Positions 1 through 64,000 of a stretch of DNA of 64,000 bases are shown here, piece by piece. Each line of letters starts with the position of its first letter. Positions within the stretch are counted from its first letter, which is position 1. The position numbers and the translations under genes are program-made. Source of the DNA: Tequatrovirus NIC06P2; sequence record OZ035760.1; one strand, 5' to 3'. The notes below the pieces were generated by a model. It did no database searches. It worked only from the letters and a program-made list of their open reading frames with translations, and was not told the DNA's origin.

Positions 1-26
1 AACAGTTTGACCTAAAAAGAATTTCA

Positions 27-314
27 TTAGAACCTCATTTGAAAACCGTGCGATTTAACATTACCGCCGCCAATATCAGAAATGTTAATTTCACGCGCAA
101 TTGAAGGGTCAATGTCAATTTCGCGATTGAGTTTAGTGATAGCTAAAGTATCACGCCCATTTACTGTACGGAATTCTAAAGGACAAACCACATCAACGTA
201 GTTTTTAATCGATTCGCTAGTAGGTTGCAAATGTGCAGGAAGGTCTTTAGGTGCCTTTGAGAAAACAACTTCACAGAAATTTTTGCGGGTATCAAAATAA
301 GTAGTCATAAACAT
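27..314 (-). CDS. hypothetical protein (gene 30.x-region ORF)
   Basis: Minus-strand ORF; preferred start MFMTTYF (GAGG Shine-Dalgarno ~9 nt upstream). The 112-aa track ORF would read through the hairpin at 332-345. Confidence 0.5.
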   Translation of the reverse strand: MFMTTYFDTRKNFCEVVFSKAPKDLPAHLQPTSESIKNYVDVVCPLEFRTVNGRDTLAITKLNREIDIDPSIAREINISDIGGGNVKSHGFQMRF

Positions 315-331
315 AGTATTTTCCTCAGTAA

Positions 332-345
332 GGGGCCGAAGCCCC
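332..345 (+). other. GC-rich GNRA-loop hairpin (ggggc-cgaa-gcccc) followed by T-rich tract on plus strand
   Basis: Perfect 5-bp stem with cgaa loop seen directly; lies between two minus-strand ORFs; the U-run is on the plus (antisense) side. Confidence 0.4.
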
Positions 346-354
346 TGTTTTATT

Positions 355-720
355 TTAAATATCAAATTCGTTAAGAACTACATCAAAGATTGCTTCAAGA
401 TGCTCAGGTTTAGCTCTGTTACTCAAAATATGACGAATCCAAGTTTTAACCAGAAGCTTACGATTAGCGCCATTCCAGCAAGGATGGGTCCCTAAATCGC
501 GTTGACGAAAATCATCATCCAGAGCGATTTTAAAGTTGGAACCTTCCATTGTGATTGAAACCGTGATGCCATTTTCAAATCGCATATAAACGTAATTAGG
601 AGTCATATACTGTTCAATTTCGCATACTGATCCATTTTGATGTTTCCAAAGGCAAATAGTATCAATAGAACCTGCAATACCATTAGAAACATATTTACGT
701 TCAAAGTTGATGTAGTTCAT
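355..720 (-). CDS. hypothetical protein (121 aa)
   Basis: Complete ORF in six-frame track, co-oriented with flanking early genes; early promoter immediately upstream. Confidence 0.55.
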   Translation of the reverse strand: MNYINFERKYVSNGIAGSIDTICLWKHQNGSVCEIEQYMTPNYVYMRFENGITVSITMEGSNFKIALDDDFRQRDLGTHPCWNGANRKLLVKTWIRHILSNRAKPEHLEAIFDVVLNEFDI

Positions 721-754
721 TTTTATTCTCCGAGATGTTTAATTGCGGTACAGG

Positions 755-786
755 TATATAATATCATATCCTGTACCAAAGTAAAC
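755..786 (-). promoter_or_regulatory. candidate T4-type early promoter (-35 GTTTAC, A/T-rich -10)
   Basis: Reverse complement reads GTTTAC-17 nt-TATTAT just upstream of the ORF starting at 720. Confidence 0.45.
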
Positions 787-788
787 AA

Positions 789-1121
789 TTATTTTACTAC
801 TTTCCAGTGCTTCATGTCAAGTTTACCAACTTTTTTCATCTTCTCAATCAAACGTTCGGCACGTTGGCGAGCTGTAACATAATACCATTCGCCTAATTCA
901 TTTTGTTCAATTTTTCCAACGATTACTGTATTCAATTCATAAATCCAACCAGTAAAGAAATTATGAACTTGGATTGTAAAGGTGAAATCTGTTCCCATAC
1001 CTTCTGTTGTTTCTACTTCAATAATATCACCTTCAACTGCCATTAAGAACCACATAGTTTCATCATATTTACCATTGAAGCATTTAGTTTTAACTGCAGC
1101 GTTCAGATTAATCGTTTTCAT
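789..1121 (-). CDS. hypothetical protein (110 aa)
   Basis: Complete minus-strand ORF. Confidence 0.55.
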   Translation of the reverse strand: MKTINLNAAVKTKCFNGKYDETMWFLMAVEGDIIEVETTEGMGTDFTFTIQVHNFFTGWIYELNTVIVGKIEQNELGEWYYVTARQRAERLIEKMKKVGKLDMKHWKVVK

Positions 1122-1202
1122 TTTATTCTCCTTTGTTTGTGTAAGATAATACTATCACAAAGGAACCATACTGTAAACAACTTTGTGCAATCTTTGGAAA
1201 AT

Positions 1203-1226
1203 AAAAAAGGACTCCCGAAGGAGTCC
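1203..1226 (-). terminator. intrinsic terminator (ggactcc-cgaa-ggagtcc stem-loop plus U-run on minus strand)
   Basis: 7-bp perfect stem with GNRA loop followed by T6 on the minus strand, directly after the stop of ORF 1232..1408. Confidence 0.7.
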
Positions 1227-1231
1227 TCAAC

Positions 1232-1408
1232 TTATGCTTTCTGCTTACCAAAACGAGAAGCATCATCTCGAAGAACCGCACGTGCTCGGCGCATGATCTT
1301 CTCAACAGTTTGATTGATACGAGAGTTCGACCCACGCTTGTAACCAGCGCGTTTAGAATCACCAACTTTCTTTTCAACTGCTTTCTTTGCTTTAGCTTGT
1401 TTTGCCAT
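1232..1408 (-). CDS. small basic protein (about 58 aa from MAKQAKAKK; alternative start at 1450)
   Basis: ORF with Lys/Arg-rich sequence ending right at a strong terminator; start choice uncertain. Confidence 0.45.
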   Translation of the reverse strand: MAKQAKAKKAVEKKVGDSKRAGYKRGSNSRINQTVEKIMRRARAVLRDDASRFGKQKA

Positions 1409-1696
1409 TATAAATTCTCTTTTAAATGAAAATGCAGGACTTATTGGCATTGCCTGCGCAAGCCCTCAAGGGGAACATAGGTTTTGAATATTTACCGACA
1501 GGATAACCATAAACCTCGTCATCATACCACCAAGACTTACACAGATAACACTTTTCTGACGCATGATAGTAACATTCAAGAGGTACACCATAAAACTGCC
1601 GGGGTCTTAAAACTATAATGATTCGCAAATCATTAATCAGACAGTTCGATGGCTCCTCGATTTTAGCTCACACTAAGGCAGTGAATCTCCAATAAA

Positions 1697-1945
1697 TTAC
1701 TTCAGTGTTACCACAAAGTGACGAACTGCTTTTCGTGCAGCAGAAGCCAAAGGCTTAGCATATTTAAGTTCATCTTTTTCCTGAAGCTCAGCAGCTAATG
1801 CAGTTTGAGCAGGATTCAGATGTTTGAAATAACGCAGGATTTCAAGAGCTTCGGCTTCAACATCAATAGATGCGCCATAGTTTTCGTGACCATTATTCCA
1901 TGCGTTTCGTTGCAGTTCAAGAGCGTGTTGTAATTGTTTAATCAT
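1697..1945 (-). CDS. rIII: rIII lysis-inhibition accessory protein (82 aa)
   Basis: Size and sequence match recalled T4 RIII; position between 30.x ORFs and gene 31 as in T4. Confidence 0.85.
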   Translation of the reverse strand: MIKQLQHALELQRNAWNNGHENYGASIDVEAEALEILRYFKHLNPAQTALAAELQEKDELKYAKPLASAARKAVRHFVVTLK

Positions 1946-2092
1946 TTAAAAATTCTCGTTAGAGATTAAAACTCGGTAGTCACGTTCTTCTGAATTTCAT
2001 CTTCTTTCGACAGATCTCTCAGTTGTAGACTACCACGTAGAATTGTTCGGTTAACTTATTATTCCGACACCCAATTCATATTATTATTTATA

Positions 2093-2428
2093 TCACTTAT
2101 AAAGACACGGAATAGCTTTATAGTGACAGGTAACAAATTTTTGTTTAATTTCTTTTGGCTGCTTAAGACCCAGAGCTACAAAAGGATGTGGAACATTTCG
2201 AATTTGACCAACTGGAAGAGAAGTCAAATCACCAACTTCGCAGAAACCTTCAGGAACATCAGGACCGACAGAGTGAACTACACACAGTTCAGGAACTTCA
2301 CCTTGGACACGTTTACCAATAATAAGTCCTGATTCTGTGACTTCTTCATCACCAGCTTGTGCAGGTTCAGAAACTAAAATAACATATTCACCGACAGCAC
2401 GAATTGGTAGCTGTTGTACTTCAGACAT
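2093..2428 (-). CDS. 31: gp31 co-chaperonin (GroES analogue, 111 aa)
   Basis: Length and synteny (rIII-31-cd) as in T4; sequence consistent with T4 gp31. Confidence 0.85.
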
Positions 2429-2484
2429 TGTTTTTCCTTTTTGTTAACAGATGAATTAATAATAACAAATAATTCTTAAAGCAT

Positions 2485-2793
2485 TTATTTACCAATAAAT
2501 TGGAGTAAATGCTCAACTTTCATACCATTAACAGAAATCAATTTGTCAATAGAAAAACCTCGCCATGCACCAAGTTCAACATCAAATACTGGAATCATGT
2601 CAGTAGATTCTTTCCGAGTAGATTCAGTTAATTTACCAGTTTGCATGGTTGGCATAAAGTCTGCGTCACGAGTACCTTTCATAGTACGAATAGTACCATC
2701 AGACTTTTCAAAAACTACGTTTGAAACACCCATGGACAATTTAGTTTTCAAAATTTCACGAATTGCTACTTTCTGCTCAGTTGTCAGTTTCAT
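2485..2793 (-). CDS. hypothetical protein (31.1 position, 102 aa)
   Basis: Complete ORF between gene 31 and cd. Confidence 0.55.
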   Translation of the reverse strand: MKLTTEQKVAIREILKTKLSMGVSNVVFEKSDGTIRTMKGTRDADFMPTMQTGKLTESTRKESTDMIPVFDVELGAWRGFSIDKLISVNGMKVEHLLQFIGK

Positions 2794-3033
2794 TTATTTA
2801 CCTATCACAGTTTTAATATGAGTTGTTCCACGTTCTTTAAGGGTGGAAAGTAATTTTTGGCATTTTTCTAAATCAGATTTCCAACTATATGGTCTATCAA
2901 TACTAGTCCAATCAGTTTTATAATACTGTTTCCATTTAGAGAAAAAATATTTCTTATACTCTACAGCAAATGAGATGTTCTCATTAGAATAAGAACTAAT
3001 TGCTGTGAGCTTTACCAAACGAAATTTCATCAT
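2794..3033 (-). CDS. hypothetical protein (31.2 position, 79 aa)
   Basis: Complete ORF abutting cd. Confidence 0.5.
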   Translation of the reverse strand: MMKFRLVKLTAISSYSNENISFAVEYKKYFFSKWKQYYKTDWTSIDRPYSWKSDLEKCQKLLSTLKERGTTHIKTVIGK

Positions 3034-3611
3034 TCACCACAGAATTCGTTGATATTTTCCCAGTTTAACTTATTCAAGTTTTTCTTAGGAACATTAAACA
3101 CTTCAATACCTGCATTTCGCAAAATATCATCCCAACCAGGTTTATTTTTGTCGTATGTTTCGCAATAAACTAGTTTTTTAATTCCAGATTGAGCTATCGC
3201 TTTTGCGCAATCCGGACATGGAGAAAGTGTTACATACATAGTAGCACCTTCAATAGAAGAACCATTTCGTGCAGCAAACAAAATTGCATTTAGTTCAGCA
3301 TGAATTTCATTTTTAGATGACCATTCCGAGTGAGCACTACGATGTTCTTTTGCCAAGACAAAACGATCAGTTGAACCAAATGATACGCATTCAGGCTTAT
3401 GGCCTTGAATGATAGTATGTTTAGGCTTATTCAACAACCATCCTTGCTCAGCAGCATAATCACAACAGTTCACACCCCCTGCGGGTGAACCATTATACCC
3501 AGTAGAAATAATACGTCCATTCTTTTCAATTACTGCTCCTACCTTCCAGGAGCAACATTTTGATTCTTGTGATACTAAATATGCAATTTGAAGTACTGTA
3601 CTCGCTTTCAT
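3030..3611 (-). CDS. cd: dCMP deaminase (193 aa)
   Basis: Cytidine/deoxycytidylate deaminase zinc-binding signature (HAE...PCxxC) and T4 Cd length; synteny. Confidence 0.9.
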   Translation of the reverse strand: MKASTVLQIAYLVSQESKCCSWKVGAVIEKNGRIISTGYNGSPAGGVNCCDYAAEQGWLLNKPKHTIIQGHKPECVSFGSTDRFVLAKEHRSAHSEWSSKNEIHAELNAILFAARNGSSIEGATMYVTLSPCPDCAKAIAQSGIKKLVYCETYDKNKPGWDDILRNAGIEVFNVPKKNLNKLNWENINEFCGE

Positions 3612-3946
3612 TTCATAATCACCAGATAAGCAGATTTAGCAGTTTCAACACGATAAATTTCGTGACGAAGTTTAGTTATACTTTTAATAATAGAACTAAT
3701 TATATTCTGCCCATCTTTAAAGCGGTTTTTCTTGTCAATAAAAATTGCGCCAATCATCTTTTTGTGAAGCTCAACTGGATACTTCGTCACAATAATAGCA
3801 TCATATACAGAAGGATGAATACTATTCACCAGAGTATCATTCATTAAAGTTATTCTAATGAACTGCGCTGTTTCAGAATCAAGCGCTCTATGATCGCCAG
3901 TATCATTTTCAAGACAATTATCAATTATATCAGTTAAATTCATCAT
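3608..3946 (-). CDS. hypothetical protein (cd.x region, 112 aa)
   Basis: ORF translationally coupled to neighbours (overlapping stop/start). Confidence 0.5.
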   Translation of the reverse strand: MMNLTDIIDNCLENDTGDHRALDSETAQFIRITLMNDTLVNSIHPSVYDAIIVTKYPVELHKKMIGAIFIDKKNRFKDGQNIISSIIKSITKLRHEIYRVETAKSAYLVIMK

Positions 3947-4179
3947 AGTACGCCATACACCCTTTGTGCTTCAACTAATCCATCAAAATCCAATTTGAGA
4001 TGTGTTATTTGGTCACCATCACCTGGATTCACAATTACTAATACTGAACGAGGAGTTTCGGTAATAACGCGAACCGATGTTTCTGGAAATCGTTCAGAAA
4101 CCTTATTTACCAATTCCTGAGCAAATAGTTTAACTTTTTCTTGGAATTCTTTAACAGTAATTGGTTTTTCACTTAGCAT
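3943..4179 (-). CDS. hypothetical protein (78 aa)
   Basis: Complete ORF; early promoter upstream. Confidence 0.5.
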   Translation of the reverse strand: MLSEKPITVKEFQEKVKLFAQELVNKVSERFPETSVRVITETPRSVLVIVNPGDGDQITHLKLDFDGLVEAQRVYGVL

Positions 4180-4204
4180 TTTGTTTTCCTCATTTGTTTT
4201 GGTA

Positions 4205-4239
4205 GAGCTATAATATCACAACTCTACCATAAAGTAAAC
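4205..4239 (-). promoter_or_regulatory. candidate early promoter (GTTTAC -35)
   Basis: Reverse complement GTTTAC-17 nt-ATATTAT upstream of ORF starting at 4179. Confidence 0.4.
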
Positions 4240-4241
4240 TA

Positions 4242-4517
4242 TTAAATTGCTTTGAATTCTGATGTCTGCGATTCAAAACGAATATCACCTTTGATGACTA
4301 ACTCAGCGTCAAGACCGAATACGACAATGATATGCGCGGAACCTGGATACAGCGTAATGGCAATAGAATCCACCTGGTCTGGAAGCAAAGTGTTCAATAC
4401 ATGAGTCACTTGAGCATGAATTCGAAGCTCGGCTGCGTTATCAAGCTTTTCAAACATATTATTAGCGATAATTTGGCTAAAAACTACTTCTACGATTTTA
4501 GAATAAGTCGGAAACAT
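4242..4517 (-). CDS. hypothetical protein (91 aa)
   Basis: Complete ORF. Confidence 0.5.
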   Translation of the reverse strand: MFPTYSKIVEVVFSQIIANNMFEKLDNAAELRIHAQVTHVLNTLLPDQVDSIAITLYPGSAHIIVVFGLDAELVIKGDIRFESQTSEFKAI

Positions 4518-4519
4518 AT

Positions 4520-4712
4520 TTACCTCACATAATTTTCTTCAAGCCAATCAATAACATCCAACGCATTATCAAAAGTTGAACCATCTACTTTTTCTTCTGT
4601 TTCATAATCAAGAACATCTAAGCCTAATCTTCCGTTAACAATAGGCCATAAACAAAATAGATATTTCTTTTCTTTTTCAATTTTATCACAAAGACGATAA
4701 ATCTTTTCTAGG

Positions 4713-4720
<8 letters not shown>
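4520..4720 (-). CDS. hypothetical protein (66 aa)
   Basis: Complete ORF. Confidence 0.45.
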
Positions 4721-6135
<1,415 letters not shown>

Positions 6136-6369
6136 TTATTTTTTCTCAACCAATGATTGAATATAATCATGCAGGTCTTTAGATGCTTTACCCCACTTAT
6201 TTTGATATTCATTTTTGAGATTAGCGCGTGATTGAGCTAATAAAACATCATTAGTTGGAGGTAAAGATTCTAATCGCTGAATCTGGCGTCCATAAATCAT
6301 TGCAGCCATCTCGGATTCATAAATCAATCCTTTAAGATGTTCAAATTGATGCCATGAAATCATTTGCAT
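6136..6369 (-). CDS. hypothetical protein (77 aa)
   Basis: Complete ORF. Confidence 0.5.
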   Translation of the reverse strand: MQMISWHQFEHLKGLIYESEMAAMIYGRQIQRLESLPPTNDVLLAQSRANLKNEYQNKWGKASKDLHDYIQSLVEKK

Positions 6370-6659
6370 TTATCCTCTTTTAACTCTTGACGATAATAAC
6401 ATATCATAGTTTTCTGGTCATGTACATATCGTTTTACATCATTAAGCCAAATACGAAATTCCTGGGAATCTTCAAATGGCATACCGACCCAAGCTTTACC
6501 ATCGATAACTTTAACTTGCCAAGATAGTTTAGCTTCATCATATGACTTTATTTGTACAGGCCAATTAGGATGAACTGTTTCTTTCTTTACTTCTAGAGGC
6601 TTTGTCGAACAACCAACTAGAAGACCAATAGATAATATTACTGCTGATAGTTTAATCAT
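6360..6659 (-). CDS. putative lipoprotein (99 aa; signal peptide with LVGC lipobox)
   Basis: N-terminus MIKLSAVILSIGLLVGCSTKP has hydrophobic core and lipobox Cys. Confidence 0.55.
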   Translation of the reverse strand: MIKLSAVILSIGLLVGCSTKPLEVKKETVHPNWPVQIKSYDEAKLSWQVKVIDGKAWVGMPFEDSQEFRIWLNDVKRYVHDQKTMICYYRQELKEDKCK

Positions 6660-7009
6660 TTAGAAAGGTCCTGGATGTCTTCTGCGAACTTGTTGAAGGA
6701 GTTGTTGATTTGTTTTTCAACCAATCCTGGCTTATGAGCCACCACATCCGCCTTCTTTGCGTCTTTGCGCAGTTTTTCATTTTCACGCTCAATAGCAGCA
6801 ATTGCCTCACGATTTTTATTATTCATCGCATCAATATAATTATACTGAATTCGCAAATTATTTAATGCTAAGGCGTTTTCATTGGCCGTTTTTGTAATTT
6901 CAGTAACTGATGTTTCTAATCTTTCTACCTTATTTTTTAAAATAATAGATGTTCCGCCAAATGCTATTACAAGTAATAGCAATCCAGCTGTAAAATTACT
7001 TACATGCAT
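6656..7009 (-). CDS. hypothetical membrane-anchored coiled-coil protein (117 aa)
   Basis: N-terminal hydrophobic helix (AGLLLLVIAFGG) followed by charged helical region. Confidence 0.5.
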   Translation of the reverse strand: MHVSNFTAGLLLLVIAFGGTSIILKNKVERLETSVTEITKTANENALALNNLRIQYNYIDAMNNKNREAIAAIERENEKLRKDAKKADVVAHKPGLVEKQINNSFNKFAEDIQDLSK

Positions 7010-7506
7010 AAAGTTTTAATAACCTCTATAATATCGTCTTGAGAAAGACCGTTAATTAAAATATGATGTTCAGCTGGAGATTTAGAAATTTTAAAGCATG
7101 CCTCAACATCTTCTGCCATATCCGATGCACTACGATTTGGATTACTAATACCAAGGCGGTGTTTTCCCGTCAAAGGATTAACGATGATATAGCATTTGCA
7201 GCTATTGATATGAACATTGGGTTGAGTCTGATTAATGAACACTTCACAATCATACTTAGCGAGTTGATTTTCTAAAAAGACTTTCATCTCTTCAACCGCA
7301 TCAGGAAGCATATCACGGGCTTGCTCAAGACGACGATTTCGATATTCTTTAATGGTCGTTTTCCGCTTGACTTGCTTAGCTAAATCTTTCTTAAGATCAG
7401 TGATATATCCAACTCGACGATTTCCTTTGAATACAGAAATCCCATCTGTAGTATCACCGTATGCTTCAACGACCATTTCAGTAGTAATAAGCTGCAAATC
7501 CATCAT
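7000..7506 (-). CDS. alc: Alc, inhibitor of host transcription (168 aa)
   Basis: Size and position (pseT region-alc-rnlA) as in T4; sequence consistent with T4 Alc. Confidence 0.8.
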   Translation of the reverse strand: MMDLQLITTEMVVEAYGDTTDGISVFKGNRRVGYITDLKKDLAKQVKRKTTIKEYRNRRLEQARDMLPDAVEEMKVFLENQLAKYDCEVFINQTQPNVHINSCKCYIIVNPLTGKHRLGISNPNRSASDMAEDVEACFKISKSPAEHHILINGLSQDDIIEVIKTLCM

Positions 7507-7530
7507 AAAGTCCTCATGTTATGTCAGTAA

Positions 7531-7564
7531 GACTACTATAACACAACACGAGGGACTTGTAAAC
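7531..7564 (-). promoter_or_regulatory. candidate early promoter
   Basis: GTTTAC on minus strand with TATAGT -10 upstream of alc. Confidence 0.4.
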
Positions 7565-7567
7565 AGC

Positions 7568-9155
<1,588 letters not shown>

Positions 9156-9159
9156 AATA

Positions 9160-9177
9160 AAATGGGCCTTGCGGCCC
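9160..9177 (-). terminator. hairpin (gggcc-gcaa-ggccc) plus short U-tract after nrdB
   Basis: 5-bp GC stem with tetraloop between nrdB stop and denA start. Confidence 0.5.
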
Positions 9178-9182
9178 ACTCC

Positions 9183-9685
9183 TTAAAAATATTTTTTAAA
9201 ACTCATCATAACTTTATCATCAACATCATTATCAATCTGTGCAACAAGGTAAGATGACAGTTCTACTTCTTGTGGCGCGGATTGAACATTATCAGAATTA
9301 AGATATTCACGAATCCAAGGATATGGATGTTTAACCGGAGCATCGGTAATTGGGCATGGAAGACCACACTGTTTCATACGAGATACAGTTAAGTAATCAA
9401 TAAAGCTCCACATGCTATTTGTATTTAATCCAGGAACATCGCCATCTTTAAATAAATGAACTGCCCAATCTTTTTCTTGGCGGTTAACTTCCATGAAAAT
9501 ATCAACTGCTTCTTGTTCACACTCTTGAGCAATTTTAACCCATTCATCGCCATCAGTGCCAAGTTGAAGTTGACGAATAATATATTGAGTGCCTTTAAGG
9601 TGAAGCTGCTCATCACGTGCAATGAACTTCATAATCTTGGCATTACCTTCCATGATTTCCATATTCTTGTGGAAGTTAAAGGTAC
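9183..9685 (-). CDS. nrdB: ribonucleotide reductase small subunit NrdB, exon 2
   Basis: Encodes ...TFNFHKNMEIMEGNAKIMKFIARDEQLHL..., matching the C-terminal half of class Ia RNR beta. Inferred 3' splice site follows an intron-terminal G at 9686. Confidence 0.75.
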
Positions 9686-10776
9686 CGTTATGTTCGATTG
9701 AGCTCGCTAATTCTCAACCCGTTCTCTTATGAACTGCTACATATTACTATGCAGACCAGACTATATCACAATCCCAGAGGGATTCTCCCCATTTCGAGTC
9801 GCTTGACCCTACGTCCGAAGACTAGTCGTTGAACCTTGCTTTGCAATTGTCGCCGTGCCATCGTTTATATGTTGATGGTGATAAATCTTTCTTATCACAA
9901 TATGGACAATTCAATTGAATTCTATTTGGATTTAATTTACATCTGTCATTATGTTTTAGATAAAATCCAGGACCTTTACCAATGTGACCGCAGAAATCAC
10001 ATGTGATTTCTTTTTGTGCAGGATGGGTCCCGTTCTTAACCATTTCTAATGTTTTTGCTGATGTTCTTTTCTTATGGTCTTCTGACAAGAAATGATGTGA
10101 ACCGTCATTTACCCGTTTTGATTGAGTTTCTGACTGCATTTTACCACCGCAAAATACATGAGTACCTTCTTTTATAGCTGCAATATTGCGTTCTTTAACT
10201 TTTGCAATATGCTCAGCTTGTTGAAAATTATGTATACCTAATGCAACTCTATTTAAATTAGATTTACGCTGTATTTCACCGTCTAAAAGATGAAATGTAC
10301 CATTTTCTATCTTAGATTTAATAGAGGCAATATTTTTAGCTCGTACTTCAGGGATATTAAAAATCTGGATTTCTCTAGATTTTGCGGCTTTAGAAGCTAA
10401 TTCAGAAATTTCTTCAGGAGAATATTTCATTCTAAGCTTTATAGCATGACAAGCCTGGTAATCTTTTTGAGCTAAATGTATATCATAATGTTCCTGTATA
10501 GAAAGGCACATCAAATTATCTAAATCATTATTTTCACGGTTACCGTCTTTATGATGGATTTCGTATGTTCTTCCATCAGAATCTTTAGGTATAGGTCCGT
10601 TAGCATCTATCCAAATTTTTCTATAGTTCAATTGTGCATCCTCTTAAAAGTATAATCATATTTATATTATACTAATTAAAGGTGCAAGCAAAACCTTGGC
10701 TGCTAGTTTTCCTATAAAGGACTTTCCAGCAATTAAAGGAGTTTTCGATAAACGTTACCGTTTAAAGGCGCATTTT
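9686..10776 (-). mobile_element. group I intron in nrdB (about 1.09 kb) carrying a homing endonuclease ORF
   Basis: In-frame stop directly after ...RFYVSFA in exon 1. Joining after the exonic U at 10777 to 9685 restores the conserved motif YVSFAC-TFNF. The intron contains a 269-aa HNH ORF. Confidence 0.7.
9822..10631 (-). CDS. I-TevIII: intron-encoded HNH homing endonuclease, I-TevIII-like (269 aa, full length)
   Basis: HNH motif (EIHHKDGNRENNDLDNL...H) plus C-terminal Cys/His zinc-finger-like region; location inside the nrdB intron. Confidence 0.8.
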   Translation of the reverse strand: MNYRKIWIDANGPIPKDSDGRTYEIHHKDGNRENNDLDNLMCLSIQEHYDIHLAQKDYQACHAIKLRMKYSPEEISELASKAAKSREIQIFNIPEVRAKNIASIKSKIENGTFHLLDGEIQRKSNLNRVALGIHNFQQAEHIAKVKERNIAAIKEGTHVFCGGKMQSETQSKRVNDGSHHFLSEDHKKRTSAKTLEMVKNGTHPAQKEITCDFCGHIGKGPGFYLKHNDRCKLNPNRIQLNCPYCDKKDLSPSTYKRWHGDNCKARFND

Positions 10777-11452
10777 ACGCAAAAGATACATAAAAACGAA
10801 TAGCTTCTAAGGCATTAATAACGTGTAAACAGAGGTAAAGAGACTTCATTAAAGCACGTTTAGCTTCGGCTTCTTGTTTAATAGCTCGGTTTAAACGAAA
10901 GTCGGCATCAGGAGATTCTTTAGCTAGTTCTACAAATTCTTTAGCATTTTCCCATTCACGGGTTTTAACCAAGACATCATCATAATAGCGACCGATAGAT
11001 TCAGCACGTTTCATGATAGCTTCATCTAATACAATCTCATCAAATACCTTCGATGGATCAGTATAAAGATTTCGCATGATATGAGTATATGAACGACTGT
11101 GAATAGTTTCACTAAAAGTCCACGTAGCAACCCATGTATCAAGACTTGGGTCTGAAATTAATGACATAAGTACAGCAGACGGTGCACGACCCTGAATGCT
11201 ATCTAGAAGTGATTGATACTTCAGGTTATTAGTAAAAATATCCTGCTGATATTGAGGAAGCTTATTAAATTGTGCAGCATCCATCATCAAGTTTACTTCT
11301 TCAGGACGCCAGAAAAATGATAAGGACTTCTCTGTAAGTTCTTCAAATACTCGATGCCGTTGAATATCATAACGCGCAATACCAAGACCTGAACCAAAAA
11401 ACATAGGTTCTTTTAAAACATCAACTGGATTTGTATTAAAAACTGTGCTCAT
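10777..11452 (-). CDS. nrdB: ribonucleotide reductase small subunit NrdB, exon 1
   Basis: Encodes the N-terminal half of RNR beta ending ...ALEAIRFYVSFA; di-iron/tyrosyl radical region is recognisable. Confidence 0.8.
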
Positions 11453-11503
11453 AAATTTTCCACTTAGTTAATAGTTGGTGACTCGTCCGTGAGTCAAATT
11501 ATA

Positions 11504-13768
11504 TCATAATTTACAGGATGAACAATCTTCAGCTTTTGGAGTTTCTATTTCATAATCATCAGTACCAGAACCATCGCGGGTATTATGATAATAGAAATTT
11601 TTTCCGCCAAAATACCAGAAATACAAAAGGTCATCAATCATTATTGACATTGGAACCTTTCCTTTTGGAAAAATCTGCGGGTCATAGTATGTATTCGCTG
11701 AAGCTGATTGACATACCCATTTCAGCATAATAGCTACCTGCGTAAGATAAGGTTTATTACCTTTCTTAGCTAATTTCCACGTATAATCATAGAGGTCTAT
11801 GTTATGTTCAATATTGGGCACGACTTGATTAAAGGAACCCTCTTTTGATTCTTTAACAGAGACTGGTCCACGTGGAGGCTCGATACCGTTTGTACTGTTA
11901 GAAACTTGGGAAGATGACTCACATGGCATAAGTGCTGATAATGTGCTATTACGGATGCCAAAGAGCTTAAGGTCTTCCCGCAACGCCGACCAGTCACAAA
12001 CGTATTTTGGAGCTGCGATTTGGTCAATCTTTTTATTGTACCAGTCGATAGGTAATTCGCCTCGAGACCAACGAGTGTCTGAATAATATTCGCAAGGTCC
12101 TTTTTCTTTGGCGAGCTTAATGGATGCTTTAATGAGTCCATACTGTAATCTCTCAAATAGTTCATGTGTTAAATCGTTAGCATCTTCATAAGAAGCAAAG
12201 TTACTTGCTAGCCAAGCTGCATAGTTGGTAACACCTACACCGAGGTTACGACGCTTTTTAGCTTTTTCTGCTTCAGGAACTGGATATCCTTGGTAATCCA
12301 ACAGATTATCAAGAGCACGAACTTGAACTTCTGCCAATTCATTAATTTTATCTTGGTCTTGCCAGTCAAAATTATCTAATACGAATGCAGAAAGAGTACA
12401 CAATCCAATTTCAGCATCAGGGCTATTCACATCATTTGTTGGAATAGCAATTTCACAACACAAGTTACTCTGACGAATAGGTGCCTTTTCACGAATAAAC
12501 GGAGTATAGTTATTCGTATTATCAATGAACTGTACATAAATCCTTGCTGTTCCTGATCGTTCAGTCATGAGCAATTCAAATAGTTCACGAGCTTTAATAC
12601 GCTTTTTACGAATATTAGGGTCTTTTTCTGCTGCTTCGTATAATTCACGGAAACGGTCTTGGTCTTTAAAATAAGAATAATAAAGCTCTCCACCCATTTC
12701 ATGTGGACTGAACAAAGTAATGTAATCGTTCTTTCCGAATCGTTCCATCATCAAATCATTCAGCTGAACACCATAATCCATATGACGAATGCGGTTTTCT
12801 TCTACGCCTTTGTTATTTTTCAAAACGAGAAGATTTTCAACTTCCAAATGCCAAATAGGATAATAAGCAGTAGCAGCGCCGCCACGAATTCCACCCTGTG
12901 AGCATGATTTAACAGCAGTCTGAAAATGTTTCCAAAAAGGAATAACACCAGTATGGCGTACTTCACCCATGCCAATCTTAGAACCTTCGGCACGAATCAT
13001 ACCAACGTTAATACCAATTCCAGCGCGTTTAGAGATATATTCAACAATTGAAGCGGAAGCCTTATTGATAGACTTCAATGAATCTCCTGCCTCAATAACA
13101 ACACATGAACTAAACTGCCGAGTCGGAGTACGGCAACCAGCCATAATAGGAGTTGGCAATGAAATCTGTCGAGTAGATACTGCTTCATAAAAACGAATAA
13201 CATGTTTTAATCTATCAACAGGTTCATCTTGATGCAATGCCATTCCAATAGTCATAAATGCAAACTGTGGAGTTTCATAAATTTGACCAGTGGTTTTATC
13301 TTTAACTAGATATTTTTCTTTTAATTGCATCGCCCCGGAATAAGTAAATTCCATATCCCGCTCGTGCTTAATTTTTGATTCTAAAAATGTAATTTCTTCT
13401 GCTGAATATTTTGACAATAATTCAGGGTCGTATTTACCTTCATTTACACAGTAAGAAATATGGTCAATAAATGAACGTGGTTCATACTGCCCATAAACAT
13501 GCTTACGAAGAGCAAACATTAAACAACGTGCAGCTACATATTGATAATCAGGCTCTTCAACCGAAATAGAATTCGCAGCGGCCTTAATGACAATAGTCTG
13601 AATATCATCAGTTGTCATTCCATCACGGAGATAAGATTTAATATTTTCATATAATTCATAAGGATCTACTGATGTTCCTTCAGCTGCCCAAGATAAAACT
13701 TTAATAATTTTTTGTGGGTCAAAGCTCTGAGAAACACCACTACTTTTGATAACATTAATTAATTGCAT
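11504..13768 (-). CDS. nrdA: ribonucleotide reductase large subunit (754 aa)
   Basis: Class Ia RNR alpha signatures (ATP cone, active-site Cys region NLCCEI, C-terminal CxxC...CSSC); T4 NrdA length. Confidence 0.95.
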   Translation of the reverse strand: MQLINVIKSSGVSQSFDPQKIIKVLSWAAEGTSVDPYELYENIKSYLRDGMTTDDIQTIVIKAAANSISVEEPDYQYVAARCLMFALRKHVYGQYEPRSFIDHISYCVNEGKYDPELLSKYSAEEITFLESKIKHERDMEFTYSGAMQLKEKYLVKDKTTGQIYETPQFAFMTIGMALHQDEPVDRLKHVIRFYEAVSTRQISLPTPIMAGCRTPTRQFSSCVVIEAGDSLKSINKASASIVEYISKRAGIGINVGMIRAEGSKIGMGEVRHTGVIPFWKHFQTAVKSCSQGGIRGGAATAYYPIWHLEVENLLVLKNNKGVEENRIRHMDYGVQLNDLMMERFGKNDYITLFSPHEMGGELYYSYFKDQDRFRELYEAAEKDPNIRKKRIKARELFELLMTERSGTARIYVQFIDNTNNYTPFIREKAPIRQSNLCCEIAIPTNDVNSPDAEIGLCTLSAFVLDNFDWQDQDKINELAEVQVRALDNLLDYQGYPVPEAEKAKKRRNLGVGVTNYAAWLASNFASYEDANDLTHELFERLQYGLIKASIKLAKEKGPCEYYSDTRWSRGELPIDWYNKKIDQIAAPKYVCDWSALREDLKLFGIRNSTLSALMPCESSSQVSNSTNGIEPPRGPVSVKESKEGSFNQVVPNIEHNIDLYDYTWKLAKKGNKPYLTQVAIMLKWVCQSASANTYYDPQIFPKGKVPMSIMIDDLLYFWYFGGKNFYYHNTRDGSGTDDYEIETPKAEDCSSCKL

Positions 13769-14085
13769 AAGTCCTCAACTTGAAAATCGTCTTTAAACAA
13801 TCGGTTAACTATATGAGCTATTATATCACCATGACACGGCTTTGGTTTACATGTGCATCCTAGCCTCATTCCACGTAAAGGCTCTAAATGTGCTTTAGTT
13901 ATTTCTCCGGATTTAATTCGACGTATAAAATCTTTTTTGAATAATTCAATGGCAGCCTCCCGGCTGCCAGCATCTTTACCGACGTAATTTCCCCAAAATG
14001 TACCGCGGTGAATATTAACATCAAAGTCGGATTTGTATTTATTCACTACCCGGCATAGACGGCCCACGCTGGAATAATTCGTCAT
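13759..14085 (-). CDS. hypothetical protein (nrdA.1 position, 108 aa)
   Basis: Complete ORF overlapping the nrdA start. Confidence 0.5.
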
Positions 14086-14302
14086 ATTGTTTTTCCGTTA
14101 ATACAGTAATATCGTAGTAACAGTCAGAAGAAGTTTTAACTGTGGAAATTTTATTGTCAAAATATTCACGAGTCATTTTATGAGTATAGTATTTTTTACC
14201 ATAAATGGTAATAGGCTGTTCTGGTCCTGGAACTTCTAACTCGCTTGGGTTAGGAAGTGTAAAAAGAACTACACCAGAAGTATCTTTAAATCGTAAAATC
14301 AT
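14039..14302 (-). CDS. hypothetical protein (nrdA.2 position, 87 aa)
   Basis: Complete ORF coupled to the td stop. Confidence 0.5.
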
Positions 14303-15159
14303 ATTGCCATTTTCCCTTTAATTGCTGGATGCGATTCATAATTTTCAAGGATAAAATCTTTCGGTTTCATGTATTCAGTTAACCAGTAAAGCTGTGTTTC
14401 GGTGTCACAATTTCCAAACTCTATAGGCCAGTCAATTTTAAGTTCGCACAGTTCTTTAGGCTCACGACGTAAAATTTCTTTACATTGCTCAGTATGATTC
14501 ATATAGATGTGAGTATTACCACCAGAAAATATCAAATCTCCTGGGATAAGATTACACATCTTAGCCACAATATGCGTCAAGGCAGCGTACGAGGCAATGT
14601 TGAATGGCAAGCCCAAGAAAACATCTACACTTCTTTGGTACCATTGTAAATCAAGATAACCATTACGCACATTAAACTGATAGAACATATGACAGGGCGG
14701 TAATGCCATTTGATTGATTTCAGCTGGATTCCATGCTGAAACGATTTGACGTCGATCAGTTGGTAATTTTTTAATACGATCAATAGTTTCAACTAATTGA
14801 TCCACACCACCGAAATCACGCCATTGTTTACCGTATATAGGACCAAGTTCACCACTATGATATCCTAGGTCTTTAGCCTGGTTTTCATAGTTATCGTCCC
14901 AAATAGTTTTACCTTGAATAAGACTACCATGAGTGCGAAGACGTAAATCATTAACATTGGTAGAACCGGAAATAAACCATAGAAGCTCAGCAATGCATGC
15001 ATTCCAGGCGAGCTTTTTAGTTGTTACTGCAGGAAAACCTTTGGTTAAATCCCAACGCAATTTAGTACCGAACAAAGCAATTGTTCCTGTGCCCGTTCGA
15101 TCATCGGTTTCATAGCCATTTTCAAAAATGTCTTTAATTAAATCTTGGTATTGTTTCAT
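14299..15159 (-). CDS. td: thymidylate synthase, uninterrupted (286 aa)
   Basis: Full-length TS with catalytic region PPCHMFYQF in a single ORF; no intron. Confidence 0.95.
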
Positions 15160-15203
15160 TTAGTACCTTATATAAATTATAATACATTTTATGAAGCTAA
15201 TAA
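15160..15203 (-). promoter_or_regulatory. candidate middle promoter (MotA-box-like GCTTCA about 12 nt upstream of TATAAT)
   Basis: Reverse complement reads ...tagcttcataaaatgtatTATAATtta... immediately upstream of the td start. Confidence 0.3.
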
Positions 15204-15551
15204 TTAATACGGTTTAGCATCAAATTTTCTCTCAATTTCAGGCGTGAAATATAATTCTTTACCGCGTTTGGAAAAACGACCAATAATATGATAATTATTC
15301 TCATCAAACGTGATATTACCAATATCCATAGCTTTCAACCAAATATCGATATTTCTATCCAGCTTTATGTCAAAATTCCAATACGGAGAACTATTACCGA
15401 AAATACTGCAAGCGGATTCAGTGAAACAACTGCTATAAATCTTGTCTTTAGGAACTACTAATTGATAGACGCCTTTAATAAACTGAGGACCCTGCCATTT
15501 TGGTTGTTTCGCGTCTTTTTCTAATAGAATAGGGTAATAATTAAAATTCAT
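15204..15551 (-). CDS. hypothetical protein inserted between frd and td (115 aa)
   Basis: Complete ORF occupying a 411-bp spacer between frd stop and td start. Confidence 0.5.
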   Translation of the reverse strand: MNFNYYPILLEKDAKQPKWQGPQFIKGVYQLVVPKDKIYSSCFTESACSIFGNSSPYWNFDIKLDRNIDIWLKAMDIGNITFDENNYHIIGRFSKRGKELYFTPEIERKFDAKPY

Positions 15552-15570
15552 ATTTCCGCCACGCGTTATT

Positions 15571-16397
<827 letters not shown>

Positions 16398-16407
16398 ATT
16401 ATTTTCC

Positions 16408-16650
16408 TTAAACAGACTTTTTCACAATTTTCCAATCAGCTTTAAACTGTTCAACGTCAGAATGGTAAATCCAGAATCCTGCGCTTTCTCCATCCTCATA
16501 AAGAGGGCATCCATCACATTCACCTTCCCATCCCATACCACGTAAAAGATGTTCAGCTTTTTCAACAAGTTCAGAATCTTTACCGATGATATTAAAATAC
16601 CATTTACCTCTAACTTCTGAATCTTTGATGCTTTGGCGTTGTAATCTCAT
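16408..16650 (-). CDS. hypothetical protein (80 aa)
   Basis: Complete ORF with early promoter/leader upstream. Confidence 0.5.
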   Translation of the reverse strand: MRLQRQSIKDSEVRGKWYFNIIGKDSELVEKAEHLLRGMGWEGECDGCPLYEDGESAGFWIYHSDVEQFKADWKIVKKSV

Positions 16651-16705
16651 TTTATTCTCCTTAGTTGATAGGGTAATAGTATCACACTACTACCCTGATG
16701 TAAAC
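16651..16705 (-). promoter_or_regulatory. early promoter and leader (GTTTAC...ATACTATTACCCTATCAACTAAGGAG)
   Basis: Conserved promoter/leader cassette repeated at other loci in this window. Confidence 0.5.
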
Positions 16706-17070
16706 TACTTTTTGAAAGTTTTTCGCAAAAGTTCAATGATTTCGTCTACATTGTTTTCATCTACAATGCAGTGAATTTTTGTTACGCCATAAACCTGGTC
16801 TTTGACTTCATCTTCTTCAGAAGTCGGTTCTTTATACTCACGAAAACAATGAAATTCGTCTTCACAAACGTTAAAGTAAAAATGCTTTCCATTTGCACAT
16901 TCAATGTGTTTTATTGCTCTAAATCCATCAGCAAAGAAAGCTTCTTTAACTTCAAACCACCCGCCATTTTCTTCAATAATTTTAACTATTGATGAATTAG
17001 AACGTGGGCGATAATTAATAAATGTATCAATAAGTCTTGGAACAAGTTCATACTTTTTGCCAATATACAT
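16705..17070 (-). CDS. hypothetical protein (121 aa)
   Basis: Complete ORF. Confidence 0.5.
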   Translation of the reverse strand: MYIGKKYELVPRLIDTFINYRPRSNSSIVKIIEENGGWFEVKEAFFADGFRAIKHIECANGKHFYFNVCEDEFHCFREYKEPTSEEDEVKDQVYGVTKIHCIVDENNVDEIIELLRKTFKK

Positions 17071-17113
17071 TACGTTTTCCTCATTTTAACGGGCTATAAT
17101 AGCCTCTTGATAA

Positions 17114-17341
17114 TTATTGTTCAATCAGTCCCATGTAAAATTCTGCGTCTTCAGAATCCATGCCATCACAATATTCATTAGCCATAAAGCGGGTGAGGTC
17201 TTCAAGAGGACCTTCAATAACGATTTGAATACTCCAATACTTAGAATCTTGCACGCTTGTGATACTAAGTTCAGGATAACGATTACGAATAATCTCTTCA
17301 ATATATTCAAAATCAACGATGTCAATATCAACTTTAGCCAT
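17114..17341 (-). CDS. hypothetical acidic protein (75 aa)
   Basis: Complete ORF downstream of the gene 32 terminator and an early promoter. Confidence 0.5.
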
Positions 17342-17415
17342 ATTATTTTTCCCCTTTAATTATCAGCAGTATTGCCGATAGTTGTATAGTACCATGGAAG
17401 GACAAGGATGTAAAC
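17342..17415 (-). promoter_or_regulatory. early promoter and leader (GTTTAC ... GGTACTATACAACTATCGGCAAT)
   Basis: GTTTAC -35 with downstream conserved leader; follows the gene 32 terminator. Confidence 0.5.
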
Positions 17416-17440
17416 CGTTTTGTGAAAAAATTTTTGAAAT

Positions 17441-17465
17441 AAAAAAGGGGACCTCTAGGGTCCCC
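17441..17465 (-). terminator. intrinsic terminator downstream of gene 32
   Basis: ggggacc-ctag-aggtcccc stem-loop followed by T6 on the minus strand directly after the gene 32 stop. Confidence 0.8.
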
Positions 17466-17487
17466 AATTAATTAGTAATATAATCTA

Positions 17488-18396
17488 TTAAAGGTCATTC
17501 AAAAGGTCATCTAGGTCCGTGTCATCAGCACTAGATGAACTGCCAGAGCTTGAGCTCATAAAATCATCTTCAGTTTTTGTATTGAAGTCATCAACATTGA
17601 ATGCATCCAAATCATCAGCAACTTTATCAGCTTTCTTAGCAGCAGTTGCAGCGGCACCGCCCATCACAGCAGTTCCCATGACTTGACCGAATTTAGTGCT
17701 CAGTTCTTCAAACGATTTGAATTTATCTTTAGAAGTCATTTCAGAAAGGTCAACCATTTGTTCGAACAGTTCTTTCTGGAAAGATTCATCGTCAATGTTT
17801 GGAATCGCAGATTGATTCAGGAATTTAGATTCGTCGTAGTTACTAAATCCAGAAACCTGTTTAACTTTCAGTACAAAGTTAGCACCTTCCCACGGACAAG
17901 TTACATCAACTGGAGTTTCACCCATTTCAACATCAACCGCAATCATCGCGTTGATTTTATCCCAGATTTTCTTACCGAAGCGGTATTTAAATACTTTACC
18001 TTCGTTTTCTGGAGCAGCTGGGTCTTTTACAACAAGAATGTTAGCCCAGTAAGAAGTTTTACGTTTAACAAGACTGTACTCTTTATTGTCAGTGTTGTAC
18101 AGATCATTTTTACTGATGTATTGACATACTGGGCAAGAATCGTAATCACCGTGGGTAGATGAACATGTTTCAATATACCATTTACCATTTTTCTTGAAAC
18201 CGTGATTTACAAGAATTGCGAATGGTGCTTGTTCATCATTTTTAGACGGAAGAAAACGAATTACTGCTTGACCGTTACCCGCATTGTCGAGTTTCAGTTT
18301 CCACTCGCCTTTATCTTCAGAAGAAAAACCACCTTTATTTCCAGCCAGTTTAGCCATTTGTGCAGCGAGTTCAGCAGTAGATTTACGTTTAAACAT
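17488..18396 (-). CDS. 32: single-stranded DNA-binding protein gp32 (302 aa)
   Basis: Matches T4 gp32 including the zinc-binding region (H...[14 protein letters not shown]) and the acidic Ser/Asp-rich C-terminal tail. Confidence 0.95.
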
Positions 18397-18456
18397 TTTT
18401 ATTTCCTTTTTAATTTAATTAACAGTTGGTGCTATGACGATGTATGACCTCATAGC
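18397..18456 (-). promoter_or_regulatory. gene 32 translational operator (A/U-rich unstructured leader plus upstream pseudoknot hairpin)
   Basis: Leader reads UUAAUUAAAUUAAAAAGGAAAUAAAA-AUG, preceded by stem gcuauga...ucauagc; this is the known gp32 autoregulatory architecture. Confidence 0.65.
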
Positions 18457-18495
18457 TGGTCAGTGAGATAATTATAATCTATTTATAACAAGCAA

Positions 18496-19149
18496 TTAAT
18501 ACTTACAAGATTTCACAGTTTCAATGAAAACATTTTTAGCTTTCTGTGAATCAATATTTAAAATTTTTCTATAAGCCTTTAACTTTATAGAATAATTATT
18601 CCAGACTAAATTATCAGTCTGATCATCATGTTTATCAATTATATTTAAAAACGAATCAAGCAAGATAAACGTCTCAAACGAAATTATGTTCGATTGTAGA
18701 AGTTTAAAAATATAACTTGATTGAACTTTTGGATTATACTCAAAGATTTCTTTAAAAGCAGAAACTTCAACTTTTTTACTAAAATAATAAATGTTGCGAA
18801 TATCTTCTTCAAACTTAAATTTAATTTGCTTTAAGCGTCCGATATATTCACGATAAAACACAAGTGCATCAGCGTCAGAGATGTCACCAATCCAAGCATC
18901 TTGGTTAGCAACCAAATTACTTATAAAGATTAAAGCAAGTTCCTTTAATTTATATTTTTCTGATAACTTCTGGAAAAAATACTTATCCCTTCGCTTTTGA
19001 TAAGCGGCATCAGACACCCGCATGCACCAATTATACTTAATTACATCATACTTTCCATTCATATGCTGTTTTATCATTAAGTATAATTTATAAACTGATT
19101 TACCATCAATGTATCTTTCACCACCAGCAGGCATGCGGAGTTTAATCAT
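18496..19149 (-). CDS. 59: gp59 helicase loader (217 aa)
   Basis: Matches T4 gp59 length and sequence; synteny 32-59-33. Confidence 0.9.
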   Translation of the reverse strand: MIKLRMPAGGERYIDGKSVYKLYLMIKQHMNGKYDVIKYNWCMRVSDAAYQKRRDKYFFQKLSEKYKLKELALIFISNLVANQDAWIGDISDADALVFYREYIGRLKQIKFKFEEDIRNIYYFSKKVEVSAFKEIFEYNPKVQSSYIFKLLQSNIISFETFILLDSFLNIIDKHDDQTDNLVWNNYSIKLKAYRKILNIDSQKAKNVFIETVKSCKY

Positions 19150-19484
19150 AGTAGAAAATCTAATGTATTAGTTTTTTCACAACGAACAACAGAAGGACGT
19201 AAAAGATTTTCGTCGATAGCTTCTGACTGAATTTTTTCAATTATACCCGAAGGAATAAATTTAGCAAATTGAGTTTCAGGAATAGAGTTTTCTTCCAAGA
19301 ATGCTGTCGTAGCTTCAAGATAACTCATTCCAAACTCTTCTACCATTTTTTCAATAATAAATCCATTTTCTTGACGATCAAGAAGCTTTGCTATTTCATC
19401 CTTTTCTTTCTTAATTGAAAGTTCTTTTTCTGAAAGACCGGTCTCATCGACCGGACGAATATCATTTAGAGAAAACTGTGTCAT
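19146..19484 (-). CDS. 33: gp33 late transcription co-activator (112 aa from MTQFSL)
   Basis: Matches T4 gp33; track ORF has 3 extra N-terminal codons. Confidence 0.85.
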   Translation of the reverse strand: MTQFSLNDIRPVDETGLSEKELSIKKEKDEIAKLLDRQENGFIIEKMVEEFGMSYLEATTAFLEENSIPETQFAKFIPSGIIEKIQSEAIDENLLRPSVVRCEKTNTLDFLL

Positions 19485-19731
19485 AAAGTTCAACTACCTC
19501 TTCAGTTTCAGCTTCAAACACATCACGGTTATCTTTATGATACAAAGCTAATAGACGATTAAACATCTTACCATCAACGCCAAGTTCATCTTTGGCACGA
19601 ATTCGAATATCTTTAATCAGTTCATTATAACCGGAAATTTTCAGTTTATGATCAGATGCTTCTTTAATAAATTTAGCCAAGTCTTCGCCATGGATAGCTT
19701 CATCAAATTCAACCATTTCTTTTTTAGCCAT
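19462..19731 (-). CDS. dsbA: DsbA double-stranded DNA-binding protein (89 aa)
   Basis: Size and position between rnh and 33 as in T4. Confidence 0.8.
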   Translation of the reverse strand: MAKKEMVEFDEAIHGEDLAKFIKEASDHKLKISGYNELIKDIRIRAKDELGVDGKMFNRLLALYHKDNRDVFEAETEEVVELYDTVFSK

Positions 19732-19739
19732 TATTCACC

Positions 19740-20657
19740 TCAAAATTCATTAATGCTATTAGTTAATTTAGAAAGACCCGCTTTTACAAAATATGAATAA
19801 ATTTTGCCACGCGGTGGTAATTTATATGAATTATAGTAATTCACAATGTTTGAAGCAATATTATCAGGAATATAATCAAAATCAATTAGAACTAGATTTT
19901 CTTTATAACGATTATATTCAGATTCTGTGAGAAGCACCTTAGCTTGCTCACGGTCATTAGCAATAGCTTCAACGATTGAAGTTTTCATTGAAGGAGTTCG
20001 TTCACCTTCAACTCTGGTAAACCAAAAGTCAGATCGTACTTTAACTGAAGCAACGTTATCCTTTTTGTCGCCTTTAAGGATTTTAGTCATACAGTCAATT
20101 TCAGCAGAACCGCTTTTAATTTTAACCCATTTCTTGTGCATCGGTGACCATTGCTTAACATTTGGGTATTTGTGAAGTTGAGTAAAGTCACCATCCGATG
20201 AAATGATTAAAATCTTGTGTCCTTCTAAAGAGAACTTTTTAACAAGAACAGCAATGTGGTCATCTGCTTCATACTTATCAATATCCATAACAATGTATGG
20301 CATATAAGCTTTCAATTCATCTATAACTTTATGGCTGGATTCAAAATAACCTTCCCAGTCCCAAGTCGATTCTTCTCGTGCTTTTCCACGGTTTTTCTTA
20401 TAATAATACGCGAAATCACGACGCCAATATCCAGATTTCGCGTTATCAATACACAGTACAATTTTAGTGTATCCAAGAGTTTTTGCTTTTTTGACATTAA
20501 ACTTAATTGAGTTCAATATCAAATGACGAACCATTGATAAATTAATTTTTTCTTTATCTGGAAAGTTTACCAAAGCAGTTGAAAGCGCAATTTGACTAAA
20601 GTCAATTAAGCAGATTCCTTCTTTGTAATCTTCATCCAGCATCATTTCTAAATCCAT
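19740..20657 (-). CDS. rnh: RNase H / 5'-3' exonuclease, FEN-like (305 aa from MDLEMM)
   Basis: FEN-family acidic active-site residues; T4 Rnh length; synteny. Confidence 0.9.
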   Translation of the reverse strand: MDLEMMLDEDYKEGICLIDFSQIALSTALVNFPDKEKINLSMVRHLILNSIKFNVKKAKTLGYTKIVLCIDNAKSGYWRRDFAYYYKKNRGKAREESTWDWEGYFESSHKVIDELKAYMPYIVMDIDKYEADDHIAVLVKKFSLEGHKILIISSDGDFTQLHKYPNVKQWSPMHKKWVKIKSGSAEIDCMTKILKGDKKDNVASVKVRSDFWFTRVEGERTPSMKTSIVEAIANDREQAKVLLTESEYNRYKENLVLIDFDYIPDNIASNIVNYYNSYKLPPRGKIYSYFVKAGLSKLTNSINEF

Positions 20658-20672
20658 ATGAACCTCGTTCAA

Positions 20673-20716
20673 TTAGTGAGATTTCTATTATATACCATCC
20701 AAATCTTAAAGTAAAC
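20673..20716 (-). promoter_or_regulatory. candidate early promoter for rnh (GTTTAC -35, TATAATA -10)
   Basis: Reverse complement GTTTAC...TATATAATAG upstream of rnh; divergent from the gene 34 late promoter. Confidence 0.45.
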
Positions 20717-20719
20717 AAG

Positions 20720-20727
20720 TATAAATA
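20720..20727 (+). promoter_or_regulatory. late promoter TATAAATA upstream of gene 34
   Basis: Exact TATAAATA about 35 nt upstream of the gene 34 ATG, with AGGAG Shine-Dalgarno. Confidence 0.75.
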
Positions 20728-20761
20728 CTTATTATTGAAAACACAATAGGAGCCCGGGAGA

Positions 20762-23700
20762 ATGGCCGAGATTAAAAGAAAGTTCAGAGCAGAAGATGGT
20801 CTGGACGCAGGTGGCGATAAAATAATCAACGTAGCTTTAGCTGATCGTGCCGTAGGAACTGACGGTGTTAACGTTGATTACCTAATTCAAGAAAACACAG
20901 TTCAACAATACGATCCAACTCGTGGATATTTAAAAGATTTCGTAATCATTTATGATAACCGCTTTTGGGCTGCTATAAATGATATTCCAAAACCAGCAGG
21001 AGCTTTTAATAGCGGACGCTGGAGAGCATTACGTACCGATGCTAACTGGATTACGGTTTCATCTGGTTCATATCAATTAAAATCCGGTGAAGCAATTTCG
21101 GTTAATACTGCAGCTGGAAATGACATCACGTTTACTTTACCATCTTCTCCAATTGATGGTGATACTATCGTTCTCCAAGATATTGGAGGAAAACCCGGAG
21201 TTAACCAAGTTTTAATTGTAGCTCCAGTACAAAGTATTGTAAACTTTAGAGGTGAACAAGTACGTTCAGTACTAATGACTCATCCAAAGTCACAGCTAGT
21301 TTTAATTTTTAGTAATCGTCTGTGGCAAATGTATGTTGCTGATTATAGTAGAGAAGCTGTAATTGTAACACCAGCGAATACTTATCAAGCACAATCAAAC
21401 GATTTTATCGTACGTAGATTTACTTCTGCTGCACCGATTAATATTAAACTTCCAAGATTTGCTAATCATGGCGATATTATTAATTTCGTCGATTTAGATA
21501 AACTAAATCCGCTTTATCATACAATTGTTACTACATACGATGAAACGACTTCAATACAAGAAGTTGGAACTCATTCCATTGAAGGCCGTACAACGATTGA
21601 CGGTTTCTTGATGTTTGATGATAATGAGAAATTGTGGAGATTGTTTGACGGGGATAGTAAAGCGCGTTTACGCATTATAACGACTAATTCTAATATTCGT
21701 CCAAATGAAGAAGTTATGGTATTTGGTGCGAATAACGGAACAACTCAAACAATTGAGCTTAAGCTTCCAACTAATATTTCTGTTGGTGATACTGTTAAAA
21801 TTTCCATGAATTACATGAGAAAAGGACAAACAGTTAAAATCAAAGCTGCTGATGAAGATAAAATTGCTTCTTCAGTTCAATTGCTGCAATTCCCAAAACG
21901 CTCAGAATATCCGCCTGAAGCTGAGTGGGTTACAGTCCAAGAATTAGTTTTTAATGGTGAAACTAATTATGTTCCAGTTTTAGAGCTTGCTTATATAGAA
22001 GATTCTGATGGAAAATACTGGGTTGTACAGCAAAACGTTCCAACTGTAGAAAGAGTAGATTCTTTAAATGATTCTACTAGAGCAAGATTAGGCGTAATTG
22101 CTTTAGCTACACAAGCTCAAGCAAATGTCGATTTAGAAAATTCTCCACAAAAAGAATTAGCAATTACTCCAGAAACGTTAGCTAATCGCACTGCTACTGA
22201 AACTCGCAGAGGTATTGCAAGAATAGCAACTACTGCTCAAGTGAATCAGAACACCACATTCTCTTTTGCAGATGACCTTATCATTACTCCTAAAAAGCTG
22301 AATGAAAGAACTGCTACAGAAACTCGTAGAGGTGTCGCTGAAATTGCTACGCAGCAGGAAACTAATACAGGTACTGATGATACTACAATCATTACTCCTA
22401 AAAAGCTTCAAGCTCGTCAAGGTTCTGAATCATTATCTGGTATTGTAACTTTTGTATCTACTGCAGGTGCTACTCCAGCTTCTAGCCGTGAATTAAATGG
22501 TACGAATGTTTATAATAAAAACACTAATAATTTAGTTGTTTCACCTAAAGCTTTGGATCAGTATAAAGCTACGCCTACTCAACAGGGTGCAGTAATTTTA
22601 GCAGTTGAAAGTGAAGTAATTGCTGGACAAAGTCAGCAAGGATGGGCAAATGCTGTTGTAACGCCAGAAACGTTACATAAAAAGACATCAACTGATGGAA
22701 GAATTGGTTTAATTGAAATTGCTACGCAAAGTGAAGTTAATACAGGAACTGATTATACTCGTGCAGTCACTCCTAAAACTTTAAATGGTCGTAAAGCAAC
22801 TGAAAGTTTAAGTGGTATAGCTGAAATTGCTACACAAGTTGAATTCGACGCAGGCGTCGACGATACTCGTATCTCTACACCATTAAAAATTAAAACCAGA
22901 TTTAATAGTACTGATCGTACTTCTGTTGTTGCTCTATCTGGATTAGTTGAATCAGGAACTCTCTGGGACCATTATACACTTAATATTCTTGAAGCAAATG
23001 AGACACAGCGTGGTACACTTCGTGTAGCTACACAGGTTGAAGCTGCTGCAGGAAAATTAGATAATGTTTTAATAACTCCTAAAAAGCTTTTAGGTACTAA
23101 ATCTACTGAAGCACAAGAAGGTGTTATTAAAGTTGCAACTCAGTCTGAAACTGTGACTGGAACGTCAGCAAATACTGCTGTATCTCCAAAAAATTTAAAA
23201 TGGATTGTGCAGAGTGAACCTACCTGGGCAGCTACTACTGCGATAAGAGGTTTTGTTAAAACTTCATCTGGTTCAATTACGTTCGTTGGTAATGATACGG
23301 TAGGTTCAACACAGCCATTAGAATCATATGAGAAAAATAGCTATGCAATATCACCATATGAATTAAACCGTGTATTAGCAAATTATCTGCCGTTAAAAGC
23401 AAAAGCTGTAGATAGTAATTTATTGGATGGTCTAGATTCATCTCAGTTCATTCGTAGGGATATTGCACAGACGGTTAATGGTTCACTAACCTTAACCCAA
23501 CAAACGAATCTGAGTGCCCCTCTTGTATCATCTAGTACTGCTACGTTTGGTGGTTCAGTTTCGGTAAATACATTAACTATTTCTAAAACTGGAACAGCAG
23601 CTCGTCTGATTTTTGAGAAAGGACCTCAAACTGAAACTAACCCAGCGCAGACGATGACTATCAAAGTTTGGGGAAACCAGTTTAGTGGCAGACCAGATTC

Positions 23701-24631
23701 AACGCGTTCTACTGTATTTGAAGTTGGTGATGAAACATCTCATCACTTTTATTCTCAGCGCAATACAGCTGGAAAGATATTGTTTAATATCAATGGTACT
23801 GTAATGCCGATAGATGTAAATGCTTCTGGTTCATTGAATGCGAATGGCGTTGCAACATTTGGTAATTCAGTTACTGCTAATGGAGAATTTACCAGTAAAT
23901 CAGCAAATGCTTTTAGAGCAATAAATGGAAATTACGGATTCTTTATTCGTAATGCTGGTAATGACACCTATTTTATGCTCACTGCAGCCGGTGATCAGTT
24001 TGGTGGATTTAATGGATTACGTCCATTATCAATTAATAATCAATCCGGTCAAGTTACAATTGGTGAAGGGCTTATCATTAGTAAAGGTGGAGCAACAATT
24101 AACAGCGGTGGTTTAACTGTTAACTCGAGAATTCGTTCTCAGGGTACTAAAACATCTGATTTATATACCCGTGCGCCAACATCTGATACTGTAGGATTCT
24201 GGTCAATCGATATTAACGATTCAGCCACTTATAACCAGTTCCCAGGTTATTTTAAAATGGTTGAAAAAACTAATGAAGTGACTGGGCTTCCATACTTAGA
24301 ACGTGGCGAAGAAGTTAAATCTCCTGGTACATTGACTCAGTTTGGTAACACACTTGATTCGCTTTACCAAGATTGGATTACTTATCCAACGACGCCAGAA
24401 GCGCGTACCACTCGCTGGACACGTACCTGGCAGAAAACCAAAAACTCTTGGTCAAGTTTTGTTCAGGTATTTGACGGAGGTAACCCTCCTCAACCATCTG
24501 ATATCGGTGCTTTACCATCTGATAATGCTACAATGGGAAATCTTACTATTCGTGATTTCTTACGAATTGGTAATGTTCGCATTGTTCCTGACCCAGTGAA
24601 TAAATCTGTTAAATTTGAATGGGTTGAATAA
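20762..24631 (+). CDS. 34: long tail fibre proximal subunit gp34 (1289 aa)
   Basis: T4 gp34 length; internal repeats of the ATxxETxxG...IATQ...GTD...ITPKKL type; first gene of the 34-38 late cluster. Confidence 0.95.
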   Translation: MAEIKRKFRAEDGLDAGGDKIINVALADRAVGTDGVNVDYLIQENTVQQYDPTRGYLKDFVIIYDNRFWAAINDIPKPAGAFNSGRWRALRTDANWITVSSGSYQLKSGEAISVNTAAGNDITFTLPSSPIDGDTIVLQDIGGKPGVNQVLIVAPVQSIVNFRGEQVRSVLMTHPKSQLVLIFSNRLWQMYVADYSREAVIVTPANTYQAQSNDFIVRRFTSAAPINIKLPRFANHGDIINFVDLDKLNPLYHTIVTTYDETTSIQEVGTHSIEGRTTIDGFLMFDDNEKLWRLFDGDSKARLRIITTNSNIRPNEEVMVFGANNGTTQTIELKLPTNISVGDTVKISMNYMRKGQTVKIKAADEDKIASSVQLLQFPKRSEYPPEAEWVTVQELVFNGETNYVPVLELAYIEDSDGKYWVVQQNVPTVERVDSLNDSTRARLGVIALATQAQANVDLENSPQKELAITPETLANRTATETRRGIARIATTAQVNQNTTFSFADDLIITPKKLNERTATETRRGVAEIATQQETNTGTDDTTIITPKKLQARQGSESLSGIVTFVSTAGATPASSRELNGTNVYNKNTNNLVVSPKALDQYKATPTQQGAVILAVESEVIAGQSQQGWANAVVTPETLHKKTSTDGRIGLIEIATQSEVNTGTDYTRAVTPKTLNGRKATESLSGIAEIATQVEFDAGVDDTRISTPLKIKTRFNSTDRTSVVALSGLVESGTLWDHYTLNILEANETQRGTLRVATQVEAAAGKLDNVLITPKKLLGTKSTEAQEGVIKVATQSETVTGTSANTAVSPKNLKWIVQSEPTWAATTAIRGFVKTSSGSITFVGNDTVGSTQPLESYEKNSYAISPYELNRVLANYLPLKAKAVDSNLLDGLDSSQFIRRDIAQTVNGSLTLTQQTNLSAPLVSSSTATFGGSVSVNTLTISKTGTAARLIFEKGPQTETNPAQTMTIKVWGNQFSGRPDSTRSTVFEVGDETSHHFYSQRNTAGKILFNINGTVMPIDVNASGSLNANGVATFGNSVTANGEFTSKSANAFRAINGNYGFFIRNAGNDTYFMLTAAGDQFGGFNGLRPLSINNQSGQVTIGEGLIISKGGATINSGGLTVNSRIRSQGTKTSDLYTRAPTSDTVGFWSIDINDSATYNQFPGYFKMVEKTNEVTGLPYLERGEEVKSPGTLTQFGNTLDSLYQDWITYPTTPEARTTRWTRTWQKTKNSWSSFVQVFDGGNPPQPSDIGALPSDNATMGNLTIRDFLRIGNVRIVPDPVNKSVKFEWVE
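22150..23200 (+). repeat. in-frame imperfect tandem repeats within gene 34 (about 40-aa units)
   Basis: DNA motifs attactcctaaaaagct (22283, 22391, 23077) and actgctac[t/a]gaaactcg[c/t]agaggt (22190, 22311) recur; the protein repeats are visible. Confidence 0.6.
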
Positions 24632-24639
24632 GAGGTATT

Positions 24640-25755
24640 ATGGAAAAATTTATGGCAGAGTTTGGACAAGGATATGTCCAAACGCCATTTTTATCGGAAA
24701 GCAATTCAGTAAGATACAAAATAAGTATAGCGGGTTCTTGCCCGCTTTCTACAGCAGGACCATACGTTAAATTTCAGGATAATCCTATCGGAAATCAAAC
24801 ATTTAGCGCAGGCCTTCATTTAAGAGTTTTTGACCCTTCCACCGGAGCATTAGTTGATAGTAAGTCATATGCTTTTTCGACTTCAAATGATACTACATCA
24901 GCTGCTTTTGTTAGTTTCATGAATTCTTTGACGAATAATCGAATTGTTGCTATATTAACTAACGGAAAGGTTAATTTTCCTCCTGAAGTAGTATCTTGGT
25001 TAAGAACCGCCGGAACGTCTGCCTTTCCATCTGATTCCATATTGTCAAGATTCGACGTATCATATGCTGCTTTTTACACTTCTTCTAAAAGAGCTATTGC
25101 ATTAGAGCATGTTAAACTGAGTAATAGAAAAAGCACAGATGACTATCAAACTATTTTAGATGTTGTATTTGACAGTTTAGAAGATGTTGGAGCTACCGGG
25201 TTTCCAAGAAGAACGTATGAAAGCGTTGAGCAATTTATGTCAGCGGTTGGTGGAACTAATAACGAAATTGCGCGTCTACCAACTTCAGCTGCTATAAGTA
25301 AATTATCTGATTATAATTTAGTTCCTGGTGATGTTCTTTATCTTAAAACACAACTATACGCTGACGCTGATTTACTTGCTCTTGGAACTACAAATATATC
25401 TATCCGTTTTTATAATTCATCTAATGGATATATTTCCTCGACACATGCTGAATTTACTGGACAAGCTGGTGTTTGGGAATTAAAGGAAGATTATGTAGTT
25501 GTTCCAGAAAACGCAGTAGGATTTACGATATATGCACAAAGAACTGCACAAGCTGGCCAAGGTGGCATGAGAAATTTAAGCTTTTCTGAGGTGTCAAGAA
25601 ATGGTAGTATTTCGAAACCCGCTGAATTTGGCGTCAATGGTATTCGAGTTAATTATGTCTGTGAATCCGCTTCACCTCCGGATATAATGGTACTTCCTAC
25701 ACAAGCATCGTCTAAAACTGGTAAAGTGTTTGGGCAAGAATTTAGAGAAGTATAA
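24640..25755 (+). CDS. 35: long tail fibre hinge connector gp35 (371 aa)
   Basis: Size and position immediately after gene 34. Confidence 0.9.
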   Translation: MEKFMAEFGQGYVQTPFLSESNSVRYKISIAGSCPLSTAGPYVKFQDNPIGNQTFSAGLHLRVFDPSTGALVDSKSYAFSTSNDTTSAAFVSFMNSLTNNRIVAILTNGKVNFPPEVVSWLRTAGTSAFPSDSILSRFDVSYAAFYTSSKRAIALEHVKLSNRKSTDDYQTILDVVFDSLEDVGATGFPRRTYESVEQFMSAVGGTNNEIARLPTSAAISKLSDYNLVPGDVLYLKTQLYADADLLALGTTNISIRFYNSSNGYISSTHAEFTGQAGVWELKEDYVVVPENAVGFTIYAQRTAQAGQGGMRNLSFSEVSRNGSISKPAEFGVNGIRVNYVCESASPPDIMVLPTQASSKTGKVFGQEFREV

Positions 25756-25760
25756 ATTGA

Positions 25761-25783
25761 GGGAGCCTTCGGGTTCCCTTTTT
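25761..25783 (+). terminator. intrinsic terminator after gene 35
   Basis: gggagcc-uucg-gguuccc hairpin followed by T5. Confidence 0.7.
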
Positions 25784-25786
25784 CTT

Positions 25787-25794
25787 TATAAATA
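25787..25794 (+). promoter_or_regulatory. late promoter TATAAATA upstream of gene 36
   Basis: Exact TATAAATA about 24 nt upstream of the gene 36 ATG. Confidence 0.75.
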
Positions 25795-25817
25795 ATATTA
25801 AAATAAAGGGGCATACA

Positions 25818-26507
25818 ATGGCTGATTTAAAAGTAGGTTCAACAACTGGAGGCTCTGTCATTTGGCATCAAGGAAATTTTCCATTGAATCCAGCCGGTGA
25901 CGATGTACTCTATAAATCATTTAAAATATATTCAGAATATAACAAACCACAAGCTGCTGATAACGATTTCGTTTCTAAAGCTAATGGTGGCACAGATTCT
26001 CAAGGTTTCCAAAAAGAAGTAGAATTTAAAAAAGGTGTTAAGATTTCTGCAACGTTTTCTGGCGGTTCAAACCTGAATGGGTTATATTCTGGCAATGGAG
26101 ATGGAGCTTCCAGAGAAAAAGCTAACATGGATTTACGTTCATGGTACGGCATTGGTATTTGGAACTCATGCACAGGTGATGGGATCCAGGGACGCACAAT
26201 CTGGTTTAATGTCAGGCGTGGTACAGTTGAAACACTTGGCGATATTGTTTCGGGCAAACAAGTTATTTCTAATGCTTCAGGACCGACCGGCCCAGCACAC
26301 TTAACTCGCAAAGATTATGTTGATGGAGCAATAAATAATGTTACAGCAAATGCGAACTCTAGAGTGTTGCGTTCTGGTGACACTATGACAGGTAATTTAA
26401 CGGCGCCAAACTTTTTCTCGCAGAATCCCGCATCTCAACCTTCACATGTTCCACGATTTGACCAAATCGTAATTAAGGATTCTGTTCAAGATTTCGGCTA
26501 TTATTAA
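25818..26507 (+). CDS. 36: long tail fibre distal connector gp36 (229 aa)
   Basis: Position and size; shares the GDTM(T/S)GNLT motif with the gp37 N-terminal region. Confidence 0.9.
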
Positions 26508-26515
26508 GAGGACTT

Positions 26516-29500
26516 ATGGCTACTTTAAAACAAATACAATTTAAAAGAAGCAAAACCGCAGGTGCACGTCCTGCTGCTTCAGTATTAGCCGAAGGTGAAT
26601 TGGCTATAAACTTAAAAGATAGAACAATTTTTACTAAAGATGATTCAGGAAATATCATTGATTTAGGTATTGCTAAAGGCGGCCAGGTTGATGGTGATGT
26701 GACTATCAATGGTAAATTAACATTAAATGGCGCGTATGTTCAGACGCTGGCTGGTATTAATACTACGGGTGGTATTAATTCTGGGGCCGCTATAAGTGCA
26801 ACAACTTATTATGCTCGGTCTGGTTCTTTTTATGCTCGTGCTCCAGATGCCAATGCGAATACACATGTTTGGTTTGAAAATAACAATGGTATAGAACGTG
26901 GTGTGATTTGGGCTGTTCCGAACACTTCAGACCTAGGCTCGGTACGTATTCGAGCAAAAACCACAGGCGGTGTTTTCGCCGGCGAGTACAGTTTCCGCTC
27001 TGATGGCCGATTTGATGTTCCTGTAGCAGTTAAAATCGGCGGAGCAGCGATGCTAACCAAAGATGGCAACATTACCTCTGGTTCTATGTTTGGCGGTAAC
27101 CTTAACAACTATTTGACTTCTATTAAAAATGACATTGTTGCTGGTGATAATAAGAAAGTAAGTAAAACCGGTGACACGATGTCCGGCAACTTGACTATTA
27201 ACGCTAACTTAAAAGTCGAAAACTCTAATGGAACGTTTGTTGATTTAGGTTCAGAGAACTCTGATAAGTATAGCAGATTAACTCTTGCTCGTAAAATTGG
27301 CGATGGCGCTGGTGTAGCAATGCTTAAAGTTACTCCTGAAGGAAACGTGCAATTTGGTTATCAACCTACAGTTGCTACTCCATCTCCTACCAAGTATATT
27401 CTAATTAAACCTAACGGTCTTGAAGTAGAAGGTGATTTAGTTTTTAAGCAAACTTATCGTGGTGTTGAAGAAGCATTTGATATTACTGATCAGACTATTG
27501 ACCTTAATAGCCTTATTATTAGAGGATCAGATTTAGGTACTCGTAAGCTGTATAAATGCAGATCATCTGGAGGTGGTTCTAATATATTGAACAAACCTAC
27601 ATCTGACGGCAACTTTACTCTTGAAGTTCTGTCTTTACGCAAGGTTTCTGATACCGATTGGTCATGTAAGCAGACCTTTACTACAAAGAACAATAATGTT
27701 GTAGGCGTATATGTTCGCTACGGGCAAGGCGGCTCATGGTCTGCATGGCAAGAAGTTGTATCTGGCGTTCAGCCAATTAATTTAGGTGGTACTGGAGCAA
27801 CTTCTGCAGCTGCTGCCCGTAATAACCTTGGTGTTGGTGCAGGCCAAACTGTAACATTCGGTAATTTAGTTACCACCGATTTAACTGCAAACGGAAACGT
27901 TAGATTAGTTGGAAGACTGAACTTTGGTTCTAATTCTCAGTCGGCTGGTGTATTACGCGCCAACGAAGGTGGGGCTGTTGTTTTAAGTTCTGCAAGTGGT
28001 GCAAACATCCACATCAGAGCGGGCGGCGATACTTCTACTGGTGAAACTCGCTTTGAGCCAAATGGCAACGTTGTAGTTGGTGGAGCTATTACAACATCTC
28101 AGCGTATTACAGTTAATGCTGCCACCGATGCTATTGTTGTTAACGCTCCAACTCAAGCATCATCCAACTATATTCAGGGTCGTAAAGCTGGTGTCGCTAA
28201 ATGGTATGTCGGCATTGGCGATGATGGTGATGCAGTACGTCTACATAACAATGTATATTACCATGGTATTGGATTGAGCGCTGATACTGTCGATATTACC
28301 AAGCCTCTTAAAGTCGGAAATGCCAAACTAGGAACTGATGGTAATATCACCGGTGGTTCTGGCAATTTTTCTAACTTGAACACAACATTAAACCGTAAAG
28401 TTAATGTTGGTACATGGTCAGGTGTTGATAAAGTAGTAGGTTGGTACTGGTACAAATTTGCTACTGTAACAATGCCACAATCTGCATCTACCGCGCGTTT
28501 CAAAATTATCGGCGGGAATGGTTATAATGCTAATGCTCCTGAACAAGCATCTGTAAGTGAAATTGTTCTTAGAACTGGTAATAATAATCCTAAATCTATT
28601 AATGCGGTGCTGTGGTCTAGCACTAGTACCGGCCCGTCAAACATTGCTACAGTGAATACATCTGGCGATAATTATGATGTATATGTATACATGGGCAATT
28701 TTGCCCAATCTTTATTGGTTGAATATGATGCTACAGATACTCGTTATATTTCGGTAATCGGTCTTAATGGTGCATCTCAATCACCGGTAGAAGAGCTTCC
28801 TGTGAATAATGTTAAAGGTCGTGTTTTTAAACTTCTTAATAACAGCTCGGGTGTTTTTGATGCAGATAGTTCTAATATTTCTACAAACGCAACTTTTGTG
28901 GCAAATACTCCTTTAGGATTCCGTCACAAATCTAACGGCGACGAAAGTGGCTCTGCCGCTACTCTGCTTTATAATGATGGTACTACGTTCCACATATTAT
29001 TAACAGATAAAAATACCAATACTGATAGAACTAAAGCCTCTGGTTCTTATAATAGCTTGAGACCTTTTTCTATCGATATCGCTTCAGGTAAAGTAACTAT
29101 TTCACACTCTATGAGCGTTTTTGGGGTATCAGAGTTTTATACTGGCCTTAACATCAAAAATAATGGAATTAACTTTGATAAGTCTGGTGCTAACCCGAGA
29201 AACATGAGAATATTCCATGCCGGAGATGCCACACGTGGTAACCGTATTGAAATTGCTGATGATTCAAGTTATTTGGTTTATTTCCAACGTTTACCGGGCG
29301 GCGCTAACCAGTGTACATTTAACTCTGCTGCTCTTTCTGGTATAACACAGACTAACTCTTTTGGTATTAATACAACAAATGCATGGGGTGGTAACTCAAT
29401 TACAATAGGTGATAACGATACTGGTTTTAGACAAGTAGGCGATGGGCTTTTAGAAGCGTGGGCGAACAATGTTAAAGTTGTTAGATTCACCTCAGGTGAA

Positions 29501-29845
29501 GTTTATTCCGAGAAAAACGTCAACGCTCCTAATGTTTACATTCGTTCTGATGTTCGCTTGAAATCTAATTTCAAACCTATTAAAAATGCGCTCGAAAGGG
29601 TTGAGCAACTTGATGGTTTAATCTATGACAAAGCTGAATATATAGGCGGTGAACCTGCTCAAACAGAAGCGGGTATTATAGCTCAAACGTTGCAAGACGT
29701 TTTACCAGAAGCAGTCCGTGAATCAGAAGACAGCAAGGGTAATAAAATACTCACTGTTTCTTCTCAAGCCCAGATTGCTCTTCTGGTTGAAGCTGTGAAA
29801 ACACTTTCTTCTCGTGTAAAAGAACTTGAATCTAAACTTATGTAA
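26516..29845 (+). CDS. 37: long tail fibre distal subunit gp37 with C-terminal intramolecular chaperone domain (1109 aa)
   Basis: Position; the C-terminal 98 aa (from DVRLKSNF...) show the peptidase S74 autochaperone motif (...NAL..V..L.G..Y...E.......TE.G.IAQ....VLPEAV). Confidence 0.9.
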
Positions 29846-29846
29846 A

Positions 29847-29864
29847 AGAGGGCTTCGGCCCTCT
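29847..29864 (+). other. stable UUCG-loop hairpin between genes 37 and 38
   Basis: agagggc-uucg-gcccucu directly after the gene 37 stop; not followed by a clean U-run. Confidence 0.45.
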
Positions 29865-29875
29865 AAGGATTTTTA

Positions 29876-30658
29876 ATGGCAATTGTAGGTGTTCCTGGCT
29901 GGATTGGTGAATCTGCCGTGAATGAAACTGGACAACGTTGGATGGATGCTGCAATGAGAGCAGTTCGTGTTTCAGTTCCCGGTTGGATGAGCTCAATGGC
30001 TGGACAATCTAAAGAAATTATTCACACGCTTGGAGCAGACCATAACTTCAATGGTCAATGGTTCCGAGATAGGTGTTTTGAGGCAGGTAGTACACCTATA
30101 GTGTTTAATATTACAGGTGATTTAGTATCATATTCTAAAGATGTTCCTTTATTCTTCATGTATGGAGATACACCGAATGAATATGTTCAGTTGAATATAC
30201 ACGGCGTAACGATGTATGGACGTGGCGGTAATGGCGGTAGCAATAGTCCTGGCTCAGCTGGAGGTCATTGTATTCAAAATGATATTGGTGGGAGACTAAG
30301 AATTAATAATGGTGGAGCTATTGCTGGCGGCGGCGGTGGCGGTGGCGGCGGATATTATTCTCCTTTTTCACAAATGAGATTGACCTTTGGCGGCGGTGGC
30401 GGTCGTCCTTTTGGTGCGCCAGGCGGATCTATTGATATGCAATCAGGCGCGACTGGTGGTACTATTTCTGCACCTGGCTCAGGATCCGTGAATGGTATCT
30501 ATAATGGCGGAAACGGTGGTGAAGTAGGTTCCGCGGGAGGTAGATGCAATATTCGCGGTCAAGGATCTGAATATAATGGCGGCGCTGCTGGTTATGCTGT
30601 CATAGGGTCCGCTCCAACGTGGCAAAATGTTGGAGCAATATATGGTCCAAGAGTATAA
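29876..30658 (+). CDS. 38: gp38 tail-fibre tip adhesin, T2-type (260 aa; glycine-rich motifs)
   Basis: Multiple poly-Gly motifs ([39 protein letters not shown]) separated by variable segments; follows gene 37. Confidence 0.85.
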
Positions 30659-30688
30659 TGTGAATAAATACCCTTAAAAGGAGGGTCT

Positions 30689-31345
30689 ATGGCAGCACCT
30701 AGAATATCATTTTCGCCCTCTGATATTCTATTTGGTGTTCTAGATCGCTTGTTCAAAGATAATGCTACCGGGAAAGTTCTTGCTTCCCGGGTAGCTGTCG
30801 TAATTCTTTTGTTTATAATGGCGATTGTTTGGTATAGGGGAGATAGTTTCTTTGAGTACTATAAGCAATCAAAGTATGAAACATACAGCGAAATTATTGA
30901 AAAGGAAAGAAATGCACGCTTTGAATCTGTCGCCCTGGAACAACTCCAGATAGTTCATATATCATCTGAGGCAGACTTTAGTGCGGTGTATTCTTTCCGC
31001 CCTAAAAACTTAAACTATTTTGTTGATATTATAGCATACGAAGGAAAATTACCTTCAACAATAAGCGAAAAATCACTTGGAGGATATCCTGTTGATAAAA
31101 CTATGGATGAATATGCAGTTCATTTAAATGGACGTCATTATTATTCCGACTCAAAATTTGCTTTTTTACCAACTAAAAAGCCTACTCCCGAAATAAACTA
31201 CATGTACAGTTGTCCATATTTTAATTTGGATAATATCTATGCTGGAACGATAACCATGTACTGGTATAGAAATGATCATATAAGTAATGACCGCCTTGAA
31301 TCAATATGTGCTCAGGCGGCCAGAATATTAGGAAGGGCTAAATAA
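30689..31345 (+). CDS. t: holin T (218 aa)
   Basis: Matches T4 holin: short cytoplasmic N-terminus, single TM segment (VAVVILLFIMAIVW), large periplasmic domain. Confidence 0.95.
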   Translation: MAAPRISFSPSDILFGVLDRLFKDNATGKVLASRVAVVILLFIMAIVWYRGDSFFEYYKQSKYETYSEIIEKERNARFESVALEQLQIVHISSEADFSAVYSFRPKNLNYFVDIIAYEGKLPSTISEKSLGGYPVDKTMDEYAVHLNGRHYYSDSKFAFLPTKKPTPEINYMYSCPYFNLDNIYAGTITMYWYRNDHISNDRLESICAQAARILGRAK

Positions 31346-31618
31346 TTATTTGTTCGTATACATCTCTAGATATCGATATACACCCTCAAAACCCTCGTTG
31401 AATTCGTCGATGAGGGTTTTCTTATCTTCTTGAGTTAATTCAGAAACAATTTTACGGAATGAATTCTGATTTAATTTTCTACCTTCATGCGTTACTCCAA
31501 TCTCATTCAGAAATGCAATAAAATTAGCACGATTCTCAACAATATCTTCTCTGGAAAATTTAATCAAAATAGAAGCAACAGTAATAATTTCACGAACTGT
31601 ATCAATATTTTTATTCAT
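31346..31618 (-). CDS. asiA: anti-sigma70 factor AsiA (90 aa)
   Basis: Matches T4 AsiA length and sequence; convergent with gene t. Confidence 0.9.
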   Translation of the reverse strand: MNKNIDTVREIITVASILIKFSREDIVENRANFIAFLNEIGVTHEGRKLNQNSFRKIVSELTQEDKKTLIDEFNEGFEGVYRYLEMYTNK

Positions 31619-31630
31619 TAACTATACCAC

Positions 31631-31783
31631 TCAATTAGTTGACTTTGTTATAATATCATCAGACGCTTGATTTGTAAACTGGTCTGTGTTATTTTCTTCA
31701 AAAATTTTTTCTACGAATTCCTTGAACGATTCACGTTCCTGAGCTACATTATGCTCGATTACCTTTTCAAGATTATGACTCAT
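31631..31783 (-). CDS. small acidic ORF (50 aa; asiA.1 position)
   Basis: ATG overlaps the arn stop (ATGA); below the track size cut-off, translated by hand. Confidence 0.4.
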   Translation of the reverse strand: MSHNLEKVIEHNVAQERESFKEFVEKIFEENNTDQFTNQASDDIITKSTN

Positions 31784-32058
31784 TCGAAATAATCTTCAAT
31801 TTCATAATCATGGACATAAATCATTATAGTTTTTAATACATCATCAATACTTTTTCCTGGAGCTGGAATTACGTAAAAATATCCTGCTTTTGAGAGGTCT
31901 TTATAAGTTCCAATCAAGAAATCATTATTCTCAAGATGTAGTTCTTCAACTAATTCATTAACAATTGAGTGGTATAAATTTGGTAGAAACTTATATAGCT
32001 TTTCTAGAATATCAATTTTGATTGTGTATTGAACTACGGATTGAGAATCAATAATCAT
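31780..32058 (-). CDS. arn: Arn anti-restriction protein (92 aa)
   Basis: Size, acidic composition and position next to asiA as in T4. Confidence 0.8.
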   Translation of the reverse strand: MIIDSQSVVQYTIKIDILEKLYKFLPNLYHSIVNELVEELHLENNDFLIGTYKDLSKAGYFYVIPAPGKSIDDVLKTIMIYVHDYEIEDYFE

Positions 32059-32141
32059 AGACCTTCCCCTTATGTTTCTGTTTGCGATTAGATTCTTTAA
32101 ACGCTTTCTTCTTATCCTTATGAACAGAAGCTTTATTAAAA

Positions 32142-32360
32142 TTATGTTTTGCGACTAAATTGTTCATAGTGCTGAATTACCTCTCTTAAACATTTGCATG
32201 TGAATGAGAACTTTTTAGCTACACCACATTCAAATATATGTTCTCTTAAATCACGTGTATCAGTATATCCCATCTCAACAATAAAATGCCTTATTAGATT
32301 TTTATCTTTATCATTGAGAGAGTTAAAATAATCGGATTTTGAATTAATTTCCCTGGTCAA
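32142..32360 (-). CDS. hypothetical protein (72 aa)
   Basis: Complete ORF. Confidence 0.45.
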   Translation of the reverse strand: MTREINSKSDYFNSLNDKDKNLIRHFIVEMGYTDTRDLREHIFECGVAKKFSFTCKCLREVIQHYEQFSRKT

Positions 32361-32640
32361 ATTGAATCACCTTCAGTTGACGTTTTAGCTCTTTTATCAT
32401 TTCTTCGTTCATCGCAATATAAAGATCGCGTAGAGCAGGTTTTAGCATTCCATTTACTGGAGAACTAAATGGGCACACATAATCTTTTCCTACGAGCTTT
32501 TTAGTGAATTCCATATTACAGAACTGAAATGCCGGTTCATTGGCATAAATTCCCCATTTGGTTGACATCATTTTATTGGCATATTCCAGTGCCTGGATTT
32601 GATTCATAATTCCATCAATTTGAAACTTTTTAATATTCAT
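32344..32640 (-). CDS. hypothetical protein (98 aa)
   Basis: Complete ORF. Confidence 0.5.
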   Translation of the reverse strand: MNIKKFQIDGIMNQIQALEYANKMMSTKWGIYANEPAFQFCNMEFTKKLVGKDYVCPFSSPVNGMLKPALRDLYIAMNEEMIKELKRQLKVIQFDQGN

Positions 32641-33101
32641 TAGTAAAGGTCCTCAGAGTAAAGTTCTTTTTCATTACCACCACGTTCAATACGTACTTGT
32701 CCAGCGTAAGTTGCAATAATCATTGCTTCTTCACGTGTCCAATAATTACTATATTGGTCAATAAACCCTTGGTCATCATCACAAACTTGCTGAGTAACTA
32801 ATTGAGGTTTAACTACATCTAAAACTTCTGCCATATCTTTAGAATAATGACGAGCACCTGGAATAATAAGAGTTCGTCCATCTTTTAATTTAAAACGGTT
32901 GGCTGCACAGACAATTCGTCGTTGATACTTTTGGTTTTCATCCCAATACACAGTCTGCCAACAGATTTCAGGAACTTCATCTAAAACATTTTGTTCTGTA
33001 TATTCACCGCCGTAAGAAGCTAATTTAGCAGCCAGACTTTCCGGAGTCTCACGCGACAAAGCTTTATCTAACAGAGCTAAACGTTCTTTAAAAGTTTTCA
33101 T
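32640..33101 (-). CDS. hypothetical protein (153 aa)
   Basis: Complete ORF with coupled start/stop to neighbours. Confidence 0.55.
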
Positions 33102-33427
33102 TTAAACCATCCTTTAATACGTTGCCACAAAGTTTTCTGCTGAGCTTTGTTAACACCAATTGAGCGAATAACCGGTTGAGATTCCTGGAATTCTTTATAA
33201 TCATCAAGGTAAATTTCGTAAGCTGCATCTGTAAATGAACTTATTGCTGCCATAAAATTATTGCGAATACCTACTGGAGCATCTTTACTTTCACGAATAA
33301 TCATGTATTTACCAGTCTTAATCTTTACGATAGTTCCAAGATAAGCTCCATGGTACCAAATATCCCAACCCTCTTGAGTAGGTTCTGCACAACGACGAAG
33401 TTCATTAACGATTTCTAACTTGTTCAT
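33098..33427 (-). CDS. hypothetical protein (109 aa)
   Basis: Complete ORF. Confidence 0.5.
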
Positions 33428-33437
33428 TATTTATTCC

Positions 33438-34073
33438 TCACAGTTCAGATGCTACAATGATTACAGCTTCAATGTTTTCTGCCGAGCGTTTAATGTCAAG
33501 ATACACATTACCGTTTTTAGCGATTTTACATGACATTCCGATATCAGTAAATTTCTGAATATGATGTTCCATCATTTTGTATCCAAAAATTCGCATATTT
33601 CCATTGTTGTTAATTTCAAAATTACGAATTCCGTGAGTACGTTTTTCTAAAATAGCGAGATAGTTACTACGATAAGTTTCAACCTTTTTAAGAACAAATC
33701 CATTTTCATCTAGCAGTTTTAACATGAGGTCTTTATCTTCTTCCATATCGGAAGTAATCTCGCGAGCTTTACGAGTTGCTCGTTTTTTCAGCAGTTCCGG
33801 AGCATTTTCTTGTGCATATAAAGTTGCTGCGTTTGAAATAATATCCTGAGCTTCACCAGTAATGATTAATCCATCACCAGATTTCTCCACCAGGCCTTTT
33901 TTAATCAATACCCCAATATTACTATTAACTACTGCGTTACCTAAATCTGGATGCACCTCACGAACTTCTGCAGCTGTAATGAAATCTTTCTTAGCAATAG
34001 TAATTAAAATCGCAGCAGTTTTTTCATTCAGAACATCGTTAGAAGCTTTGATGATGTAAGTTACTTTAGACAT
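33438..34073 (-). CDS. motA: MotA middle-transcription activator (211 aa)
   Basis: Matches T4 MotA length and sequence. Confidence 0.9.
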   Translation of the reverse strand: MSKVTYIIKASNDVLNEKTAAILITIAKKDFITAAEVREVHPDLGNAVVNSNIGVLIKKGLVEKSGDGLIITGEAQDIISNAATLYAQENAPELLKKRATRKAREITSDMEEDKDLMLKLLDENGFVLKKVETYRSNYLAILEKRTHGIRNFEINNNGNMRIFGYKMMEHHIQKFTDIGMSCKIAKNGNVYLDIKRSAENIEAVIIVASEL

Positions 34074-34144
34074 TTTCTAATCTCCGTAATTCTGTATCAG
34101 TAGTTGATAGTTGTATAGTACCACAGTATGCTTTGGTTGTAAAC
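34074..34144 (-). promoter_or_regulatory. early promoter and leader upstream of motA
   Basis: GTTTAC -35 with GGTACTATACAACTATCAACTAC leader; near-duplicate of the cassette at 17342-17415. Confidence 0.5.
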
Positions 34145-34168
34145 CGTTTTGTGAAAAAAATTTAAAAT

Positions 34169-34194
34169 AAAAAAGGGAGAGCCTCGGCTCTCCC
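34169..34194 (-). terminator. intrinsic terminator
   Basis: gggagagcc/ggctctccc stem followed by T-run on the minus strand. Confidence 0.7.
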
Positions 34195-34199
34195 TAAAA

Positions 34200-34349
34200 T
34201 TACTGCATGACTGTGATAACTGTCATGATAACACGTTGAATTCCGAACGCAAGAAGACCTCCTGCTACGGCTGGAACAACACCTAAACCCGCCAGTAAAA
34301 TGCTACCGGATACTAATGCAGCGCTTGTAATACCAATGAATGGACTCAT
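34200..34349 (-). CDS. small hydrophobic peptide (49 aa; motA.1 position)
   Basis: ATG overlaps the gene 52 stop (ATGA); predicted TM peptide MSPFIGITSAALVSGSILLAGLGVVPAVAGGLLAFGIQ... Confidence 0.4.
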   Translation of the reverse strand: MSPFIGITSAALVSGSILLAGLGVVPAVAGGLLAFGIQRVIMTVITVMQ

Positions 34350-35674
34350 TTGATTTCCTCTAAATCTTTGGTGTATTCTGTAACTACATCAGTAGTTTTC
34401 CAATATTCGTTTTCTTCTTTTTTAGCTTTAGCTTCTTCTGCAAGTTTCTTTGCTTCGTCGGAAGTCATATGAAAAATATTCATTCCGACTAGTTTATCAA
34501 CATAAGAAGAATACATATCGATTTTCGAAAGTTCTTCGGTCAGTTCTTTACGAGTTTTACCCTGTACAACAATTTCACCTGAAATTACTTTCTTAATGAA
34601 ATGCGCCTTGGCAAAGGCTAAACGAAAAGCGGACTCAGTTTCTTTAATTTTGTTATCAATTCGTTTTTGGACATAAGTTTTACGAACTTCAACAAAGTCT
34701 TTAATTAAATCAACTACGTTATCGTAAACTTGTAGTTTTCCTTTCTCATTAATAACGGTAATATTCTGAGAACGACGCTCAATCAACCCGAAGTCTTTCA
34801 TAATTTTTGCATGGCGTTCTTCTTCGTTATCGCTCAAAGAATATTCTTTACGGAATTTAACTTTGAATCCAAAACCATGCTCACCACAAGCATCATCCCA
34901 TGTAATGAAGCCTTTATCTTCAAGTGGGTCTAAAATTTTACTCACGTAAGTTTCACGATCATACTTATACGGAATCTCAGTGATATGCATTTGAGTTCGT
35001 GAAGTAAACTTATATGTTCCACGAATTTCATATTGTCCATCAATTTCAACGACTTCACCACGAAATTCTGGGAATTCTACCTTCGGTTTAGTTACTTTCT
35101 TTCCTTGAAGAGCTTGCAGTACAGCTTTCTTGACAGAAGAAACACTATGAGGAAGAATGTAAGTTGCATAACCAGTTGCAATACCGGAAACGCCATTAAG
35201 AAGAACAGTAGGAATAACAGGCAAATAGAAAGCAGGCGGAATGTGTTCTTTATCTTGATGTACCGGAGCATATTCAGTATCTTTATATACGTTATAGAAA
35301 TTTTTACTTACACGAGCAAAAATATAACGACTTGCCGCTGCCTTTTGGACAGTACGAGAACCAAAGTTTCCTTGACCATCTAACAGAGGAAAATTATTAT
35401 TCCAAGTGTTAGCCATCAAAGCACCTGCGTCTTGCGCAGAGTTTTCACCATGATGATATCCAAGGTCCGCTACACCGCCTGCGATAGAAGCGAGTTTGTG
35501 AAACTTATCTTTATTTCCTCGTGCCAAATCAAGAGCTCGAGCAATAACAAATCGTTGAACTGGCTTAAATCCGTCAATCATATTTGGGATAGCACGATTT
35601 TCAACCGTGTACATAGCATAAGCCAATGCTTCATTATCAATGATACTTTTTAAATCGCGATTATTCAGTTGCAT
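34346..35674 (-). CDS. 52: DNA topoisomerase II medium subunit gp52 (442 aa)
   Basis: GyrA-like breakage-reunion domain with active-site Tyr region; T4 gp52 length. Confidence 0.9.
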   Translation of the reverse strand: MQLNNRDLKSIIDNEALAYAMYTVENRAIPNMIDGFKPVQRFVIARALDLARGNKDKFHKLASIAGGVADLGYHHGENSAQDAGALMANTWNNNFPLLDGQGNFGSRTVQKAAASRYIFARVSKNFYNVYKDTEYAPVHQDKEHIPPAFYLPVIPTVLLNGVSGIATGYATYILPHSVSSVKKAVLQALQGKKVTKPKVEFPEFRGEVVEIDGQYEIRGTYKFTSRTQMHITEIPYKYDRETYVSKILDPLEDKGFITWDDACGEHGFGFKVKFRKEYSLSDNEEERHAKIMKDFGLIERRSQNITVINEKGKLQVYDNVVDLIKDFVEVRKTYVQKRIDNKIKETESAFRLAFAKAHFIKKVISGEIVVQGKTRKELTEELSKIDMYSSYVDKLVGMNIFHMTSDEAKKLAEEAKAKKEENEYWKTTDVVTEYTKDLEEIK

Positions 35675-35678
35675 AAAT

Positions 35679-35819
35679 TTACCATACTAGTGAATGTAGT
35701 GCCATAATAACATCAGAAATGAAAAGCACGACTTGAATTAATCCAAACATTACTCCATAATATAGTGCTACCAATAAAGCAGCAAGGGCTAATGAATAGC
35801 CCAAGATTTTCTTAATCAT
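35679..35819 (-). CDS. small hydrophobic peptide (46 aa)
   Basis: Hand-translated ORF MIKKILGYSLALAALLVALYYGVMFGLIQVVLF...; below the track cut-off. Confidence 0.3.
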   Translation of the reverse strand: MIKKILGYSLALAALLVALYYGVMFGLIQVVLFISDVIMALHSLVW

Positions 35820-35970
35820 TAGTAGATAACAACACAAATGTTAAATATGCACACATACCCTGGGCTAAAGCTTGTGAAAACACACTGCTGGCATCGATAC
35901 AGATAGTTAAAACACATGCTACTATCCAACAAATAAATGAAATAACTCCTAATAATTTTGCAATATTCAT
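35812..35970 (-). CDS. small hydrophobic peptide (52 aa)
   Basis: Hand-translated ORF MNIAKLLGVISFICWIVACVLTICIDASS...; overlaps the next ORF by 8 nt. Confidence 0.3.
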   Translation of the reverse strand: MNIAKLLGVISFICWIVACVLTICIDASSVFSQALAQGMCAYLTFVLLSTND

Positions 35971-36066
35971 AATATTCTCCTCAACTATTTTTAAAACCTA
36001 AAATACCAAAGTTTTTAAAATTATTACGATAGAACTGCATCACATGTTCGTTATGGAAATTACTCA

Positions 36067-36525
36067 TTAATATGCCTGCAAAACAAATTTAAAGTTATCA
36101 GCCAACATACGGTTCATTTCTTCAAGCGTTTGATACTCAGAATGATGGTTACGAGTAAACGCCAAAGCTAACTGACCTTTTCCAAATCCTGTCGTCAGAG
36201 GTTTCATCTTAGAAGCAGGCAGATAAAACACTGTGTATGGAACATTGTTATTTGCAATAGTACGCGCAAGTTGAGACCGGCGTTGACGAATATGACTTAA
36301 AACCGCACTGAATCCTTGCTTAGAACGCTGATTACCTACATAAAATCGTGCAGACACACATGGATTACTAAATGGACGACCATCTAATTTACTTACTAAA
36401 AAGTAAAATCCAGGTTTAGATAAAATATCTTTATGTGGAGTTCCTAAAAACCATTCACCACCCTTGATTGTACCAATAACAGTAGCGCCTGCGTTGTTCA
36501 GATCAGTAACAGTCATATATTTCAT
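36067..36525 (-). CDS. ndd: Ndd nucleoid disruption protein (152 aa from MKYMTV)
   Basis: Matches T4 Ndd; track ORF has a 16-codon N-terminal extension. Confidence 0.85.
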
Positions 36526-36585
36526 ATTAATTTCCTCTAAATTATTTTCTACTCCAAGGCCGCATGAATACACACGGCCATTAAA

Positions 36586-36801
36586 TTAATCGTCGCAGTC
36601 GACGCTCAATTCCCAAAACTCTTCTACGGTATAAGTTTCAGTATCATTTTCAATACAGAAACGTTCATTACTGTTATTTACTAAAGTAGCGTTAACTGTC
36701 GGTTTCTCGCTGGTGCTCTTAAGAGGCGAAACACGAATTAACTGATCACCGTTATCTAAACAAAAAATTTCACCAACTTTTACATCTTTAAAAATTTTCA
36801 T
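36586..36801 (-). CDS. hypothetical protein (71 aa)
   Basis: Complete ORF. Confidence 0.45.
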   Translation of the reverse strand: MKIFKDVKVGEIFCLDNGDQLIRVSPLKSTSEKPTVNATLVNNSNERFCIENDTETYTVEEFWELSVDCDD

Positions 36802-36916
36802 AATTCACCTCAAGGAGTATAAAATCCAAATGCAGTTGTTGACCATCCCATCCAATATGGAAAATTTGCACCAATGTAAAACATAAGAATATAAAACCAA
36901 ATGTTTAGTAAATTCA

Positions 36917-37135
36917 TCATTTTACACCATTCCAAATTGTTTCAACTACGGATTTTAAACCATTTTGATGAATATCAATTCCGACTACTGTCATCAAATA
37001 GATTCCAACTACAACTGAACCTAAGGCAAAAATCAGCATGAAAATGAATAAAGCCGGAAAAATATTATCGAAAAACCATTCAATAAATGTAAAAGCACTG
37101 CGTTTACGCTTCATATTTTCCTCACATAAATCCAA
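36917..37135 (-). CDS. small membrane protein (72 aa)
   Basis: Two predicted hydrophobic helices. Confidence 0.45.
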   Translation of the reverse strand: MDLCEENMKRKRSAFTFIEWFFDNIFPALFIFMLIFALGSVVVGIYLMTVVGIDIHQNGLKSVVETIWNGVK

Positions 37136-37235
37136 AGTAAACGTTTAATACATCAATCATTAAAACGATTGGGAATATACTCAAAACTAATAATATTATA
37201 ACTACATTCCATATAGCTTTAATAATCTTTTTCAT
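37122..37235 (-). CDS. small membrane peptide (37 aa, MKKIIKAIWNVVIILLVLSIF...)
   Basis: Starts directly after the conserved early promoter/leader; the longer 82-aa track ORF reads through the promoter. Confidence 0.4.
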   Translation of the reverse strand: MKKIIKAIWNVVIILLVLSIFPIVLMIDVLNVYFGFM

Positions 37236-37293
37236 TTTCTGTTCCTCCGTAGTTGATAGGGTAATAATACCACAGAGGAACAGTCTTGTAAAC
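37236..37293 (-). promoter_or_regulatory. early promoter and leader (GTTTAC...GGTATTATTACCCTATCAACTACGGAGGAAC)
   Basis: Conserved cassette shared with 16651-16705 and 37743-37799. Confidence 0.5.
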
Positions 37294-37478
37294 AACTTTT
37301 TTAAAAATATTCGTAATAAATGTGAATACCAACTACTACCGCTGAAACCTGTGCAACCCACCACGCACAAGCAATAAGTACAGAATTCATAATTTTCATA
37401 ATAACCTCATTACAAAAGTAAATGTTAAACAAATTACTGGAATACTAATTAACCAAACAAAACACCACCACAGTGAAC

Positions 37479-37742
37479 TCATAGCTCAATCTCAATGATT
37501 TCAAGATTATTTTCTTTAATAGCTTTCTTTAAATCATCGTAAATAAGAACTTCCCAAGAATTGTTTAAATCACCATTCAACAAACGCTCTTGTTGCAATT
37601 TATCAGTAAGATATGGTTGATCTGATTCATATTTAGACAATCCCAATGAAATAAATGATGTTGCATCATCAATTTCAGAATATTGTACATAAACAAATTC
37701 ACCTGTGATTTTATGTTTAACATAAAAGAATTTAAATTTCAT
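37479..37742 (-). CDS. hypothetical protein (87 aa)
   Basis: Complete ORF with promoter/leader cassette upstream. Confidence 0.5.
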   Translation of the reverse strand: MKFKFFYVKHKITGEFVYVQYSEIDDATSFISLGLSKYESDQPYLTDKLQQERLLNGDLNNSWEVLIYDDLKKAIKENNLEIIEIEL

Positions 37743-37799
37743 TTTTGTTCCTCCGTAGTTGATAGGGTAATAGTACCACGGTCCTTGTGGTATGTAAAC
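37743..37799 (-). promoter_or_regulatory. early promoter and leader (GTTTAC...GGTACTATTACCCTATCAACTACGGAGGAAC)
   Basis: GTTTAC -35, 17-nt spacer, conserved leader with GGAGG Shine-Dalgarno. Confidence 0.55.
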
Positions 37800-37815
37800 T
37801 AGTTTATGAAAATTT

Positions 37816-38373
37816 TTAGATGGAAAGATACCATCCGTTGTAGTTGCTTTTTCGCACTACCTTACGAAGGTCTTCTCTATCCCCAATGAACTTCGGAGTG
37901 TACTGGATGACACCTGGATGAATTTCTTTAGTGTTGAATATAATTATACAGTCCGCGACTTGATGATTTAGAATGGGCCCTAGATTTATTCCAGAACCGT
38001 ATGGATACTCTCCGCTGCATCCTGTTGTTACCGAAATCCAACGTGAGTCAGTTTGATGTGTCTTAACTTCTACACGAAGCCCACAGTATTTTGGATGTGC
38101 TAAAACATCCCATGCATATGTGTACGGATCATCGACATCTTCTTGGCCTTTATTGACATATCCGCTTAGCCAATCTGCCACAAAAAACTCTGCGTACACA
38201 GCGATACGGCATCTTTCGATAACTTCTGCCTTATCCTGATTTGGGTTCTGTTTTAAAGAGTATCTTACAGTATCAGCAATTTTGACCTTCATTTCATTGG
38301 TTAAATCGCTGTTCGATAGAGTAAATGTCGGAATCTGAAATAGTCTCTGTAACCCAGGATTCGTTTTCTGCAT
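37816..38373 (-). CDS. denB: endonuclease IV (185 aa)
   Basis: Matches T4 DenB length and sequence. Confidence 0.85.
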   Translation of the reverse strand: MQKTNPGLQRLFQIPTFTLSNSDLTNEMKVKIADTVRYSLKQNPNQDKAEVIERCRIAVYAEFFVADWLSGYVNKGQEDVDDPYTYAWDVLAHPKYCGLRVEVKTHQTDSRWISVTTGCSGEYPYGSGINLGPILNHQVADCIIIFNTKEIHPGVIQYTPKFIGDREDLRKVVRKSNYNGWYLSI

Positions 38374-38441
38374 TTAAACTTTCCTTTATGTCGGAATCAC
38401 TGATATTCATATAATAAATCATAATTTCTCTTAAAACAAAA

Positions 38442-38453
38442 GGGCCGAAGCCC
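38442..38453 (-). terminator. hairpin gggc-cgaa-gccc with flanking U-run (after denB.1-position ORF)
   Basis: Stem-loop followed by TTTTGTTTT on the minus strand; identical hairpin recurs at 38670-38681. Confidence 0.55.
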
Positions 38454-38458
38454 TTATT

Positions 38459-38653
38459 TTATTTGAATTGTGCAATTCTTTTCTCTAGACATTCAGCATA
38501 AGATTTCATTGAGATGAACTGTGAAAGTAACAGTTCTTGCTCAACTGCGTTAACTGTTAGAAACTTTGTGCTTTCTAAAAATTTGCTCAGTGCATTAATT
38601 TTGAGCATTAATTGATCGTATTCTTCTTTTACTCGTGCTTGATAACCTAACAT
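38459..38653 (-). CDS. hypothetical protein (64 aa; denB.1 position)
   Basis: Complete ORF bracketed by two identical hairpins. Confidence 0.5.
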   Translation of the reverse strand: MLGYQARVKEEYDQLMLKINALSKFLESTKFLTVNAVEQELLLSQFISMKSYAECLEKRIAQFK

Positions 38654-38669
38654 AATTTTCCTTAGTTAA

Positions 38670-38681
38670 GGGCCGAAGCCC
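38670..38681 (-). other. hairpin gggc-cgaa-gccc at the rIIB stop (second copy)
   Basis: Same 12-nt hairpin with matching flanks (aagggccgaagcccttattt); no U-run on the minus strand. Confidence 0.45.
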
Positions 38682-39620
38682 TTATTTAAATTGTTCAGTA
38701 ACGTCTTCAACTACTTCGTATTGGCAGGTACGCATTTTAGCATCGTTGTAATCAATCGGAATTGATACTACATCACGCGGATGTACTTTAACTTTTACAA
38801 CTCGGCTGGTTGAACTGCCAAAGTGACGAATATAAGATTTAGAACACACATGCAGACCACGAGAACAAGTTTGTGTATCATCGTCATTCACACGAGTACG
38901 TGGCATTTTAACTACTTTACCCGGACTGTTATCAAAGGTGTTTGAGTGACAGTCAAAGTAGTTGTCACGAACTACTTTCCAAGCATAGAAGTAACCATCT
39001 TCGGTGATTTCAATATCGTTTGCTACCAAGAAATCAAAGAGTCGAGATACCGCTTTTTGGCTTGGGTTTTCCAACAGATTTTCCAGGAACGGAAAATAAA
39101 ATTCAAAGTTTTCACCTTTTTCCATCGAGTCAAGAATACGATCAATTAAACCAGACCGCAATTCAATATTTTGATAGAACAAGCTTCCACCTTCAATTCG
39201 AACATCACCGGAAATATATTTTTCAACAGCGCGACGAACGTTAATTTTTTGCGCAGCTTCTTCCAGCTTATCCGCTACAAGCAGATTAAGAATTTCCTGG
39301 AAGTTTGAATGAGTATTAGGAGTTGCGTTATAAGTTACACCGTCAACAGTAATTGAAATGAATTTTTTAGATGCATTCCAAATAATGTCAGATTTAGCAA
39401 CCGGAGCAATAACTGCATCGCTATTAACTTTAACTGTAATATCACCGCTAATAGTAACTTTAGGGCGTTTAGCTTCTTCAGCATTTTTCAAAACACGACG
39501 GATTGTGTCAACCGATACACCTTGCCAATCAGCCAATTCCTGTTGGGTGTAATTACCACTTGAGTACAGCTTAACAATTTCAGCTTGTTCGTTTTTGGTC
39601 AGGCATTTAATATTGTACAT
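38682..39620 (-). CDS. rIIB: rIIB (312 aa)
   Basis: Matches T4 rIIB length and sequence; adjacent to rIIA. Confidence 0.95.
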   Translation of the reverse strand: MYNIKCLTKNEQAEIVKLYSSGNYTQQELADWQGVSVDTIRRVLKNAEEAKRPKVTISGDITVKVNSDAVIAPVAKSDIIWNASKKFISITVDGVTYNATPNTHSNFQEILNLLVADKLEEAAQKINVRRAVEKYISGDVRIEGGSLFYQNIELRSGLIDRILDSMEKGENFEFYFPFLENLLENPSQKAVSRLFDFLVANDIEITEDGYFYAWKVVRDNYFDCHSNTFDNSPGKVVKMPRTRVNDDDTQTCSRGLHVCSKSYIRHFGSSTSRVVKVKVHPRDVVSIPIDYNDAKMRTCQYEVVEDVTEQFK

Positions 39621-39631
39621 AATTTTCCTTA

Positions 39632-41809
39632 TTAGGCCGCAAGGGCCTTCATAGTTTTAGCGATTTGGGAAACTTCATCATCGCTCAAAGAGTTGCGATA
39701 ACCGATGAAGTCGGAAACAATACTGAATTTCTTGGTAAACTCAGCAACCATTTTATCACTATTTTTTGAAGCATTACGTGATAATTCATCAAAAAGATTA
39801 GTTACCGTCCAGATGTCATGACCGATGGTATCTTTTCCACCATTAAAATATACACCCTGTAATGAACTAACCATATTAGCGAGTCGTGTATATTCTTCAG
39901 AAACTTCATCTACACTGAAGTACTTCATCATAAAATCTAGCTCAGGATACTTGATAATTTTATCAATATATCGTTTAGCTGAACTTGAATAACCTACATA
40001 CTTATCATAATCTACATCATCAAAAGCATCTACATATAAATCACGCAAAGCTTCAAAAATACATTGGCACTGACCGAGTTCTTTTACCTTTTTCTGTAAA
40101 AGCGGACGAATAACATAAAATTCATTAATGCCAATAAGATTAGCCATACGAATCAAAATATTCATAGATGGATGACAAAGAGATGTAGTACCATCCATAG
40201 AGAAAATATCAGAACGATGCATATACGCTACATAACCAGTAATTTCATCTGCTTCTGACGTAAGTGTAAACAGTTCCTCTTTTTCCCAACGCCCGTCTTT
40301 AATTTCAAACTTAAATGCTGTAGCAGCTTTAGGACGAGGAGCTTTACTTTTAACTACCTTTGGAATATAGCTTTTAACTAAAGCTTCAATTTCTGACAAA
40401 TAATGAATGTTAACTTCATCACTTTCAAACATCGCCATAATATCAGGAAGCAAATCAATCTGCGATTCTACTTCTGGATTAATAAACAGAAGACGTTCGT
40501 TGTGATGAATATTCAAAGTGTTATTAAATTCACTATCATCTAACGCACGTGCTAATCCACGGACAATATTAACACGATTTTTAATATTATCAATAACGAT
40601 ATTAATTTTTGTTGTATTAATACCAAACAGACGATAACTTGATGCAACGGCTGAAGTTTCATGACTTTGCTTAATGCGCTTCAGTCGAGGGTCAAGATTT
40701 ACTTCATACACAACTCCTGCATTGCATAACTTACTATCAGGTTCAAACATACTCTGCATCTTCTTATATGACAGATTTTTAGTCGTGAATTTGACTGAAT
40801 TACTAATCATATAATCTCGAGCAGAATACCCCATCTTCATCAATTCACGATATGTGTGACGAGGAGATGTAGATTCTTTAAATCGTTTTACATCTTCATT
40901 AAATGCTTTCTCACTGAGTTCTTTAACTCGTTCAATAATATTTTTACGAGTACGATCATCAAGTGAAAGAGCCTCGCGAGATGGAGCAATATCAAGTGAA
41001 CCCATTGGAAACTTAATGTAATTCACTTCATTGCGAATGCTTAACCAGTTGCGGTCTCTAATAACACCATCAATAGGATAAACAATACCGCCATAGATAG
41101 CATATAATCCACCACGATCTGGCCAGTATCTTTCTGGATTTACACCGTAATAATCATCAAAATCCGGAAAATAATCAATTTCGCGGTCAAGACCATTAAT
41201 GATAGCCAAATCTTTGAACGGTCGCATGATATAAGAAACTTCATAAGCAAAGTTTCTAAAGTCTTTTTCTTCAACTGGAACTACGATTTCAATACCAGTT
41301 TTATCATCTGGACCCATTTCTTTTACGAATGTAGGTTTAATCTGTGGACCATCACCATCCATGTAAGCTACATAACCACGAATTTCACCTTTATGATACG
41401 AAGTAATACTAAACGTATCAGTATAACTAAACGGAGATTTAGAACCTAAACCAAATCCGCCAATGAAATCGTTAGATTCAGCCTTAGATGAACTGAAGTA
41501 TGAATTATACAGACCAGGAGAATTATCATCACCCTGAATATCAAAATCACTCATACCCGGACCAAAATCTCGACAAACAAATCGTGGATCTAAACGTCCA
41601 GGAACTTGTATGATAAATTTTTCAGGATTTCCATTGAGAGCATGGGCATCAATCATGTTGGTAATCAATTCACGGACTACTGCGCGAATTTTGTTTGTAT
41701 ACAAATCAGATGACAGAATTTTAAATACTTTAGGAGATGCTGTGATGCTAAATGCTTTTGATTTAGAACCATTACCAAGAATTGTTTCTTTTTCAGTGGT
41801 GATAATCAT
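39632..41809 (-). CDS. rIIA: rIIA (725 aa)
   Basis: T4 rIIA length; N-terminal GHKL-type ATPase-like region; synteny. Confidence 0.95.
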
Positions 41810-41819
41810 AATTTCCTCA

Positions 41820-42023
41820 TTAATTCATATTACGCTTAATAACTTCAGCAACTTCTAGTAATTCATCTTTAGTTGCGGTGTCGGATTGAATTTTATCTCT
41901 AATATCCTTAAAGCGGTTTTTAAATTCTTCGGCTTCTCCCATATCGAAAAAGCGTTGAATGATTCTATATTCTCGATGAACTGCTTTATCAAAAAGTTCT
42001 AAATTTACTTTATATGATTTCAT
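41820..42023 (-). CDS. hypothetical protein (rIIA.1 position, 67 aa)
   Basis: Complete ORF between the gene 39 stop and rIIA. Confidence 0.55.
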
Positions 42024-42078
42024 TTCAATATCCTCATTTGCCCAATTAATTATACCACATCCTTGTGGTAAAGTAAAC
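42024..42078 (-). promoter_or_regulatory. candidate early promoter (GTTTAC at 42073-42078)
   Basis: Reverse complement GTTTACTTTACCACAAGGATGTGGTATAATTAA upstream of the rIIA.1 ORF. Confidence 0.5.
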
Positions 42079-43898
42079 TACTGGCTCATCCATTCTTTAC
42101 GAAGGTCAGCGTTATCTCCCATGAGCATTTCAAAAAGCTCTTTCCAATTCTCAGGAAGTTTAACAACATCATATACTGGATTTTGAATCATCTCACGATA
42201 TTCAGATTTTTCCAAAGAGCCAAGTCCTTTAATATAACGGATGCTATGTTTAGGTAGAGCATCTTTGGCACTCTCATATTCAGCGACTGTATAAAACCAT
42301 TCTTGTTTTTTACCGACCTGAGCGATGATTACAGGAGTTTTGACAAAGCGAATTCGTCCTTGCTCAAACAATTCTGGCCAATTACTAAAAAATCCGAGCA
42401 GAGAAGGATAAATGCTTCCTAGACCATCATGGTCAGCATCAGTCATAATAGCAATATTATGATAATTCAAGTTTTCAGCTTTTTCACCGAGAACTAATCC
42501 AGTGATTGCGCAAATATCAAATAGTTCTTTGTTTTTAAGCATATCAGCATATGACATACCCCAACTGTTGAGAACTTTACCACGTAATGGATAACCACCG
42601 TGAAGTTCTTTATCACGAACATCAATAAGATATCCGATAGCCGAATCACCCTCAGTCAAGAAAAGAGTAGTATCAGCATCTTTACCACAAAGATTCGCTT
42701 TAATATGTTTATGAACCTTAGCTTTAGAAGCCTTTTTAGCTGCTTTAGTTTCTGCTGCTTTTTCTGCCGCTAATTTACGAGCCAAAGCAGCTTCAATAAT
42801 CGGCATTAGAATTGCTTCATTATTTAGAATAGCACGTGAAATCTTTTTAGCATCAAGCTGAATATGACTACGGATTTCACCAAATGGAGAAGTCAAGCGC
42901 TCTTTAGTTTGAGAATCAAATCGCATGTTTTTCATATCACGAACAAACATAACGATAGTCAAACATTCTTTAACACGTGCTTTAGTTACATCAATTTTGA
43001 ACTTACGTTTGATTTGTGGAATAAGGTCTTCACAAATATCATCCATAACACAGTCAATGTGATGGCCACCATTCTTAGTGTGGATGTTATTGACGTATGT
43101 TAATTGACGAAAACCATCCGGTGAACGACCAACCGCAATAGAACAATTTTCTTGTTCTTGAACAATAGCATGCTCATCATATTGGCGTGCATATTTCTTA
43201 AAATTGCCCTGAACCTTTTTACCATTAAAGGTAAATTGAATATCAGGATAAACAACAGCAAGTGTCTGGAGACGATCTAGTGTAATGTCAAGATAAACTT
43301 GGGACAGCTCATTAGTTTCAAATGACATAAAATCAGGAATGAAAGTAACACGAGTTCCTTTCCATTTTCCAGGAATATCTTCCCATGATTTATTTTCCAT
43401 GCCGTTTGAACAACGAACTACAATATTATTTTGACCATCACCAGTTTCACCGACAAACATCACAGAAAAAATGTTTGTCAAACTAGAACCAACACCATTC
43501 ATACCACCGGTGACGCGCTCTTTATCATCACCGAAGTTACCACCTGCTTTTGGAATAGTCCACGCAGCAACAGGTCCAGGAATTTCTTCACCGGTAGGTG
43601 TTTTAACCATCGCTTGTGGAATACCGCGACCGTTATCTTCAACTGTTACTTGATTGTTTTTAATAGTAACATTAATTTTATTTGCGAATTTAAACTTAGT
43701 ACGAATACCTTCATCTACTGAGTTATCGATAATTTCATCAATAAGCTTAACAAGACCAGGTACATACTGAACACTTTCCCATTTACCAAACAGAAAGCGC
43801 TCATGCATTTCATTAGCAGAAGAGCCAATGTACATGCCGCTACGCTTTTTGATATGTTCAATATCGCTCAGAATTTTAATTTCATTCTTAATCATCAC
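42078..43898 (-). CDS. 39: DNA topoisomerase II large subunit, single fused gp39 (606 aa; covers T4 genes 39 and 60)
   Basis: GyrB-like ATPase (GHKL) and TOPRIM regions in one uninterrupted ORF; no internal gap, no mobA. Confidence 0.9.
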   Translation of the reverse strand: MMIKNEIKILSDIEHIKKRSGMYIGSSANEMHERFLFGKWESVQYVPGLVKLIDEIIDNSVDEGIRTKFKFANKINVTIKNNQVTVEDNGRGIPQAMVKTPTGEEIPGPVAAWTIPKAGGNFGDDKERVTGGMNGVGSSLTNIFSVMFVGETGDGQNNIVVRCSNGMENKSWEDIPGKWKGTRVTFIPDFMSFETNELSQVYLDITLDRLQTLAVVYPDIQFTFNGKKVQGNFKKYARQYDEHAIVQEQENCSIAVGRSPDGFRQLTYVNNIHTKNGGHHIDCVMDDICEDLIPQIKRKFKIDVTKARVKECLTIVMFVRDMKNMRFDSQTKERLTSPFGEIRSHIQLDAKKISRAILNNEAILMPIIEAALARKLAAEKAAETKAAKKASKAKVHKHIKANLCGKDADTTLFLTEGDSAIGYLIDVRDKELHGGYPLRGKVLNSWGMSYADMLKNKELFDICAITGLVLGEKAENLNYHNIAIMTDADHDGLGSIYPSLLGFFSNWPELFEQGRIRFVKTPVIIAQVGKKQEWFYTVAEYESAKDALPKHSIRYIKGLGSLEKSEYREMIQNPVYDVVKLPENWKELFEMLMGDNADLRKEWMSQ

Positions 43899-43947
43899 TT
43901 ATCCTCGTTTGGTTTCGGGAATATTATACTCCGGTAATCATAAAGCT

Positions 43948-43965
43948 AAAGGCCCGAAGGCCTTT
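43948..43965 (-). other. hairpin aaaggcc-cgaa-ggccttt (bidirectional terminator-like)
   Basis: Perfect 7-bp stem with GNRA loop flanked by A-run and T-run; lies between gene 39 start and the upstream ORF stop. Confidence 0.45.
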
Positions 43966-44234
43966 TATTTAAAACGAATAGTTGAATCCTTAAAGAACAG
44001 CCCAGAACATACTGTTCCTTCTACTTTCTGCCCAGTAGGTCCAATAGCACGAAATCCAGTATGTTGGAAATCATTTTCAGAGCAACCGAACCAATTATAT
44101 CCAGTGATTTCAATATTAGTAAAACCACTTGAAGACAAAACTTTGGTTGCATTATCAGCATCAGTACATCCTATTAAAGACACTGCTAATACTAATGCTG
44201 CGATAGAACGATTAACATATTTCATAATTTTCAC
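43965..44234 (-). CDS. putative lipoprotein (89 aa; signal peptide with LIGC lipobox)
   Basis: MKIMKYVNRSIAALVLAVSLIGCTD... has a classical lipoprotein signal. Confidence 0.55.
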   Translation of the reverse strand: MKIMKYVNRSIAALVLAVSLIGCTDADNATKVLSSSGFTNIEITGYNWFGCSENDFQHTGFRAIGPTGQKVEGTVCSGLFFKDSTIRFK

Positions 44235-44602
44235 TTAAATTTAATGGCTTGAAGGAGACTAATAATTCTTAAACGGCTTCTTTCATCTTTAACTGTAAAA
44301 GAAAGAGGATCGCCAGATTTCATAGTGATAGTGCATTCAAAATCAAAATCTTCGGAAACTTCTTTGAAGAAGTCAAATTCTTCATCATAAATTAGAACAT
44401 TACTCTGACAACTATGAAGAATTTTTCCATCATTTCCAGATGCTGTACTAATCATTGTAACATTATGACCTTTCATATCTTCAACGATAAATTCACTAGT
44501 CAATATTACAGCATTAATAGAACTATTCCTATTACTAGCAGAAAGTAGATATTTCTGTTCTTCACCTTCACGAATGCAATATTTCTTACCGATTTTAAAC
44601 AT
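44231..44602 (-). CDS. hypothetical protein (123 aa)
   Basis: Complete ORF. Confidence 0.5.
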   Translation of the reverse strand: MFKIGKKYCIREGEEQKYLLSASNRNSSINAVILTSEFIVEDMKGHNVTMISTASGNDGKILHSCQSNVLIYDEEFDFFKEVSEDFDFECTITMKSGDPLSFTVKDERSRLRIISLLQAIKFK

Positions 44603-44604
44603 AA

Positions 44605-44781
44605 TTACCCTTTAAGTAAGTCGTAAAAACCACCATTCACATGCTTAGGAGCAGAAGGCCGACGAGTAGACAAACGATGACATTTAGGGCAAACATCATT
44701 TTCTCGTTCAGAAATCTTTTTAATTTTTTCATATTCATGCCCGCAATCTTCGGATTGGCATTTATAATCATACATTGGCAT
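44605..44781 (-). CDS. small zinc-ribbon protein (58 aa; CxxC...CxxC)
   Basis: Hand-translated: MPMYDYKCQSEDCGHEYEK...CPKCHRL...; AAGGA Shine-Dalgarno; start overlaps upstream stop. Confidence 0.45.
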   Translation of the reverse strand: MPMYDYKCQSEDCGHEYEKIKKISERENDVCPKCHRLSTRRPSAPKHVNGGFYDLLKG

Positions 44782-44783
44782 AA

Positions 44784-45209
44784 TTATTCCTTAAAATGAG
44801 CTTTCAGCATTTGATACAAAGACCATGCCTGTTCATTATTTTCAATAGTAACTTTCATGACTGGGAATTCTGTGAAATCTTCTATTTGTTCTTGCTCTTT
44901 CTCTTCCTGCTCTTGCTCTTCAGCTGCCTGGTATGGATTTTCAACTTCATCAAAGAATTCAGCTTCGCTAGTAGAAAGCCAAATAAAATCTTCATCCAAA
45001 ATATCTTTACCGGAGGATAATGCCAATCTTCCAGTAGATGTCACAATTTTAGTAGGACGACCAAGATAGTCAATATCTATAACTTTAAAAGGTTCCATAC
45101 CTAAACGTCGTGCATAAATTCCGTTTTCAGTGTGGTCTTTAATAAAAGCTTCTTGAGCTTGTTTATTTTTAAATTGATACCATTTATTAACTTCAAATTT
45201 AATAGCCAT
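44784..45209 (-). CDS. hypothetical acidic protein (141 aa)
   Basis: Complete ORF; Glu/Gln-rich central tract. Confidence 0.5.
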
Positions 45210-45424
45210 TAATAAATTTCCTTCCAGTAAGTTGTACCGTCTTCAGTGATTTCACGGAATACACCGTAAATCGGTTGTTTATCACCAACCTTTTCATACA
45301 CATAAACCGAAGTCAAGTGAATAAACTTGATGGTGTGTTCCTTTTGAACTACTACCAAATCTGGATCAAATAATACATCTTCAAATTCGTCATTAGTGCA
45401 ATTCTGAACAATTTTACGTTTCAT
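45209..45424 (-). CDS. hypothetical protein (71 aa)
   Basis: Complete ORF coupled to the downstream gene. Confidence 0.5.
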
Positions 45425-45437
45425 TACAATTTCCTCA

Positions 45438-45719
45438 TTAATTGAACAGTGGAGCGATGCGTTTCAGAAGAGTAGCAGCACCTTTAGCGAATTTTACATC
45501 ATGAAAAACAGTTTCTTCTTCCGTTACAACACGAGCTTTAATGTTTTCACAATCCCAATTTTTGCGAACAATCTTCAAAAGCTGCAGTAAATCTTTACAT
45601 TCAGCAATATCGATAACACATCCACGAGAATCTTCCATTATAGCACGATAACCGTAAGCCATACCATAATCGTTGAAAGATTGCTCGATGATAATTAAGT
45701 TTTCCATTTTATTCTCCAA
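45438..45719 (-). CDS. hypothetical protein (93 aa)
   Basis: Complete ORF. Confidence 0.5.
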   Translation of the reverse strand: MENKMENLIIIEQSFNDYGMAYGYRAIMEDSRGCVIDIAECKDLLQLLKIVRKNWDCENIKARVVTEEETVFHDVKFAKGAATLLKRIAPLFN

Positions 45720-45803
45720 GTTGTTTTCTGTATCAGTAGTTGATATTGATATAGTACCATAATCAACTACTGATGTATATAGTTTTATGAAAAAATTTAA
45801 ACT

Positions 45804-46295
45804 TTATGCATAGCGAGCTTTGCTGTAGTGTTTAATCCAACTTTCAGGAATGACTTTGTATGTTCCTAAAAATACCACATTGTACAGCTTAACACCATCT
45901 TCTACCCATTGATCAGTAATGTATGCACACATAGCGCGAGTACGCTGAGGAAGTGGTTGTCCACCTTCGGTAAATTCAAACTCATAAGGAGCAATGAACT
46001 TGATAGCTTGACCAAGTTTCCACTTAAAGTCTACACCTACATGTGAAGTATCAATCGTTTCAATTCCTTTAGCAGGAACAGCTTTCAAAAACGCAGATTC
46101 AAGAAATTTCGCGCGAACATAACCAAACTGAGGTTTAGACTTTCCATCTTTAGGAATGATACGCACTTTTACTTCAGAATCTTCATCTTTAACGCCGTGT
46201 TTAAGCTGAATGCTTACAATTTCGACCAATTTTCCTGCTGCTTTAGAACGGGATTTATCAGATACACGAGCAATTTCACCAATATTAATAATCAT
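45804..46295 (-). CDS. motB: MotB (163 aa)
   Basis: Matches T4 MotB size and sequence. Confidence 0.8.
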   Translation of the reverse strand: MIINIGEIARVSDKSRSKAAGKLVEIVSIQLKHGVKDEDSEVKVRIIPKDGKSKPQFGYVRAKFLESAFLKAVPAKGIETIDTSHVGVDFKWKLGQAIKFIAPYEFEFTEGGQPLPQRTRAMCAYITDQWVEDGVKLYNVVFLGTYKVIPESWIKHYSKARYA

Positions 46296-46370
46296 AGTTA
46301 TTTCTCACTTGTTAAAAAGATTTTATACTCCGCGGGACCATTATACTCTGGTCCCAAGAGTTTGTAAACT
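46296..46370 (-). promoter_or_regulatory. early promoter upstream of motB (GTTTAC -35, GTATAAT -10)
   Basis: Reverse complement GTTTAC-17 nt-GTATAAT; -10 is embedded in the inverted repeat gggaccaga/tggtccc. Confidence 0.55.
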
Positions 46371-46371
46371 A

Positions 46372-46914
46372 TTAATTCAAAATAGCTACCACTGCACTAC
46401 GAGGTACTACGCTAAAATCACCTGCATGAACAACGTTCAGAAGTTCAACACCATCTTCAATCCATTGGTCTGTTACCCAACCACAGACCGAAATAAATGG
46501 AGTCTTGATAGCTACCGCATGAGTTAGAAGGTCGGTAGGGTCTTGTTCTTCAACTTCTTGGAACAGGATGAACTCATCTTCATAAACCAGGTTTTTCTTT
46601 ATTTTGTTATTATCTAACCGGCGACCGTGGATGACGTAAGATTTGTCAAACCACTCACTTTTGGCAAATTCTTCAACAATAAATTCGCCTTCGCCAAAAA
46701 CATCAGTCAGAGTTTTATGACCGGAAATCAAGGCATTAGTTTTAATTTTAGGTTCAACCAGTTTGTAGGTTTTGCCGATTTCAATAGCGGTAGTCATAGT
46801 AGGTTCCTTAATTTCCAGCGGTTTAACAGGGCATACATAAGTGCTTACAACATCAAAATCAATCAGTTTAGCTACCGGATTTGGTATGTATTCAGGATTA
46901 TAATTAAATTTCAT
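46372..46914 (-). CDS. MotB-like paralogue (180 aa; shares the MotB C-terminal motif)
   Basis: C-terminus CGWVTDQWIEDGVELLNVVHAGDFSVVP aligns with MotB CAYITDQWVEDGVKLYNVVFLGTYKVIP. Confidence 0.55.
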   Translation of the reverse strand: MKFNYNPEYIPNPVAKLIDFDVVSTYVCPVKPLEIKEPTMTTAIEIGKTYKLVEPKIKTNALISGHKTLTDVFGEGEFIVEEFAKSEWFDKSYVIHGRRLDNNKIKKNLVYEDEFILFQEVEEQDPTDLLTHAVAIKTPFISVCGWVTDQWIEDGVELLNVVHAGDFSVVPRSAVVAILN

Positions 46915-46916
46915 AA

Positions 46917-47417
46917 TTATCTCATTTCAATAAAATCTACGAGTTCAGCATGCGATTTGCGGAACATTACTTGGTGCCCGCCAATGATAACTTGGTCATC
47001 TGGCACTTCGTATACAGCAAGATAAAATCCTTTAGAAGCTAATTCTTCACGCTCTTCTCGTGTGAACCATCTCATCATATCATATTCACTAGCGAAAGCA
47101 AAATGATAAAGACCTATAAACCATCCGGGAATATGATATTCTACTCCAACATAATCTTTCTTGAACTTAGTATTAATTACTATATTAGCGTTTTTAACTA
47201 ATAGTTTATCTTCGTGTGGTAAAGGAATTCTTTTATTATTATCGCTATGATGCATAAAATTAGGTCTGTCATAACCTACGTGTAATAGCCACTCTTCGCT
47301 CCATGAATCTATTATACTCCTATACGGCGTTATTTGAACACAAAGATTTCGACGTATTGTTATAGCATCTTCATAATCAAGAATACTAAACGATGATTCA
47401 ACACGATAAATTTTCAT
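46917..47417 (-). CDS. hypothetical protein (166 aa from MKIYRVESSF)
   Basis: Track ORF start at 47456 lies inside the promoter/leader; the shorter start follows the leader. Confidence 0.5.
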   Translation of the reverse strand: MKIYRVESSFSILDYEDAITIRRNLCVQITPYRSIIDSWSEEWLLHVGYDRPNFMHHSDNNKRIPLPHEDKLLVKNANIVINTKFKKDYVGVEYHIPGWFIGLYHFAFASEYDMMRWFTREEREELASKGFYLAVYEVPDDQVIIGGHQVMFRKSHAELVDFIEMR

Positions 47418-47474
47418 TTTATTATCCTCAGTAGCTATGGTGTTATAATACCACAACTAACCGAGGAAGTAAAC
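47418..47474 (-). promoter_or_regulatory. early promoter and leader
   Basis: GTTTAC (47469-47474) with leader GGTATTATAACACCATAGCTACTGAGGATAAT. Confidence 0.5.
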
Positions 47475-47480
47475 AACTTT

Positions 47481-48164
47481 TTATCGTTTTGTTGGAAGAG
47501 ACAGAGGATCGCACTCTTCCTCTGATGGAGCATCTTCAAGACCCATAGCGTATCGCAAAGCATACTTCATCATCAGGATGTCTTTCGCACAGTCATGAAT
47601 AGAATTATGCGCAACAAATCCATCTAAAGTTCCCTTTGGAAGGGGACACGTTGTCATATCACGAACAAGTAGAAGTGCTTCAATTCTGGTACGAATATCA
47701 CGCTGATTCCAAAATTTACAAGGTTCTAACTTAAATGTATCAAGCTCATTCTCGGAAACGCCGTTAAGACGTTGAATATCGCGAATGAGATCGACTAAAA
47801 TTGGAAAATCAAACGACATTCCACGGCACCAGCCTTGAGATTTCCAAGGATCGATATTATGCGCATTGATGTAATCATTAAATTTTGCAATACCATCGAT
47901 AGTGCTTACATCTTCATCTGATGGCGCAATATTTTTTCGAGCTTCAGGAGATTGATTCTTCCACCATTCGATAGTGCTTTTAGTAAAAAGACGATGTCCT
48001 TTTTGGCTTTTTAAATCAAATTTGATTTTAATGCCACGTGAAACTAATTCATCAAATGTTTCAACGACTTCTGGATTAGGGTCAAAAGCAATTACAGCCA
48101 AATCAATAACAGCTGCTTTTTCACCGCTTCCCATTGTTTCAAAATCTATAATAAAATCAAACAT
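47481..48164 (-). CDS. dexA: exonuclease A, DnaQ-like 3'-5' exonuclease (227 aa)
   Basis: DEDD exonuclease motifs (FDFETMG; ...HNSIHD) and T4 DexA length. Confidence 0.85.
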   Translation of the reverse strand: MFDFIIDFETMGSGEKAAVIDLAVIAFDPNPEVVETFDELVSRGIKIKFDLKSQKGHRLFTKSTIEWWKNQSPEARKNIAPSDEDVSTIDGIAKFNDYINAHNIDPWKSQGWCRGMSFDFPILVDLIRDIQRLNGVSENELDTFKLEPCKFWNQRDIRTRIEALLLVRDMTTCPLPKGTLDGFVAHNSIHDCAKDILMMKYALRYAMGLEDAPSEEECDPLSLPTKR

Positions 48165-48439
48165 TAAATTTTCCTTGCTAAATCGCGAATTTGACCTACA
48201 GTATAATCTTGGATATAAACTTTATTAATAGGCTCATCAATAAATTTTGCCATAGATTCAATATCTTTTTGTATCTCTTCAAGACTGTATACTATCTTTA
48301 AAGCTTTTTCGCGAATAGTAATATTTTCAGGACTAGAATTTTCCTCAATGACAGCTTTAACATTTGTCATAAGAGATTTAAACTGATGCAAACTTAATTC
48401 AATCATTAATAACCGCCTTATAAAGATGGCTAATTTCAC
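48164..48439 (-). CDS. hypothetical protein (91 aa; tandem paralogue family member)
   Basis: C-terminal half resembles the next ORF (...LEEIQKDIESMAKF...DYTVGQIRDL vs ...LEEIERDLIALEFF...DYVLGEISHL). Confidence 0.5.
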   Translation of the reverse strand: MKLAIFIRRLLMIELSLHQFKSLMTNVKAVIEENSSPENITIREKALKIVYSLEEIQKDIESMAKFIDEPINKVYIQDYTVGQIRDLARKI

Positions 48440-48659
48440 CTAAAACATAATCACTGATTGTAACAGTTTTTACTTCACCACAAAAGAATTCTAACGCAAT
48501 TAAATCTCGTTCAATTTCTTCTAATTGAAGCATTAACTTGCCTGATTCAGTTTTCACGTTTTTGCGATTTTTACTATAAGCCAATTCATAAATTTCATTT
48601 ACTTTATCTTGAAGAAGATAAAACTGATCTTTAGTTATTTCCACGAATAGATTCCTCAA
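48399..48659 (-). CDS. hypothetical protein (86 aa; tandem paralogue family member)
   Basis: See the previous ORF. Confidence 0.5.
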   Translation of the reverse strand: MRNLFVEITKDQFYLLQDKVNEIYELAYSKNRKNVKTESGKLMLQLEEIERDLIALEFFCGEVKTVTISDYVLGEISHLYKAVIND

Positions 48660-48891
48660 ATTTAATTAGTAATTTACAGACACTTTCATCTAGTGTAATT
48701 ACCGTATCTGTATTACTGTGATATGATTGTTTTTCAATTCGTTTAATTGCTAATATAGTATCACTTATAAGATAAAGCTTATGAAGGAGCTCAGCTCCTG
48801 TTACCATAACATCGAGATTATCTTGCTTATTAGTATGCTTCCTTATACCATCTATTAGACGATTTAAATATTTTGAATTGATGTTAATCAT
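48631..48891 (-). CDS. hypothetical protein (86 aa)
   Basis: Complete ORF immediately downstream of dda. Confidence 0.5.
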   Translation of the reverse strand: MININSKYLNRLIDGIRKHTNKQDNLDVMVTGAELLHKLYLISDTILAIKRIEKQSYHSNTDTVITLDESVCKLLIKFEESIRGNN

Positions 48892-48897
48892 ATAGCC

Positions 48898-50217
48898 TCA
48901 CACATAAAACACATCATAACGACCACGGGTAACACCAACATAAAGAAGTTGTTGAGCTAATTCAGCATCTGCATAATGAATACAAGGCGTATAAATGAAA
49001 GCACGGTCTACAGACATACCCTGAGCTTTATGGAATGTTGATGCAGGAAGTGCTTTCACTTTACTAAACTGTGATTTAGCATCCCAAAAATCACTCCACG
49101 GAGCTTTTCCGCCTTTATTCCAATTTTTATAAGTTTCTGCCGTTTTACCTAAAAATAAGTTAAACTTATACAGCTCTTCATCAGATGAAATTATTTTAAT
49201 CTTTTCACGATAATATTCATCATCGCCGTAAGTTTCTACTGTCAAATCCCAATGACGAATTAGATATTCTCCAGAAACACCACGAGCTTTAACAAAGGTT
49301 GATGTATACTCTGCTTCTATAATACGAACTAATTGTCCGTTATTAAAAATAATTTCTGACACAGGCTTTCCATCAATTTTATATGTTTTAATTAATGGTT
49401 CCTGCATTACAATAATTTCGCCGACAATAAAATCTTTATCAGTTTCAAAAATCTTTTTGCGAATAATATTGTTTAACTTATCAACAGATTTATTCGTAAA
49501 TGCCATTACGCGATTTTCAAACAAATCATCTAGTGATTTGACGATTGAAAAATAATTTACCATAAAATCGCGTAAAGCGGTATCACCAGTAAATCCACGT
49601 ACTCCATGCCCGTCAACAACTTTATCATAAATCCACTTACCGTTGCGAACATCAGTAGCTACATCAATAATAGGAGCATTACTGCGTTTAACTTCAGTAA
49701 GTTCACACTGATAAAAATCTTTGTGTGTAAAGAATGGACTGATATAAGCAGTATTTTCTCCTGGATCAACAGGTCTAATTTGCTTATTATCACCTATTCC
49801 AATTATAGTACACCAAGGTGGAATAGTTGAAAGCAGAATTTTAAATAGCTTTCTATCATACATTGACACTTCGTCGCAGATTAATACCCTGCATTTAGCT
49901 AAATCTGGTACTTCCTTCTGTTCAAAAAGAACGTTTTCTTCATACGTAACTGGGTTAATTTTAAGAATACTGTGAATAGTACTCGCTTCTTTCCCTGACA
50001 GTTTTGAAAGAATCTTTTTAGCTGCATGAGTAGGAGCTGCTAAAATAATACCAGTTTCACCCGTAGATATTAAAGCTTCAATGATGAACTTAGTAAGAGT
50101 AGTCTTACCAGTACCAGCAGGTCCATTAATAGTTACATGATGTTTCTTTTCTTTAATAGCCCTCATAACGATGTTAAAGGCATTTTTCTGGCCTTCTGTC
50201 AAATCATCAAATGTCAT
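48898..50217 (-). CDS. dda: Dda DNA helicase (SF1B, 439 aa)
   Basis: Walker A GPAGTGKTT, Walker B (LICDEVSM), matches T4 Dda. Confidence 0.95.
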   Translation of the reverse strand: MTFDDLTEGQKNAFNIVMRAIKEKKHHVTINGPAGTGKTTLTKFIIEALISTGETGIILAAPTHAAKKILSKLSGKEASTIHSILKINPVTYEENVLFEQKEVPDLAKCRVLICDEVSMYDRKLFKILLSTIPPWCTIIGIGDNKQIRPVDPGENTAYISPFFTHKDFYQCELTEVKRSNAPIIDVATDVRNGKWIYDKVVDGHGVRGFTGDTALRDFMVNYFSIVKSLDDLFENRVMAFTNKSVDKLNNIIRKKIFETDKDFIVGEIIVMQEPLIKTYKIDGKPVSEIIFNNGQLVRIIEAEYTSTFVKARGVSGEYLIRHWDLTVETYGDDEYYREKIKIISSDEELYKFNLFLGKTAETYKNWNKGGKAPWSDFWDAKSQFSKVKALPASTFHKAQGMSVDRAFIYTPCIHYADAELAQQLLYVGVTRGRYDVFYV

Positions 50218-50525
50218 CGTAAATTCCCTGCAATTGGTATACTAACAATACGCCCAGTATCTAAAATTCGCTGATATAATCTTTGTGTGTCTACGTCAGG
50301 CTTAACATGTTTAACTTCTATTTTATTAAACCAAAATTTACGTGGAGTCTCAACTAATCTTGGAATTCCCTTACCTAAAGCTAGTTGATACTGCTCTTTA
50401 AGAGTGGTAAATACTTTATCAGCAATCTTCCATTCAAAAAATACAGCAGGACGATGTTCATCAAGCGGAACTGGCGCAGTAAATCCGTCTTTGTCTCGGT
50501 AAACTATCGCGTATACATAAACCAT
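50214..50525 (-). CDS. hypothetical protein (dda.1 position, 103 aa)
   Basis: ORF overlapping the dda start. Confidence 0.5.
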   Translation of the reverse strand: MVYVYAIVYRDKDGFTAPVPLDEHRPAVFFEWKIADKVFTTLKEQYQLALGKGIPRLVETPRKFWFNKIEVKHVKPDVDTQRLYQRILDTGRIVSIPIAGNLR

Positions 50526-50526
50526 A

Positions 50527-51273
50527 TTATCCTCGGATAAGTTTAAAAATTGAACAATTTAGCGGGTATCCTCTTTTCAGTTTAAGTTTATCAATAAAAG
50601 ACAAGTTTTGATACCGCTCTACACCTTGAATAATTTTATCACACATATCATATTGCATTTCTGCTTCTGACAACTTTTTCACAATTTTCCAATCCGAGCC
50701 TTTAAGAAGAACGTTCAGTTTAACAACTTCAGCGCCTTCTGCTATGCGAGAACCATCAATACGAGCTTTAAGCGCTATAATTCTTAGCTTAATGTCAGAG
50801 GTCTGTTTTGATTTAGAAAGCTGAGAAATGTGTTCAATTCGGTTTTCACGTTTTTTCTGTATAGCTTTAATTTGATTATAAGTCTTTTTGATTTTAGCCC
50901 ATTTCTTTTCATCTAAATTTAGTTTATGAACTTTTTTCGCAGATGAACGACCAATTCGCAAAGCAAACAAATCACGCTTTTCGATTAACTCTTCTAAAGT
51001 ATAATCAGAACGAAATGTATTATACTTTTTCTTTACTGCAATAACATTCCCTTTAATGTATCCAACGTTATTATCAAAACGTTCTAATGATAATTTCTCT
51101 CCTTCAATACGATTATCAAAAGGTTCTCCCGAGTAAGCACAAACTTTTTGATCTAAAATGTTCTTAATGTAATTGAAGTCTAAGTTAAAATCTTTAGAAC
51201 GTCTTTTTGCAGATGCCTGAGTATGCTCTAGACGACGTTTAATTTTACGAATTTGGCTATTAGACAGCTTCAT
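50527..51273 (-). CDS. srd: Srd-like basic protein (248 aa)
   Basis: Position between dda and modA and size fit T4 srd; assignment from synteny and length only. Confidence 0.5.
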   Translation of the reverse strand: MKLSNSQIRKIKRRLEHTQASAKRRSKDFNLDFNYIKNILDQKVCAYSGEPFDNRIEGEKLSLERFDNNVGYIKGNVIAVKKKYNTFRSDYTLEELIEKRDLFALRIGRSSAKKVHKLNLDEKKWAKIKKTYNQIKAIQKKRENRIEHISQLSKSKQTSDIKLRIIALKARIDGSRIAEGAEVVKLNVLLKGSDWKIVKKLSEAEMQYDMCDKIIQGVERYQNLSFIDKLKLKRGYPLNCSIFKLIRG

Positions 51274-51339
51274 ATTTTTCTCACATCTTACGGACGGTTA
51301 ACTACTTATACTATAACATTTTTACTTTAACTTGTAAAC
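51274..51339 (-). promoter_or_regulatory. candidate early promoter (GTTTAC at 51334-51339)
   Basis: Reverse complement GTTTACAAGTTAAAGTAAAAATGTTATAGTATAAG upstream of srd. Confidence 0.45.
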
Positions 51340-51396
51340 AACTTTATGTAAAAATGCTTTAAAAATTTCATGGTATAATGAATCTAAGTCCTTCCA

Positions 51397-51999
51397 TTAT
51401 AGATTAAATCCTTCAAAATCAAGAGTATAGATAGTGTATGTTGAATACTTTTTGTACTCATATCTATCTGCAATTCTAAATACGCTTCCAGCTGGTATCA
51501 TTACTTCTTGTTCATCTGAAACTAATTCCATATTACGATAACGATGACTATCCGGAAACTTAAAGTTTGGATTGTATTCTTTACAGCGTAGAGCTTTTAT
51601 AGCATACTCCTGGAAATTGAATACCATAGGAGCTTTGAATTCAAAAATAACTTGTGTGTTATACTCTAAACCAGAAGCAAAATGTAGAGCTATATTTTTA
51701 TCATATGAAGCTGATACGACTTTATCAAATGTAATAATATCAATTCCTTGATTTAATACTTGTTTAGTCTCAGCTGGAACACCTCTCCAAAGAGGTTTAT
51801 CGTTTGGTTCCAAACGATATTTGATTATTTCATTTAACCAAGAATGATCGTCTGGTTTATTAGTAATACAATGAATTAAAAGTTCAATTTCAGATAAATT
51901 AAACCCTTCAGAAAGTAATTCTTCACGAATAGAAGCACGCACCGATGCATCCATTGATTTTATTTTAAAATCTTTTAGTTGCATTACTGAGTATTTCAT
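51397..51999 (-). CDS. modA: ADP-ribosyltransferase ModA (200 aa)
   Basis: ART R-S-E motifs (LWRGV ... SAS ... EQEVMIP); tandem with modB. Confidence 0.85.
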   Translation of the reverse strand: MKYSVMQLKDFKIKSMDASVRASIREELLSEGFNLSEIELLIHCITNKPDDHSWLNEIIKYRLEPNDKPLWRGVPAETKQVLNQGIDIITFDKVVSASYDKNIALHFASGLEYNTQVIFEFKAPMVFNFQEYAIKALRCKEYNPNFKFPDSHRYRNMELVSDEQEVMIPAGSVFRIADRYEYKKYSTYTIYTLDFEGFNL

Positions 52000-52619
52000 T
52001 CAACTACCTCAATATCATATACTTTAAATGTTCCAAATGAATCGTGTAATTTTTCTTTTGAAATAGAAGTTATTTTATACTTTCCAATTGGAATCATCCA
52101 TTCTTGTTCACGCACAATCATCATTAAGTTATCAGTACGCTCTGAATCTAATCCATCAGTATCTTCATACGTGTACTTAAACTCAGTATTAGGAGAAGAA
52201 AGTATAATATCGCTGATATGGTCAGAATAATTAAAAGCTTTATTAGTTTTTAAGCGAAGTATTATTTTAGTAAAATATTCAGCGTAAGAAAAAGAACATG
52301 CTGTGAGCAAACTAGTAGTAAATGAATCTACTCTATTCGTTGAAAACACTTCTCCAACTTGTAAATCTTTAATAAGTTCTTCTGTTGATTTTGATATACC
52401 ACGATATAACTGATAAGGTGATTTAGTTAAATGCTTTTTAATGATTTTATTCAATTGCCGATGAAGAGCTTCATTCTTTTTGGCTTCCATACATTGCCAA
52501 AGAACTGACTGCTCAAAGTCAGTAAATTTTTCACAGACCTTTTTATACATATCATATTGAAAATCAACGCTTTCAGCTTTTATAGATAACTGTTCAACAT
52601 CTGCAAGATTAATAATCAT
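51996..52619 (-). CDS. modB: ADP-ribosyltransferase ModB (207 aa)
   Basis: ART motifs (LYRGIS ... FSTN ... EQEWMIP); paralogue of modA. Confidence 0.85.
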   Translation of the reverse strand: MIINLADVEQLSIKAESVDFQYDMYKKVCEKFTDFEQSVLWQCMEAKKNEALHRQLNKIIKKHLTKSPYQLYRGISKSTEELIKDLQVGEVFSTNRVDSFTTSLLTACSFSYAEYFTKIILRLKTNKAFNYSDHISDIILSSPNTEFKYTYEDTDGLDSERTDNLMMIVREQEWMIPIGKYKITSISKEKLHDSFGTFKVYDIEVVE

Positions 52620-52675
52620 GATAGCCTCCGTATACTTCAGAAGCTATCATATCATCGTTAGAAAGGAAAGTAAAC
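52620..52675 (-). promoter_or_regulatory. candidate early promoter
   Basis: GTTTAC at 52670-52675 (reverse complement) with A/T-rich -10 upstream of modB. Confidence 0.45.
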
Positions 52676-52686
52676 AACTTTTTGAA

Positions 52687-52869
52687 TTATTTTGCCCAGG
52701 GAGCCCAAGGCGGAGGGTCAAGATGGTATGAAGCTAGTTCTTCTAGAAGAGCATCTGGGGCTTCAATTCCATAATTCTGTAATACTATACGGTACTCTTT
52801 CTTATAATCACTAGAATCATTCTGGATATTCGTAGAATGATTATCTTCTAACATCTCAAATAAATCCAT
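52687..52869 (-). CDS. hypothetical acidic protein (60 aa)
   Basis: Complete ORF. Confidence 0.45.
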   Translation of the reverse strand: MDLFEMLEDNHSTNIQNDSSDYKKEYRIVLQNYGIEAPDALLEELASYHLDPPPWAPWAK

Positions 52870-52877
52870 ATTAATTC

Positions 52878-53348
52878 CTAGCGATAAAAACCAAAATGAC
52901 GATTAGCTTCAGCAATCTTTCTTTCTTCTTCGGACATTCTCCAGCGTAGTCCAACATCAAAATGAGCCCAGACCATTTTAACAAATGCGTGTATGTCTTT
53001 AATATCTTCAATAATGAATGTTTTACTTTTCGAAGGTTGACTCGCTAATTTAACCTTATCATCTTCAAACAGGTCAAAAAGACCATATTCATGAGCTCTT
53101 TTATAGCCTTTAATAGTTAAAGCTTCGGAAGAAGAAAACGGTGAATCAGTATTTTGCAAAATATCTTCAGTATGCTTTATAATTAGAATAATATTTTCTG
53201 GATATTTTCTTTCTTTTATATCTTTAATTAAAAAATCCGGATTTTCTGCTAAAGGAATAATTAATGAGCATTTTTTATCAAGTGTATTTACTGATTTACC
53301 TTCTTTAGACATAAATTCTATTGAATAATGTTTTGCTACTTCAATCAT
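52878..53348 (-). CDS. hypothetical protein (156 aa)
   Basis: Complete ORF. Confidence 0.5.
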
Positions 53349-53501
53349 GGGATTTCCTTTTGCCTACTAATGGACCATCGGGAATTTTGTTTTCCTGGAT
53401 ATATTTCTCATTTTCTTCCATCATTTTACTACCTATTTTAAGAAGCAAATCCATTGCTTCATTTGCTTTAGCTTTAGCCTCTTCTAACGTCATATCTTTG
53501 T

Positions 53502-53705
53502 TCATGATTTATCACCATAGATGTCTCTCATCAATTTAAGCGCTGAGCGTTCTAATTTCTTTTCTTTCTCAGCACTAATCATTGATTTCATCCATTCTTC
53601 CGATTCGTTCTGCATTTCTTTATTTGCTTGTTCAACCCAACCATCATCAATATACATTGAGTTTGGTCTATTGAACCATTCAAGCATTTTCTTCAGAGCT
53701 TTCAT
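53502..53705 (-). CDS. hypothetical protein (67 aa)
   Basis: Complete ORF. Confidence 0.45.
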
Positions 53706-54177
53706 TTGTTTTACCTAAAACAATAGTAGGAGCATCGTCAAATTCATGAATTTTTAGCAAATTTGGATTTAAATTATTCCATAAAGAGGTAATAAAATAT
53801 GATAAAGCATCTTCGTCCACAATTATAAACTTATTTCCTTTATCTATTTCCCAACTATATGCTGAATCATATGAATAAAAAGATAAAGGTTTATCATTAT
53901 ATTTTTCTGTGTTAACATTAATGTATTCTGATTTAGTAAATGCTTCAATTGCTCTAAATGGAATATTTTGTACAGTTTCAATAATACCAATCTTTTTAAG
54001 TTTTATTTCAGCATCTTCTGGAACTGGCATTGAAACGAAATTTTTTACGAGATACATTGGGTCACAATAACCCTTATCAATCATTACAGCTACAGTAATT
54101 GGAACATCTTTAGCAAACGACATGCTATTACTGCTAATATACATTTCAAACAAAATCGCTTCCATAATTTTCCTCAA
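53680..54177 (-). CDS. hypothetical protein (165 aa)
   Basis: Complete ORF. Confidence 0.5.
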
Positions 54178-54515
54178 TCACAAGATGTGGATGAACAACT
54201 AGAATCACAAGAACTTCCACATGAATCGCCCGTCCATACATGAACAGGAACATTAGTATCATATGAATCAGAACTAGACTGTGTATTCTGTGCATTAGAT
54301 GATGTAGTAGGTACTGACCAACGCCAAGGATTTTTATAATATTCTTGGGCTTCTTCATAAGTCATAGTGACTGCTTCTACTGTTCCATCTCCCATATAAA
54401 CATACTCAACTACAGTTAAAGGAAGGTCGTCATTTGAAATAGGAACTACACCTTCCCCAGGAACTGTAGAGAAAAAATCCGTAAAGAAATTTTTAAACCA
54501 ATTAAAGATAAACAT
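54174..54515 (-). CDS. hypothetical protein with Cys/Ser-rich C-terminal tail (113 aa)
   Basis: C-terminus ...[19 protein letters not shown]; hydrophobic aromatic N-terminus. Confidence 0.5.
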
Positions 54516-54721
54516 TACAAAAAGCCTCTTTTGAATTCAACTTGCTTCTCGCCATAATCGTATCGAATCTCTGCATTAAATTCAACAGAACCATCTGCGT
54601 ACATCATAAATGAATGCACAACAACTTCTGTAGACCATGGTTGCAATTCATATTTCTTCATTACGTGTCGTGAAATGATAATATCTAAATCTTCATTCGG
54701 TTTAATCCAACGATTTAACAT
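54515..54721 (-). CDS. hypothetical protein (68 aa)
   Basis: Complete ORF with early promoter upstream. Confidence 0.5.
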   Translation of the reverse strand: MLNRWIKPNEDLDIIISRHVMKKYELQPWSTEVVVHSFMMYADGSVEFNAEIRYDYGEKQVEFKRGFL

Positions 54722-54778
54722 AGCGCTCTCCTCTATAAGATAATTCTATTATACCATACTCATTTTGATATGTAAACC
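54722..54778 (-). promoter_or_regulatory. candidate early promoter (GTTTAC at 54773-54778)
   Basis: Reverse complement GTTTACATATCAAAATGAGTATGGTATAATAG; follows the soc terminator. Confidence 0.5.
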
Positions 54779-54785
54779 ATTTAAA

Positions 54786-54809
54786 TGAAAAAAGGACTCC
54801 CGAAGGAGT
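54786..54809 (-). terminator. intrinsic terminator downstream of soc (same hairpin as at 1203-1226)
   Basis: ggactcc-cgaa-ggagtcc followed by T-run on the minus strand. Confidence 0.75.
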
Positions 54810-54819
54810 CCTTGAATTA

Positions 54820-55056
54820 TTAACCACCTATTTCTGTTGGCGTAAACATTGCAGCATTCTTAGTTTTCCAGTCAGCTGCATCAGAAACTACAGTAGAATA
54901 TGCTGCCTTTTCAGAAGGAAAGGTCTGATAATGAGAATCTGCAATACGATGCTCGTTAGAATAGATTTCAAACGGAACAGAAACTTCCATACCTTTAACT
55001 TCTTTGCCTTCACCTGCTGGATGAGTAAAGGTCTTGATGTTAACGAAACCGCCCAT
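54820..55056 (-). CDS. soc: small outer capsid protein Soc (78 aa)
   Basis: Conserved Soc motifs (YVNIKTF..., HYQTFPSEKAAYSTV) and late promoter upstream. Confidence 0.9.
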   Translation of the reverse strand: MGGFVNIKTFTHPAGEGKEVKGMEVSVPFEIYSNEHRIADSHYQTFPSEKAAYSTVVSDAADWKTKNAAMFTPTEIGG

Positions 55057-55087
55057 AATAAACTCCTTTATTGTTTAATTACAGGTG

Positions 55088-55095
55088 TATTTATA
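55088..55095 (-). promoter_or_regulatory. late promoter TATAAATA for soc
   Basis: Plus-strand TATTTATA is TATAAATA on the minus strand, about 32 nt upstream of the soc ATG. Confidence 0.7.
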
Positions 55096-55942
55096 AACCA
55101 TTTTCAAATCTCTTTATCATGTTTATATAATTTTCGTCAGGATAACCTAGGCTAACTGCTAACTTTCTAAAATTGACATATTTAGGTTTGTTGTTATTAA
55201 TCCATAATTCTCTAAGCTCTTTTTCATAATTCCATTTAAGTTGATTTCTGCGTGCAATTTTGCTTAAAGTTTTTCCTTTAGCTTTTAAAGCTTTTTCAGA
55301 TGACTGTTTTAATTTTTGAATATTTAAAACTTCTTCTATAGATAAATTATTTTCCTTTGAATATCTTATGCAAAAATCTTTTACTACGGCTATTAGGCAA
55401 TTTTTGTGAGTACCTAAAATTTCTGGATTATTTTCTTCAACTAAAATTCCCCAATATCTTCGATAGCGAGGCATATCCCTTGAAATCCAGTCATTATACC
55501 AAAAATCAAAGTTGGAATACATGAAAGATTTTCTTTTGCGAAGAGTATCTTGGTTTATCCATTGCTCACGTTTATCAGCCCATAACTTAATAGTAAAGTC
55601 TTTCTCTAAGTCAGAAAGCTTCTTAAATTGCGAGCTATTTACTGAGGTCATTCTCTGGAATGCATTCAGCAATCCAAATCTTCCAGTTGAACATAAGAGA
55701 TAGTGAACATATATGTGTTGATATATTGGGAGATATACTCTATTCCAAGGATATGTTTTAAAATCACTGTACTCAGGAAATGCGCATTTAGGAAGTATAT
55801 GATGGGCTTCTGTTTTAGATTTAATGTGAGTGTTTAACTTATACTTATCTATAATTTTTAAATACTCATCTAAAAGTTCCCATTGCGGGAACTTTTCTTT
55901 AAGAGCAGATTTGAAATTAATATCCATTATCTTGACGTTCAA
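55091..55942 (-). CDS. putative free-standing HNH homing endonuclease (283 aa)
   Basis: HNH-like core (TEAHHILPK...N...H) near the N-terminus, basic C-terminal half; occupies the soc-56 spacer and overlaps the 3' end of gene 56. Confidence 0.5.
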   Translation of the reverse strand: MNVKIMDINFKSALKEKFPQWELLDEYLKIIDKYKLNTHIKSKTEAHHILPKCAFPEYSDFKTYPWNRVYLPIYQHIYVHYLLCSTGRFGLLNAFQRMTSVNSSQFKKLSDLEKDFTIKLWADKREQWINQDTLRKRKSFMYSNFDFWYNDWISRDMPRYRRYWGILVEENNPEILGTHKNCLIAVVKDFCIRYSKENNLSIEEVLNIQKLKQSSEKALKAKGKTLSKIARRNQLKWNYEKELRELWINNNKPKYVNFRKLAVSLGYPDENYINMIKRFENGL

Positions 55943-56435
55943 AATTATGTTTGTTCTTCAGATAATAAAGTTTAAAGATTTCTTCTGCTGTAAGACCAAG
56001 ACCTTGGAACATGTTCAGAACAAAATGAAGAATATCAATCATTTCGAATTTAATTTCTAACTGATCCTGTGGAGACAAATCAGTAATCAAAGTTTCACGG
56101 CGTTCACCATGCTGCGACTTCCAAGGTTTCCATACAGCAGATGCATCTTTTTCGCCATTGCTCATACCGCCAAGAGAAGTTAGAAGTTCGCGGAATTCAT
56201 CATCAATATAATCTTTCTGATTACGCAGCCAATCAACAACTTCACCTGCGGTAGCCAAATCATCAGGATGACGGTTATATTCAGGTTTATCTTTAGCTAA
56301 ACGAATCTGTAAAGATTTCTGCATATCAAGCATTACCTGCAGCGGGTCTTTTTCATCACCGAGAATATCCCAATATTCATTTTGAGCTTTATCAGCGCCT
56401 TCGATCAGTTGACTACATTCGTTGAAATGTGGCAT
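55917..56435 (-). CDS. 56: dCTPase/dUTPase gp56 (172 aa)
   Basis: Matches T4 gp56 size and sequence (MazG-like NTP pyrophosphatase). Confidence 0.9.
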   Translation of the reverse strand: MPHFNECSQLIEGADKAQNEYWDILGDEKDPLQVMLDMQKSLQIRLAKDKPEYNRHPDDLATAGEVVDWLRNQKDYIDDEFRELLTSLGGMSNGEKDASAVWKPWKSQHGERRETLITDLSPQDQLEIKFEMIDILHFVLNMFQGLGLTAEEIFKLYYLKNKHNFERQDNGY

Positions 56436-56508
56436 GTTATTTTTCCTTTCAATTCATGGGTTAGTAGATTAATTATACAATAAATATATAAAGCAATAAG
56501 GAGGACAT

Positions 56509-56709
56509 ATGGTACAAAAATTAATGGCACTTGTTAATGCCATAAAAGGTAATAAGAAACGTATAGCTTTTACTATTTCTGCTATGGTAGGAATTTTACT
56601 CTGGAACTTTATTCTATCACCTGTTGCAATTGCACATGGTATTAATATTCCAGTAGTTACTCTTGATACATTTGTAGATTTAGCATTTGCTTTAGTTGGG
56701 TTGATTTAA
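56509..56709 (+). CDS. small membrane protein on the plus strand (66 aa)
   Basis: Strong AAGGAGG Shine-Dalgarno 7 nt upstream of the ATG; two hydrophobic segments; convergent with gene 61, stops overlap. Confidence 0.45.
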   Translation: MVQKLMALVNAIKGNKKRIAFTISAMVGILLWNFILSPVAIAHGINIPVVTLDTFVDLAFALVGLI

Positions 56710-57734
56710 ATCTTAGCATATTTAGATAGCCGCATTTTAGCCATCAACCCCTGTGCAATATTATTTTTCATATATTCCATAATTTGTTCAGGGGTTGCAC
56801 CTTCCTTTCTAATCATATCATTAACATCTTTTGATTTCCAGGGAGATTTATCCCAAAACATAACCCTTTCTCCTGCATCAACTAATTTAGTCATTCGTTT
56901 AATAGTGTCAGGGTGACGAGGTTCATTATCTAAAACCCACACTCGTCTATCTTTAAATGGAACAACTTCTAGGTCTAATTGACCACCCGTAATAGCTATA
57001 CCATTTTCAATAAAAAGTGAATCTATAGGTCCTTCTAGAACATATACATCACCATCTTTAACTCGTTCGACTCCATAGATTTTTGTTGCCTCAGGATAAG
57101 CTTTGATGGTGATATATTTTTGAGGAGCATCTTTCTTTAATGCGCGTCCTTGAAAAGACTCAGCTTTTCCATTAGCATTATAAATTGGAATAACAAGACG
57201 AGGCTCAGAAATTTCCTTTTTATATGTTCCCGGTGCTATGCTATTAACCAATTTAGGCCATTCGGTTGTAAACCAAAGATATTTCCATTTATCCTTTGGA
57301 ATACAACGAGCTTTTACATATTTTATAATTGGATGGTCTTCCGCCAGTTTATCTAATCTAACACATGACGGAAGAGATTTAATTATTTTCTTCTCAGGTT
57401 GTTTAGGAAGTTCTTTAGGTTTTTCTACTGGACGACTTTTACCTTTTTCTTTTCTTATTTCAAAGATATACTCACGATATAAATCAGGTTCAAACTCCTT
57501 TAAATATATTCCGATTGGTGCATGATAGTTACAGTTATAACAATGAATATTTCCTTCATTATTATCACCATAATACCATCCACGAGCTTTATTCTGGTCT
57601 GTTTTTGAATCTCCACAAACAGGGCATCTAAACCGTAATTTAAAAGTTGAACTATTATTTACTTGTGTGAATTTAGGTAAATGAGCTAATGCACGGTATG
57701 CGAACTCATTATCAATCCAAGGTATTGATGACAT
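56706..57734 (-). CDS. 61: DNA primase gp61 (342 aa)
   Basis: N-terminal zinc-ribbon (CPVCGD...CYNC) and TOPRIM region; T4 gp61 length. Confidence 0.9.
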   Translation of the reverse strand: MSSIPWIDNEFAYRALAHLPKFTQVNNSSTFKLRFRCPVCGDSKTDQNKARGWYYGDNNEGNIHCYNCNYHAPIGIYLKEFEPDLYREYIFEIRKEKGKSRPVEKPKELPKQPEKKIIKSLPSCVRLDKLAEDHPIIKYVKARCIPKDKWKYLWFTTEWPKLVNSIAPGTYKKEISEPRLVIPIYNANGKAESFQGRALKKDAPQKYITIKAYPEATKIYGVERVKDGDVYVLEGPIDSLFIENGIAITGGQLDLEVVPFKDRRVWVLDNEPRHPDTIKRMTKLVDAGERVMFWDKSPWKSKDVNDMIRKEGATPEQIMEYMKNNIAQGLMAKMRLSKYAKI

Positions 57735-57736
57735 TT

Positions 57737-57901
57737 TTACTCTTCTTTTTCTTTAGATTCCTCTTTTTTCTTTTTAGGAATCTGTTCAGGACCTTTATTT
57801 ACTACAGCGCCTGACGTTGTTCCAGTAGAGATATTTTCAGGACTACCACCTGAATCTCCAGCGACCATATCTTCTTTGATAAATTCTTTAAACGTTTTCA
57901 T
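57737..57901 (-). CDS. small ORF (54 aa; 61.1 position)
   Basis: Hand-translated MKTFKEFIKEDMVAGDSGGSPENIST...KKKEESKEKEE; stop abuts the gene 61 start. Confidence 0.4.
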   Translation of the reverse strand: MKTFKEFIKEDMVAGDSGGSPENISTGTTSGAVVNKGPEQIPKKKKEESKEKEE

Positions 57902-57913
57902 ATTAGCCTCTAA

Positions 57914-58207
57914 TTATTCACCTACCACTTCAGCGATGATATTTTTATTATTAAAGTTTTTATCACAATACAGAACGTAATTATACTGCATTACACCACC
58001 AGACTTAAGCTGTTTTTGCACTTCAGCTTTCATTTCAGGACGATCACGCTCAACGATATTCATAATATCTGCTTCAATTTGAGTTTCAACCTCAGTCTGA
58101 TCCGCAGTCATAGACCATTCGCACAAATCTTTATCATAACCTGCCATAGCAGGCTGAGCAGCACAAGAAGCTAAAGCAAAAATTGTAGCAAAGATAAATT
58201 TTTTCAT
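57914..58207 (-). CDS. sp: Spackle periplasmic protein (97 aa from MKKFIFAT; signal peptide)
   Basis: Signal peptide MKKFIFATIFALASCAAQPAMA; size and position (61.3 locus) match T4 Sp; track ORF start lies in the promoter region. Confidence 0.6.
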   Translation of the reverse strand: MKKFIFATIFALASCAAQPAMAGYDKDLCEWSMTADQTEVETQIEADIMNIVERDRPEMKAEVQKQLKSGGVMQYNYVLYCDKNFNNKNIIAEVVGE

Positions 58208-58266
58208 GATTAATCTCCTCAGTAGTTTATGTTTATATAGTATCTCAATTTCCAATAAAAGTAAAC
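58208..58266 (-). promoter_or_regulatory. candidate early promoter and leader upstream of sp
   Basis: GTTTAC at 58261-58266 (reverse complement) with A/T-rich -10 and GAGG Shine-Dalgarno. Confidence 0.45.
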
Positions 58267-58268
58267 AG

Positions 58269-58568
58269 TTATTTTAAAACTTTTGCGTAATCACATGTTA
58301 CAAACTGTTTCTCTAGCTTAACGATCTTACGAAAATACCTTTTACACTGACGAATCTGCCGCTTCGTAGGGCGAACAGCAAACTTAATAAATTCCACTCG
58401 ACCAAATGGAGGACTTTCTTCTGCTGGAATATCTAACGCCAATTCCCACGTATCGGCAATAAGTGCTTTGAATTGCGTATTTTTCCTGACGTTATACGGA
58501 GTAGGTTTAAATAAAACAATATGCATATTATCCTCGGCAATCCACTTCACATACTTTCTTGTCATCAA
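58269..58568 (-). CDS. hypothetical basic protein (99 aa; 61.4 position)
   Basis: Complete ORF. Confidence 0.5.
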   Translation of the reverse strand: MMTRKYVKWIAEDNMHIVLFKPTPYNVRKNTQFKALIADTWELALDIPAEESPPFGRVEFIKFAVRPTKRQIRQCKRYFRKIVKLEKQFVTCDYAKVLK

Positions 58569-58710
58569 TGAAAGCTTTAACTAATGCTTTATTAACATCA
58601 GCATATTGAGTAGTAGCCCATTGAACGTCATCTTTCATCATTGTGATTTCTTTAGTAAACGTGCTTTCATTCTTAAACCACCCCATAAAAACTACCTTTA
58701 CCAATTCCAT
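58528..58710 (-). CDS. dmd: Dmd antitoxin, discriminator of mRNA degradation (60 aa)
   Basis: Matches T4 Dmd (MELVKVVFMGWFKNES...) in length and sequence; position just upstream of gene 41. Confidence 0.85.
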   Translation of the reverse strand: MELVKVVFMGWFKNESTFTKEITMMKDDVQWATTQYADVNKALVKAFIDDKKVCEVDCRG

Positions 58711-58768
58711 AACAATCTCCCCATTTAACCAACAAGACTACTATACCATAGTCTTGTCAGCTTGTAAA

Positions 58769-60196
58769 CTAAAATTTTAATTCATTCGCCAAAGCATCTA
58801 ACTGAGCTCGAGTCGATTCGTTTCTTTGATAGCGATTCTGTTCAGCCTGAATCTGTTGTGAACCTGCTACCTCACTCACTTCAGTTGGAGTAGAATCTTG
58901 TTCAATTTCTACCCATTTCTGATTTCCTTTTTGAACACCCATCAAAAACTTATTCCACTTATTCTTATCACCATATCGTGATTTGATTTGCTTAATGAGT
59001 TGTTGTTCAGCAGCTGCTAGCTCCTCGGTTTCAATGACCGCAAGCATAAAATCAGCTGTTGCTGGAAGACCAGCAGATTCTGCGATATCACTCATGTTAA
59101 CATCAGAAGAGTCCCAAGCTTGTTTACCAACCTGTGCTGCAGTCCAAAGAACAGTTTCGGTTTCAACAGCCAGAGCACGCAATTCCTCTGCGATAGCTTT
59201 AACAGTTGTGTAACTATTTTCTGAATAAACTCTAATGCGGCAAGATTTACAAATACCTAGATAGTCGACAATAATGATTGTTGGAACAAAATTCTTCTTG
59301 AGCTTCAATTCGTTTAAAAGTGATCGAAATGTATTAGCGTCTGCTCCACCAGTAGGATATTGCTTAACGATTAAACGACCAAGGGTAGATTTCTCACGCC
59401 ATTTTTCCATTTTTCCTTTATATTCAGCGTAAGAAATATGTCCATCATCAATATCGTCAAGAGAAACATCGAGCATGTTAGCATCAATACGTTTAGCACA
59501 GACTTCTTCTGCCATTTCCATGGAGATATAAAGAACGTTATGACCAAGCTGCAAATAATCTGCTGCTAATGAACAAAGTCCTAATGATTTACCAACGTTA
59601 ACGCCAGCCATTAAAACGTTCAGTGTTCCAGTCTCAGCTCCGCCTTTAGTAATTTTGTTTAGAATTCTGAGTTTAAATGGAACCTTACGAGCTTTATTCA
59701 TATAAGATAGCCAACGCGCTTCATAGTCATCCATCCAATCATGACCAACGTAGCTATCAAATGAAATTGATAATGCTTGGCGCATGATGTCAGGAATAGC
59801 ACCTACATCTGGCATTTTCTTATTTCGTTTTTCCGGAGGAAGCTCAGCATTAGTTTGAATTTCGATTATTTTAGACGTAGCATTAAACATCGCCCTTTGC
59901 TGAACATATTTTTCTGTTTCTTTTATTAACCAACTGTGGTCTTCCGGAGAATCAGCCAGTTTTGAAATAAGTGTTTTTACACCAGAATATTCTGTTTCAG
60001 TAAATGAACTATTTTCTAATGCAACATTTAACGCATTAATAGATGGAACGCTATGGTACTCATTAACATGAGATTTAATTAATTTGAATGTATTTTTAGC
60101 TGGACCACTTTCAAAATATTCTGAATCCATATATGGCCAAACTTTTGAAAAATAAGCTTGATCAAATATAAGATGAGAAAGAATAATTTCTACCAC
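58769..60196 (-). CDS. 41: replicative DNA helicase gp41 (475 aa)
   Basis: DnaB-family motifs (Walker A GVNVGKS; ...IIIVDYLG...) and T4 gp41 length. Confidence 0.95.
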   Translation of the reverse strand: MVEIILSHLIFDQAYFSKVWPYMDSEYFESGPAKNTFKLIKSHVNEYHSVPSINALNVALENSSFTETEYSGVKTLISKLADSPEDHSWLIKETEKYVQQRAMFNATSKIIEIQTNAELPPEKRNKKMPDVGAIPDIMRQALSISFDSYVGHDWMDDYEARWLSYMNKARKVPFKLRILNKITKGGAETGTLNVLMAGVNVGKSLGLCSLAADYLQLGHNVLYISMEMAEEVCAKRIDANMLDVSLDDIDDGHISYAEYKGKMEKWREKSTLGRLIVKQYPTGGADANTFRSLLNELKLKKNFVPTIIIVDYLGICKSCRIRVYSENSYTTVKAIAEELRALAVETETVLWTAAQVGKQAWDSSDVNMSDIAESAGLPATADFMLAVIETEELAAAEQQLIKQIKSRYGDKNKWNKFLMGVQKGNQKWVEIEQDSTPTEVSEVAGSQQIQAEQNRYQRNESTRAQLDALANELKF

Positions 60197-60205
60197 ACTT
60201 ACTCC

Positions 60206-60568
60206 TTAAAAGAATTTAAACTTTTTCTTTGACCTTTTATTAAATGCATCTTGTAGTTGCATTGTAATACATTTTTCTACATGAGGAGCTAACTCAGCTT
60301 TTCTTTCTTGGTCAAGAACAGCAAAGTCCATTACGACTTTTCCATCAACCCAATCTAATTTTGTCACATACACAATGTGTGTAGAACCATCTTCTAGTTT
60401 AATGACAATCTCCTGGATAACATTTTCCATAGCGGATTTAATTATCTTAAGAGACTCATTAAAAAGACGTTCTTTTCTTTCTTCTTCCCCCTCCGAAGAG
60501 GGGGATTCATCGATAATTTCTAGATCTAAATCTAAATCATCTTTATTCATTAAATTCTTCCATATCAC
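60206..60568 (-). CDS. 40: gp40 head vertex assembly chaperone (120 aa)
   Basis: Size and position between uvsX and 41. Confidence 0.6.
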   Translation of the reverse strand: MIWKNLMNKDDLDLDLEIIDESPSSEGEEERKERLFNESLKIIKSAMENVIQEIVIKLEDGSTHIVYVTKLDWVDGKVVMDFAVLDQERKAELAPHVEKCITMQLQDAFNKRSKKKFKFF

Positions 60569-61724
60569 TTAACTGTTCGAGGTCAGTTTCTAAATCAGCA
60601 GCTGATTTACTTTTACTTTCTGGAGATTTAAATTTTTCAACCTTTGAGTTAATCAATTCATCAACTTCAGCTTCAACAATTTCATTACTATCAATAGCAC
60701 CTAACTGATAAGCACGTTTAATAGCATCTCGGAATGGTTGATGCTTAAATAAAGGACCCCAGAATGTAGTGCAGTTGGTATCTTTTGCACGCCAAGATTT
60801 TTCTTCGCGAATCATCTCACCGGTTTCTTCATCAAGAAATTCACGGGCATACCAGCCATTTTTAGGTTTTACTACAAATCCTAATTCTAGAGCCATATCT
60901 AACAATCCAGAATAAGGATCGATACCACCGTCAAATTTAACATCAATAAAGAATTTACTTTTTTCTTTAACGGTACGAGATTTTTCTACATTTAGAACAA
61001 ATTGATACCCCTGAAGATCAGAACCATCTTTAATTTGACGTTTACCGATAATGAATACAGTATCAGCCGAATACATTACGCCTGTACCGCCTGTCATCAC
61101 GGTTTTACTAAACATTTCAATTGTTTCAATTGTATGGTTAACCGCAACGCACGGAATATTTTTAATGCTAAAATAAGGAGTAACAATACGGAATAATGAC
61201 TTCAGTGATTTAGCACGAGTCATATCTGCCACAGATTTTTCATTCAAGGCATCTTCCGTTTCTTTCTTAGAAGCCATATTACCGATTGAGTCGATGAATA
61301 CAATAACCTTTTCACCACGCTCAATAGTTTCAAGCTGATTCACCATATCAATTTTCAGCTGTTCAACTGATTGGATTGGCGTATGAATTACTCGTTCCGG
61401 GTCAACACCCATAGACTTAAGATAAGCCGGAGTGATACCAAACTCTGAGTCATAGAACAAACAGATAGCATCAGGATACTTATTCAAATAAGCTGCTACC
61501 ATTGTCAGTGACATATTAGATTTAAAATGTTTAGAAGGCCCTGCGAAAATAGTTAAACCAGACTGCATACCACCATCAATCGCACCGCTAATTGCAATAT
61601 TAAGCATTGGAATTTTTGTACGAATTACATCCTTTTCATTAAAGAATTTAGATGTAGTCAGTTCAGCAGTCATTTTAGAAGTGGAAGCTTTAATCAAACG
61701 GGATTTTAAATCTGCAATAGACAT
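60543..61724 (-). CDS. uvsX: UvsX recombinase (RecA-like, 393 aa)
   Basis: Walker A GPSKHFKS, matches T4 UvsX; acidic C-terminal tail. Confidence 0.95.
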   Translation of the reverse strand: MSIADLKSRLIKASTSKMTAELTTSKFFNEKDVIRTKIPMLNIAISGAIDGGMQSGLTIFAGPSKHFKSNMSLTMVAAYLNKYPDAICLFYDSEFGITPAYLKSMGVDPERVIHTPIQSVEQLKIDMVNQLETIERGEKVIVFIDSIGNMASKKETEDALNEKSVADMTRAKSLKSLFRIVTPYFSIKNIPCVAVNHTIETIEMFSKTVMTGGTGVMYSADTVFIIGKRQIKDGSDLQGYQFVLNVEKSRTVKEKSKFFIDVKFDGGIDPYSGLLDMALELGFVVKPKNGWYAREFLDEETGEMIREEKSWRAKDTNCTTFWGPLFKHQPFRDAIKRAYQLGAIDSNEIVEAEVDELINSKVEKFKSPESKSKSAADLETDLEQLSDMEEFNE

Positions 61725-61801
61725 TCATTTTTTCCATAGGCATCATTATATTTTCCTCACTGGTTAAAGATAGAGTAATTATAACACAATAAATTTAGGC
61801 A

Positions 61802-62644
61802 TTAATCAACTGCTATTGGATGAATAGCATTAAACTTATGAAATGCTTCTGATTTTTCTTTACGAGAAACACACATGCGAAGAACCTTTAATGGCTCGTC
61901 TTCTTCACCCAACGATTTTCGTTTTTCAATATTAGAAGTTTTCCAACGAGCTTGCTCTGGAAACTCTCTATTGATTTGCTCAAGCGCTCTATTATGTTTA
62001 GAATTACTGCGAATTGAACTGCACCCGCCAGGAGCTTGTGCTTTTCCAGATACAACCAGATATTTGAACAAGGCCAAATGCGGATAACCTTGATTAATTA
62101 AATTGAGAAATGCATACATATCTTCGCATAAATCAATTTTTCCATACCCAATTTGTTCTGTGGTAAGTTTTCCGAGGTCATACCATGTATTCGTGAATCC
62201 GTATGAATTTTCACGATAATTACCCCAAGATGAAGTAATTTTAAAAATTGGTAGACGAGCATGACCGTGATAATACCCGCAATCCATGGCATCTTCAACG
62301 TATTGAATCAATTCATAGAACTGTTCACGAGTTAATTGATTAATTTTATCTACACATCGGCGATCATCTCTTTTTCGCATTGAACTCATACGAATAGTAG
62401 TATCATCGTCAATCATCCAGATTCGTTGACCTGCATACATATCAGTAATTGCTTTACGAGTACCGGCAATTCCGTTTACATCATCAGGAATAGTTACAAT
62501 TTTAGCTTTAGACCCATAGGCATCATAATAAGCTTTTTCTTCATGTTCACGTACTACGATATGAGGTTCATAATCAGTCGGAAACATATCAAGGGCAGAA
62601 ACTGCCCCTACACGTTGATAGCTCGGAATTACGAATTGAATCAT
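61802..62644 (-). CDS. putative GT-A fold glycosyltransferase at the T4 beta-gt position (280 aa)
   Basis: DxD-type motif (WMIDDDTT); sits between uvsX and gene 42 where T4 carries beta-gt but does not resemble it; consistent with a T2/T6-type enzyme. Confidence 0.55.
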   Translation of the reverse strand: MIQFVIPSYQRVGAVSALDMFPTDYEPHIVVREHEEKAYYDAYGSKAKIVTIPDDVNGIAGTRKAITDMYAGQRIWMIDDDTTIRMSSMRKRDDRRCVDKINQLTREQFYELIQYVEDAMDCGYYHGHARLPIFKITSSWGNYRENSYGFTNTWYDLGKLTTEQIGYGKIDLCEDMYAFLNLINQGYPHLALFKYLVVSGKAQAPGGCSSIRSNSKHNRALEQINREFPEQARWKTSNIEKRKSLGEEDEPLKVLRMCVSRKEKSEAFHKFNAIHPIAVD

Positions 62645-63282
62645 TTAAGTGCCTTACATTTGTCAAAATGGTATCTTGTCATATTTGGCCCACGTCCTTT
62701 TAGTCCGCAATGCGGACATATTTTTTCTATCAAATTATGAGGTTTTCCTTTACGATTTTTAGACATCGTTTCTTTAATTATTTTAGCTTTTTCTACGCCA
62801 AAAATTTCTTCATAAGTTTTACCAGAATTTTCCTTGGCTCGATTTATAATTCCATATGCCTGCTCATTTTTACCATACATTGGATTACCTTCGCCTTTCA
62901 TTCTTTTAGAATGATCAGGACGCTTGATTCCACGAAAGGCATTTCCGCACTTATATCTTTCTTCTGGAGATAGTTTTTTACCGTACATTCCATTTAATTT
63001 GCCTGGAAAACTTCCTCCCCATGCTTCATTCTTTAAATTATATGAATCCGGACAATTAGCAGCATCTAAACAAGTTAAAATAATTTCTTCAACCTGTCTA
63101 AACATTGGTCCTTCATATAATATTTCTTTATTAAAGAATTTTATTCCATATTTCTTTTTAGCATGTTGCCAAACTACACCCGAACCATCATAATTCGGGT
63201 TGTGACCATCATGACTTCCTATATACCACTTTTTAGTTTTAGGATGTTTATACTTATAAACATGTGGCACATTTACTTCCAT
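62641..63282 (-). CDS. GIY-YIG homing endonuclease, Seg-like (213 aa)
   Basis: N-terminal GIY-YIG motif (HVYKYKH...KKWYIGSHDG), NUMOD3-like repeats (NGMYGKKLSPEER; GEGNPMYGKNEQ), C-terminal CPHCG zinc finger. Confidence 0.7.
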   Translation of the reverse strand: MEVNVPHVYKYKHPKTKKWYIGSHDGHNPNYDGSGVVWQHAKKKYGIKFFNKEILYEGPMFRQVEEIILTCLDAANCPDSYNLKNEAWGGSFPGKLNGMYGKKLSPEERYKCGNAFRGIKRPDHSKRMKGEGNPMYGKNEQAYGIINRAKENSGKTYEEIFGVEKAKIIKETMSKNRKGKPHNLIEKICPHCGLKGRGPNMTRYHFDKCKALK

Positions 63283-63998
63283 TTTCCAGTATAATCCTTT
63301 TTAGCAATATGAGTCTCACCGGTGTTCCACCAATGGTCAACTAAATAAAACTGATTTTCGTACACATGAAGACTTCCAACGTTCCATATAATAGAACCTG
63401 CTTTATATTGCCGCGATGGGTCGCCTGCATTCAAATCAGATACTAATTTATATAGTACGTATTTTTGCCAAGCATAATCATTACGATAGCCTGCCCAGCA
63501 ATCATTGCTTCTCATGCTAACAACCGCATTGACTTTCTTATCACGAATCAGGTACTGTACTGTATTAGTACACATGAAATCTGACATGCCATCTTTATTG
63601 TAGTCAAACTGCATAGATGGACGAGTATAAATCATGATACCACGTCGAGAATCAGGATTTTGACCAAGTTCAGCTAAACACATATCATACTGGGCATAGT
63701 TATCTTCTGACCAGATAGCCCAACCATAATTTGAGTTAATTTCGCCTTTAGAAGATGCTACCTGTTGCCAAATCTTCGGTGTTTCACCCGGAATATCTTT
63801 AACAAACAGACTTTGAGACTTGTACCATTCAAGTTCACGCTGAATGTATTCATCATTAAGAGCGCCAAAAATAAACGGTTCATCTGCTACAAATGATGCG
63901 CCAATAATTTCAATAGTTTTAACACCAGTTTTATCAACTACGAAATCTTTTTCCTTTAATGCAGTTCCCAAATAAAAACGGATTTCTTCAACTGTCAT
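63273..63998 (-). CDS. 42: dCMP hydroxymethylase gp42 (at least 241 aa; N-terminus may extend past the window edge)
   Basis: Thymidylate-synthase-like fold with T4 gp42 sequence (MTVEEIR...); the ORF start is 2 nt from the window end. Confidence 0.9.
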   Translation of the reverse strand: MTVEEIRFYLGTALKEKDFVVDKTGVKTIEIIGASFVADEPFIFGALNDEYIQRELEWYKSQSLFVKDIPGETPKIWQQVASSKGEINSNYGWAIWSEDNYAQYDMCLAELGQNPDSRRGIMIYTRPSMQFDYNKDGMSDFMCTNTVQYLIRDKKVNAVVSMRSNDCWAGYRNDYAWQKYVLYKLVSDLNAGDPSRQYKAGSIIWNVGSLHVYENQFYLVDHWWNTGETHIAKKDYTGKWK

Positions 63999-64000
63999 AG

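What the first reader, a model, noticed from the sequence alone, without database searches (positions are those of the whole stretch)
55091..55942. Free-standing HNH endonuclease candidate between soc and gene 56, overlapping the end of gene 56
A 283-aa ORF with an HNH-like core (EAHHILPK...N...H) fills the soc-56 spacer. Its stop abuts the soc late promoter and its start overlaps the gene 56 3' end by about 26 nt. This spacer is a known insertion hotspot for homing endonuclease genes in T-even phages; from memory T4 has the GIY-YIG segF here, whereas this ORF looks like a different, HNH-type enzyme.
Basis: partly seen in the sequence, partly recalled or inferred. Interest (0 to 1): 0.5.

Follow-up and report, generated by a model that had tools for sequence, protein, structure and literature searches.

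The report
Mob-type HNH homing endonuclease gene
The ORF between phage genes 56 and soc is a real, intact selfish "homing endonuclease" gene of the T4 Mob (HNH) family. It fills, to the nucleotide, the slot that the unrelated endonuclease gene segF fills in T4. This is an ordinary kind of element, but a tidy example of different selfish genes taking turns at one site.

Summary
The ORF is real. Its true start is almost certainly the ATG at 55927, giving 278 aa and an 11-nt overlap with gene 56, not the TTG at 55942. Its TAA stop lies inside soc's late-promoter box TATAAATA.

Membership rests on:
- PHROG families ('homing endonuclease', 6e-33; 'HNH endonuclease', 4e-10);
- profile-profile matches to T4 MobD (99.6%) and MobE (98.2%);
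- an invariant HH…N…H…H motif on a predicted β-β-α unit.

The gene is under purifying selection (dN/dS 0.05–0.16). It occurs in about 30 of roughly 700 T4-like phage records, always at this site. It is far more similar between phages of different genera than the flanking gene 56 is (for example 97.6% against 76.7%), which is the signature of homing.

It has no promoter of its own and carries a terminator-like hairpin near its 5' end, as segF does. The last 40 nt of gene 56 travel with it and are identical to T4's. Its C-terminal ~55-aa module also occurs in MobD and SegF.

Verdict: a new, uncharacterised member of a known kind, already annotated as an HNH or homing endonuclease in GenBank. Moderate interest.

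The parts
55091..55927 (-). Mob-like HNH homing endonuclease gene (278 aa plus stop); the mechanical ORF extends to a TTG at 55942
55532..55927 (-). N-terminal nuclease domain (residues 1-132). Predicted strand 39-43, strand 63-67 and helix 68-81 form a beta-beta-alpha unit.
   Evidence: AF2 models, pLDDT 96 for the domain; alignments A1 and A2
55703..55804 (-). HNH core: H42-H43 (55804..55799), N62 (55744..55742), H71 (55717..55715), H75 (55705..55703), all invariant in 36 relatives
   Evidence: aligned to the HH..N..H..H of T4 MobE and MobD
55094..55261 (-). C-terminal ~55-aa module (residues 223-278: W..ELW..NKPK..FRK.A...GYPD..Y..MI..F). It is the presumed DNA-binding module, occurs in 1-3 tandem copies in relatives, and is also present in T4 MobD and at the C-terminus of SegF.
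55872..55896 (-). Terminator-like RNA hairpin in codons 11-19: AAAAGUUCCC-GCAAU-GGGAACUUUU. It is invariant in all 8 Mob-like-carrying loci.
   Evidence: annotated as a terminator in fPS-2; analogous to the known terminators inside segF and mobE (PMC2988022)
55925..55949 (-). Small predicted hairpin that pairs the start AUG with an upstream CAU. The sequence is shared with T4 segF. There is no Shine-Dalgarno sequence.
55917..55956 (-). HEG-linked 3' tail of gene 56 (encodes ...KHNFERQDNGY*) containing the ORF's ATG. It is identical to T4 and differs at 12 of 40 nt from the consensus of endonuclease-free phages.
55917..56435 (-). Gene 56 (dCTPase/dUTPase). The body is G4498-like (93%); the last 40 nt are T4-like.
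55088..55095 (-). Late promoter box TATAAATA of soc, which also supplies the ORF's stop codon
54820..55056 (-). soc (small outer capsid protein), 78 aa, 47% identical to T4 Soc. The same allele also occurs next to empty sites.
56463..56497 (-). MotA-box-like middle promoter (ATTGCTTTA-N11-TATAAT) upstream of gene 56. It is the likely source of transcripts that read into the ORF.
   Evidence: a predicted middle promoter sits at the same place in fPS-2

Best explanation
The ORF is an intact, free-standing homing endonuclease gene of the T4 Mob family, closest to MobD. It combines an N-terminal HNH (His-Me finger) nuclease domain, a lineage-specific helical middle region, and a C-terminal ~55-aa DNA-binding module.

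Shown here:
- It is a promoterless cassette lying exactly between the stop codon of gene 56 and soc's late-promoter box.
- Its start ATG is embedded in the last codons of gene 56 (11-nt overlap, no Shine-Dalgarno sequence).
- Its stop codon is supplied by the TATAAATA box.
- It is under purifying selection.
- It has moved horizontally between T4-like phages of several genera, always into this site, taking the last ~40 nt of gene 56 with it.

Inferred:
- It is transcribed with gene 56 from the upstream middle promoter.
- Read-through is damped by the hairpin in codons 11-19, and translation is weak because it depends on re-initiation after gene 56. This matches what has been described for segF and mobE.
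- In a mixed infection the protein nicks or cuts the 56-soc region of a co-infecting phage that lacks it. The conserved 3' end of gene 56 is the most likely target.
- Recombinational repair from the carrier genome then copies the gene and the linked gene 56 tail into the recipient.
- The carrier's own 12-of-40-nt different tail protects it from its own enzyme.
For: Family:
- PHROG 655, 6e-33, and PHROG 12434, 4e-10.
- hhalign to T4 MobD 99.6%, E=1.7e-24, from the HNH core through the C-terminal module; to MobE 98.2%, E=2.9e-14.
- Y22, H42, H43, L45, P46, N62, H71 and H75 are invariant in 36 relatives.
- AF2 strand 39-43, strand 63-67 and helix 68-81 at pLDDT above 95.
- Relatives carry NUMOD3, NUMOD1 and I-HmuI-NUMOD modules.
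- MobA-E are placed in HNH group 1 of the His-Me finger superfamily (PMC5714182).
- MobE's HNH motif is needed for nicking and for high-frequency inheritance (PMC2790892).

Functional gene: dN/dS 0.04-0.16.

Mobility:
- About 30 records at >=80% aa identity, among 659-777 records with this region.
- DNA identity of the ORF against gene 56, relative to the window: PhiZZ23 98.8/74.0, SmallBear (Klebsiella phage) 97.6/76.7, KM16 (Moonvirus) 91.8/79.5, DK-13 (Gaprivervirus) 85.3/71.6.
- dS of the ORF is 0.05 against 1.0 for gene 56, window versus PhiZZ23.
- ORF GC is 30.0% against 37.6% for gene 56.

Precise slot: the empty site reads ...GGATATTAA|GTTATAAATACACC; the window reads ...GGATATTAA[814 nt]TTATAAATACACC.

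Linked tail:
- All Mob-like-carrying loci encode ...KHNFERQDNGY.
- Identity to the window begins about 70 nt before the gene 56 stop, whatever the allele of the gene 56 body.
- The tail is conserved in endonuclease-free phages (0.86-0.92 majority-base fraction) and differs from the carrier's at 12 of 40 nt.

Expression:
- There is no promoter of its own, and a MotA-like promoter lies upstream of gene 56.
- The fold of the 111-nt 5' region containing the hairpin has z=-3.55, and 0 of 200 shuffles fold as well.
- The review describes the same arrangement for segF (PMC2988022).
Against: - No direct hit to any Pfam or NCBIfam HNH model, even at E<=10.
- No PDB sequence hit with the single protein or with the profile.
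- No nuclease, nicking or homing experiment exists for this protein or for its closest named relative MobD, which the review lists as 'ND'.
- The target site is inferred only. The review says free-standing endonucleases usually cut hundreds of base pairs from their own gene. The tight boundaries of the shared tract may therefore reflect where cross-genus homology is available, not where the cut is.
- The tail differences could serve expression (they create the ATG and the hairpin) rather than self-protection.
Confidence: 0.8

Rival explanations
1. The gene is a passenger. Its protein no longer promotes its own spread, and it is carried between genomes by neighbouring active endonucleases that cut in or near gene 56. 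This is 'trans homing', as shown for the defunct I-TevIII carried by MobE.
For: In fPS-2, G4498, L020 and L031, gene 56 is also flanked upstream by a second Mob-like endonuclease gene of 651 nt. The C-terminal module of that gene is 47-51% identical to this ORF's. The gene 56 body is visibly exchanged between otherwise near-identical phages (PhiZZ23 against the window). Precedent: PMC2790892.
Against: The window, Pu-Krd-SF4, PhiZZ23, SmallBear and KM16 carry the ORF without the upstream endonuclease gene. The catalytic residues are invariant and dN/dS is about 0.1 over the whole length, which is not expected of a defunct passenger. The unit shared across genera is the ORF plus 40-70 nt, not a larger block that includes another endonuclease gene.
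Confidence: 0.08
2. The protein is a domesticated DNA-binding protein, for example a regulator of soc or gene 56 expression or of the nearby replication origin. It would keep an HNH-like scaffold but not work as a nuclease.
For: No HNH model or HNH structure is matched directly. The C-terminal module resembles small HTH-type DNA-binding domains. The ORF abuts the soc late promoter. I-TevI is known to double as a repressor (PMC2988022).
Against: A sporadic distribution (about 4% of relatives) and recent cross-genus transfer are not what a host-beneficial regulator would show. All HNH motif residues shared with the experimentally tested MobE are kept. Phages do well with the site empty or filled by unrelated genes.
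Confidence: 0.05
3. The biochemistry is the same (a site-specific nuclease), but the gene is kept mainly because it helps the phage exclude competitors' gene 56 alleles in mixed infections (marker exclusion, or interference competition), not because of purely selfish homing.
For: SegF at this very site causes exclusion of T2 gene 56 (PMC2330249; PMC2988022). Strong purifying selection has persisted at dS up to 0.8, which is long for a purely selfish element. A recent paper reports a phage endonuclease that aids competition between viruses (PMC11620839; title and abstract only).
Against: Nothing in the sequence distinguishes this from selfish homing. Only about 4% of relatives carry it.
Confidence: 0.07

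Closest known systems
T4 MobD (free-standing HNH-family endonuclease gene between nrdC.11 and mobD.1; activity not determined)
   Same: Same two-part architecture end to end: N-terminal HH..N..H..H domain and the same C-terminal W..LW..N.PK..F....GYP..Y..F module (hhalign 99.6%, E=1.7e-24, 226 aligned columns). Similar size (259 against 278 aa). Free-standing, in the same orientation as its neighbours.
   Different: Only about 25% identity. A different insertion site. The middle region (about residues 133-222) is not shared. MobD has its own promoter within the upstream gene according to the review, whereas this ORF has none.
T4 MobE (HNH; nicks T2 nrdB; shown experimentally to be mobile)
   Same: Homologous HNH domain (hhalign 98.2%, E=2.9e-14). 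[quoted passage not shown] A terminator inside the 5' end of the coding region. Overlaps or abuts the upstream gene (PMC2790892 and PMC2988022).
   Different: MobE is 141 aa and lacks the C-terminal module found here. It lies between nrdA and nrdB. The loop between HH and N is 4-5 residues shorter, which probably explains why MobE reaches the Pfam HNH cut-off (21.5 bits) and this ORF does not.
T4 SegF (GIY-YIG; formerly gene 69; cuts T2 gene 56 and causes its exclusion)
   Same: Identical genomic slot, to the nucleotide. The start ATG (GTG in AnYang) lies in the penultimate codons of gene 56 with an 11-nt overlap, and the 3' end abuts soc's TATAAATA. In four of the five SegF loci where this end was read, the stop codon lies inside that box. 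Promoterless, with a terminator hairpin about 40-80 nt into the ORF. The C-terminal region contains the same module class (module HMM E=1e-7 to 2e-8 for four orthologues; hhalign 96%). T4's last 69 nt of gene 56 are identical to the window's.
   Different: An unrelated nuclease domain (GIY-YIG against HNH), with no similarity outside the C-terminal module. SegF's module is not especially close to this ORF's (rank 15-35 of 45). In the segF carrier G3F7 a T4-like tract covers about 350-400 nt of gene 56, against <=70 nt for this element.
Replacement of one homing endonuclease gene by another at the same locus (SegH and Hef replacing mobC and mobE in T4 relatives; 'HEG interchangeability' in ICP1-like phages)
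   Same: Endonuclease genes of different classes occupy the same intergenic position next to an essential gene in related phages (Sandegren et al. 2005, known to me only from its title in reference lists; PMC10448857).
   Different: I found no report of this for the 56-soc site. Here the two occupants also share start-codon position, 3'-end position, and (T4 against the window's clade) an identical 5' flank.

Membership tests
T4 Mob family of free-standing HNH homing endonucleases | Sequence homology to named Mob proteins | tested here: met
   hhalign of the 36-sequence profile: MobD 99.6%, E=1.7e-24; MobE 98.2%, E=2.9e-14. tblastn hits to annotated mobD, mobE and 'Mob-like' genes. PHROG 655, 6e-33.
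T4 Mob family of free-standing HNH homing endonucleases | Conserved HNH catalytic motif (HH ... N ... H/N) | tested here: met
   H42, H43, N62, H71 and H75 are invariant in 36 relatives and align with MobE H27-H28 ... N ... H ... H. Deleting MobE residues 33-62 abolishes nicking (PMC2790892).
T4 Mob family of free-standing HNH homing endonucleases | Free-standing (not in an intron or intein), intergenic, in the same orientation as its neighbours, next to a conserved essential gene | tested here: met
   It lies between gene 56 and soc on the same strand. A precise empty site exists in relatives.
T4 Mob family of free-standing HNH homing endonucleases | Sporadic distribution and evidence of horizontal spread into a fixed site | tested here: met
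   About 30 of roughly 700 records, all at the gene 56 locus. ORF identity is far above flank identity across four genera. dS is about 20 times lower than for gene 56.
T4 Mob family of free-standing HNH homing endonucleases | Site-specific nicking or cleavage, and non-Mendelian inheritance in crosses | not testable with these tools
   This needs phage crosses and cleavage mapping. No paper on this gene was found.
HNH / His-Me finger superfamily | Match to a curated HNH profile (Pfam PF01844, PF13392 and others) | tested here: not met
   No Pfam or NCBIfam HNH hit for the ORF or its N-domain at E<=10, and none in any of the 36 relatives at E<=0.01. The link is only transitive: MobE 21.5 bits against a cut-off of 21.4, MobD 18.1 bits.
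HNH / His-Me finger superfamily | Beta-beta-alpha metal-finger fold | tested here: inconclusive
GIY-YIG Seg family (SegF) | N-terminal GIY-YIG nuclease domain | tested here: not met
   BLASTP against T4 SegF shows only a weak C-terminal match (E=0.07) and nothing in the N-terminal half.
Homing-endonuclease DNA-binding modules (NUMOD1, NUMOD3, I-HmuI NUMOD-like) | Match to NUMOD profiles | tested here: not met
   None in this ORF. NUMOD3 is found in 9, I-HmuI-NUMOD in 3 and NUMOD1 in 1 of its 35 relatives. This ORF instead has one copy of the uncurated ~55-aa module.

The most novel reading that the evidence does not exclude
The 56-soc slot is a site of serial turnover of endonuclease genes, and T4's own segF locus is a recombinant. 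The 40-nt gene 56 tail and the first 11 nt of T4 segF (codons M-D-I) would derive from a Mob-like-carrying phage of the window's young clade. On this reading, segF displaced this HNH gene (or the reverse) by a crossover exactly at the stop codon of gene 56.

The two enzymes carry the same class of C-terminal DNA-binding module. They could therefore compete for overlapping targets in gene 56. That would make T4 crossed with a Mob-like-carrying phage a natural system for asking which selfish nuclease wins when both alleles of a site are occupied.
Probability: 0.35. Interest if true: 0.5.

Novelty: new member of a known kind. Interest (0 to 1): 0.35.

Why it matters
In itself this is one more Mob-type homing endonuclease gene, and it is already labelled 'HNH endonuclease' or 'homing endonuclease' in several GenBank and RefSeq records. 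Its value is comparative.

Gene 56 is the textbook locus of SegF-driven marker exclusion. Here an unrelated nuclease uses the same nucleotide-precise slot, the same borrowed start and stop codons and the same style of expression control. In T4 even the 5' flank is identical.

That gives a concrete, experimentally tractable pair for three questions:
- how selfish nucleases of different classes compete and replace each other;
- how endonuclease-linked flanks reshape an essential gene;
- what the uncurated ~55-aa C-terminal module shared by MobD, SegF and this protein recognises.

No Mob protein with this module has been characterised biochemically.

Tried and rejected
Searches that gave no HNH evidence:
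- Direct profile searches: Pfam and NCBIfam found nothing.
- PDB sequence searches with the protein and with the profile found nothing.

Searches with poor yield:
- The word-indexed protein search found only 3 hits. The exhaustive representative search was needed to find relatives (765 hits).
- IMG/VR scans with SegF found nothing, and with the ORF found one locus.

Ideas rejected or weakened:
- SegF arose in place, by swapping the nuclease domain onto this ORF's C-terminal half. SegF's C-terminal module belongs to the same class, but this ORF's module is not its nearest relative (rank 15-35 of 45), and the 3' DNA is not alike.
- The window's soc allele travels with the ORF. The same allele sits next to empty sites (L009-L013, L018).
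- The tight 5' and 3' boundaries prove a cleavage site next to the insertion. This is weakened because across genera the only available homology is the 29-nt conserved block and the promoter region, and the review says free-standing endonucleases usually cut at a distance.
- The TTG at 55942 is the start. It is not conserved in KM16.

Papers not held in the library:
- Belle et al. 2002 (PMC155333) and Sandegren et al. 2005 (PMC1275590) could not be read.
- Where I draw on SegF's exact cleavage position it is from memory. I do not rely on it.

Full report
**What is in the sequence**

On the minus strand the window reads gene 61 (primase), a small opposite-strand ORF, gene 56 (55917..56435), the ORF in question, then soc (54820..55056).

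- The mechanical ORF runs from a TTG at 55942 to a TAA at 55091..55093 (283 aa).
- The in-frame ATG at 55927 gives 278 aa (MDINFKS...). It is the start used in every annotated orthologue (837 nt). It is conserved in all of them, whereas the TTG is lost in KM16.
- With the ATG, the overlap with gene 56 is 11 nt (ATGGATATTAA, where TAA is gene 56's stop).
- The ORF's own TAA lies inside TATAAATA (55095..55088). That is the only late-promoter box on this strand in the region, and it sits 31 nt upstream of soc's ATG.

**It is a real gene**

Six orthologues give pairwise dN/dS of 0.04-0.16, with up to 79 synonymous against 44 non-synonymous changes. This is comparable to the essential gene 56 next to it.

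**What family it belongs to**

Direct searches for HNH fail:
- Pfam and NCBIfam give no meaningful hit, even at E<=10.
- PDB sequence searches find nothing, with the protein or with a profile.

Other evidence places it in the Mob family:
- PHROGs gives family 655 'homing endonuclease' (6e-33, full length) and family 12434 'HNH endonuclease' (4e-10).
- tblastn against phage genomes finds about 280 distant relatives annotated as mobD, mobE, 'Mob-like' or HNH homing endonucleases.
- An exhaustive HMMER search finds 765 relatives, and the N-terminal and C-terminal parts often match independently.
- In an alignment of 36 relatives, Y22, H42, H43, L45, P46, N62, H71 and H75 are invariant.
- Profile-profile comparison gives 99.6% (E=1.7e-24) to T4 MobD over 226 columns, from the HNH core to the C-terminus. 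It gives 98.2% (E=2.9e-14) to T4 MobE over the HNH core.
- MobE itself just reaches the Pfam HNH gathering score (21.5 against 21.4 bits). MobD falls just below it at 18.1 bits.
- Published work shows that deleting MobE's HNH motif abolishes nicking of T2 nrdB and lowers its inheritance (PMC2790892).
- MobA-E are classed in group 1 of the His-Me finger superfamily (PMC5714182).

**Structure**

AlphaFold models are confident for residues 1-130 (pLDDT above 95; 96 for the domain modelled alone) and for residues 223-278.

- They place HH at the end of strand 39-43, N62 just before strand 63-67, and H71 and H75 on helix 68-81. That is a beta-beta-alpha arrangement.

**The C-terminal module**

Residues 223-278 (W..ELW..NKPK..FRK.A...GYPD..Y..MI..F) form a unit found in one to three tandem copies in relatives. 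The same unit is present at the C-terminus of T4 MobD.

- An HMM of this module, built without SegF, hits four SegF orthologues at E=2e-8 to 2e-7 for a single-sequence search. The best of 1000 shuffles of T4 SegF scores 8.7 bits, against 17.8 observed.
- hhalign gives 96%.
- This explains why the Edgell review draws segF as a 'hybrid' of the two families.
- SegF's module is not specifically closest to this ORF's (rank 15-35 of 45). I therefore do not claim an in-place domain swap.

**The slot**

I examined 40 loci from IMG/VR plus 16 loci from GenBank phage records. The 56-soc interval is one of the following:
- empty (22-68 nt);
- occupied by T2-type small ORFs;
- occupied by segF (T4, G3F7, Lion_ER11, AnYang, Cronus, L037, L040);
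- occupied by this ORF (window, fPS-2, Pu-Krd-SF4, PhiZZ23, SmallBear, KM16, DK-13, vB_EcoM_005).

An empty site reads ...GGATATTAA|GTTATAAATACACC. The window reads ...GGATATTAA[814 nt]TTATAAATACACC.

Both endonuclease genes start at an ATG (GTG in AnYang) inside the penultimate codons of gene 56. Both run up to, or into, the late-promoter box.

**Expression signals**

- The ORF has no promoter of its own. A MotA-box-like middle promoter lies upstream of gene 56.
- There is no Shine-Dalgarno sequence.
- Codons 11-19 form a 10-bp hairpin ending in UUUU. It is invariant in all eight carriers and is annotated as a terminator in fPS-2. The fold of the surrounding 111 nt has z=-3.55, and 0 of 200 shuffles fold as well.
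- T4 segF has a different hairpin-terminator at a comparable position, about 40 nt further into its coding region.
- The review describes segF and mobE as promoterless cassettes with terminators inside their 5' coding regions, and gives segF's 11-bp overlap as a device for weak re-initiation.

**Evidence of mobility**

- About 30 phage records carry the ORF at >=80% aa identity. All are at the gene 56 locus, out of 659-777 records with this region. Hosts include Escherichia, Shigella, Yersinia, Citrobacter, Salmonella and Klebsiella.
- Relative to the window, DNA identity of the ORF against gene 56 is 98.8/74.0 (PhiZZ23), 97.6/76.7 (SmallBear), 91.8/79.5 (KM16, Moonvirus) and 85.3/71.6 (DK-13, Gaprivervirus).
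- dS for the ORF is about 20 times lower than for gene 56 in the PhiZZ23 comparison.
- The ORF's GC content is 30.0%, against 37.6% for gene 56.
- Sliding-window comparison shows that across genera the shared tract is the ORF plus the last 40-70 nt of gene 56, and nothing beyond the stop codon.

**The linked tail of gene 56**

The gene 56 body in the window is G4498-like (an empty-site phage). PhiZZ23's is T2-like (95.6%), and the other carriers have their own alleles. All carriers nonetheless switch, inside a 29-nt block conserved in nearly all phages (GAAGAAATCTTTAAACTTTATTATCTGAA), to the same tail encoding KHNFERQDNGY.

- In 39 endonuclease-free loci the tail is itself well conserved (0.86-0.92 majority-base fraction). 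It differs from the carrier tail at 12 of 40 nt, giving four amino-acid changes, one of which creates the ATG.
- This fits the usual logic: a conserved target in recipients and an altered, protected copy in the carrier. It could equally reflect needs of expression.
- The cleavage site is not known.

T4 is identical to the window for 69 nt, up to and including gene 56's stop, although the two genes are only 77% identical overall.

- Other segF carriers have different tails, and their SegF starts M-A-I-K rather than T4's M-D-I-K.
- The simplest reading is that the T4-type segF locus and the window's clade exchanged this flank by a crossover at the gene 56 stop. That is turnover of endonuclease genes at one site.
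- The general phenomenon has precedents in T4 relatives and ICP1-like phages.
- In the segF carrier G3F7, the T4-like tract instead covers about 350-400 nt of gene 56.

**Verdict**

This is an intact, horizontally mobile, MobD-like HNH homing endonuclease gene sitting in the segF slot.

It is already annotated generically in databases. I found no paper that characterises it. Nuclease activity, target and homing are inferred by homology and comparative evidence, not shown.

I class it as a new member of a known kind, of moderate interest, mainly as a natural partner to segF for studying competition between selfish nucleases.

Noticed in passing
L031 2401-4236 (Escherichia phage vB_EcoM_005, IMGVR_UViG_2974741249_000001): There is a tandem partial duplication of the gene 56 / Mob-like junction. 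A short T4-like gene 56 (139 aa) is followed by the first 20 Mob-like codons fused in frame to gene 56 from about codon 39. Then comes a Mob-like ORF whose first 20 codons are out of frame (265 aa from an internal Met). The fusion point lies just after the terminator-like hairpin. It looks like a recombination scar, or possibly an assembly error.
   Followed up: partly
L001 1563-2213 (fPS-2), L003 1349-1999 (G4498); the corresponding position in the window is about 56436-56508: Several relatives carry a second Mob-like endonuclease gene (216 aa, NUMOD3-positive) immediately upstream of gene 56, so gene 56 is bracketed by two such genes in fPS-2. Its C-terminal module is 47-51% identical to that of the ORF studied. 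The window lacks this gene. The window also lacks dam, which T4, T2, L007 and L009 have between 61.x and 56.
   Followed up: partly
window 55957-56435 compared with L049 (PhiZZ23): PhiZZ23 is nearly identical to the window in primase, the Mob-like ORF, soc and the genes downstream. Its gene 56 body, however, is T2-like (95.6% to T2, 74% to the window). The body of gene 56 is thus exchanged as a separate cassette between otherwise near-identical phages.
   Followed up: partly
window 56509-56709 (+): A conserved 66-aa ORF lies on the opposite strand between genes 61 and 56 and has a hydrophobic stretch. It is annotated as hypothetical in relatives and as 'putative head morphogenesis protein' in one T2 record. 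A terminator-like hairpin on the minus strand (56543..56524) overlaps it.
   Followed up: no
L048 334-1083 and 2876-3109 (DK-13); L046 922-1206 (KM16); L047 2597-2831 (SmallBear): The neighbourhood varies in other carriers. DK-13 has another annotated homing endonuclease gene after gene 61 and an extra 77-aa ORF between the Mob-like gene and soc. KM16 has an extra 94-aa pyrophosphohydrolase-like ORF upstream of gene 56. In SmallBear soc is annotated as two overlapping CDSs, which may indicate a frameshift.
   Followed up: no
window 54748-54813 (-): Downstream of soc there is a strong terminator hairpin (AAGGACTCC-TTCG-GGAGTCCTT followed by a T run). It is followed by a near-consensus sigma-70-type promoter (TTTACA-17-TATAAT, with an extended TG) for the next gene. 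This matches the terminator and early promoter annotated in fPS-2.
   Followed up: no

Follow-up and report, generated by a model that had tools for sequence, protein, structure and literature searches.

Gene content of the 61-41 interval

The window analysed here is a segment of 64,000 nucleotides from a Tequatrovirus (T4-like) genome. Exactly four genes lie between its primase gene 61 and its helicase gene 41, all of them on the minus strand and in the order 41-dmd-tifA-sp-61.1-61, as found in the ORF list, by alignment with T4, and by tblastn with T4 proteins (Table 1). The 41-61 region of T4 has been named the 'anti-TA island', in which Dmd acts against RnlA, TifA (gp61.4) against ToxN, and AdfA (gp61.2) against DarT (PMC9391042). 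The window carries such a T-even island, with small early genes including dmd and tifA between helicase and primase. Two of the three anti-toxin genes of T4 (dmd, tifA, and adfA) are present and adfA is missing. The window thus represents the minimal four-gene form of the T-even anti-TA island, the smallest one known, without 61.2/adfA (anti-DarT factor A).

A preliminary description of this DNA had counted four small ORFs between primase and helicase, had given five for T4, and had suggested that at least one may be missing. Each of these points stands. The four are 61.1, sp, 61.4, and dmd, the T4 set is 61.1, 61.2, sp, 61.4, and dmd, and 61.2 is cleanly absent without replacement, leaving 12 nt. 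The alignment with T4 that it had proposed as a check gives a one-to-one match for four genes, but the fifth, 61.2, has no counterpart. Its placement of the 61-41 spacer at 55917-58710 proved too wide because gene 56, a plus-strand ORF of 66 aa, and the whole primase gene are also included; the spacer proper spans 57735-58768. The observation as first stated is therefore partly confirmed, and its interpretation is supported: the link it drew between the composition of the locus and counter-defence content is right and has already been published for the 'anti-TA island' (PMC9391042).

Table 1. Features in and around the interval between genes 41 and 61 of the window, in the order of minus-strand reading
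Feature	Position	Strand	Description
Gene 41, replicative helicase, upstream island boundary	58769..60196	-	475 aa, 99.6% aa identity to T4 gp41
Early-type promoter-like site upstream of dmd	58740..58768	-	TTTACA-17-TATAGT with TG extension, 10/12 consensus
dmd (61.5), antitoxin-like inhibitor of RnlA/LsoA (predicted)	58528..58710	-	60 aa, Pfam PF17587, PDB 5hy3_B
tifA (61.4), ToxN inhibitory factor A	58269..58526	-	85 aa, DUF7279, T4 homology
Promoter-like sequence in the 61-nt tifA-sp intergenic region	58237..58265	-	TTTACT-17-TACTAT
sp (61.3), Spackle, periplasmic inhibitor of gp5 tail lysozyme, superinfection exclusion	57914..58207	-	97 aa, PF25676
Empty cargo slot, 12-nt linker from sp stop to 61.1 ATG	57902..57913	-	TTAGAGGCTAAT, alignment
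Gene 61.1, acidic/lysine-rich protein	57737..57901	-	54 aa, 96.3% identity to T4 gp61.1
Gene 61, DNA primase, downstream island boundary	56706..57734	-	342 aa, 99.4% identity to T4 gp61
66-aa ORF, outside the 61-41 spacer	56509-56709	+	
Gene 56, outside the 61-41 spacer	55917-56435		

Encoded proteins and promoter-like sites

Dmd aligns over its full length with Pfam PF17587 (E 1e-44, residues 1-60 against profile 1-60) and matches 5hy3_B, 'Antitoxin Dmd', in the PDB (E 3e-36). The protein is 96.7% identical to T4 Dmd in amino acid sequence, with the two substitutions M17T and E38D, and inhibition of RnlA/LsoA is predicted for it from the activity of T4 Dmd (PMC9391042). The ATG of tifA lies at position 58526, one nt past the dmd stop, the same spacing as in T4. 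Its 85-aa product has a pI of 10.0 and a positively charged central cluster, RPTKRQIRQCKRYFRK. It matches Pfam DUF7279 (E 8e-20), shares 96.5% aa identity with T4 gp61.4, and differs from T2 TifA in one residue; no solved TifA structure was found among the PDB matches, even at E<=1. The preliminary description had listed this gene as a basic ORF of 99 aa; the gene and its basic nature are right, the length is not. The 99-aa reading, which starts at a TTG (58269-58568), extends the gene mechanically too far; it was discarded since it runs 41 nt into dmd, whereas the ATG identical to that of T4 sits just after the dmd stop. Binding and neutralisation of ToxN have been shown for the TifA homologues of T4, T2, T6, and RB69 (PMC9391042), and near-identity to homologues suggests that TifA of the window may neutralise ToxN as well.

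Spackle had been described as a 97-aa protein with a signal peptide, which agrees with its matches to PF25676 and to PDB entries. The N-terminal signal peptide is MKKFIFATIFALASCAAQPAMA, and both the 97-aa precursor and the mature domain are recognisable (T4_Spackle, E 1e-44). The PDB entries 6x6o and 7cn6, both 'Protein spackle', match the sp product (6x6o_A, E 8e-62), and residue 1 of the 7cn6_A chain aligns at query residue 23, which is consistent with signal-peptide cleavage after AMA. A single substitution (K53E) separates the protein from T4 Spackle (99.0% aa identity). Spackle and gp5 are treated in PMC7677548 and PMC7650644. The 61.1 product, encoded right upstream of gene 61, matches phrog_1823 over its full length (E 2e-33), and a Pfam search found no family for it. 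The primase ATG begins 2 nt past the 61.1 stop.

Two putative promoters were noted. The site before dmd is almost identical in the T4 alignment, and an early promoter driving dmd-tifA has been described (PMC9391042). The site between tifA and sp was read directly from the sequence. Its 8/12 consensus is under the threshold of the promoter scan; it is conserved in the alignment with T4, T2, and Kha5h. Both are candidate promoters on sequence grounds.

The slot between sp and 61.1

No gene of about 208 aa, as expected for adfA, lies directly downstream of sp in the window, and the alignment has a clean 615-nt gap at sp/61.1 relative to T4. The sp stop and the 61.1 ATG are 12 nt apart in the window, against 627 nt in T4, 370 nt in both T2 and HY03, and 985 nt in Kha5h. 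The contents of the slot vary accordingly: T4 has adfA there, T2/HY03 have an unrelated gene of 118 aa, Kha5h has both, and the window has none. Tblastn searches of the whole 64-kb window gave no match for T4 AdfA (E<=1e-3) and none for the 118-aa slot protein, and no remnant of a 47-nt cassette end was found in the window. Reading frames and ribosome-binding sites (RBS) are intact on both sides of the empty junction. The junction motif TAGAGGCTAATATG occurs only once in the 64 kb, so this 14-nt motif is not a generic translation-initiation motif of the phage, yet chance would also give one copy.

Occupied slots carry short repeated sequences. In HY03, a perfect 14-nt direct repeat, TAGAGGTTAATATG, stands on both sides of the 118-aa gene. 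Additionally, adfA and the 118-aa gene have their last 47 nt in common, encoding SIDDQIFNAFMNRG. The empty junction of BP32, TTAGAGGTTAAT, is the exact product expected from recombination between the HY03 repeats. A single T-to-C change in the linker sets the window, together with six other phages whose slot is empty, apart from BP32. The linker of the window is found in CHD94UKE2, G3F7, G3F10, KNP1, RB3, RB5, RB6, RB7, RB9, RB10, F13076, SA20RB, and IsaacDaniel, and its C is absent from the occupied alleles examined. The 14-nt repeat is short. An ancestral empty site with inserted cassettes bearing their own 3' RBS motif would give the same pattern.

Of 60 evenly sampled records, about 5 matched the junction in one piece, as did 23 of the top 30. 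Extrapolation gives roughly 30-35 of 406 records with an empty junction, about 7-8%, these frequencies being estimates from ranked and evenly spaced samples of records. The carriers include RB3, RB5, RB6, RB7, RB9, RB10, KNP1, KNP5, Sfk20, and CHD94UKE2. The arrangement is ordinary because classic phages such as RB3 also have it. The empty slot without adfA is thus a recurrent natural haplotype and no peculiarity of the window phage.

Origin of the empty slot

The empty state is most likely derived and would have arisen by recombination between the short direct repeats that bound the cassettes. Such recombination of the 14-nt repeats would leave sp-TAA-TTAGAGGyTAAT-ATG-61.1, with the ribosome-binding site of 61.1 (GAGG) intact. 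The event was probably a deletion rather than an insertion, judging from the distribution of adfA. It is unlikely that the junction was empty ancestrally and that adfA and the 118-aa gene were inserted later elsewhere, each with its own 3' end and RBS motif. The repeats fit insertion as well as deletion, the C-variant linker recurs in empty-slot phages whose flanks differ, a hint that the allele is old, and the 47-nt 3' end common to two otherwise unrelated genes resembles a cassette joint. However, adfA stands immediately after sp in the outgroup RB69, which belongs to another genus (Mosigvirus), its homologues, which fall into two divergence classes, are present in 487 phage records (255 of them at 60-80% identity), and empty slots are a minority. 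A deletion in a single clade was rejected, as the empty-slot phages do not form one clade in flanking-sequence trees. Trees built on sp, or on 61.1 together with the 5' end of the primase gene, place them among occupied ones, which argues for mosaic recombination or spread and/or several events.

An artefact, either an assembly collapse or a laboratory deletion mutant rather than a natural haplotype, is extremely improbable. T4 does readily drop non-essential genes through microhomology recombination under laboratory selection (PMC9391042), but the identical 12-nt junction recurs in many phages isolated and sequenced independently from various countries and hosts, such as RB3-RB10, KNP1 (India), SA20RB (South Africa), IsaacDaniel (USA, Hafnia), and F13076 (China, Salmonella); the intact frames and RBS on either side also speak against it.

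Functional implications

In the mechanism proposed here, the early promoter after gene 41 would drive dmd-tifA, Dmd would bind and block the RNase toxins RnlA/LsoA, and TifA would do likewise with the ToxN RNase. The second promoter-like site would serve sp-61.1-61, and Spackle would be exported to the periplasm, inhibiting the gp5 tail lysozyme of superinfecting phages. AdfA, the cargo of the T4 slot, binds the DarT1 ADP-ribosyltransferase. The window phage would therefore retain its anti-RnlA/LsoA, anti-ToxN, and exclusion functions. This overall reading, a minimal island with a polymorphic slot emptied through repeats and with those functions kept, is considered highly probable.

The missing adfA is of little predictive value because adfA-deleted T4 and the naturally adfA-less T2 both stay DarTG1-resistant through AdfN (gp30.3), the main anti-DarTG1 factor (PMC11257639). 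Moreover, adfA is carried by only 13 of 17 Tevenvirinae (PMC11257639). The window starts inside 30.6, and adfN (30.3) would lie just beyond its start. In all eight contigs encoding an identical gp30.8, a Phage_30_3 gene of 152 aa follows at a distance of a few hundred nt, these contigs being at most 97.8% identical to the window. If its adfN is intact, the window phage should not be DarTG1-sensitive. A relocation or substitution of adfA, with an analogous anti-DarT function elsewhere in the genome outside the slot, is nevertheless very unlikely as the explanation of its absence. AdfN is such a second anti-DarTG1 factor, about 57 kb away on the map (PMC11257639), and relatives carry adfN just beyond the point at which the window starts. 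However, AdfN is a separate conserved gene that T4 has beside adfA, not a relocated adfA, and the 64 kb examined, of a genome with about 100 kb more, hold no adfA-like sequence.

For annotators, the outcome is a phage with intact dmd, tifA, and sp, without adfA, and with the tifA gene model corrected to 85 aa. The host-range consequence of adfA loss is probably small because, in published experiments, T4 and T2 resist DarTG1 without the gene. The functions of the island and the dispensability of adfA are already known biology. The modest addition is that short direct repeats flank the cargo genes of the slot and may explain their gain and loss. A bolder joint reading, which we regard as doubtful, is that the sp/61.1 junction is a dedicated cassette-exchange site, that the 118-aa gene is anti-defence, and that adfA loss is host-selected. 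The RBS-containing 14-nt repeat and the shared 47-nt 3' end would then be joints by which cargo is gained, stacked, and dropped. If so, the 118-aa gene alternating with adfA would encode an anti-defence factor yet to be characterised, and selection would favour losing adfA on hosts in which AdfA brings no benefit or a defence system senses it.

Comparison with known systems

Among deposited phages, the best matches to the window reach about 96-97.6% identity over 5-24 kb, with indels. The 41-61 interval of T4 agrees with that of the window in position, strand, gene order, promoters, and overlaps, and the proteins of the four common genes share 96-99% identity. T4 differs in having adfA (627 bp, 208 aa), whose start overlaps the sp stop (TAATG), whereas in the window sp is joined to 61.1 directly by the 12 nt.

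The minimal four-gene island of the window is also found in vB_EcoM-CHD94UKE2, G3F7, G3F10, and KNP1. CHD94UKE2 aligns with window positions 57600-58400 (801 bp) in one piece at 99.4%, with identical Sp and gp61.1 proteins. By gene 56, it has a 224-aa homing-endonuclease gene of the size and position of T4 segF, whereas the window has an HNH endonuclease there. Other relatives carry a gene between tifA and sp that the window does not have, of 84 aa in RB3, BP32, and F13076 and of 60 aa in IsaacDaniel and SA20RB.

T2/HY03 are naturally adfA-less like the window and have the same dmd-tifA-sp and 61.1-61 flanks. Their slot holds the unrelated 118-aa gene ('61.2' in the T2 annotation) with TAGAGGTTA(A/G)TATG repeats around it; the window has neither slot gene. 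RB69 resembles the window in its dmd-tifA pair, in 61.1 before 61, in the lack of dam, and in a plus-strand ORF (ORF029w) adjoining the primase gene. Its 41-61 interval, however, holds eleven genes against four in the window, the extras being two ORFs ahead of dmd, the genes imm and imm.1 in the tifA-sp interval, adfA, and another two ORFs, and its gp61.1 has 92 aa against 54 aa in the window.

Gene content of the interval between genes 41 and 61

The window carries DNA of a T4-like phage (Tequatrovirus), and 824 phage records were matched by megablast with positions 55000-60300 as the query. The best matches, Kha5h, Pu-Krd-SF3/4 and fPS-2, share about 97.5% identity over this query, always with additional DNA relative to the window, and identity reached about 96% at best with larger queries. 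Thus, the phage is a mosaic T-even phage differing from every deposited genome. Between genes 41 and 61, four small ORFs are the sole credible genes, as the preliminary description had stated, and the five ORFs that it gave for T4 are indeed found in NC_000866, namely 61.1 (54 aa), 61.2 (208 aa), sp (97 aa), 61.4 (85 aa) and dmd (60 aa). Its suspicion that at least one T4 ORF was missing was borne out by the alignment with T4 61.1-61.5 that it had proposed, in which the four genes have counterparts and 61.2 has none. The extent it gave to the locus (55917-58710) was too wide, because gene 56, a + strand ORF and the primase gene also lie inside. Its 99-aa basic ORF (58269-58568, TTG start) corresponds to a real gene of smaller size. 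The longer reading is a mechanical extension overlapping dmd and was rejected; the ATG lies one nt past the dmd stop, exactly as in T4 61.4, according to the coding-strand sequence and the alignment to T4, T2, Kha5h and CHD94UKE2.

Features in and around the 41-61 interval (window coordinates; identities from tblastn)
Feature	Position	Strand	Remarks
uvsX	60543-61724	-
gene 40	between uvsX and 41	-
gene 41, helicase	58769-60196	-	99.6% identity to T4 gp41, full length
dmd	58528-58710	-	60 aa
tifA (61.4)	58269-58526	-	85 aa, ATG at 58526
sp	57914-58207	-	97 aa
61.1	57737-57901	-	54 aa
gene 61, primase	56706-57734	-	99.4% identity to T4 gp61, full length
66-aa ORF	56509-56709	+
gene 56, dCTPase	55917-56435	-
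HNH-type homing endonuclease ORF	55091-55942		283 aa
seg-like homing endonuclease	62641-63282		213 aa

The island proteins and their expression signals

All four proteins are close to those of T4 over their full length (tblastn): Dmd with 96.7% identity (M17T, E38D), gp61.4 with 96.5% (V30A, E82K, I83V; V30A alone relative to T2), Sp with 99.0% (K53E) and gp61.1 with 96.3% (N20S, I26T). Dmd, Sp and gp61.4 belong to Pfam PF17587 (E 1e-44), T4_Spackle PF25676 (E 1e-44) and DUF7279 (E 8e-20), respectively, and the sole family assignment of gp61.1 is a PHROG without known function. Structures have been solved for Spackle (6x6o, 7cn6) and Dmd (5hy3); a search of solved structures with gp61.4 gave no match. 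From its sequence, the Sp signal peptide would be cut after an AMA site, consistent with the 7cn6 chain alignment, which starts at residue 23 of the window protein. In T4, 61.4 is tifA, a ToxN toxin inhibitor, 61.2 is adfA, anti-DarT factor A, and an 'anti-TA island' has been proposed for the region with dmd (anti-RnlA), tifA and adfA (PMC9391042). Superinfection exclusion is mediated by Spackle, an inhibitor of the lysozyme domain in the gp5 tail spike (PMC7677548, PMC7650644).

A second PHROG family, phrog_2086, aligns in its C-terminal part (positions 108-154 of 156) with residues 7-53 of gp61.1 (E 2e-16), and gp61.1 of RB69 has 92 aa (2318-2596 in its record, L021); hence the T4-type 54-aa protein may correspond to the conserved C-terminal module of a protein that is longer in other phages. 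The T2 record (LC348380.1; L004, about 3188-3200) reads AATAAAAATAATCATCG near the 3' end of sp, with one additional A relative to the AATAAAAATATCATCG of T4, the window and other phages, so that the frame is shifted over the last codons; sp is annotated there as 92 aa.

Between 41 and dmd (58768-58740), the sequence strongly matches an early-type promoter (TTTACA-17-TATAGT with TG). The 61-nt spacer from tifA to sp has a weaker match (TTTACT-17-TACTAT), which is conserved in T4. Promoter roles at both sites are predicted.

The sp/61.1 slot

In T4, 61.2 overlaps the sp stop with its start (TAATG) and ends a single nt short of the 61.1 ATG. The alignment has a clean gap at 61.2 in the window, where just 12 nt (TTAGAGGCTAAT, 57902-57913) connect the sp stop to the ATG of 61.1. 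This linker keeps GAGG five nt upstream of the ATG, and 61.1 should thus be translated normally. No tblastn match within the 64 kb was obtained with T4 gp61.2 or with the unrelated 118-aa protein that occupies the slot in other phages, and no remnant of the shared 3' end of their genes is present in the window.

Four slot states emerged from a comparison of representative phages, measured from the sp stop to the 61.1 ATG: adfA only (T4, 627 nt), the 118-aa gene only (T2 and HY03, 370 nt), adfA followed by the 118-aa gene (Kha5h, 985 nt), and empty (12 nt; the window, CHD94UKE2, RB3, KNP1, IsaacDaniel, SA20RB, F13076 and BP32). The last 47 nt are common to adfA and the 118-aa gene, encode SIDDQIFNAFMNRG and take in the RBS and start ATG of the gene that follows. 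Moreover, HY03 carries a perfect 14-nt direct repeat, TAGAGGTTAATATG, on both sides of the 118-aa gene. Recombination between these repeats would give precisely the BP32 junction (TTAGAGGTTAAT), which the window and six other empty-slot phages share except for a single T-to-C substitution.

With a 100-nt query that has the empty junction at its centre, 406 records were returned; the match was in one piece for 23 of the top 30 and for 5 of 60 taken at even spacing. From these samples, roughly 30-35 records (about 7-8%) are estimated to have the empty junction. It occurs in the classic phages RB3, RB5, RB6, RB7, RB9 and RB10.

Origin of the empty state

The empty state would have been produced by deletion, through recombination between short direct repeats. 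Deletion is favoured since rearrangement via short microhomologies is documented in T4 (PMC9391042), the outgroup RB69 (Mosigvirus) also has adfA directly after sp, and there are 487 records with adfA homologues, of two divergence classes, and 333 with the 118-aa gene. Insertion of cargo into an ancestrally empty site is a possible, less favoured origin. Empty and occupied phages are intermixed in trees of sp and of 61.1 with the primase 5' end, which indicates that the empty allele spread mosaically and/or arose more than once.

Consequences for counter-defence

The preliminary reading of the locus as informative about counter-defence is supported and right in principle, but little can be predicted from the missing gene. 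T4 with adfA deleted is still DarTG1-resistant, T2 is resistant while naturally without adfA, and adfA occurs in only 13 of 17 Tevenvirinae tested; AdfN (gp30.3), a NADAR ADP-ribosylglycohydrolase, is both necessary and sufficient (PMC11257639). As the window starts inside gene 30.6, gene 30.3 falls just outside it. An identical gp30.8 was found in eight contigs, all eight with a 152-aa Phage_30_3 gene a few hundred nt on. By analogy with these relatives, the phage is predicted to resist DarTG1 through AdfN. Additionally, we predict that anti-RnlA/LsoA and anti-ToxN functions are retained and that superinfecting T-even phages are excluded through Spackle.

Neighbouring mosaic regions

T4 has dam between 61 and 56, whereas T4 Dam had no tblastn match anywhere in the window, which carries the + strand 66-aa ORF instead (56436-56709), an arrangement shared with Kha5h, CHD94UKE2 and RB69. 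This ORF is hydrophobic (phrog_2024), resembles RB69ORF029w/'dam.1' and converges on the primase gene with a 4-nt overlap at its 3' end; a terminator-like hairpin lies at 56543-56524. The HNH ORF (phrog_655, E 1e-33; phrog_12434, 'HNH endonuclease') overlaps the final 26 nt of gene 56 and stands where T4 has the GIY-YIG endonuclease segF. Identity to T4 is only 76% for gene 56 and 47% for soc, against 99-100% for 61, 41 and 40, and the area resembles a local homing/marker-exclusion hotspot.

UvsX shares only 89.8% identity with its T4 counterpart and the adjoining gp40 and gp41 are 100% and 99.6% identical, which marks a mosaic boundary. Downstream of uvsX (61802-63282), T4 has segA and then beta-gt, whereas the window has a 280-aa beta-glucosyl-HMC-alpha-glucosyltransferase (phrog_842, E 3e-89), which we take to be the T2/T6 type of enzyme, followed by the seg-like endonuclease (phrog_314, E 2e-31). 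This suggests a T2/T6-like pattern of DNA glucosylation.

Comparison with other islands

Many empty-junction phages carry a gene in a second variable slot, located between tifA and sp. RB3, BP32 and F13076 have an 84-aa gene there (records L014, L018 and L019, each 1308-1562), whose annotation varies between 'ComC-alpha' and 'goF'. IsaacDaniel and SA20RB have a 60-aa gene (record L016, 1354-1536) and RB69 has imm with imm.1 (L021, 4012-4690), whereas the slot is empty in T4, T2, KNP1 and the window. With both slots empty, the window has the minimal four-gene form of the island. All that is mildly new is the cassette structure of the sp/61.1 slot, with its bounding repeats. The composition itself is ordinary and represents a minority haplotype already known for this published and well-characterised island: CHD94UKE2, G3F7, G3F10 and KNP1 share the minimal four-gene form, whereas the interval holds eleven genes in RB69.

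Follow-up and report, generated by a model that had tools for sequence, protein, structure and literature searches.

A short open reading frame (ORF) that points against its neighbors raises the question of whether it is a gene at all and, if so, when it would be expressed and what its product might do during infection. Such an ORF, of 66 codons, lies between genes 56 and 61 of Tequatrovirus NIC06P2 (sequence record OZ035760.1), within the 64,000-nucleotide stretch of DNA that was analyzed (the window). The original prediction saw in it a small membrane protein standing in place of dam, regarded its antisense orientation as unusual, and offered superinfection exclusion, lysis timing or anti-defence as possible roles. 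The analysis presented here favors a real membrane-protein gene that is driven by a late promoter, a reading that we consider quite likely.

Organization of the 56-61 junction

The window region comes from a Tequatrovirus (T4-type) phage, and the 1.9 kb around the ORF are 96-98% identical to Yersinia phage fPS-2, phage Kha5h, RB51 and hundreds more. By a combination of Pfam matches and comparison with T4, the gene order on the minus strand is 41, dmd, a DUF7279 gene, sp, 61.1, 61, 56, a 283-aa ORF and soc. The Pfam matches were to the families Dmd, T4_Spackle and dUTPase_2, together with a weak match of gene 61 to DNAG_N (23.4 bits, under the family cut-off of 26 bits). The coordinates of the features discussed are collected in Table 1.

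Table 1. Features in and around the gap between genes 56 and 61 (window coordinates)
Feature	Position	Strand	Sequence, basis or remark
66-codon ORF, ATG start	56509..56709	+	MVQKLMALVNAIKGNKKRIAFTISAMVGILLWNFILSPVAIAHGINIPVVTLDTFVDLAFALVGLI; ORF list; stop included
Gene 56 (dCTPase/dUTPase)	55917..56435	-	ORF list; Pfam dUTPase_2; dCTP pyrophosphatase label in relatives
Gene 61 (DNA primase)	56706..57734	-	ORF list; nearly identical to T4 gp61; convergent with the 66-codon ORF
Gap between genes 56 and 61	56436..56705		270 bp
Overlapping stop codons	TAA 56707-9; TAA 56708-6	+; -	TTAA
Variable slot	56436-56508		insertion hotspot (window compared with L001, L004, L009 and L018)
T4 late-promoter-like octamer	56479..56486	+	AATAAATA; consensus TATAAATA, variant with A at -13; 22 nt before ATG
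Probable transcription start	near 56492	+	predicted from the octamer
Shine-Dalgarno sequence	56497..56504	+	TAAGGAGG; sequence; spacer of 4 nt to ATG
Middle-promoter-like element for gene 56	56472..56496	-	MotA-box-like TTGCTTTA at 56489-56496, 11-nt spacer, TGTATAAT at 56472-56479; read from sequence
Terminator-like hairpin followed by TAATTTTT	56524..56543	-	downstream of gene 61; inside ORF codons 6-12
sp	57914..58255	-	Pfam T4_Spackle
283-aa ORF	55091-55942	-	overlaps the 3' end of gene 56
Soc (small outer capsid protein) homolog	54820-55056	-	47% identity to T4 Soc

Several elements of the original description were confirmed by these coordinates, namely the separation of genes 56 and 61 by about 270 bp, the placement of the ORF on the strand opposite to both of them, the overlap between its stop codon and that of gene 61 (the two coding sequences share 4 nt), and the strength of its Shine-Dalgarno (SD) sequence, whose AAGGAGG core occurs just twice on the plus strand of the window. 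Gene 56 points away from the promoter region of the ORF. Spurious ORFs of 60-95 aa are plentiful in the ORF list of this AT-rich window, so the length of the 66-aa ORF alone is not significant; the argument for a gene is built on its conservation, its synonymous-biased substitutions, the SD sequence and a promoter motif.

A conserved gene of the T-even phages

A tblastn search with the 66-aa protein found matches in 696 phage records at E ≤ 0.01, and iterated searches with divergent copies extended this number to ~950; a locus search with the single protein returned five related loci. The orthologs are 61-69 residues in length and share 25-55% identity. In each of seven Tevenvirinae genera, counted here as Tequatrovirus, Mosigvirus, Gaprivervirus, Kanagawavirus, Moonvirus, Gelderlandvirus and the Klebsiella T4-like phages, they lie between genes 56 and 61, opposite in strand to both of these and converging on gene 61. 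Residues W32, N33, P38, G44, P48 and G64 are invariant among these orthologs, and A40 and L52 are nearly so. Among the Tequatrovirus copies, pairwise dN/dS is 0.09-0.20 and the variable sites number 7/2/13 at codon positions 1, 2 and 3; one natural variant (P0025) carries an in-frame deletion that removes three residues. In addition, the protein matches the profile phrog_2024 (E=1.4e-31; residues 2-66 against profile positions 1-65 of 65), as do all ten diverse family members that were compared with it, and this profile carries the function label 'unknown'.

The distribution of the family appears to be confined to this group of phages. A HMMER scan of 1.84 billion representatives gave nine matches, six of which were T-even orthologs or fragments, and no true homologs outside the T-even group; the other three (P0032, P0036 and P0037) are long repetitive proteins and were rejected as compositional artefacts, P0032 and P0036 after inspection. 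A word-indexed search of 5.8 billion proteins returned solely relatives that are at least 90% identical. The ORF is absent from Krischvirus RB49, in which genes 56 and 61 are 14 bp apart. Judged by these sequence comparisons, the 66-aa ORF is a real, conserved and vertically inherited Tevenvirinae gene under purifying selection, which supports the prediction of a genuine small gene convergent on gene 61; the SD sequence, the promoter motif and the hydropathy of the product, described below, also support its assignment as a membrane-protein gene.

This gene is not new, as it is already catalogued in hundreds of genomes as a hypothetical protein. Named members of the family include RB32ORF030w, RB69ORF029w (Mosigvirus) and gp16.1 of Salmonella phage S16 (Gelderlandvirus), all of them 'hypothetical protein', and they represent the same gene as the window ORF, with which they share position, strand, length and upstream motif. 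The exact protein sequence of the window has been deposited many times under this description; identity to it is 100% in RB14 (where the gene is named RB32ORF030w) and many others, 97% in T4 and ~50-55% in Mosigvirus. Nothing substantive distinguishes the window from these named relatives, and it represents the configuration that has neither dam nor a homing endonuclease in the adjacent slot.

The ORF is unannotated in the T4 records NC_000866 and AF158101 and in the original K03113; a recent record of a T4 mutant includes it. The T2 RefSeq record likewise lacks an annotation of the ortholog, which is also present yet unannotated in Enterobacter phage IME523 and Edwardsiella phage PEi20 (Kanagawavirus; loci L004, 2468..2677, and L011, ~1420..1600). 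No paper that mentions the ORF was found, nor any transcript, ribosome-footprint or proteomic record for it in the searchable literature. The absence of the ORF from the T4 reference annotation despite decades of genetics suggests that it is probably dispensable under laboratory conditions, and genetic screens or omics studies that rely on NC_000866 and AF158101 presumably miss it.

Relationship to dam and the adjacent variable slot

The statement that T4 carries dam between genes 56 and 61 was correct, as NC_000866 places gene 56 at 16270-16785, dam at 16846-17625 and gene 61 at 17935-18963. The absence of dam from this junction in the window also proved right: the gap holds no methyltransferase ORF, and a tblastn search with T4 Dam gave no match at E ≤ 1 in the 64-kb window. 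The further notion that the ORF is present instead of dam has to be abandoned. The 310-bp gap between dam and gene 61 in T4 holds the same ORF (NC_000866 17738..17938, corresponding to L001 4239..4439), which differs by the two conservative substitutions A25T and I45V and overlaps gene 61 in the same way, and since T4 carries both dam and the ORF, the latter is no replacement for the former.

Dam instead occupies a variable slot between gene 56 and the 66-aa ORF. This slot is empty in the window. In T4 it is filled by dam, fPS-2 and PYPS2T-type phages have a homing endonuclease there, and Kanagawavirus and Moonvirus have a MazG-like NTP pyrophosphohydrolase. DNA similarity between T4 and the window restarts 11 nt upstream of the ATG of the ORF, so that the dam indel ends right at its ribosome-binding site. 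T4-type dam DNA is found in 184 phage records and the ORF, at 90% protein identity or more, in ~500, which indicates that the dam-less state is the commoner one. The locus as originally described is an ordinary finding, a known hypothetical-protein family in its usual place next to a junction whose lack of dam is the majority state among the T4-type genomes in the collection. It was also observed that T4 dam is flanked on both sides by similar promoter-like sequences of the form 'aattata(c/t)a'.

A late-type promoter upstream of the ORF

The T4 late promoter is defined by TATAAATA at -13 to -6, and of the 50 T4 sites that have been listed, 32 match it perfectly, while A at -13, present in nine, is the commonest variant (PMC2988020). 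The octamer upstream of the window ORF, AATAAATA, supplies an element of this type at about -13 to -6 before a short leader, as is characteristic of a T4 late gene. An octamer of the form NNTAAATA is found 12-22 nt upstream of the ATG at all 11 of the orthologous loci compared, representing seven genera, and it is followed in each of them by a GGAGG-type SD sequence at the same spacing; the flanks of these elements are not alignable between genera. The window, fPS-2 and Mosigvirus have AATAAATA, T4 has GATAAATA, and Gaprivervirus, PEi20 and the Klebsiella phage have CATAAATA; Moonvirus and S16 (Gelderlandvirus) have ATTAAATA, which deviates at -12/-11, and Enterobacter phage IME523 has a perfect TATAAATA. 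The octamer is off consensus at -13 in most genera, a position at which T is poorly conserved in T4-like phages (PMC1524935). The plus strand of the 64-kb window has only 25 occurrences of TAAATA, which puts the probability of a chance match in such an 11-nt span at ~0.4% per locus.

No sigma-70-like promoter was detected upstream of the ORF on the plus strand within the 56-61 gap. Early and middle transcripts of T4 all run counterclockwise, and late transcripts can have either polarity (PMC2988020), so the view that the antisense orientation of the ORF is unusual was not upheld once a late-promoter-like octamer had been found at all of the orthologous loci compared. The simplest reading of these sequence elements is that the ORF is a stand-alone late gene set among early and middle genes.

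Overlapping signals on the minus strand

The region upstream of the ORF also appears to contain a promoter for gene 56. The plus-strand late octamer sits within the spacer of a minus-strand middle-promoter-like element (Table 1), and the leader predicted for the ORF covers its MotA-box-like sequence. A middle promoter was predicted at the homologous position by the annotators of fPS-2, and the T4 record places oriA and a primer transcript at the 5' end of gene 56, where the equivalent T4 promoter upstream of 56 is tied to oriA. If both are active, the back-to-back late and middle-like promoters would be used at different times.

A second minus-strand signal, the terminator-like hairpin downstream of gene 61, lies within the 5' codons of the ORF. 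Its 8-bp stem has three GC pairs and a dG of -8.9 kcal/mol, T4 and the window do not differ in its sequence, and the fPS-2 annotation places a terminator at its position. The number of terminator-like sites in the region is not above shuffle expectation, and no convincing equivalent of the hairpin was found in Mosigvirus, Gaprivervirus or the Klebsiella phage. Together, the overlap of opposite-strand promoters and the placement of a gene 61 terminator-like hairpin in the ORF illustrate how tightly signals are packed at this junction.

Predicted properties of the protein

Residues 1-18 of the product contain five Lys/Arg and no acidic residues, and residues ~19-42 are hydrophobic, with a best 19-mer Kyte-Doolittle value of 2.0. 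The last 24 residues are moderately hydrophobic, include two Asp and end in ...DLAFALVGLI. An AlphaFold2 (AF2) model built from a 17-sequence alignment has helices at residues 2-12, 16-42 and 52-63 and a mean pLDDT of 81. The original claim of two hydrophobic segments therefore stands in part, in that there is one clear transmembrane stretch (~19-42), but the second segment is a short C-terminal helix (52-63) that carries two Asp. In the five orthologs profiled, the first 20 residues contain four or five K/R (four in IME523 and in Klebsiella phage Roth76), and none is found past residue 20 except one in Roth76. Under the positive-inside rule, this distribution makes it likely that the N terminus is inside, that the protein spans the membrane once and that its C-terminal part lies outside; we infer from the sequence and the model a single-span, N-in protein of the inner membrane.

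The hydrophobic core of ~24 residues contains the invariant W-N pair, and a P38-x-A40-x-(A/S/T)42 pattern is present that would also fit cleavage by signal peptidase. The location of the invariant W-N pair in mid-span argues for a role of the helix itself, probably in helix-helix contact, beyond that of a targeting signal. Searches of Pfam, NCBIfam and PDB sequences with the single protein and with ten diverse members gave no meaningful match (the only ones, at E ~0.02-0.6, were to unrelated hydrophobic segments), and in a Foldseek comparison of the AF2 model with BFVD, family members alone scored and everything else had E>1.

Alternative explanations for the locus

Since spurious ORFs of 60-95 aa are common in the window, the ORF might have arisen by chance in an AT-rich intergenic spacer, but the comparative data effectively refute this idea, and the evidence from conservation, selection, the SD sequence and the promoter is all against it, leaving it a negligible probability. 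A different proposal is that the functional element is RNA, with the late promoter producing a transcript antisense to the 3' end, or perhaps all, of gene 61 that helps to shut off early and middle expression, and with the ORF being incidental. The stop codons of the ORF and gene 61 do overlap, and the plus strand showed no terminator-like site from 56709 to 57900, so that a late transcript probably extends antisense into gene 61. Against this proposal stand the synonymous-biased substitution in the frame of the ORF (dN/dS 0.09-0.2) and the invariant residues, strong SD sequence and kept length across seven genera at 25-55% identity. Moreover, the ORF is still intact in Gaprivervirus and the Klebsiella phage, where it stops 108 and 18 nt, respectively, short of gene 61. 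An antisense effect could coexist with the protein, but it does not explain conservation at the protein level, and we regard the RNA as the sole functional element as highly improbable. Slightly less credible again is a holin or pinholin-type protein that makes a lethal membrane lesion. The product is small, presumably late and has one transmembrane helix (by hydropathy and AF2 helix 16-42), the Gaprivervirus ortholog is labelled 'holin family protein' in GenBank, and UniProt lists the OE5505 ortholog as 'Holin'; these labels appear to result from automated propagation. No Pfam or NCBIfam holin model matches at E ≤ 10, and the PHROG is one of unknown function. Holins typically have a charged hydrophilic tail, whereas the C terminus here is hydrophobic and uncharged (...ALVGLI) and the basic residues are all N-terminal, and T4-type phages already use holin T. 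The neighbors are a dCTPase and a primase and include no endolysin, a point that discriminates poorly because T4 lysis genes are scattered. A dual start like that of lambda S (M1/K4/M6) was considered and rejected, as M6 is not conserved outside Tequatrovirus.

The two remaining alternatives are improbable to a lesser degree. In one, the hydrophobic stretch would serve as a Sec signal peptide that is cleaved off, or as a signal-anchor that can be released, leaving as the active product the ~24-residue C-terminal peptide HGINIPVVTLDTFVDLAFALVGLI in the periplasm or outer leaflet. Several features fit such a signal, namely a basic n-region, a hydrophobic core, the invariant Pro38 and small residues at -3 (the nearly invariant A40) and -1 (A/S/T42), located before a conserved (H/Q/Y/N)-G. 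The hydrophobic stretches of the Mosigvirus and Klebsiella proteins are weakly hydrophobic and rich in Ala, Gly and Thr, much like SAR domains, of which T4 RI has an example. The core of ~24 residues is nevertheless long for a cleaved signal, and it contains the invariant W32-N33 even though signal cores are not normally conserved by residue; processing of this kind has a small chance of being correct. An anti-defence or superinfection-exclusion factor, as originally suggested, has a marginally smaller one. Exclusion is exerted by the small phage membrane proteins Imm and Sp of T4, sp itself lies ~1.2 kb away, and the slot adjoining the ORF is a hotspot for accessory genes. Like the ORF product, Imm and Sp are small phage envelope proteins, and the Sp gene belongs to the same cluster, but they are early or middle genes on the other strand that have no similarity to the ORF, which has a late promoter motif only. 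In general, the exclusion and anti-defence genes of T4 are early. The present gene is fixed, syntenic and slowly evolving in the subfamily and not a variable accessory, and no PHROG, Pfam or NCBIfam entry links it to a function.

A proposed role for the late membrane protein

The preferred explanation, a late-promoter-driven gene for a membrane protein, can be extended to a working model. In this model, gp55-RNA polymerase would transcribe the gene late in infection from its own TATAAATA-type promoter, located ~15-20 nt upstream of a strong ribosome-binding site. Transcription would run opposite to that of the early/middle genes 61 and 56, and the convergent units would be used at different times. 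The product of 61-69 residues would reside in the inner membrane, with a basic amphipathic N-terminal helix (+5 charge) in the cytoplasm, one transmembrane helix that has the invariant Trp-Asn pair at its center and the invariant Pro near its outer end, and, on the periplasmic side, a conserved (H/Q/Y/N)-G...P...L-(D/E) loop followed by a short hydrophobic C-terminal helix. The invariant polar Asn in the transmembrane helix suggests that the protein may act by pairing helices within the membrane, with other copies of itself or with another membrane protein as the partner. Late timing would point to a function at the envelope, the most plausible being an influence on lysis timing or on lysis inhibition around holin T, with late protection or exclusion at the envelope being less likely.

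Late expression, as predicted from the promoter motif, favors a role in lysis or at the envelope over early exclusion or anti-defence. Taken by themselves, timing and membrane location make a role in lysis timing, lysis inhibition or late envelope control a tentative possibility that falls short of even chances. A point against a lysis role is that the known lysis genes of T4 (t, e, rI, rIII and pseT.2/3) already make up a complete set. The more specific proposal, that all T-even enterobacterial phages, T4 included, encode a late inner-membrane micro-protein that acts, by an intramembrane Trp-Asn helix contact, as a further regulator of holin T, lysis inhibition or late envelope integrity, is speculative and, on present evidence, unlikely to be right in full. 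If true, it would add a missing component to the classic lysis-timing system of T4. What lends the gene interest in any case is that it is fixed across the subfamily, is under purifying selection, and appears to be late-expressed and membrane-located.

Comparison with known lysis proteins illustrates both the appeal and the limits of this proposal. The ORF resembles the T4 antiholin RI and holin T in having a late-type promoter, a small product, an N-terminal membrane or signal-anchor segment and a C-terminal part that is predicted here to be periplasmic, and, like the ORF, the T4 lysis genes stand alone and are scattered among unrelated genes. It differs from RI and holin T in lacking detectable sequence or profile similarity to any named family and in the much shorter periplasmic part of its product (~24 residues). 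With lambda S and the S68 pinholin of phage 21, the ORF product shares size, hydrophobicity and presumed late expression, but it has one clear transmembrane helix and, unlike small holins, is without a charged tail, a conserved dual start, an endolysin neighbor or a match to a holin profile.

Other features of the region

The window straddles the conventional start of the T4 map, with ~39.5 kb of map end followed by ~24.5 kb of map beginning, and coordinate 1 of the T4 map (the rIIA end) falls at window position ~39,600. Its last 24.5 kb show at most ~96% identity to any complete genome compared. An Rfam scan of the region gave just a sub-threshold SraG match elsewhere, which was rejected. The 283-aa ORF that overlaps the 3' end of gene 56 occupies the place of segF (GIY-YIG) in T4; it had no Pfam match at E ≤ 0.001, it contains an 'HHILPK' motif, and its homologs are labelled HNH or homing endonuclease in relatives. 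Next to it, the Soc homolog has far lower identity to its T4 counterpart (Table 1) than the flanking replication genes (~96-97%), and from these sequence identities it looks like a mosaic replacement.

Follow-up and report, generated by a model that had tools for sequence, protein, structure and literature searches.

A free-standing Seg-type GIY-YIG endonuclease gene, with a linked gene 42 tract, upstream of a T2/T6-type glucosyltransferase gene in a Tequatrovirus

We analyzed a 64,000-nucleotide stretch of Tequatrovirus NIC06P2 (OZ035760.1; hereafter the window), whose source is a T2-like Tequatrovirus, at the segment running from gene 42 to uvsX. Four genes lie here, all on the minus strand, and along the direction of transcription their order is gene 42, a 213-aa open reading frame (seg), a 280-aa open reading frame (ba-gt) and uvsX:

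63273 to 63998, minus strand: gene 42, dCMP hydroxymethylase (Pfam Thymidylat_synt, E = 7.7e-15; aligns to gene 42 of T2, T6 and T4)
62641 to 63282, minus strand: seg, 213-aa free-standing Seg-like GIY-YIG homing endonuclease gene (phrog_314, SegA similarity, empty sites in T2 and T6)
61802 to 62644, minus strand: ba-gt, 280 aa, T2/T6-type beta-glucosyl-HMC-alpha-glucosyltransferase (T2 identity, phrog_842, Pfam TAGT)
60543 to 61724, minus strand: uvsX recombinase, downstream boundary of the locus (Pfam T4_UVSX_C, E = 4.7e-39; RecA)

The 5′ end of gene 42 is cut by the end of the window, its true start lying about 15 nt beyond. The genes are tightly packed: the seg ATG (63282-63280) falls 10 nt within gene 42, whose TAA occupies 63275-63273, and the seg TGA (62643-62641) and the ba-gt ATG (62644-62642) share the four letters ATGA, as expected from the overlapping start and stop codons of the original prediction. 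That prediction had also placed a 280-aa frame containing WMIDDDTT between uvsX and gene 42, where it is indeed present, and the 213-aa frame directly downstream of it. The two are adjacent, but the 213-aa frame is upstream by transcription and downstream in plus-strand coordinates only. An alternative seg start at GTG codon 5, which would leave no overlap with gene 42, was rejected because phages FL33 and RPN226 read GCG at that codon. A scan of the locus for sigma-70 promoters returned 8 sites versus 9.2 expected from shuffled sequence, and thus no excess.

By homology, the 280-aa protein is the already known ba-gt of T2 and T6 and is unrelated to T4 beta-gt, with which comparison found no similarity. 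It is identical at 275 of 280 residues (98%, five substitutions) to the T2 reading frame at the same position, its gene is 94.9–97.5% identical in nucleotide sequence to those of T6 and T2, and it matches phrog_842, "beta-glucosyl-HMC-alpha-glucosyltransferase", with E = 3e-89. Pfam TAGT is matched with a score of 37.5 bits against a cut-off of 27.5, near-identical phages have the same gene annotated as ba-gt, and the gene lies between gene 42 and uvsX, where T4 has beta-gt. The suspected dissimilarity to T4 beta-gt and the suggested T2/T6 type are therefore both borne out, whereas "alternative", in the sense of a novel transferase, does not apply to this classical T2/T6 enzyme. At 98% identity to T2, an arabinosyl or other novel transferase was likewise rejected. 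Its DxD motif is readily located:

62402 to 62410, minus strand: DxD motif (DDD) of ba-gt, D79-D81, within WMIDDDTT (from translation; the same in T2)

Residues D79-D81 are also kept in a Klebsiella phage homologue. A single-sequence phmmer search of the 280-aa protein against PDB sequences gave nothing meaningful, no relative has a solved structure, and an NCBIfam search gave no match.

The enzyme would attach a second, beta-1,6-linked glucose to alpha-glucosyl-hydroxymethylcytosine, yielding gentiobiosyl-hmC in place of T4's beta-glucosyl-hmC. Gentiobiosyl-hmC occurs in T2 and T6 as the product of homologous ba-gt enzymes (PMC6024577) and has been found by LC-MS in related Tequatroviruses (PMC13390438). 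The alpha-gt gene, which supplies the ba-gt substrate, is absent from the window, its locus lying outside by T4 gene order, so this end product is deduced from relatives; alpha-gt is encoded in the seg-carrying relative Bas38 AugustSocin, which is 98% identical at the locus. The phage should thus carry T2/T6-type gentiobiosyl-hmC DNA. This is textbook biology, and the modification bears on the phage's susceptibility to particular type IV restriction enzymes and DNA glycosylases.

Judged by its domains and homologues, the 213-aa protein is an ordinary, as yet unnamed, Seg-type homing endonuclease of GIY-YIG/NUMOD3/zinc-finger architecture. Three modules are distinguished:

63007 to 63264, minus strand: GIY-YIG catalytic domain, residues ~7-92 (homologue alignment, I-TevI profile match, AF2 model)
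62863 to 63003, minus strand: linker with NUMOD3-like repeats, residues ~94-140, GKLNGMYGKK... and GEGNPMYGKN... (Pfam NUMOD3, sub-threshold)
62656 to 62727, minus strand: C-terminal CCHC zinc-finger-like module, residues 186-209, CPHCG...RYHFDKC (conservation and model)

The protein matches phrog_314, "homing endonuclease", with E = 1.8e-31 and is 31% identical to T4 SegA over 167 aa (E = 1e-8), while in tblastn the best T4 match is SegC (35% over 62% of the query) and SegD-annotated genes are also found. Its GIY and YIG motifs read V8-Y9-K10 and Y20-I21-G22, and an alignment of 30 homologues shows conservation at Y9, Y20, G22, Y31, G33-S34-G35, E65 and N82. Y20 and G22 are invariant and Y9 is present in at least 90% of these homologues, as are E65 and N82, which the profile alignment pairs with ERE and GYN in 1LN0. 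The catalytic residues of I-TevI are E75, N90 and R27. Arg27 has no aligned counterpart in the 213-aa protein; the helix that bears it falls in an insertion relative to the family. The short YIG-x10-Y.GSG segment is shared with T4 SegA, an active endonuclease. I-TevI was recovered by profile and fold searches only: single-sequence phmmer against PDB sequences gave nothing meaningful, whereas a profile built from the homologue alignment reached the I-TevI catalytic domain 1LN0, weakly, at E = 0.017. The AF2 model has a pLDDT of 86, rising above 90 over residues 11-80, and Foldseek against the PDB placed 1MK0, the I-TevI catalytic domain, at the top, followed by 1LN0 (probability 1.00, target TM 0.63, rmsd 2.8 Å).

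Domain profiles recover this family better from the homologues than from the window's protein. Neither PF01541 nor PF19835 matches the 213-aa protein at E ≤ 0.1, and NCBIfam returns only a sub-threshold TIGR01453 match; among the 30 homologues, PF01541 matches 6 and PF19835 matches 10, and the Pfam families found among homologues are GIY-YIG, SegE_GIY-YIG and NUMOD3. The NUMOD3 match at residues 125-138 scores 18.0 bits, under the 20.4 cut-off, and 19 of the 30 homologues match this profile (best E-value, 4.5e-10). The GIY-YIG half of the predicted GIY-YIG/NUMOD3 assignment thus stands on residues 8-22, whereas the NUMOD3 half is sub-threshold in the protein itself and rests on its homologues. 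At the C terminus, C189, C192, H205 and C209 are invariant across the 30 homologues and the model folds the module as a beta-hairpin and a helix; in phage Shinka, the module is lost through a frameshift.

Approximately 77 records carry seg, out of ~595–630 Tequatrovirus records that match the locus. T2 and T6 present precise empty sites that read ...TGGAA/ATGATT..., with seg splitting the junction sequence at the slash, and empty sites are also present in JD18 and others. Nucleotide diversity is about four-fold lower in seg (1.1%) than in its flanks (3.5–4.6%). The dN/dS of seg is 0.12–0.36, and the protein is therefore under purifying selection. Degenerate copies, frameshifted or split, occur in Shinka, REP2/REP3 and PYps5T.

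Comparison of seg-carrying phages with T2, T6 and T4 revealed a sharply bounded tract at the 3′ end of gene 42:

63297 to 63512, minus strand: seg-linked tract in the gene 42 3′ end, probably co-converted (all 31 fixed differences)
63486 to 63512, minus strand: patch A, 17 fixed differences in 27 nt, R-S-N-D-C-W-A-G-Y versus R-S-N-D-V-V-F-G-F in T2/T4/T6
63351 to 63360, minus strand: patch B, ENQ here versus SRH in T2/T4/T6 (codon comparison)

All 31 fixed differences between five seg-carrying phages and T2/T6/T4 fall within 63512 to 63297, 216 bp at the 3′ end of gene 42. Identity to T2/T6/T4 is 78% in the tract versus 95–97% upstream of it, and identity of the tract to seg-carrying AugustSocin is 99.6%. 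Patch A forms the sharp left edge of this foreign tract, and even its Arg and Ser are encoded by codons of another family, AGA AGC in place of CGC TCA. Phages with and without seg likewise differ over the final 45 bp of gene 42. Among Klebsiella Jiaodaviruses, carriers differ from non-carriers in the same combination of gene 42 tract and seg cassette, with CWAGY/QNQ in seg-carrying VMC03 and VVFGY/ERH in seg-less JD18. Five seg-less phages retain the window-type patch A, although they are few, possibly share ancestry and could also have arisen by ordinary crossing-over; a T2-type patch A combined with a window-type patch B occurs in no record. Among seg-less phages, LH2 and pSe_SNUABM_01 show the window type at patch A only, and CE1 shows it at both patches beside an empty junction. 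This comparative pattern has the signature of co-conversion. Together with the empty sites, the sporadic distribution and the low diversity of seg, the bounded tract lends support to the predicted insertion by homing. Patch A may be the form of the endonuclease target that confers immunity, or it could be hitch-hiking donor sequence, and we regard it as a candidate for the former.

These observations are consistent with the following mechanism. When a carrier and a seg-less phage infect the same cell, the endonuclease would cut the seg-less genome in its gene 42 region, and the break would be repaired by phage recombination with the endonuclease-carrying genome as template. Repair would copy seg plus ~230 bp from the 3′ end of gene 42, giving a mobile unit of ~870–880 bp (63512 to 62641), and the gene 42 allele resident here, in which patch A encodes RSND-CWAGY and patch B encodes ENQ, would be an immunity allele that the enzyme cannot cut. 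From sequence comparison we infer cleavage, target position and homing as such, and we consider the joint claim (ba-gt identity, a Seg-type endonuclease, intronless homing, and a ~870–880 bp mobile unit with an immunity allele) to be probable. Placing the cleavage site at or next to patch A, ~230–240 bp upstream of the insertion point, is more tentative and falls somewhat short of an even chance. The literature searched, subscription-only papers aside, contains no description of a homing endonuclease at gene 42 or at a hydroxymethylase gene. What is new at this locus is thus the unnamed Seg-type enzyme at gene 42, while ba-gt is already known.

Distant homologues of the endonuclease (44–65% identity) extend this association to unrelated genome contexts. 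All eight lie directly downstream of a gp42-like gene encoding MRSND, while the genes 3′ of them are unrelated to one another and in several cases encode IMPDH, a helicase or dCMP deaminase. The gene adjoins ba-gt in Tequatrovirus and Jiaodavirus and a T4-type glucosyltransferase gene in MHG19 and at locus L022. A search of the gp42-like genes beside the distant homologues for a universal immunity motif found none: xWAG[YF] is restricted to the closer homologues, and because two distant seg-carrying loci (L017 and L021) keep ATG CGC TCA AAT GA, as in T2, there is no universal immunity sequence. The strict association with gp42-like genes suggests a selfish nuclease lineage that tracks one enzyme fold.

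The most serious competitor to cleavage at patch A is a homing enzyme that cuts near its own insertion point, at the gene 42 stop and ba-gt start, or at patch B or elsewhere in the final ~80 bp of gene 42. As with intron-encoded enzymes, the insertion would confer immunity by disrupting the site, and patch A would be hitch-hiking donor sequence. We view this as possible but rather doubtful. It would fit the splitting of the junction sequence by the insertion, the divergence of the final 45 bp of gene 42 between carriers and non-carriers, and the T2-like RSND coding sequence kept at L017 and L021. However, a conserved target spanning the junction is unlikely because, across the eight distant homologues, the upstream gp42-like gene is constant and the downstream partners are unrelated. 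Furthermore, seg-less phages with window-type sequence always keep patch A and none has patch B alone, so the polarity points to the patch A end. Characterized Seg enzymes also cut inside the neighboring gene, away from the insertion site (table, PMC2988022).

Two further explanations question homing as the driving process, and we consider both improbable. In the first, seg is a vertically inherited relic, inactive or domesticated, and the divergence of the gene 42 3′ end is ordinary T-even mosaicism. The highly mosaic nature of T-even genomes and the broken copies in Shinka, REP2/REP3 and PYps5T speak for this reading. Nevertheless, the dN/dS values, the conservation of catalytic-domain residues among 30 homologues and the four-fold deficit in diversity relative to the flanks all argue against a relic, as do the recurrence of the tract-seg pairing in a second genus (Jiaodavirus) and the gp42-like synteny in eight of eight unrelated genome contexts. 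In the second, equally improbable, the endonuclease mainly serves the phage, excluding co-infecting T-evens or promoting local amplification and exchange of the modification gene under host defence, with homing as a by-product. According to a 2026 paper (PMC13096335), anti-defence loci in T6 are amplified with the help of SegB, and seg adjoins ba-gt or, in MHG19 and L022, a T4-type glucosyltransferase, so that conversion tracts could carry modification genes. Yet the sequence offers nothing that separates such a role from plain selfish homing, and several distant homologues are followed by genes with no part in modification. By far the least probable alternative concerns the transferase, which might move another sugar or use another acceptor than the T2/T6 enzyme: no relative has a solved structure to consult, but the T2 protein differs at just 5 of 280 residues with an identical DxD region, and gentiobiosyl-hmC is seen by LC-MS in related Tequatroviruses (PMC13390438).

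Returning to homing from gene 42, a broader reading can be put forward more speculatively, at odds that are clearly against it. The enzyme may belong to an unrecognized free-standing GIY-YIG clade specialized on the gp42-type, thymidylate-synthase-fold pyrimidine hydroxymethylase genes of very different phages, cutting the codons of the R-S-N-D catalytic loop and shuffling ba-gt and beta-gt between T-even phages. The cut would fall at the structural position at which thymidylate synthase genes are targeted by I-TevI and I-BmoI, and conversion tracts running into the next gene would exchange ba-gt and beta-gt among T-even phages. The nuclease lineage suggested by the strict association with gp42-like genes parallels the intron endonucleases of thymidylate synthase genes and would add a case to the question of what leads endonucleases, whether free-standing or intron-encoded, to target conserved active-site codons. 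With natural carriers, empty sites and partial recombinants at hand, homing and the position of the target are directly testable.

Among known systems, the closest to the transferase is ba-gt of T2 and T6, which shares its position between gene 42 and uvsX, its length of 280 aa and an identical DxD region; in T2 and T6, however, the gene overlaps gene 42 directly, whereas here it is preceded by seg. The Pfam family PF20691 TAGT (TET-associated glycosyltransferase) covers residues 3-207 of the protein with positions 2-205 of its 205-position profile and passes the gathering score, but the match is modest at 37.5 bits, and the phage hmC pathway uses gp42 rather than a TET/JBP oxygenase.

None of the named T4 seg genes is the ortholog of the 213-aa frame. 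T4 SegA resembles it in being a free-standing GIY-YIG gene flanked by conserved genes in this 42-uvsX segment and in sharing the YIG-(10 aa)-Y.GSG-...KKYG architecture. The two differ in that segA is inserted between beta-gt and uvsX, whereas seg here lies between gene 42 and ba-gt, and in that the C-terminal CCHC zinc finger is present here and missing from SegA. SegA targets uvsX (PMC2988022), whereas the predicted target here is gene 42. SegF and SegG, which target gene 56 and gene 32, respectively (table, PMC2988022), offer the closest likeness in behavior, with an endonuclease gene 3′ of an essential gene and an adjacent tract that differs between carriers and non-carriers. The predicted cut distance of ~230–240 bp here would be comparable to that of their distant cleavage sites, while cleavage and marker exclusion are predicted in the present case. 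Their mode of spread is intronless homing, in which cleavage a few hundred base pairs away is accompanied by co-conversion.

Finally, the intron-encoded I-TevI and I-BmoI differ from the free-standing 213-aa enzyme in several respects. Identity in the catalytic domain is just ~20%, and the 213-aa enzyme is predicted to bind DNA through NUMOD3 repeats and a zinc finger at its end; no helix-turn-helix was detected in it. Nonetheless, the catalytic fold is the same (top structural match, 1MK0), and their host genes and gene 42 belong to one fold family, that of thymidylate synthase. The R-S-x-D loop encoded by patch A is homologous to the td/thyA stretch containing the homing site of I-TevI and I-BmoI, and we hypothesize that the 213-aa enzyme targets the RSND codons of gene 42.

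Every gene in the 58.7–64.0 kb interval of the window lies on the minus strand, and the order along transcription is gene 42, a 213-aa ORF, a 280-aa ORF, uvsX, and the ORFs at the positions of T4 genes 40 and 41:

63998..63273, minus strand: gene 42, dCMP hydroxymethylase (Pfam Thymidylat_synt), 5' end cut by the window end
63282..62641, minus strand: 213-aa ORF, an endonuclease gene here called seg
62644..61802, minus strand: 280-aa ORF, the transferase gene ba-gt
61724..60543, minus strand: uvsX (T4_UVSX_C and RecA)
60568..60206, minus strand: ORF at the position of T4 gene 40
60196..58769, minus strand: ORF at the position of T4 gene 41

The seg ATG lies 10 nt within gene 42, and the seg TGA and the start codon of the 280-aa ORF overlap in an ATGA. 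An ORF check confirmed the coordinates, ORF lengths, WMIDDDTT motif, and codon overlaps of the original prediction, except that the endonuclease gene had been placed downstream of the transferase gene and is actually upstream, between it and gene 42.

Single-sequence searches with the 213-aa protein, proposed to be a Seg-like GIY-YIG endonuclease, gave mixed results: it matches PHROG 314 'homing endonuclease' (E=1.8e-31), while Pfam returned NUMOD3 alone, sub-threshold, with no GIY-YIG match, and NCBIfam a sub-threshold group-I-intron-endonuclease match. Hence, we gathered 64 homologues and aligned 30 of these. Residues Y9, Y20, G22, Y31, G33-S34-G35, E65, and N82, as well as a C-terminal C189/C192/H205/C209 set, are invariant or at least 90% conserved, and the aligned members match Pfam NUMOD3 (19/30), SegE_GIY-YIG (10/30), and GIY-YIG (6/30). 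Against PDB, the alignment profile scored best with the catalytic domain of I-TevI (1LN0, E=0.017), whose catalytic Glu and Asn align with E65 and N82. Structures of this domain, 1MK0 and 1LN0, are also the top Foldseek matches of the AlphaFold model (mean pLDDT 86), with probability 1.00, target TM 0.63, and rmsd 2.8 Å. T4 SegA is 31% identical to the seg protein (E=1e-8); the two share a YIG-x10-Y.GSG...KKYG layout. No clear counterpart of the I-TevI Arg27 helix was seen in the seg protein, as is the case for SegA. The dN/dS of seg, 0.12–0.24 between distant homologues and 0.12–0.36 within Tequatrovirus, indicates purifying selection. Judged from SegA similarity and from the I-TevI profile and fold matches, the 213-aa protein is a GIY-YIG endonuclease of the Seg type, as had been proposed. 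Foldseek ranks 4–6 were weak matches to the E. coli 5hmC-specific restriction endonuclease PD-T4-3 (9u75, 9u7u), a likeness that probably reflects a shared GIY-YIG-like core only.

Phages T2 and T6 have empty sites in place of seg. In T2, gene 42 ends ...GAG TGG AAA TGA, its TGA overlapping the ba-gt ATG; relative to T2, the window carries an insert of ~632 bp between TGGAA and ATGATT, which gives gene 42 a new stop (TGG AAG TAA) and restores the overlapping ATGA at the ba-gt start. A seg gene of ≥95% protein identity is present in about 77 phage records, and the whole 2-kb locus is covered in equally many; overall, roughly 595–630 Tequatrovirus records match the locus. Mean pairwise nucleotide difference among five phages carrying seg (seg+) is 1.1% in seg, compared to 4.1% and 3.5% in the 5' and 3' parts of gene 42 and 4.6% in ba-gt. 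The empty sites, patchy distribution, and low diversity, together with a bounded gene 42 tract, uphold the prediction of a mobile insertion. In Shinka (comparison locus L013, 1180–1800), a frameshift deletes the zinc finger, and in the REP2/REP3 and PYps5T records seg is split in two ORFs; these copies suggest ongoing decay and fit the invasion-and-decay cycle usual for such endonuclease genes. Separately, the record of Klebsiella phage vB_KpnM_GF (L006, ~2400–2600) has lost the stretch between the 3' end of gene 42, truncated after ...NIIWNAPSP, and the final ~30 codons of the seg homologue, of which a remnant is left fused beside ba-gt; as the record is a partial genome, the deletion could have arisen in assembly.

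Upstream of 63525, gene 42 of the window is 94.7–96.6% identical to T2, T6, and T4 and 95.3% to seg+ AugustSocin; from 63525 to the gene 42 end these values are 78% and 99.6%, and in ba-gt the window is 97.5% identical to T2 and 97.2% to AugustSocin. All 31 fixed differences between the five seg+ phages and T2/T6/T4 fall within 63512–63297. Patch A (63512–63486) holds 17, changing the peptide RSND-VVFGF to RSND-CWAGY and switching the Arg and Ser codon families (CGC TCA to AGA AGC); patch B (63360–63351) holds 7 (SRH to ENQ), with two more at 63420 and 63416 and five in the tail. Database-wide, gene 42 3'-end identity to the window is bimodal (~85–90 records at ≥90%, ~410–420 near 83%). By these comparisons, seg is accompanied by a gene 42 tract with sharp boundaries, and the pattern recurs in a second genus, Jiaodavirus. 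Klebsiella phage ValerieMcCarty03 has the order 42, seg homologue (69% identical), ba-gt homologue, uvsX, and its gene 42 reads CWAGY and QNQ, whereas that of JD18, which lacks seg, reads VVFGY and ERH and, as in T2, extends over the first ATG of the ba-gt frame. Only 10 Klebsiella records match the patch B region, equal to the number with a 60–80% identical seg homologue. Within gene 42 we also noted a private Asp-to-Tyr substitution at 63452 (YVLYKLV; YVLDKLV in 11/11 other Tequatrovirus alleles compared), which creates TATAAATT, differing at one position from the consensus of T4 late promoters, and could be either genuine or a sequencing error.

We checked the genomic context of eight seg homologues of 44–65% identity. 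All eight directly follow a Thymidylat_synt-family gene in the same orientation (17-nt overlap to 60-nt gap), and every one of these upstream genes bears the gp42-type hydroxymethylase signature MRSND...[ND]D. In Yersinia phage MHG19 (L014, 3001–4746) and one further locus (L022, 2501–4293), the adjoining gene is a T4-type glucosyltransferase (PF09198) rather than ba-gt; other downstream neighbours are IMPDH, a helicase, dCMP deaminase followed by a family A DNA polymerase, an NTP-transferase, and unknown ORFs. Gene order thus ties seg to gene 42 and not to a particular transferase. Because the hydroxymethylase gene is the sole constant neighbour, the recognition site of the clade likely lies within it.

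Where seg would cut is less certain, and our tentative candidate, rated at somewhat under even chances, is patch A. At this patch the foreign tract ends abruptly on its side away from seg, the edge that conversion running from a break toward the endonuclease gene would leave and a pattern shown by SegF and SegG. In five phages lacking seg (seg-), the window-type sequence retained covers patch A in every case and reaches variably toward the insertion site: in LH2, pSe_SNUABM_01, and SP21535, a window-type patch A gives way to sequence that is T2-type from 63420 on; BYEP02 fits this chimera as well, despite the split of gene 42 in its record; and CE1 stays window-type through 63336. A search for the reciprocal chimera (T2-type patch A with window-type patch B) returned no record above 93.5% identity, and hence no seg+ genome with a T2-type patch A; a phage with both seg and a cuttable patch A would cleave its own genome. 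The patch codes for the loop after the conserved R-S-N-D and is homologous to the thymidylate synthase gene stretch holding the I-TevI/I-BmoI homing site. Against patch A, the recombinants are few and possibly related and could be produced by ordinary crossing-over, and two distant seg+ loci retain a T2-like RSND coding sequence. A cut elsewhere in gene 42 or at the junction is about as probable or slightly less so; that seg has no homing activity is quite improbable. In BYEP02 (L025, 1348–2165), the split of gene 42 into two ORFs coincides with ~77 extra bases in the patch A–patch B interval, either a duplication or an assembly problem.

The prediction of a T2/T6-type transferase unlike T4 beta-glucosyltransferase also held. 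The 280-aa protein is identical to the T2 ORF at the same position in 275/280 residues, matches PHROG 842 'beta-glucosyl-HMC-alpha-glucosyltransferase' (E=3e-89) and, above gathering score, Pfam TAGT, and showed no similarity to T4 beta-glucosyltransferase; the gene for the latter holds the same locus position in T4. Dozens of ~98% identical Tequatrovirus records are annotated as ba-gt or glucosyl transferase, and a sequence search detected no solved structure of a relative. By homology, the protein is the classical, already known T2/T6 enzyme. Its acceptor is the product of alpha-gt, which by T4 gene order falls outside the window and is encoded by AugustSocin. Homologous ba-gt enzymes make the gentiobiosyl (beta-1,6-glucosyl-alpha-glucosyl) hmC of T2 and T6 (PMC6024577), a modification found by recent LC-MS in related Tequatroviruses (PMC13390438).

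The 5' coding region of ba-gt contains a stable hairpin, GGGGCAG-UUU-CUGCCC(U), at 62590–62610 (minus strand, codons 12–19); in its extended form the stem also includes the Met20 AUG (81-nt context, -19.5 kcal/mol, z=-2.1). A similar hairpin, GGGCAG-TAA-CTGCCC, occurs in Klebsiella Jiaodaviruses and is annotated as a terminator in some records. T6 (L003, MH550421, ~4950–4980) has an in-frame TAG at codon 10 of the ba-gt frame, and JD18 (L009, ~2262–2313) has lost 1 nt within this N-terminal region; in both records ba-gt starts at Met20, though residues 3–19 fall within the Pfam TAGT match. This is odd, T6 being the phage with most gentiobiosylation.

While the transferase half is already known, seg is new as a Seg-kind endonuclease. 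Public records name it 'homing endonuclease' or 'site-specific intron-like DNA endonuclease'; we found no description of a homing endonuclease at gene 42 in the literature searched, and a 2010 review of T4 mobile elements, which gives the targets of SegF and SegG, lists none there (PMC2988022). In the T2-like phages CE1 (L010, 275–940) and LH2 (L024, 2932–3597), a T4-type segA (~98% identical to T4 SegA) lies between ba-gt and uvsX, indicating that the 42–uvsX segment can host two Seg genes at two sites. Specialist interest may lie only in the clade-wide tie to gp42-type genes and the possible I-TevI parallel. Although of the Seg kind, seg is orthologous to no named T4 seg gene, and it sits elsewhere in the segment than the gene for SegA, which occupies the beta-gt/uvsX site and whose target is uvsX (PMC2988022).
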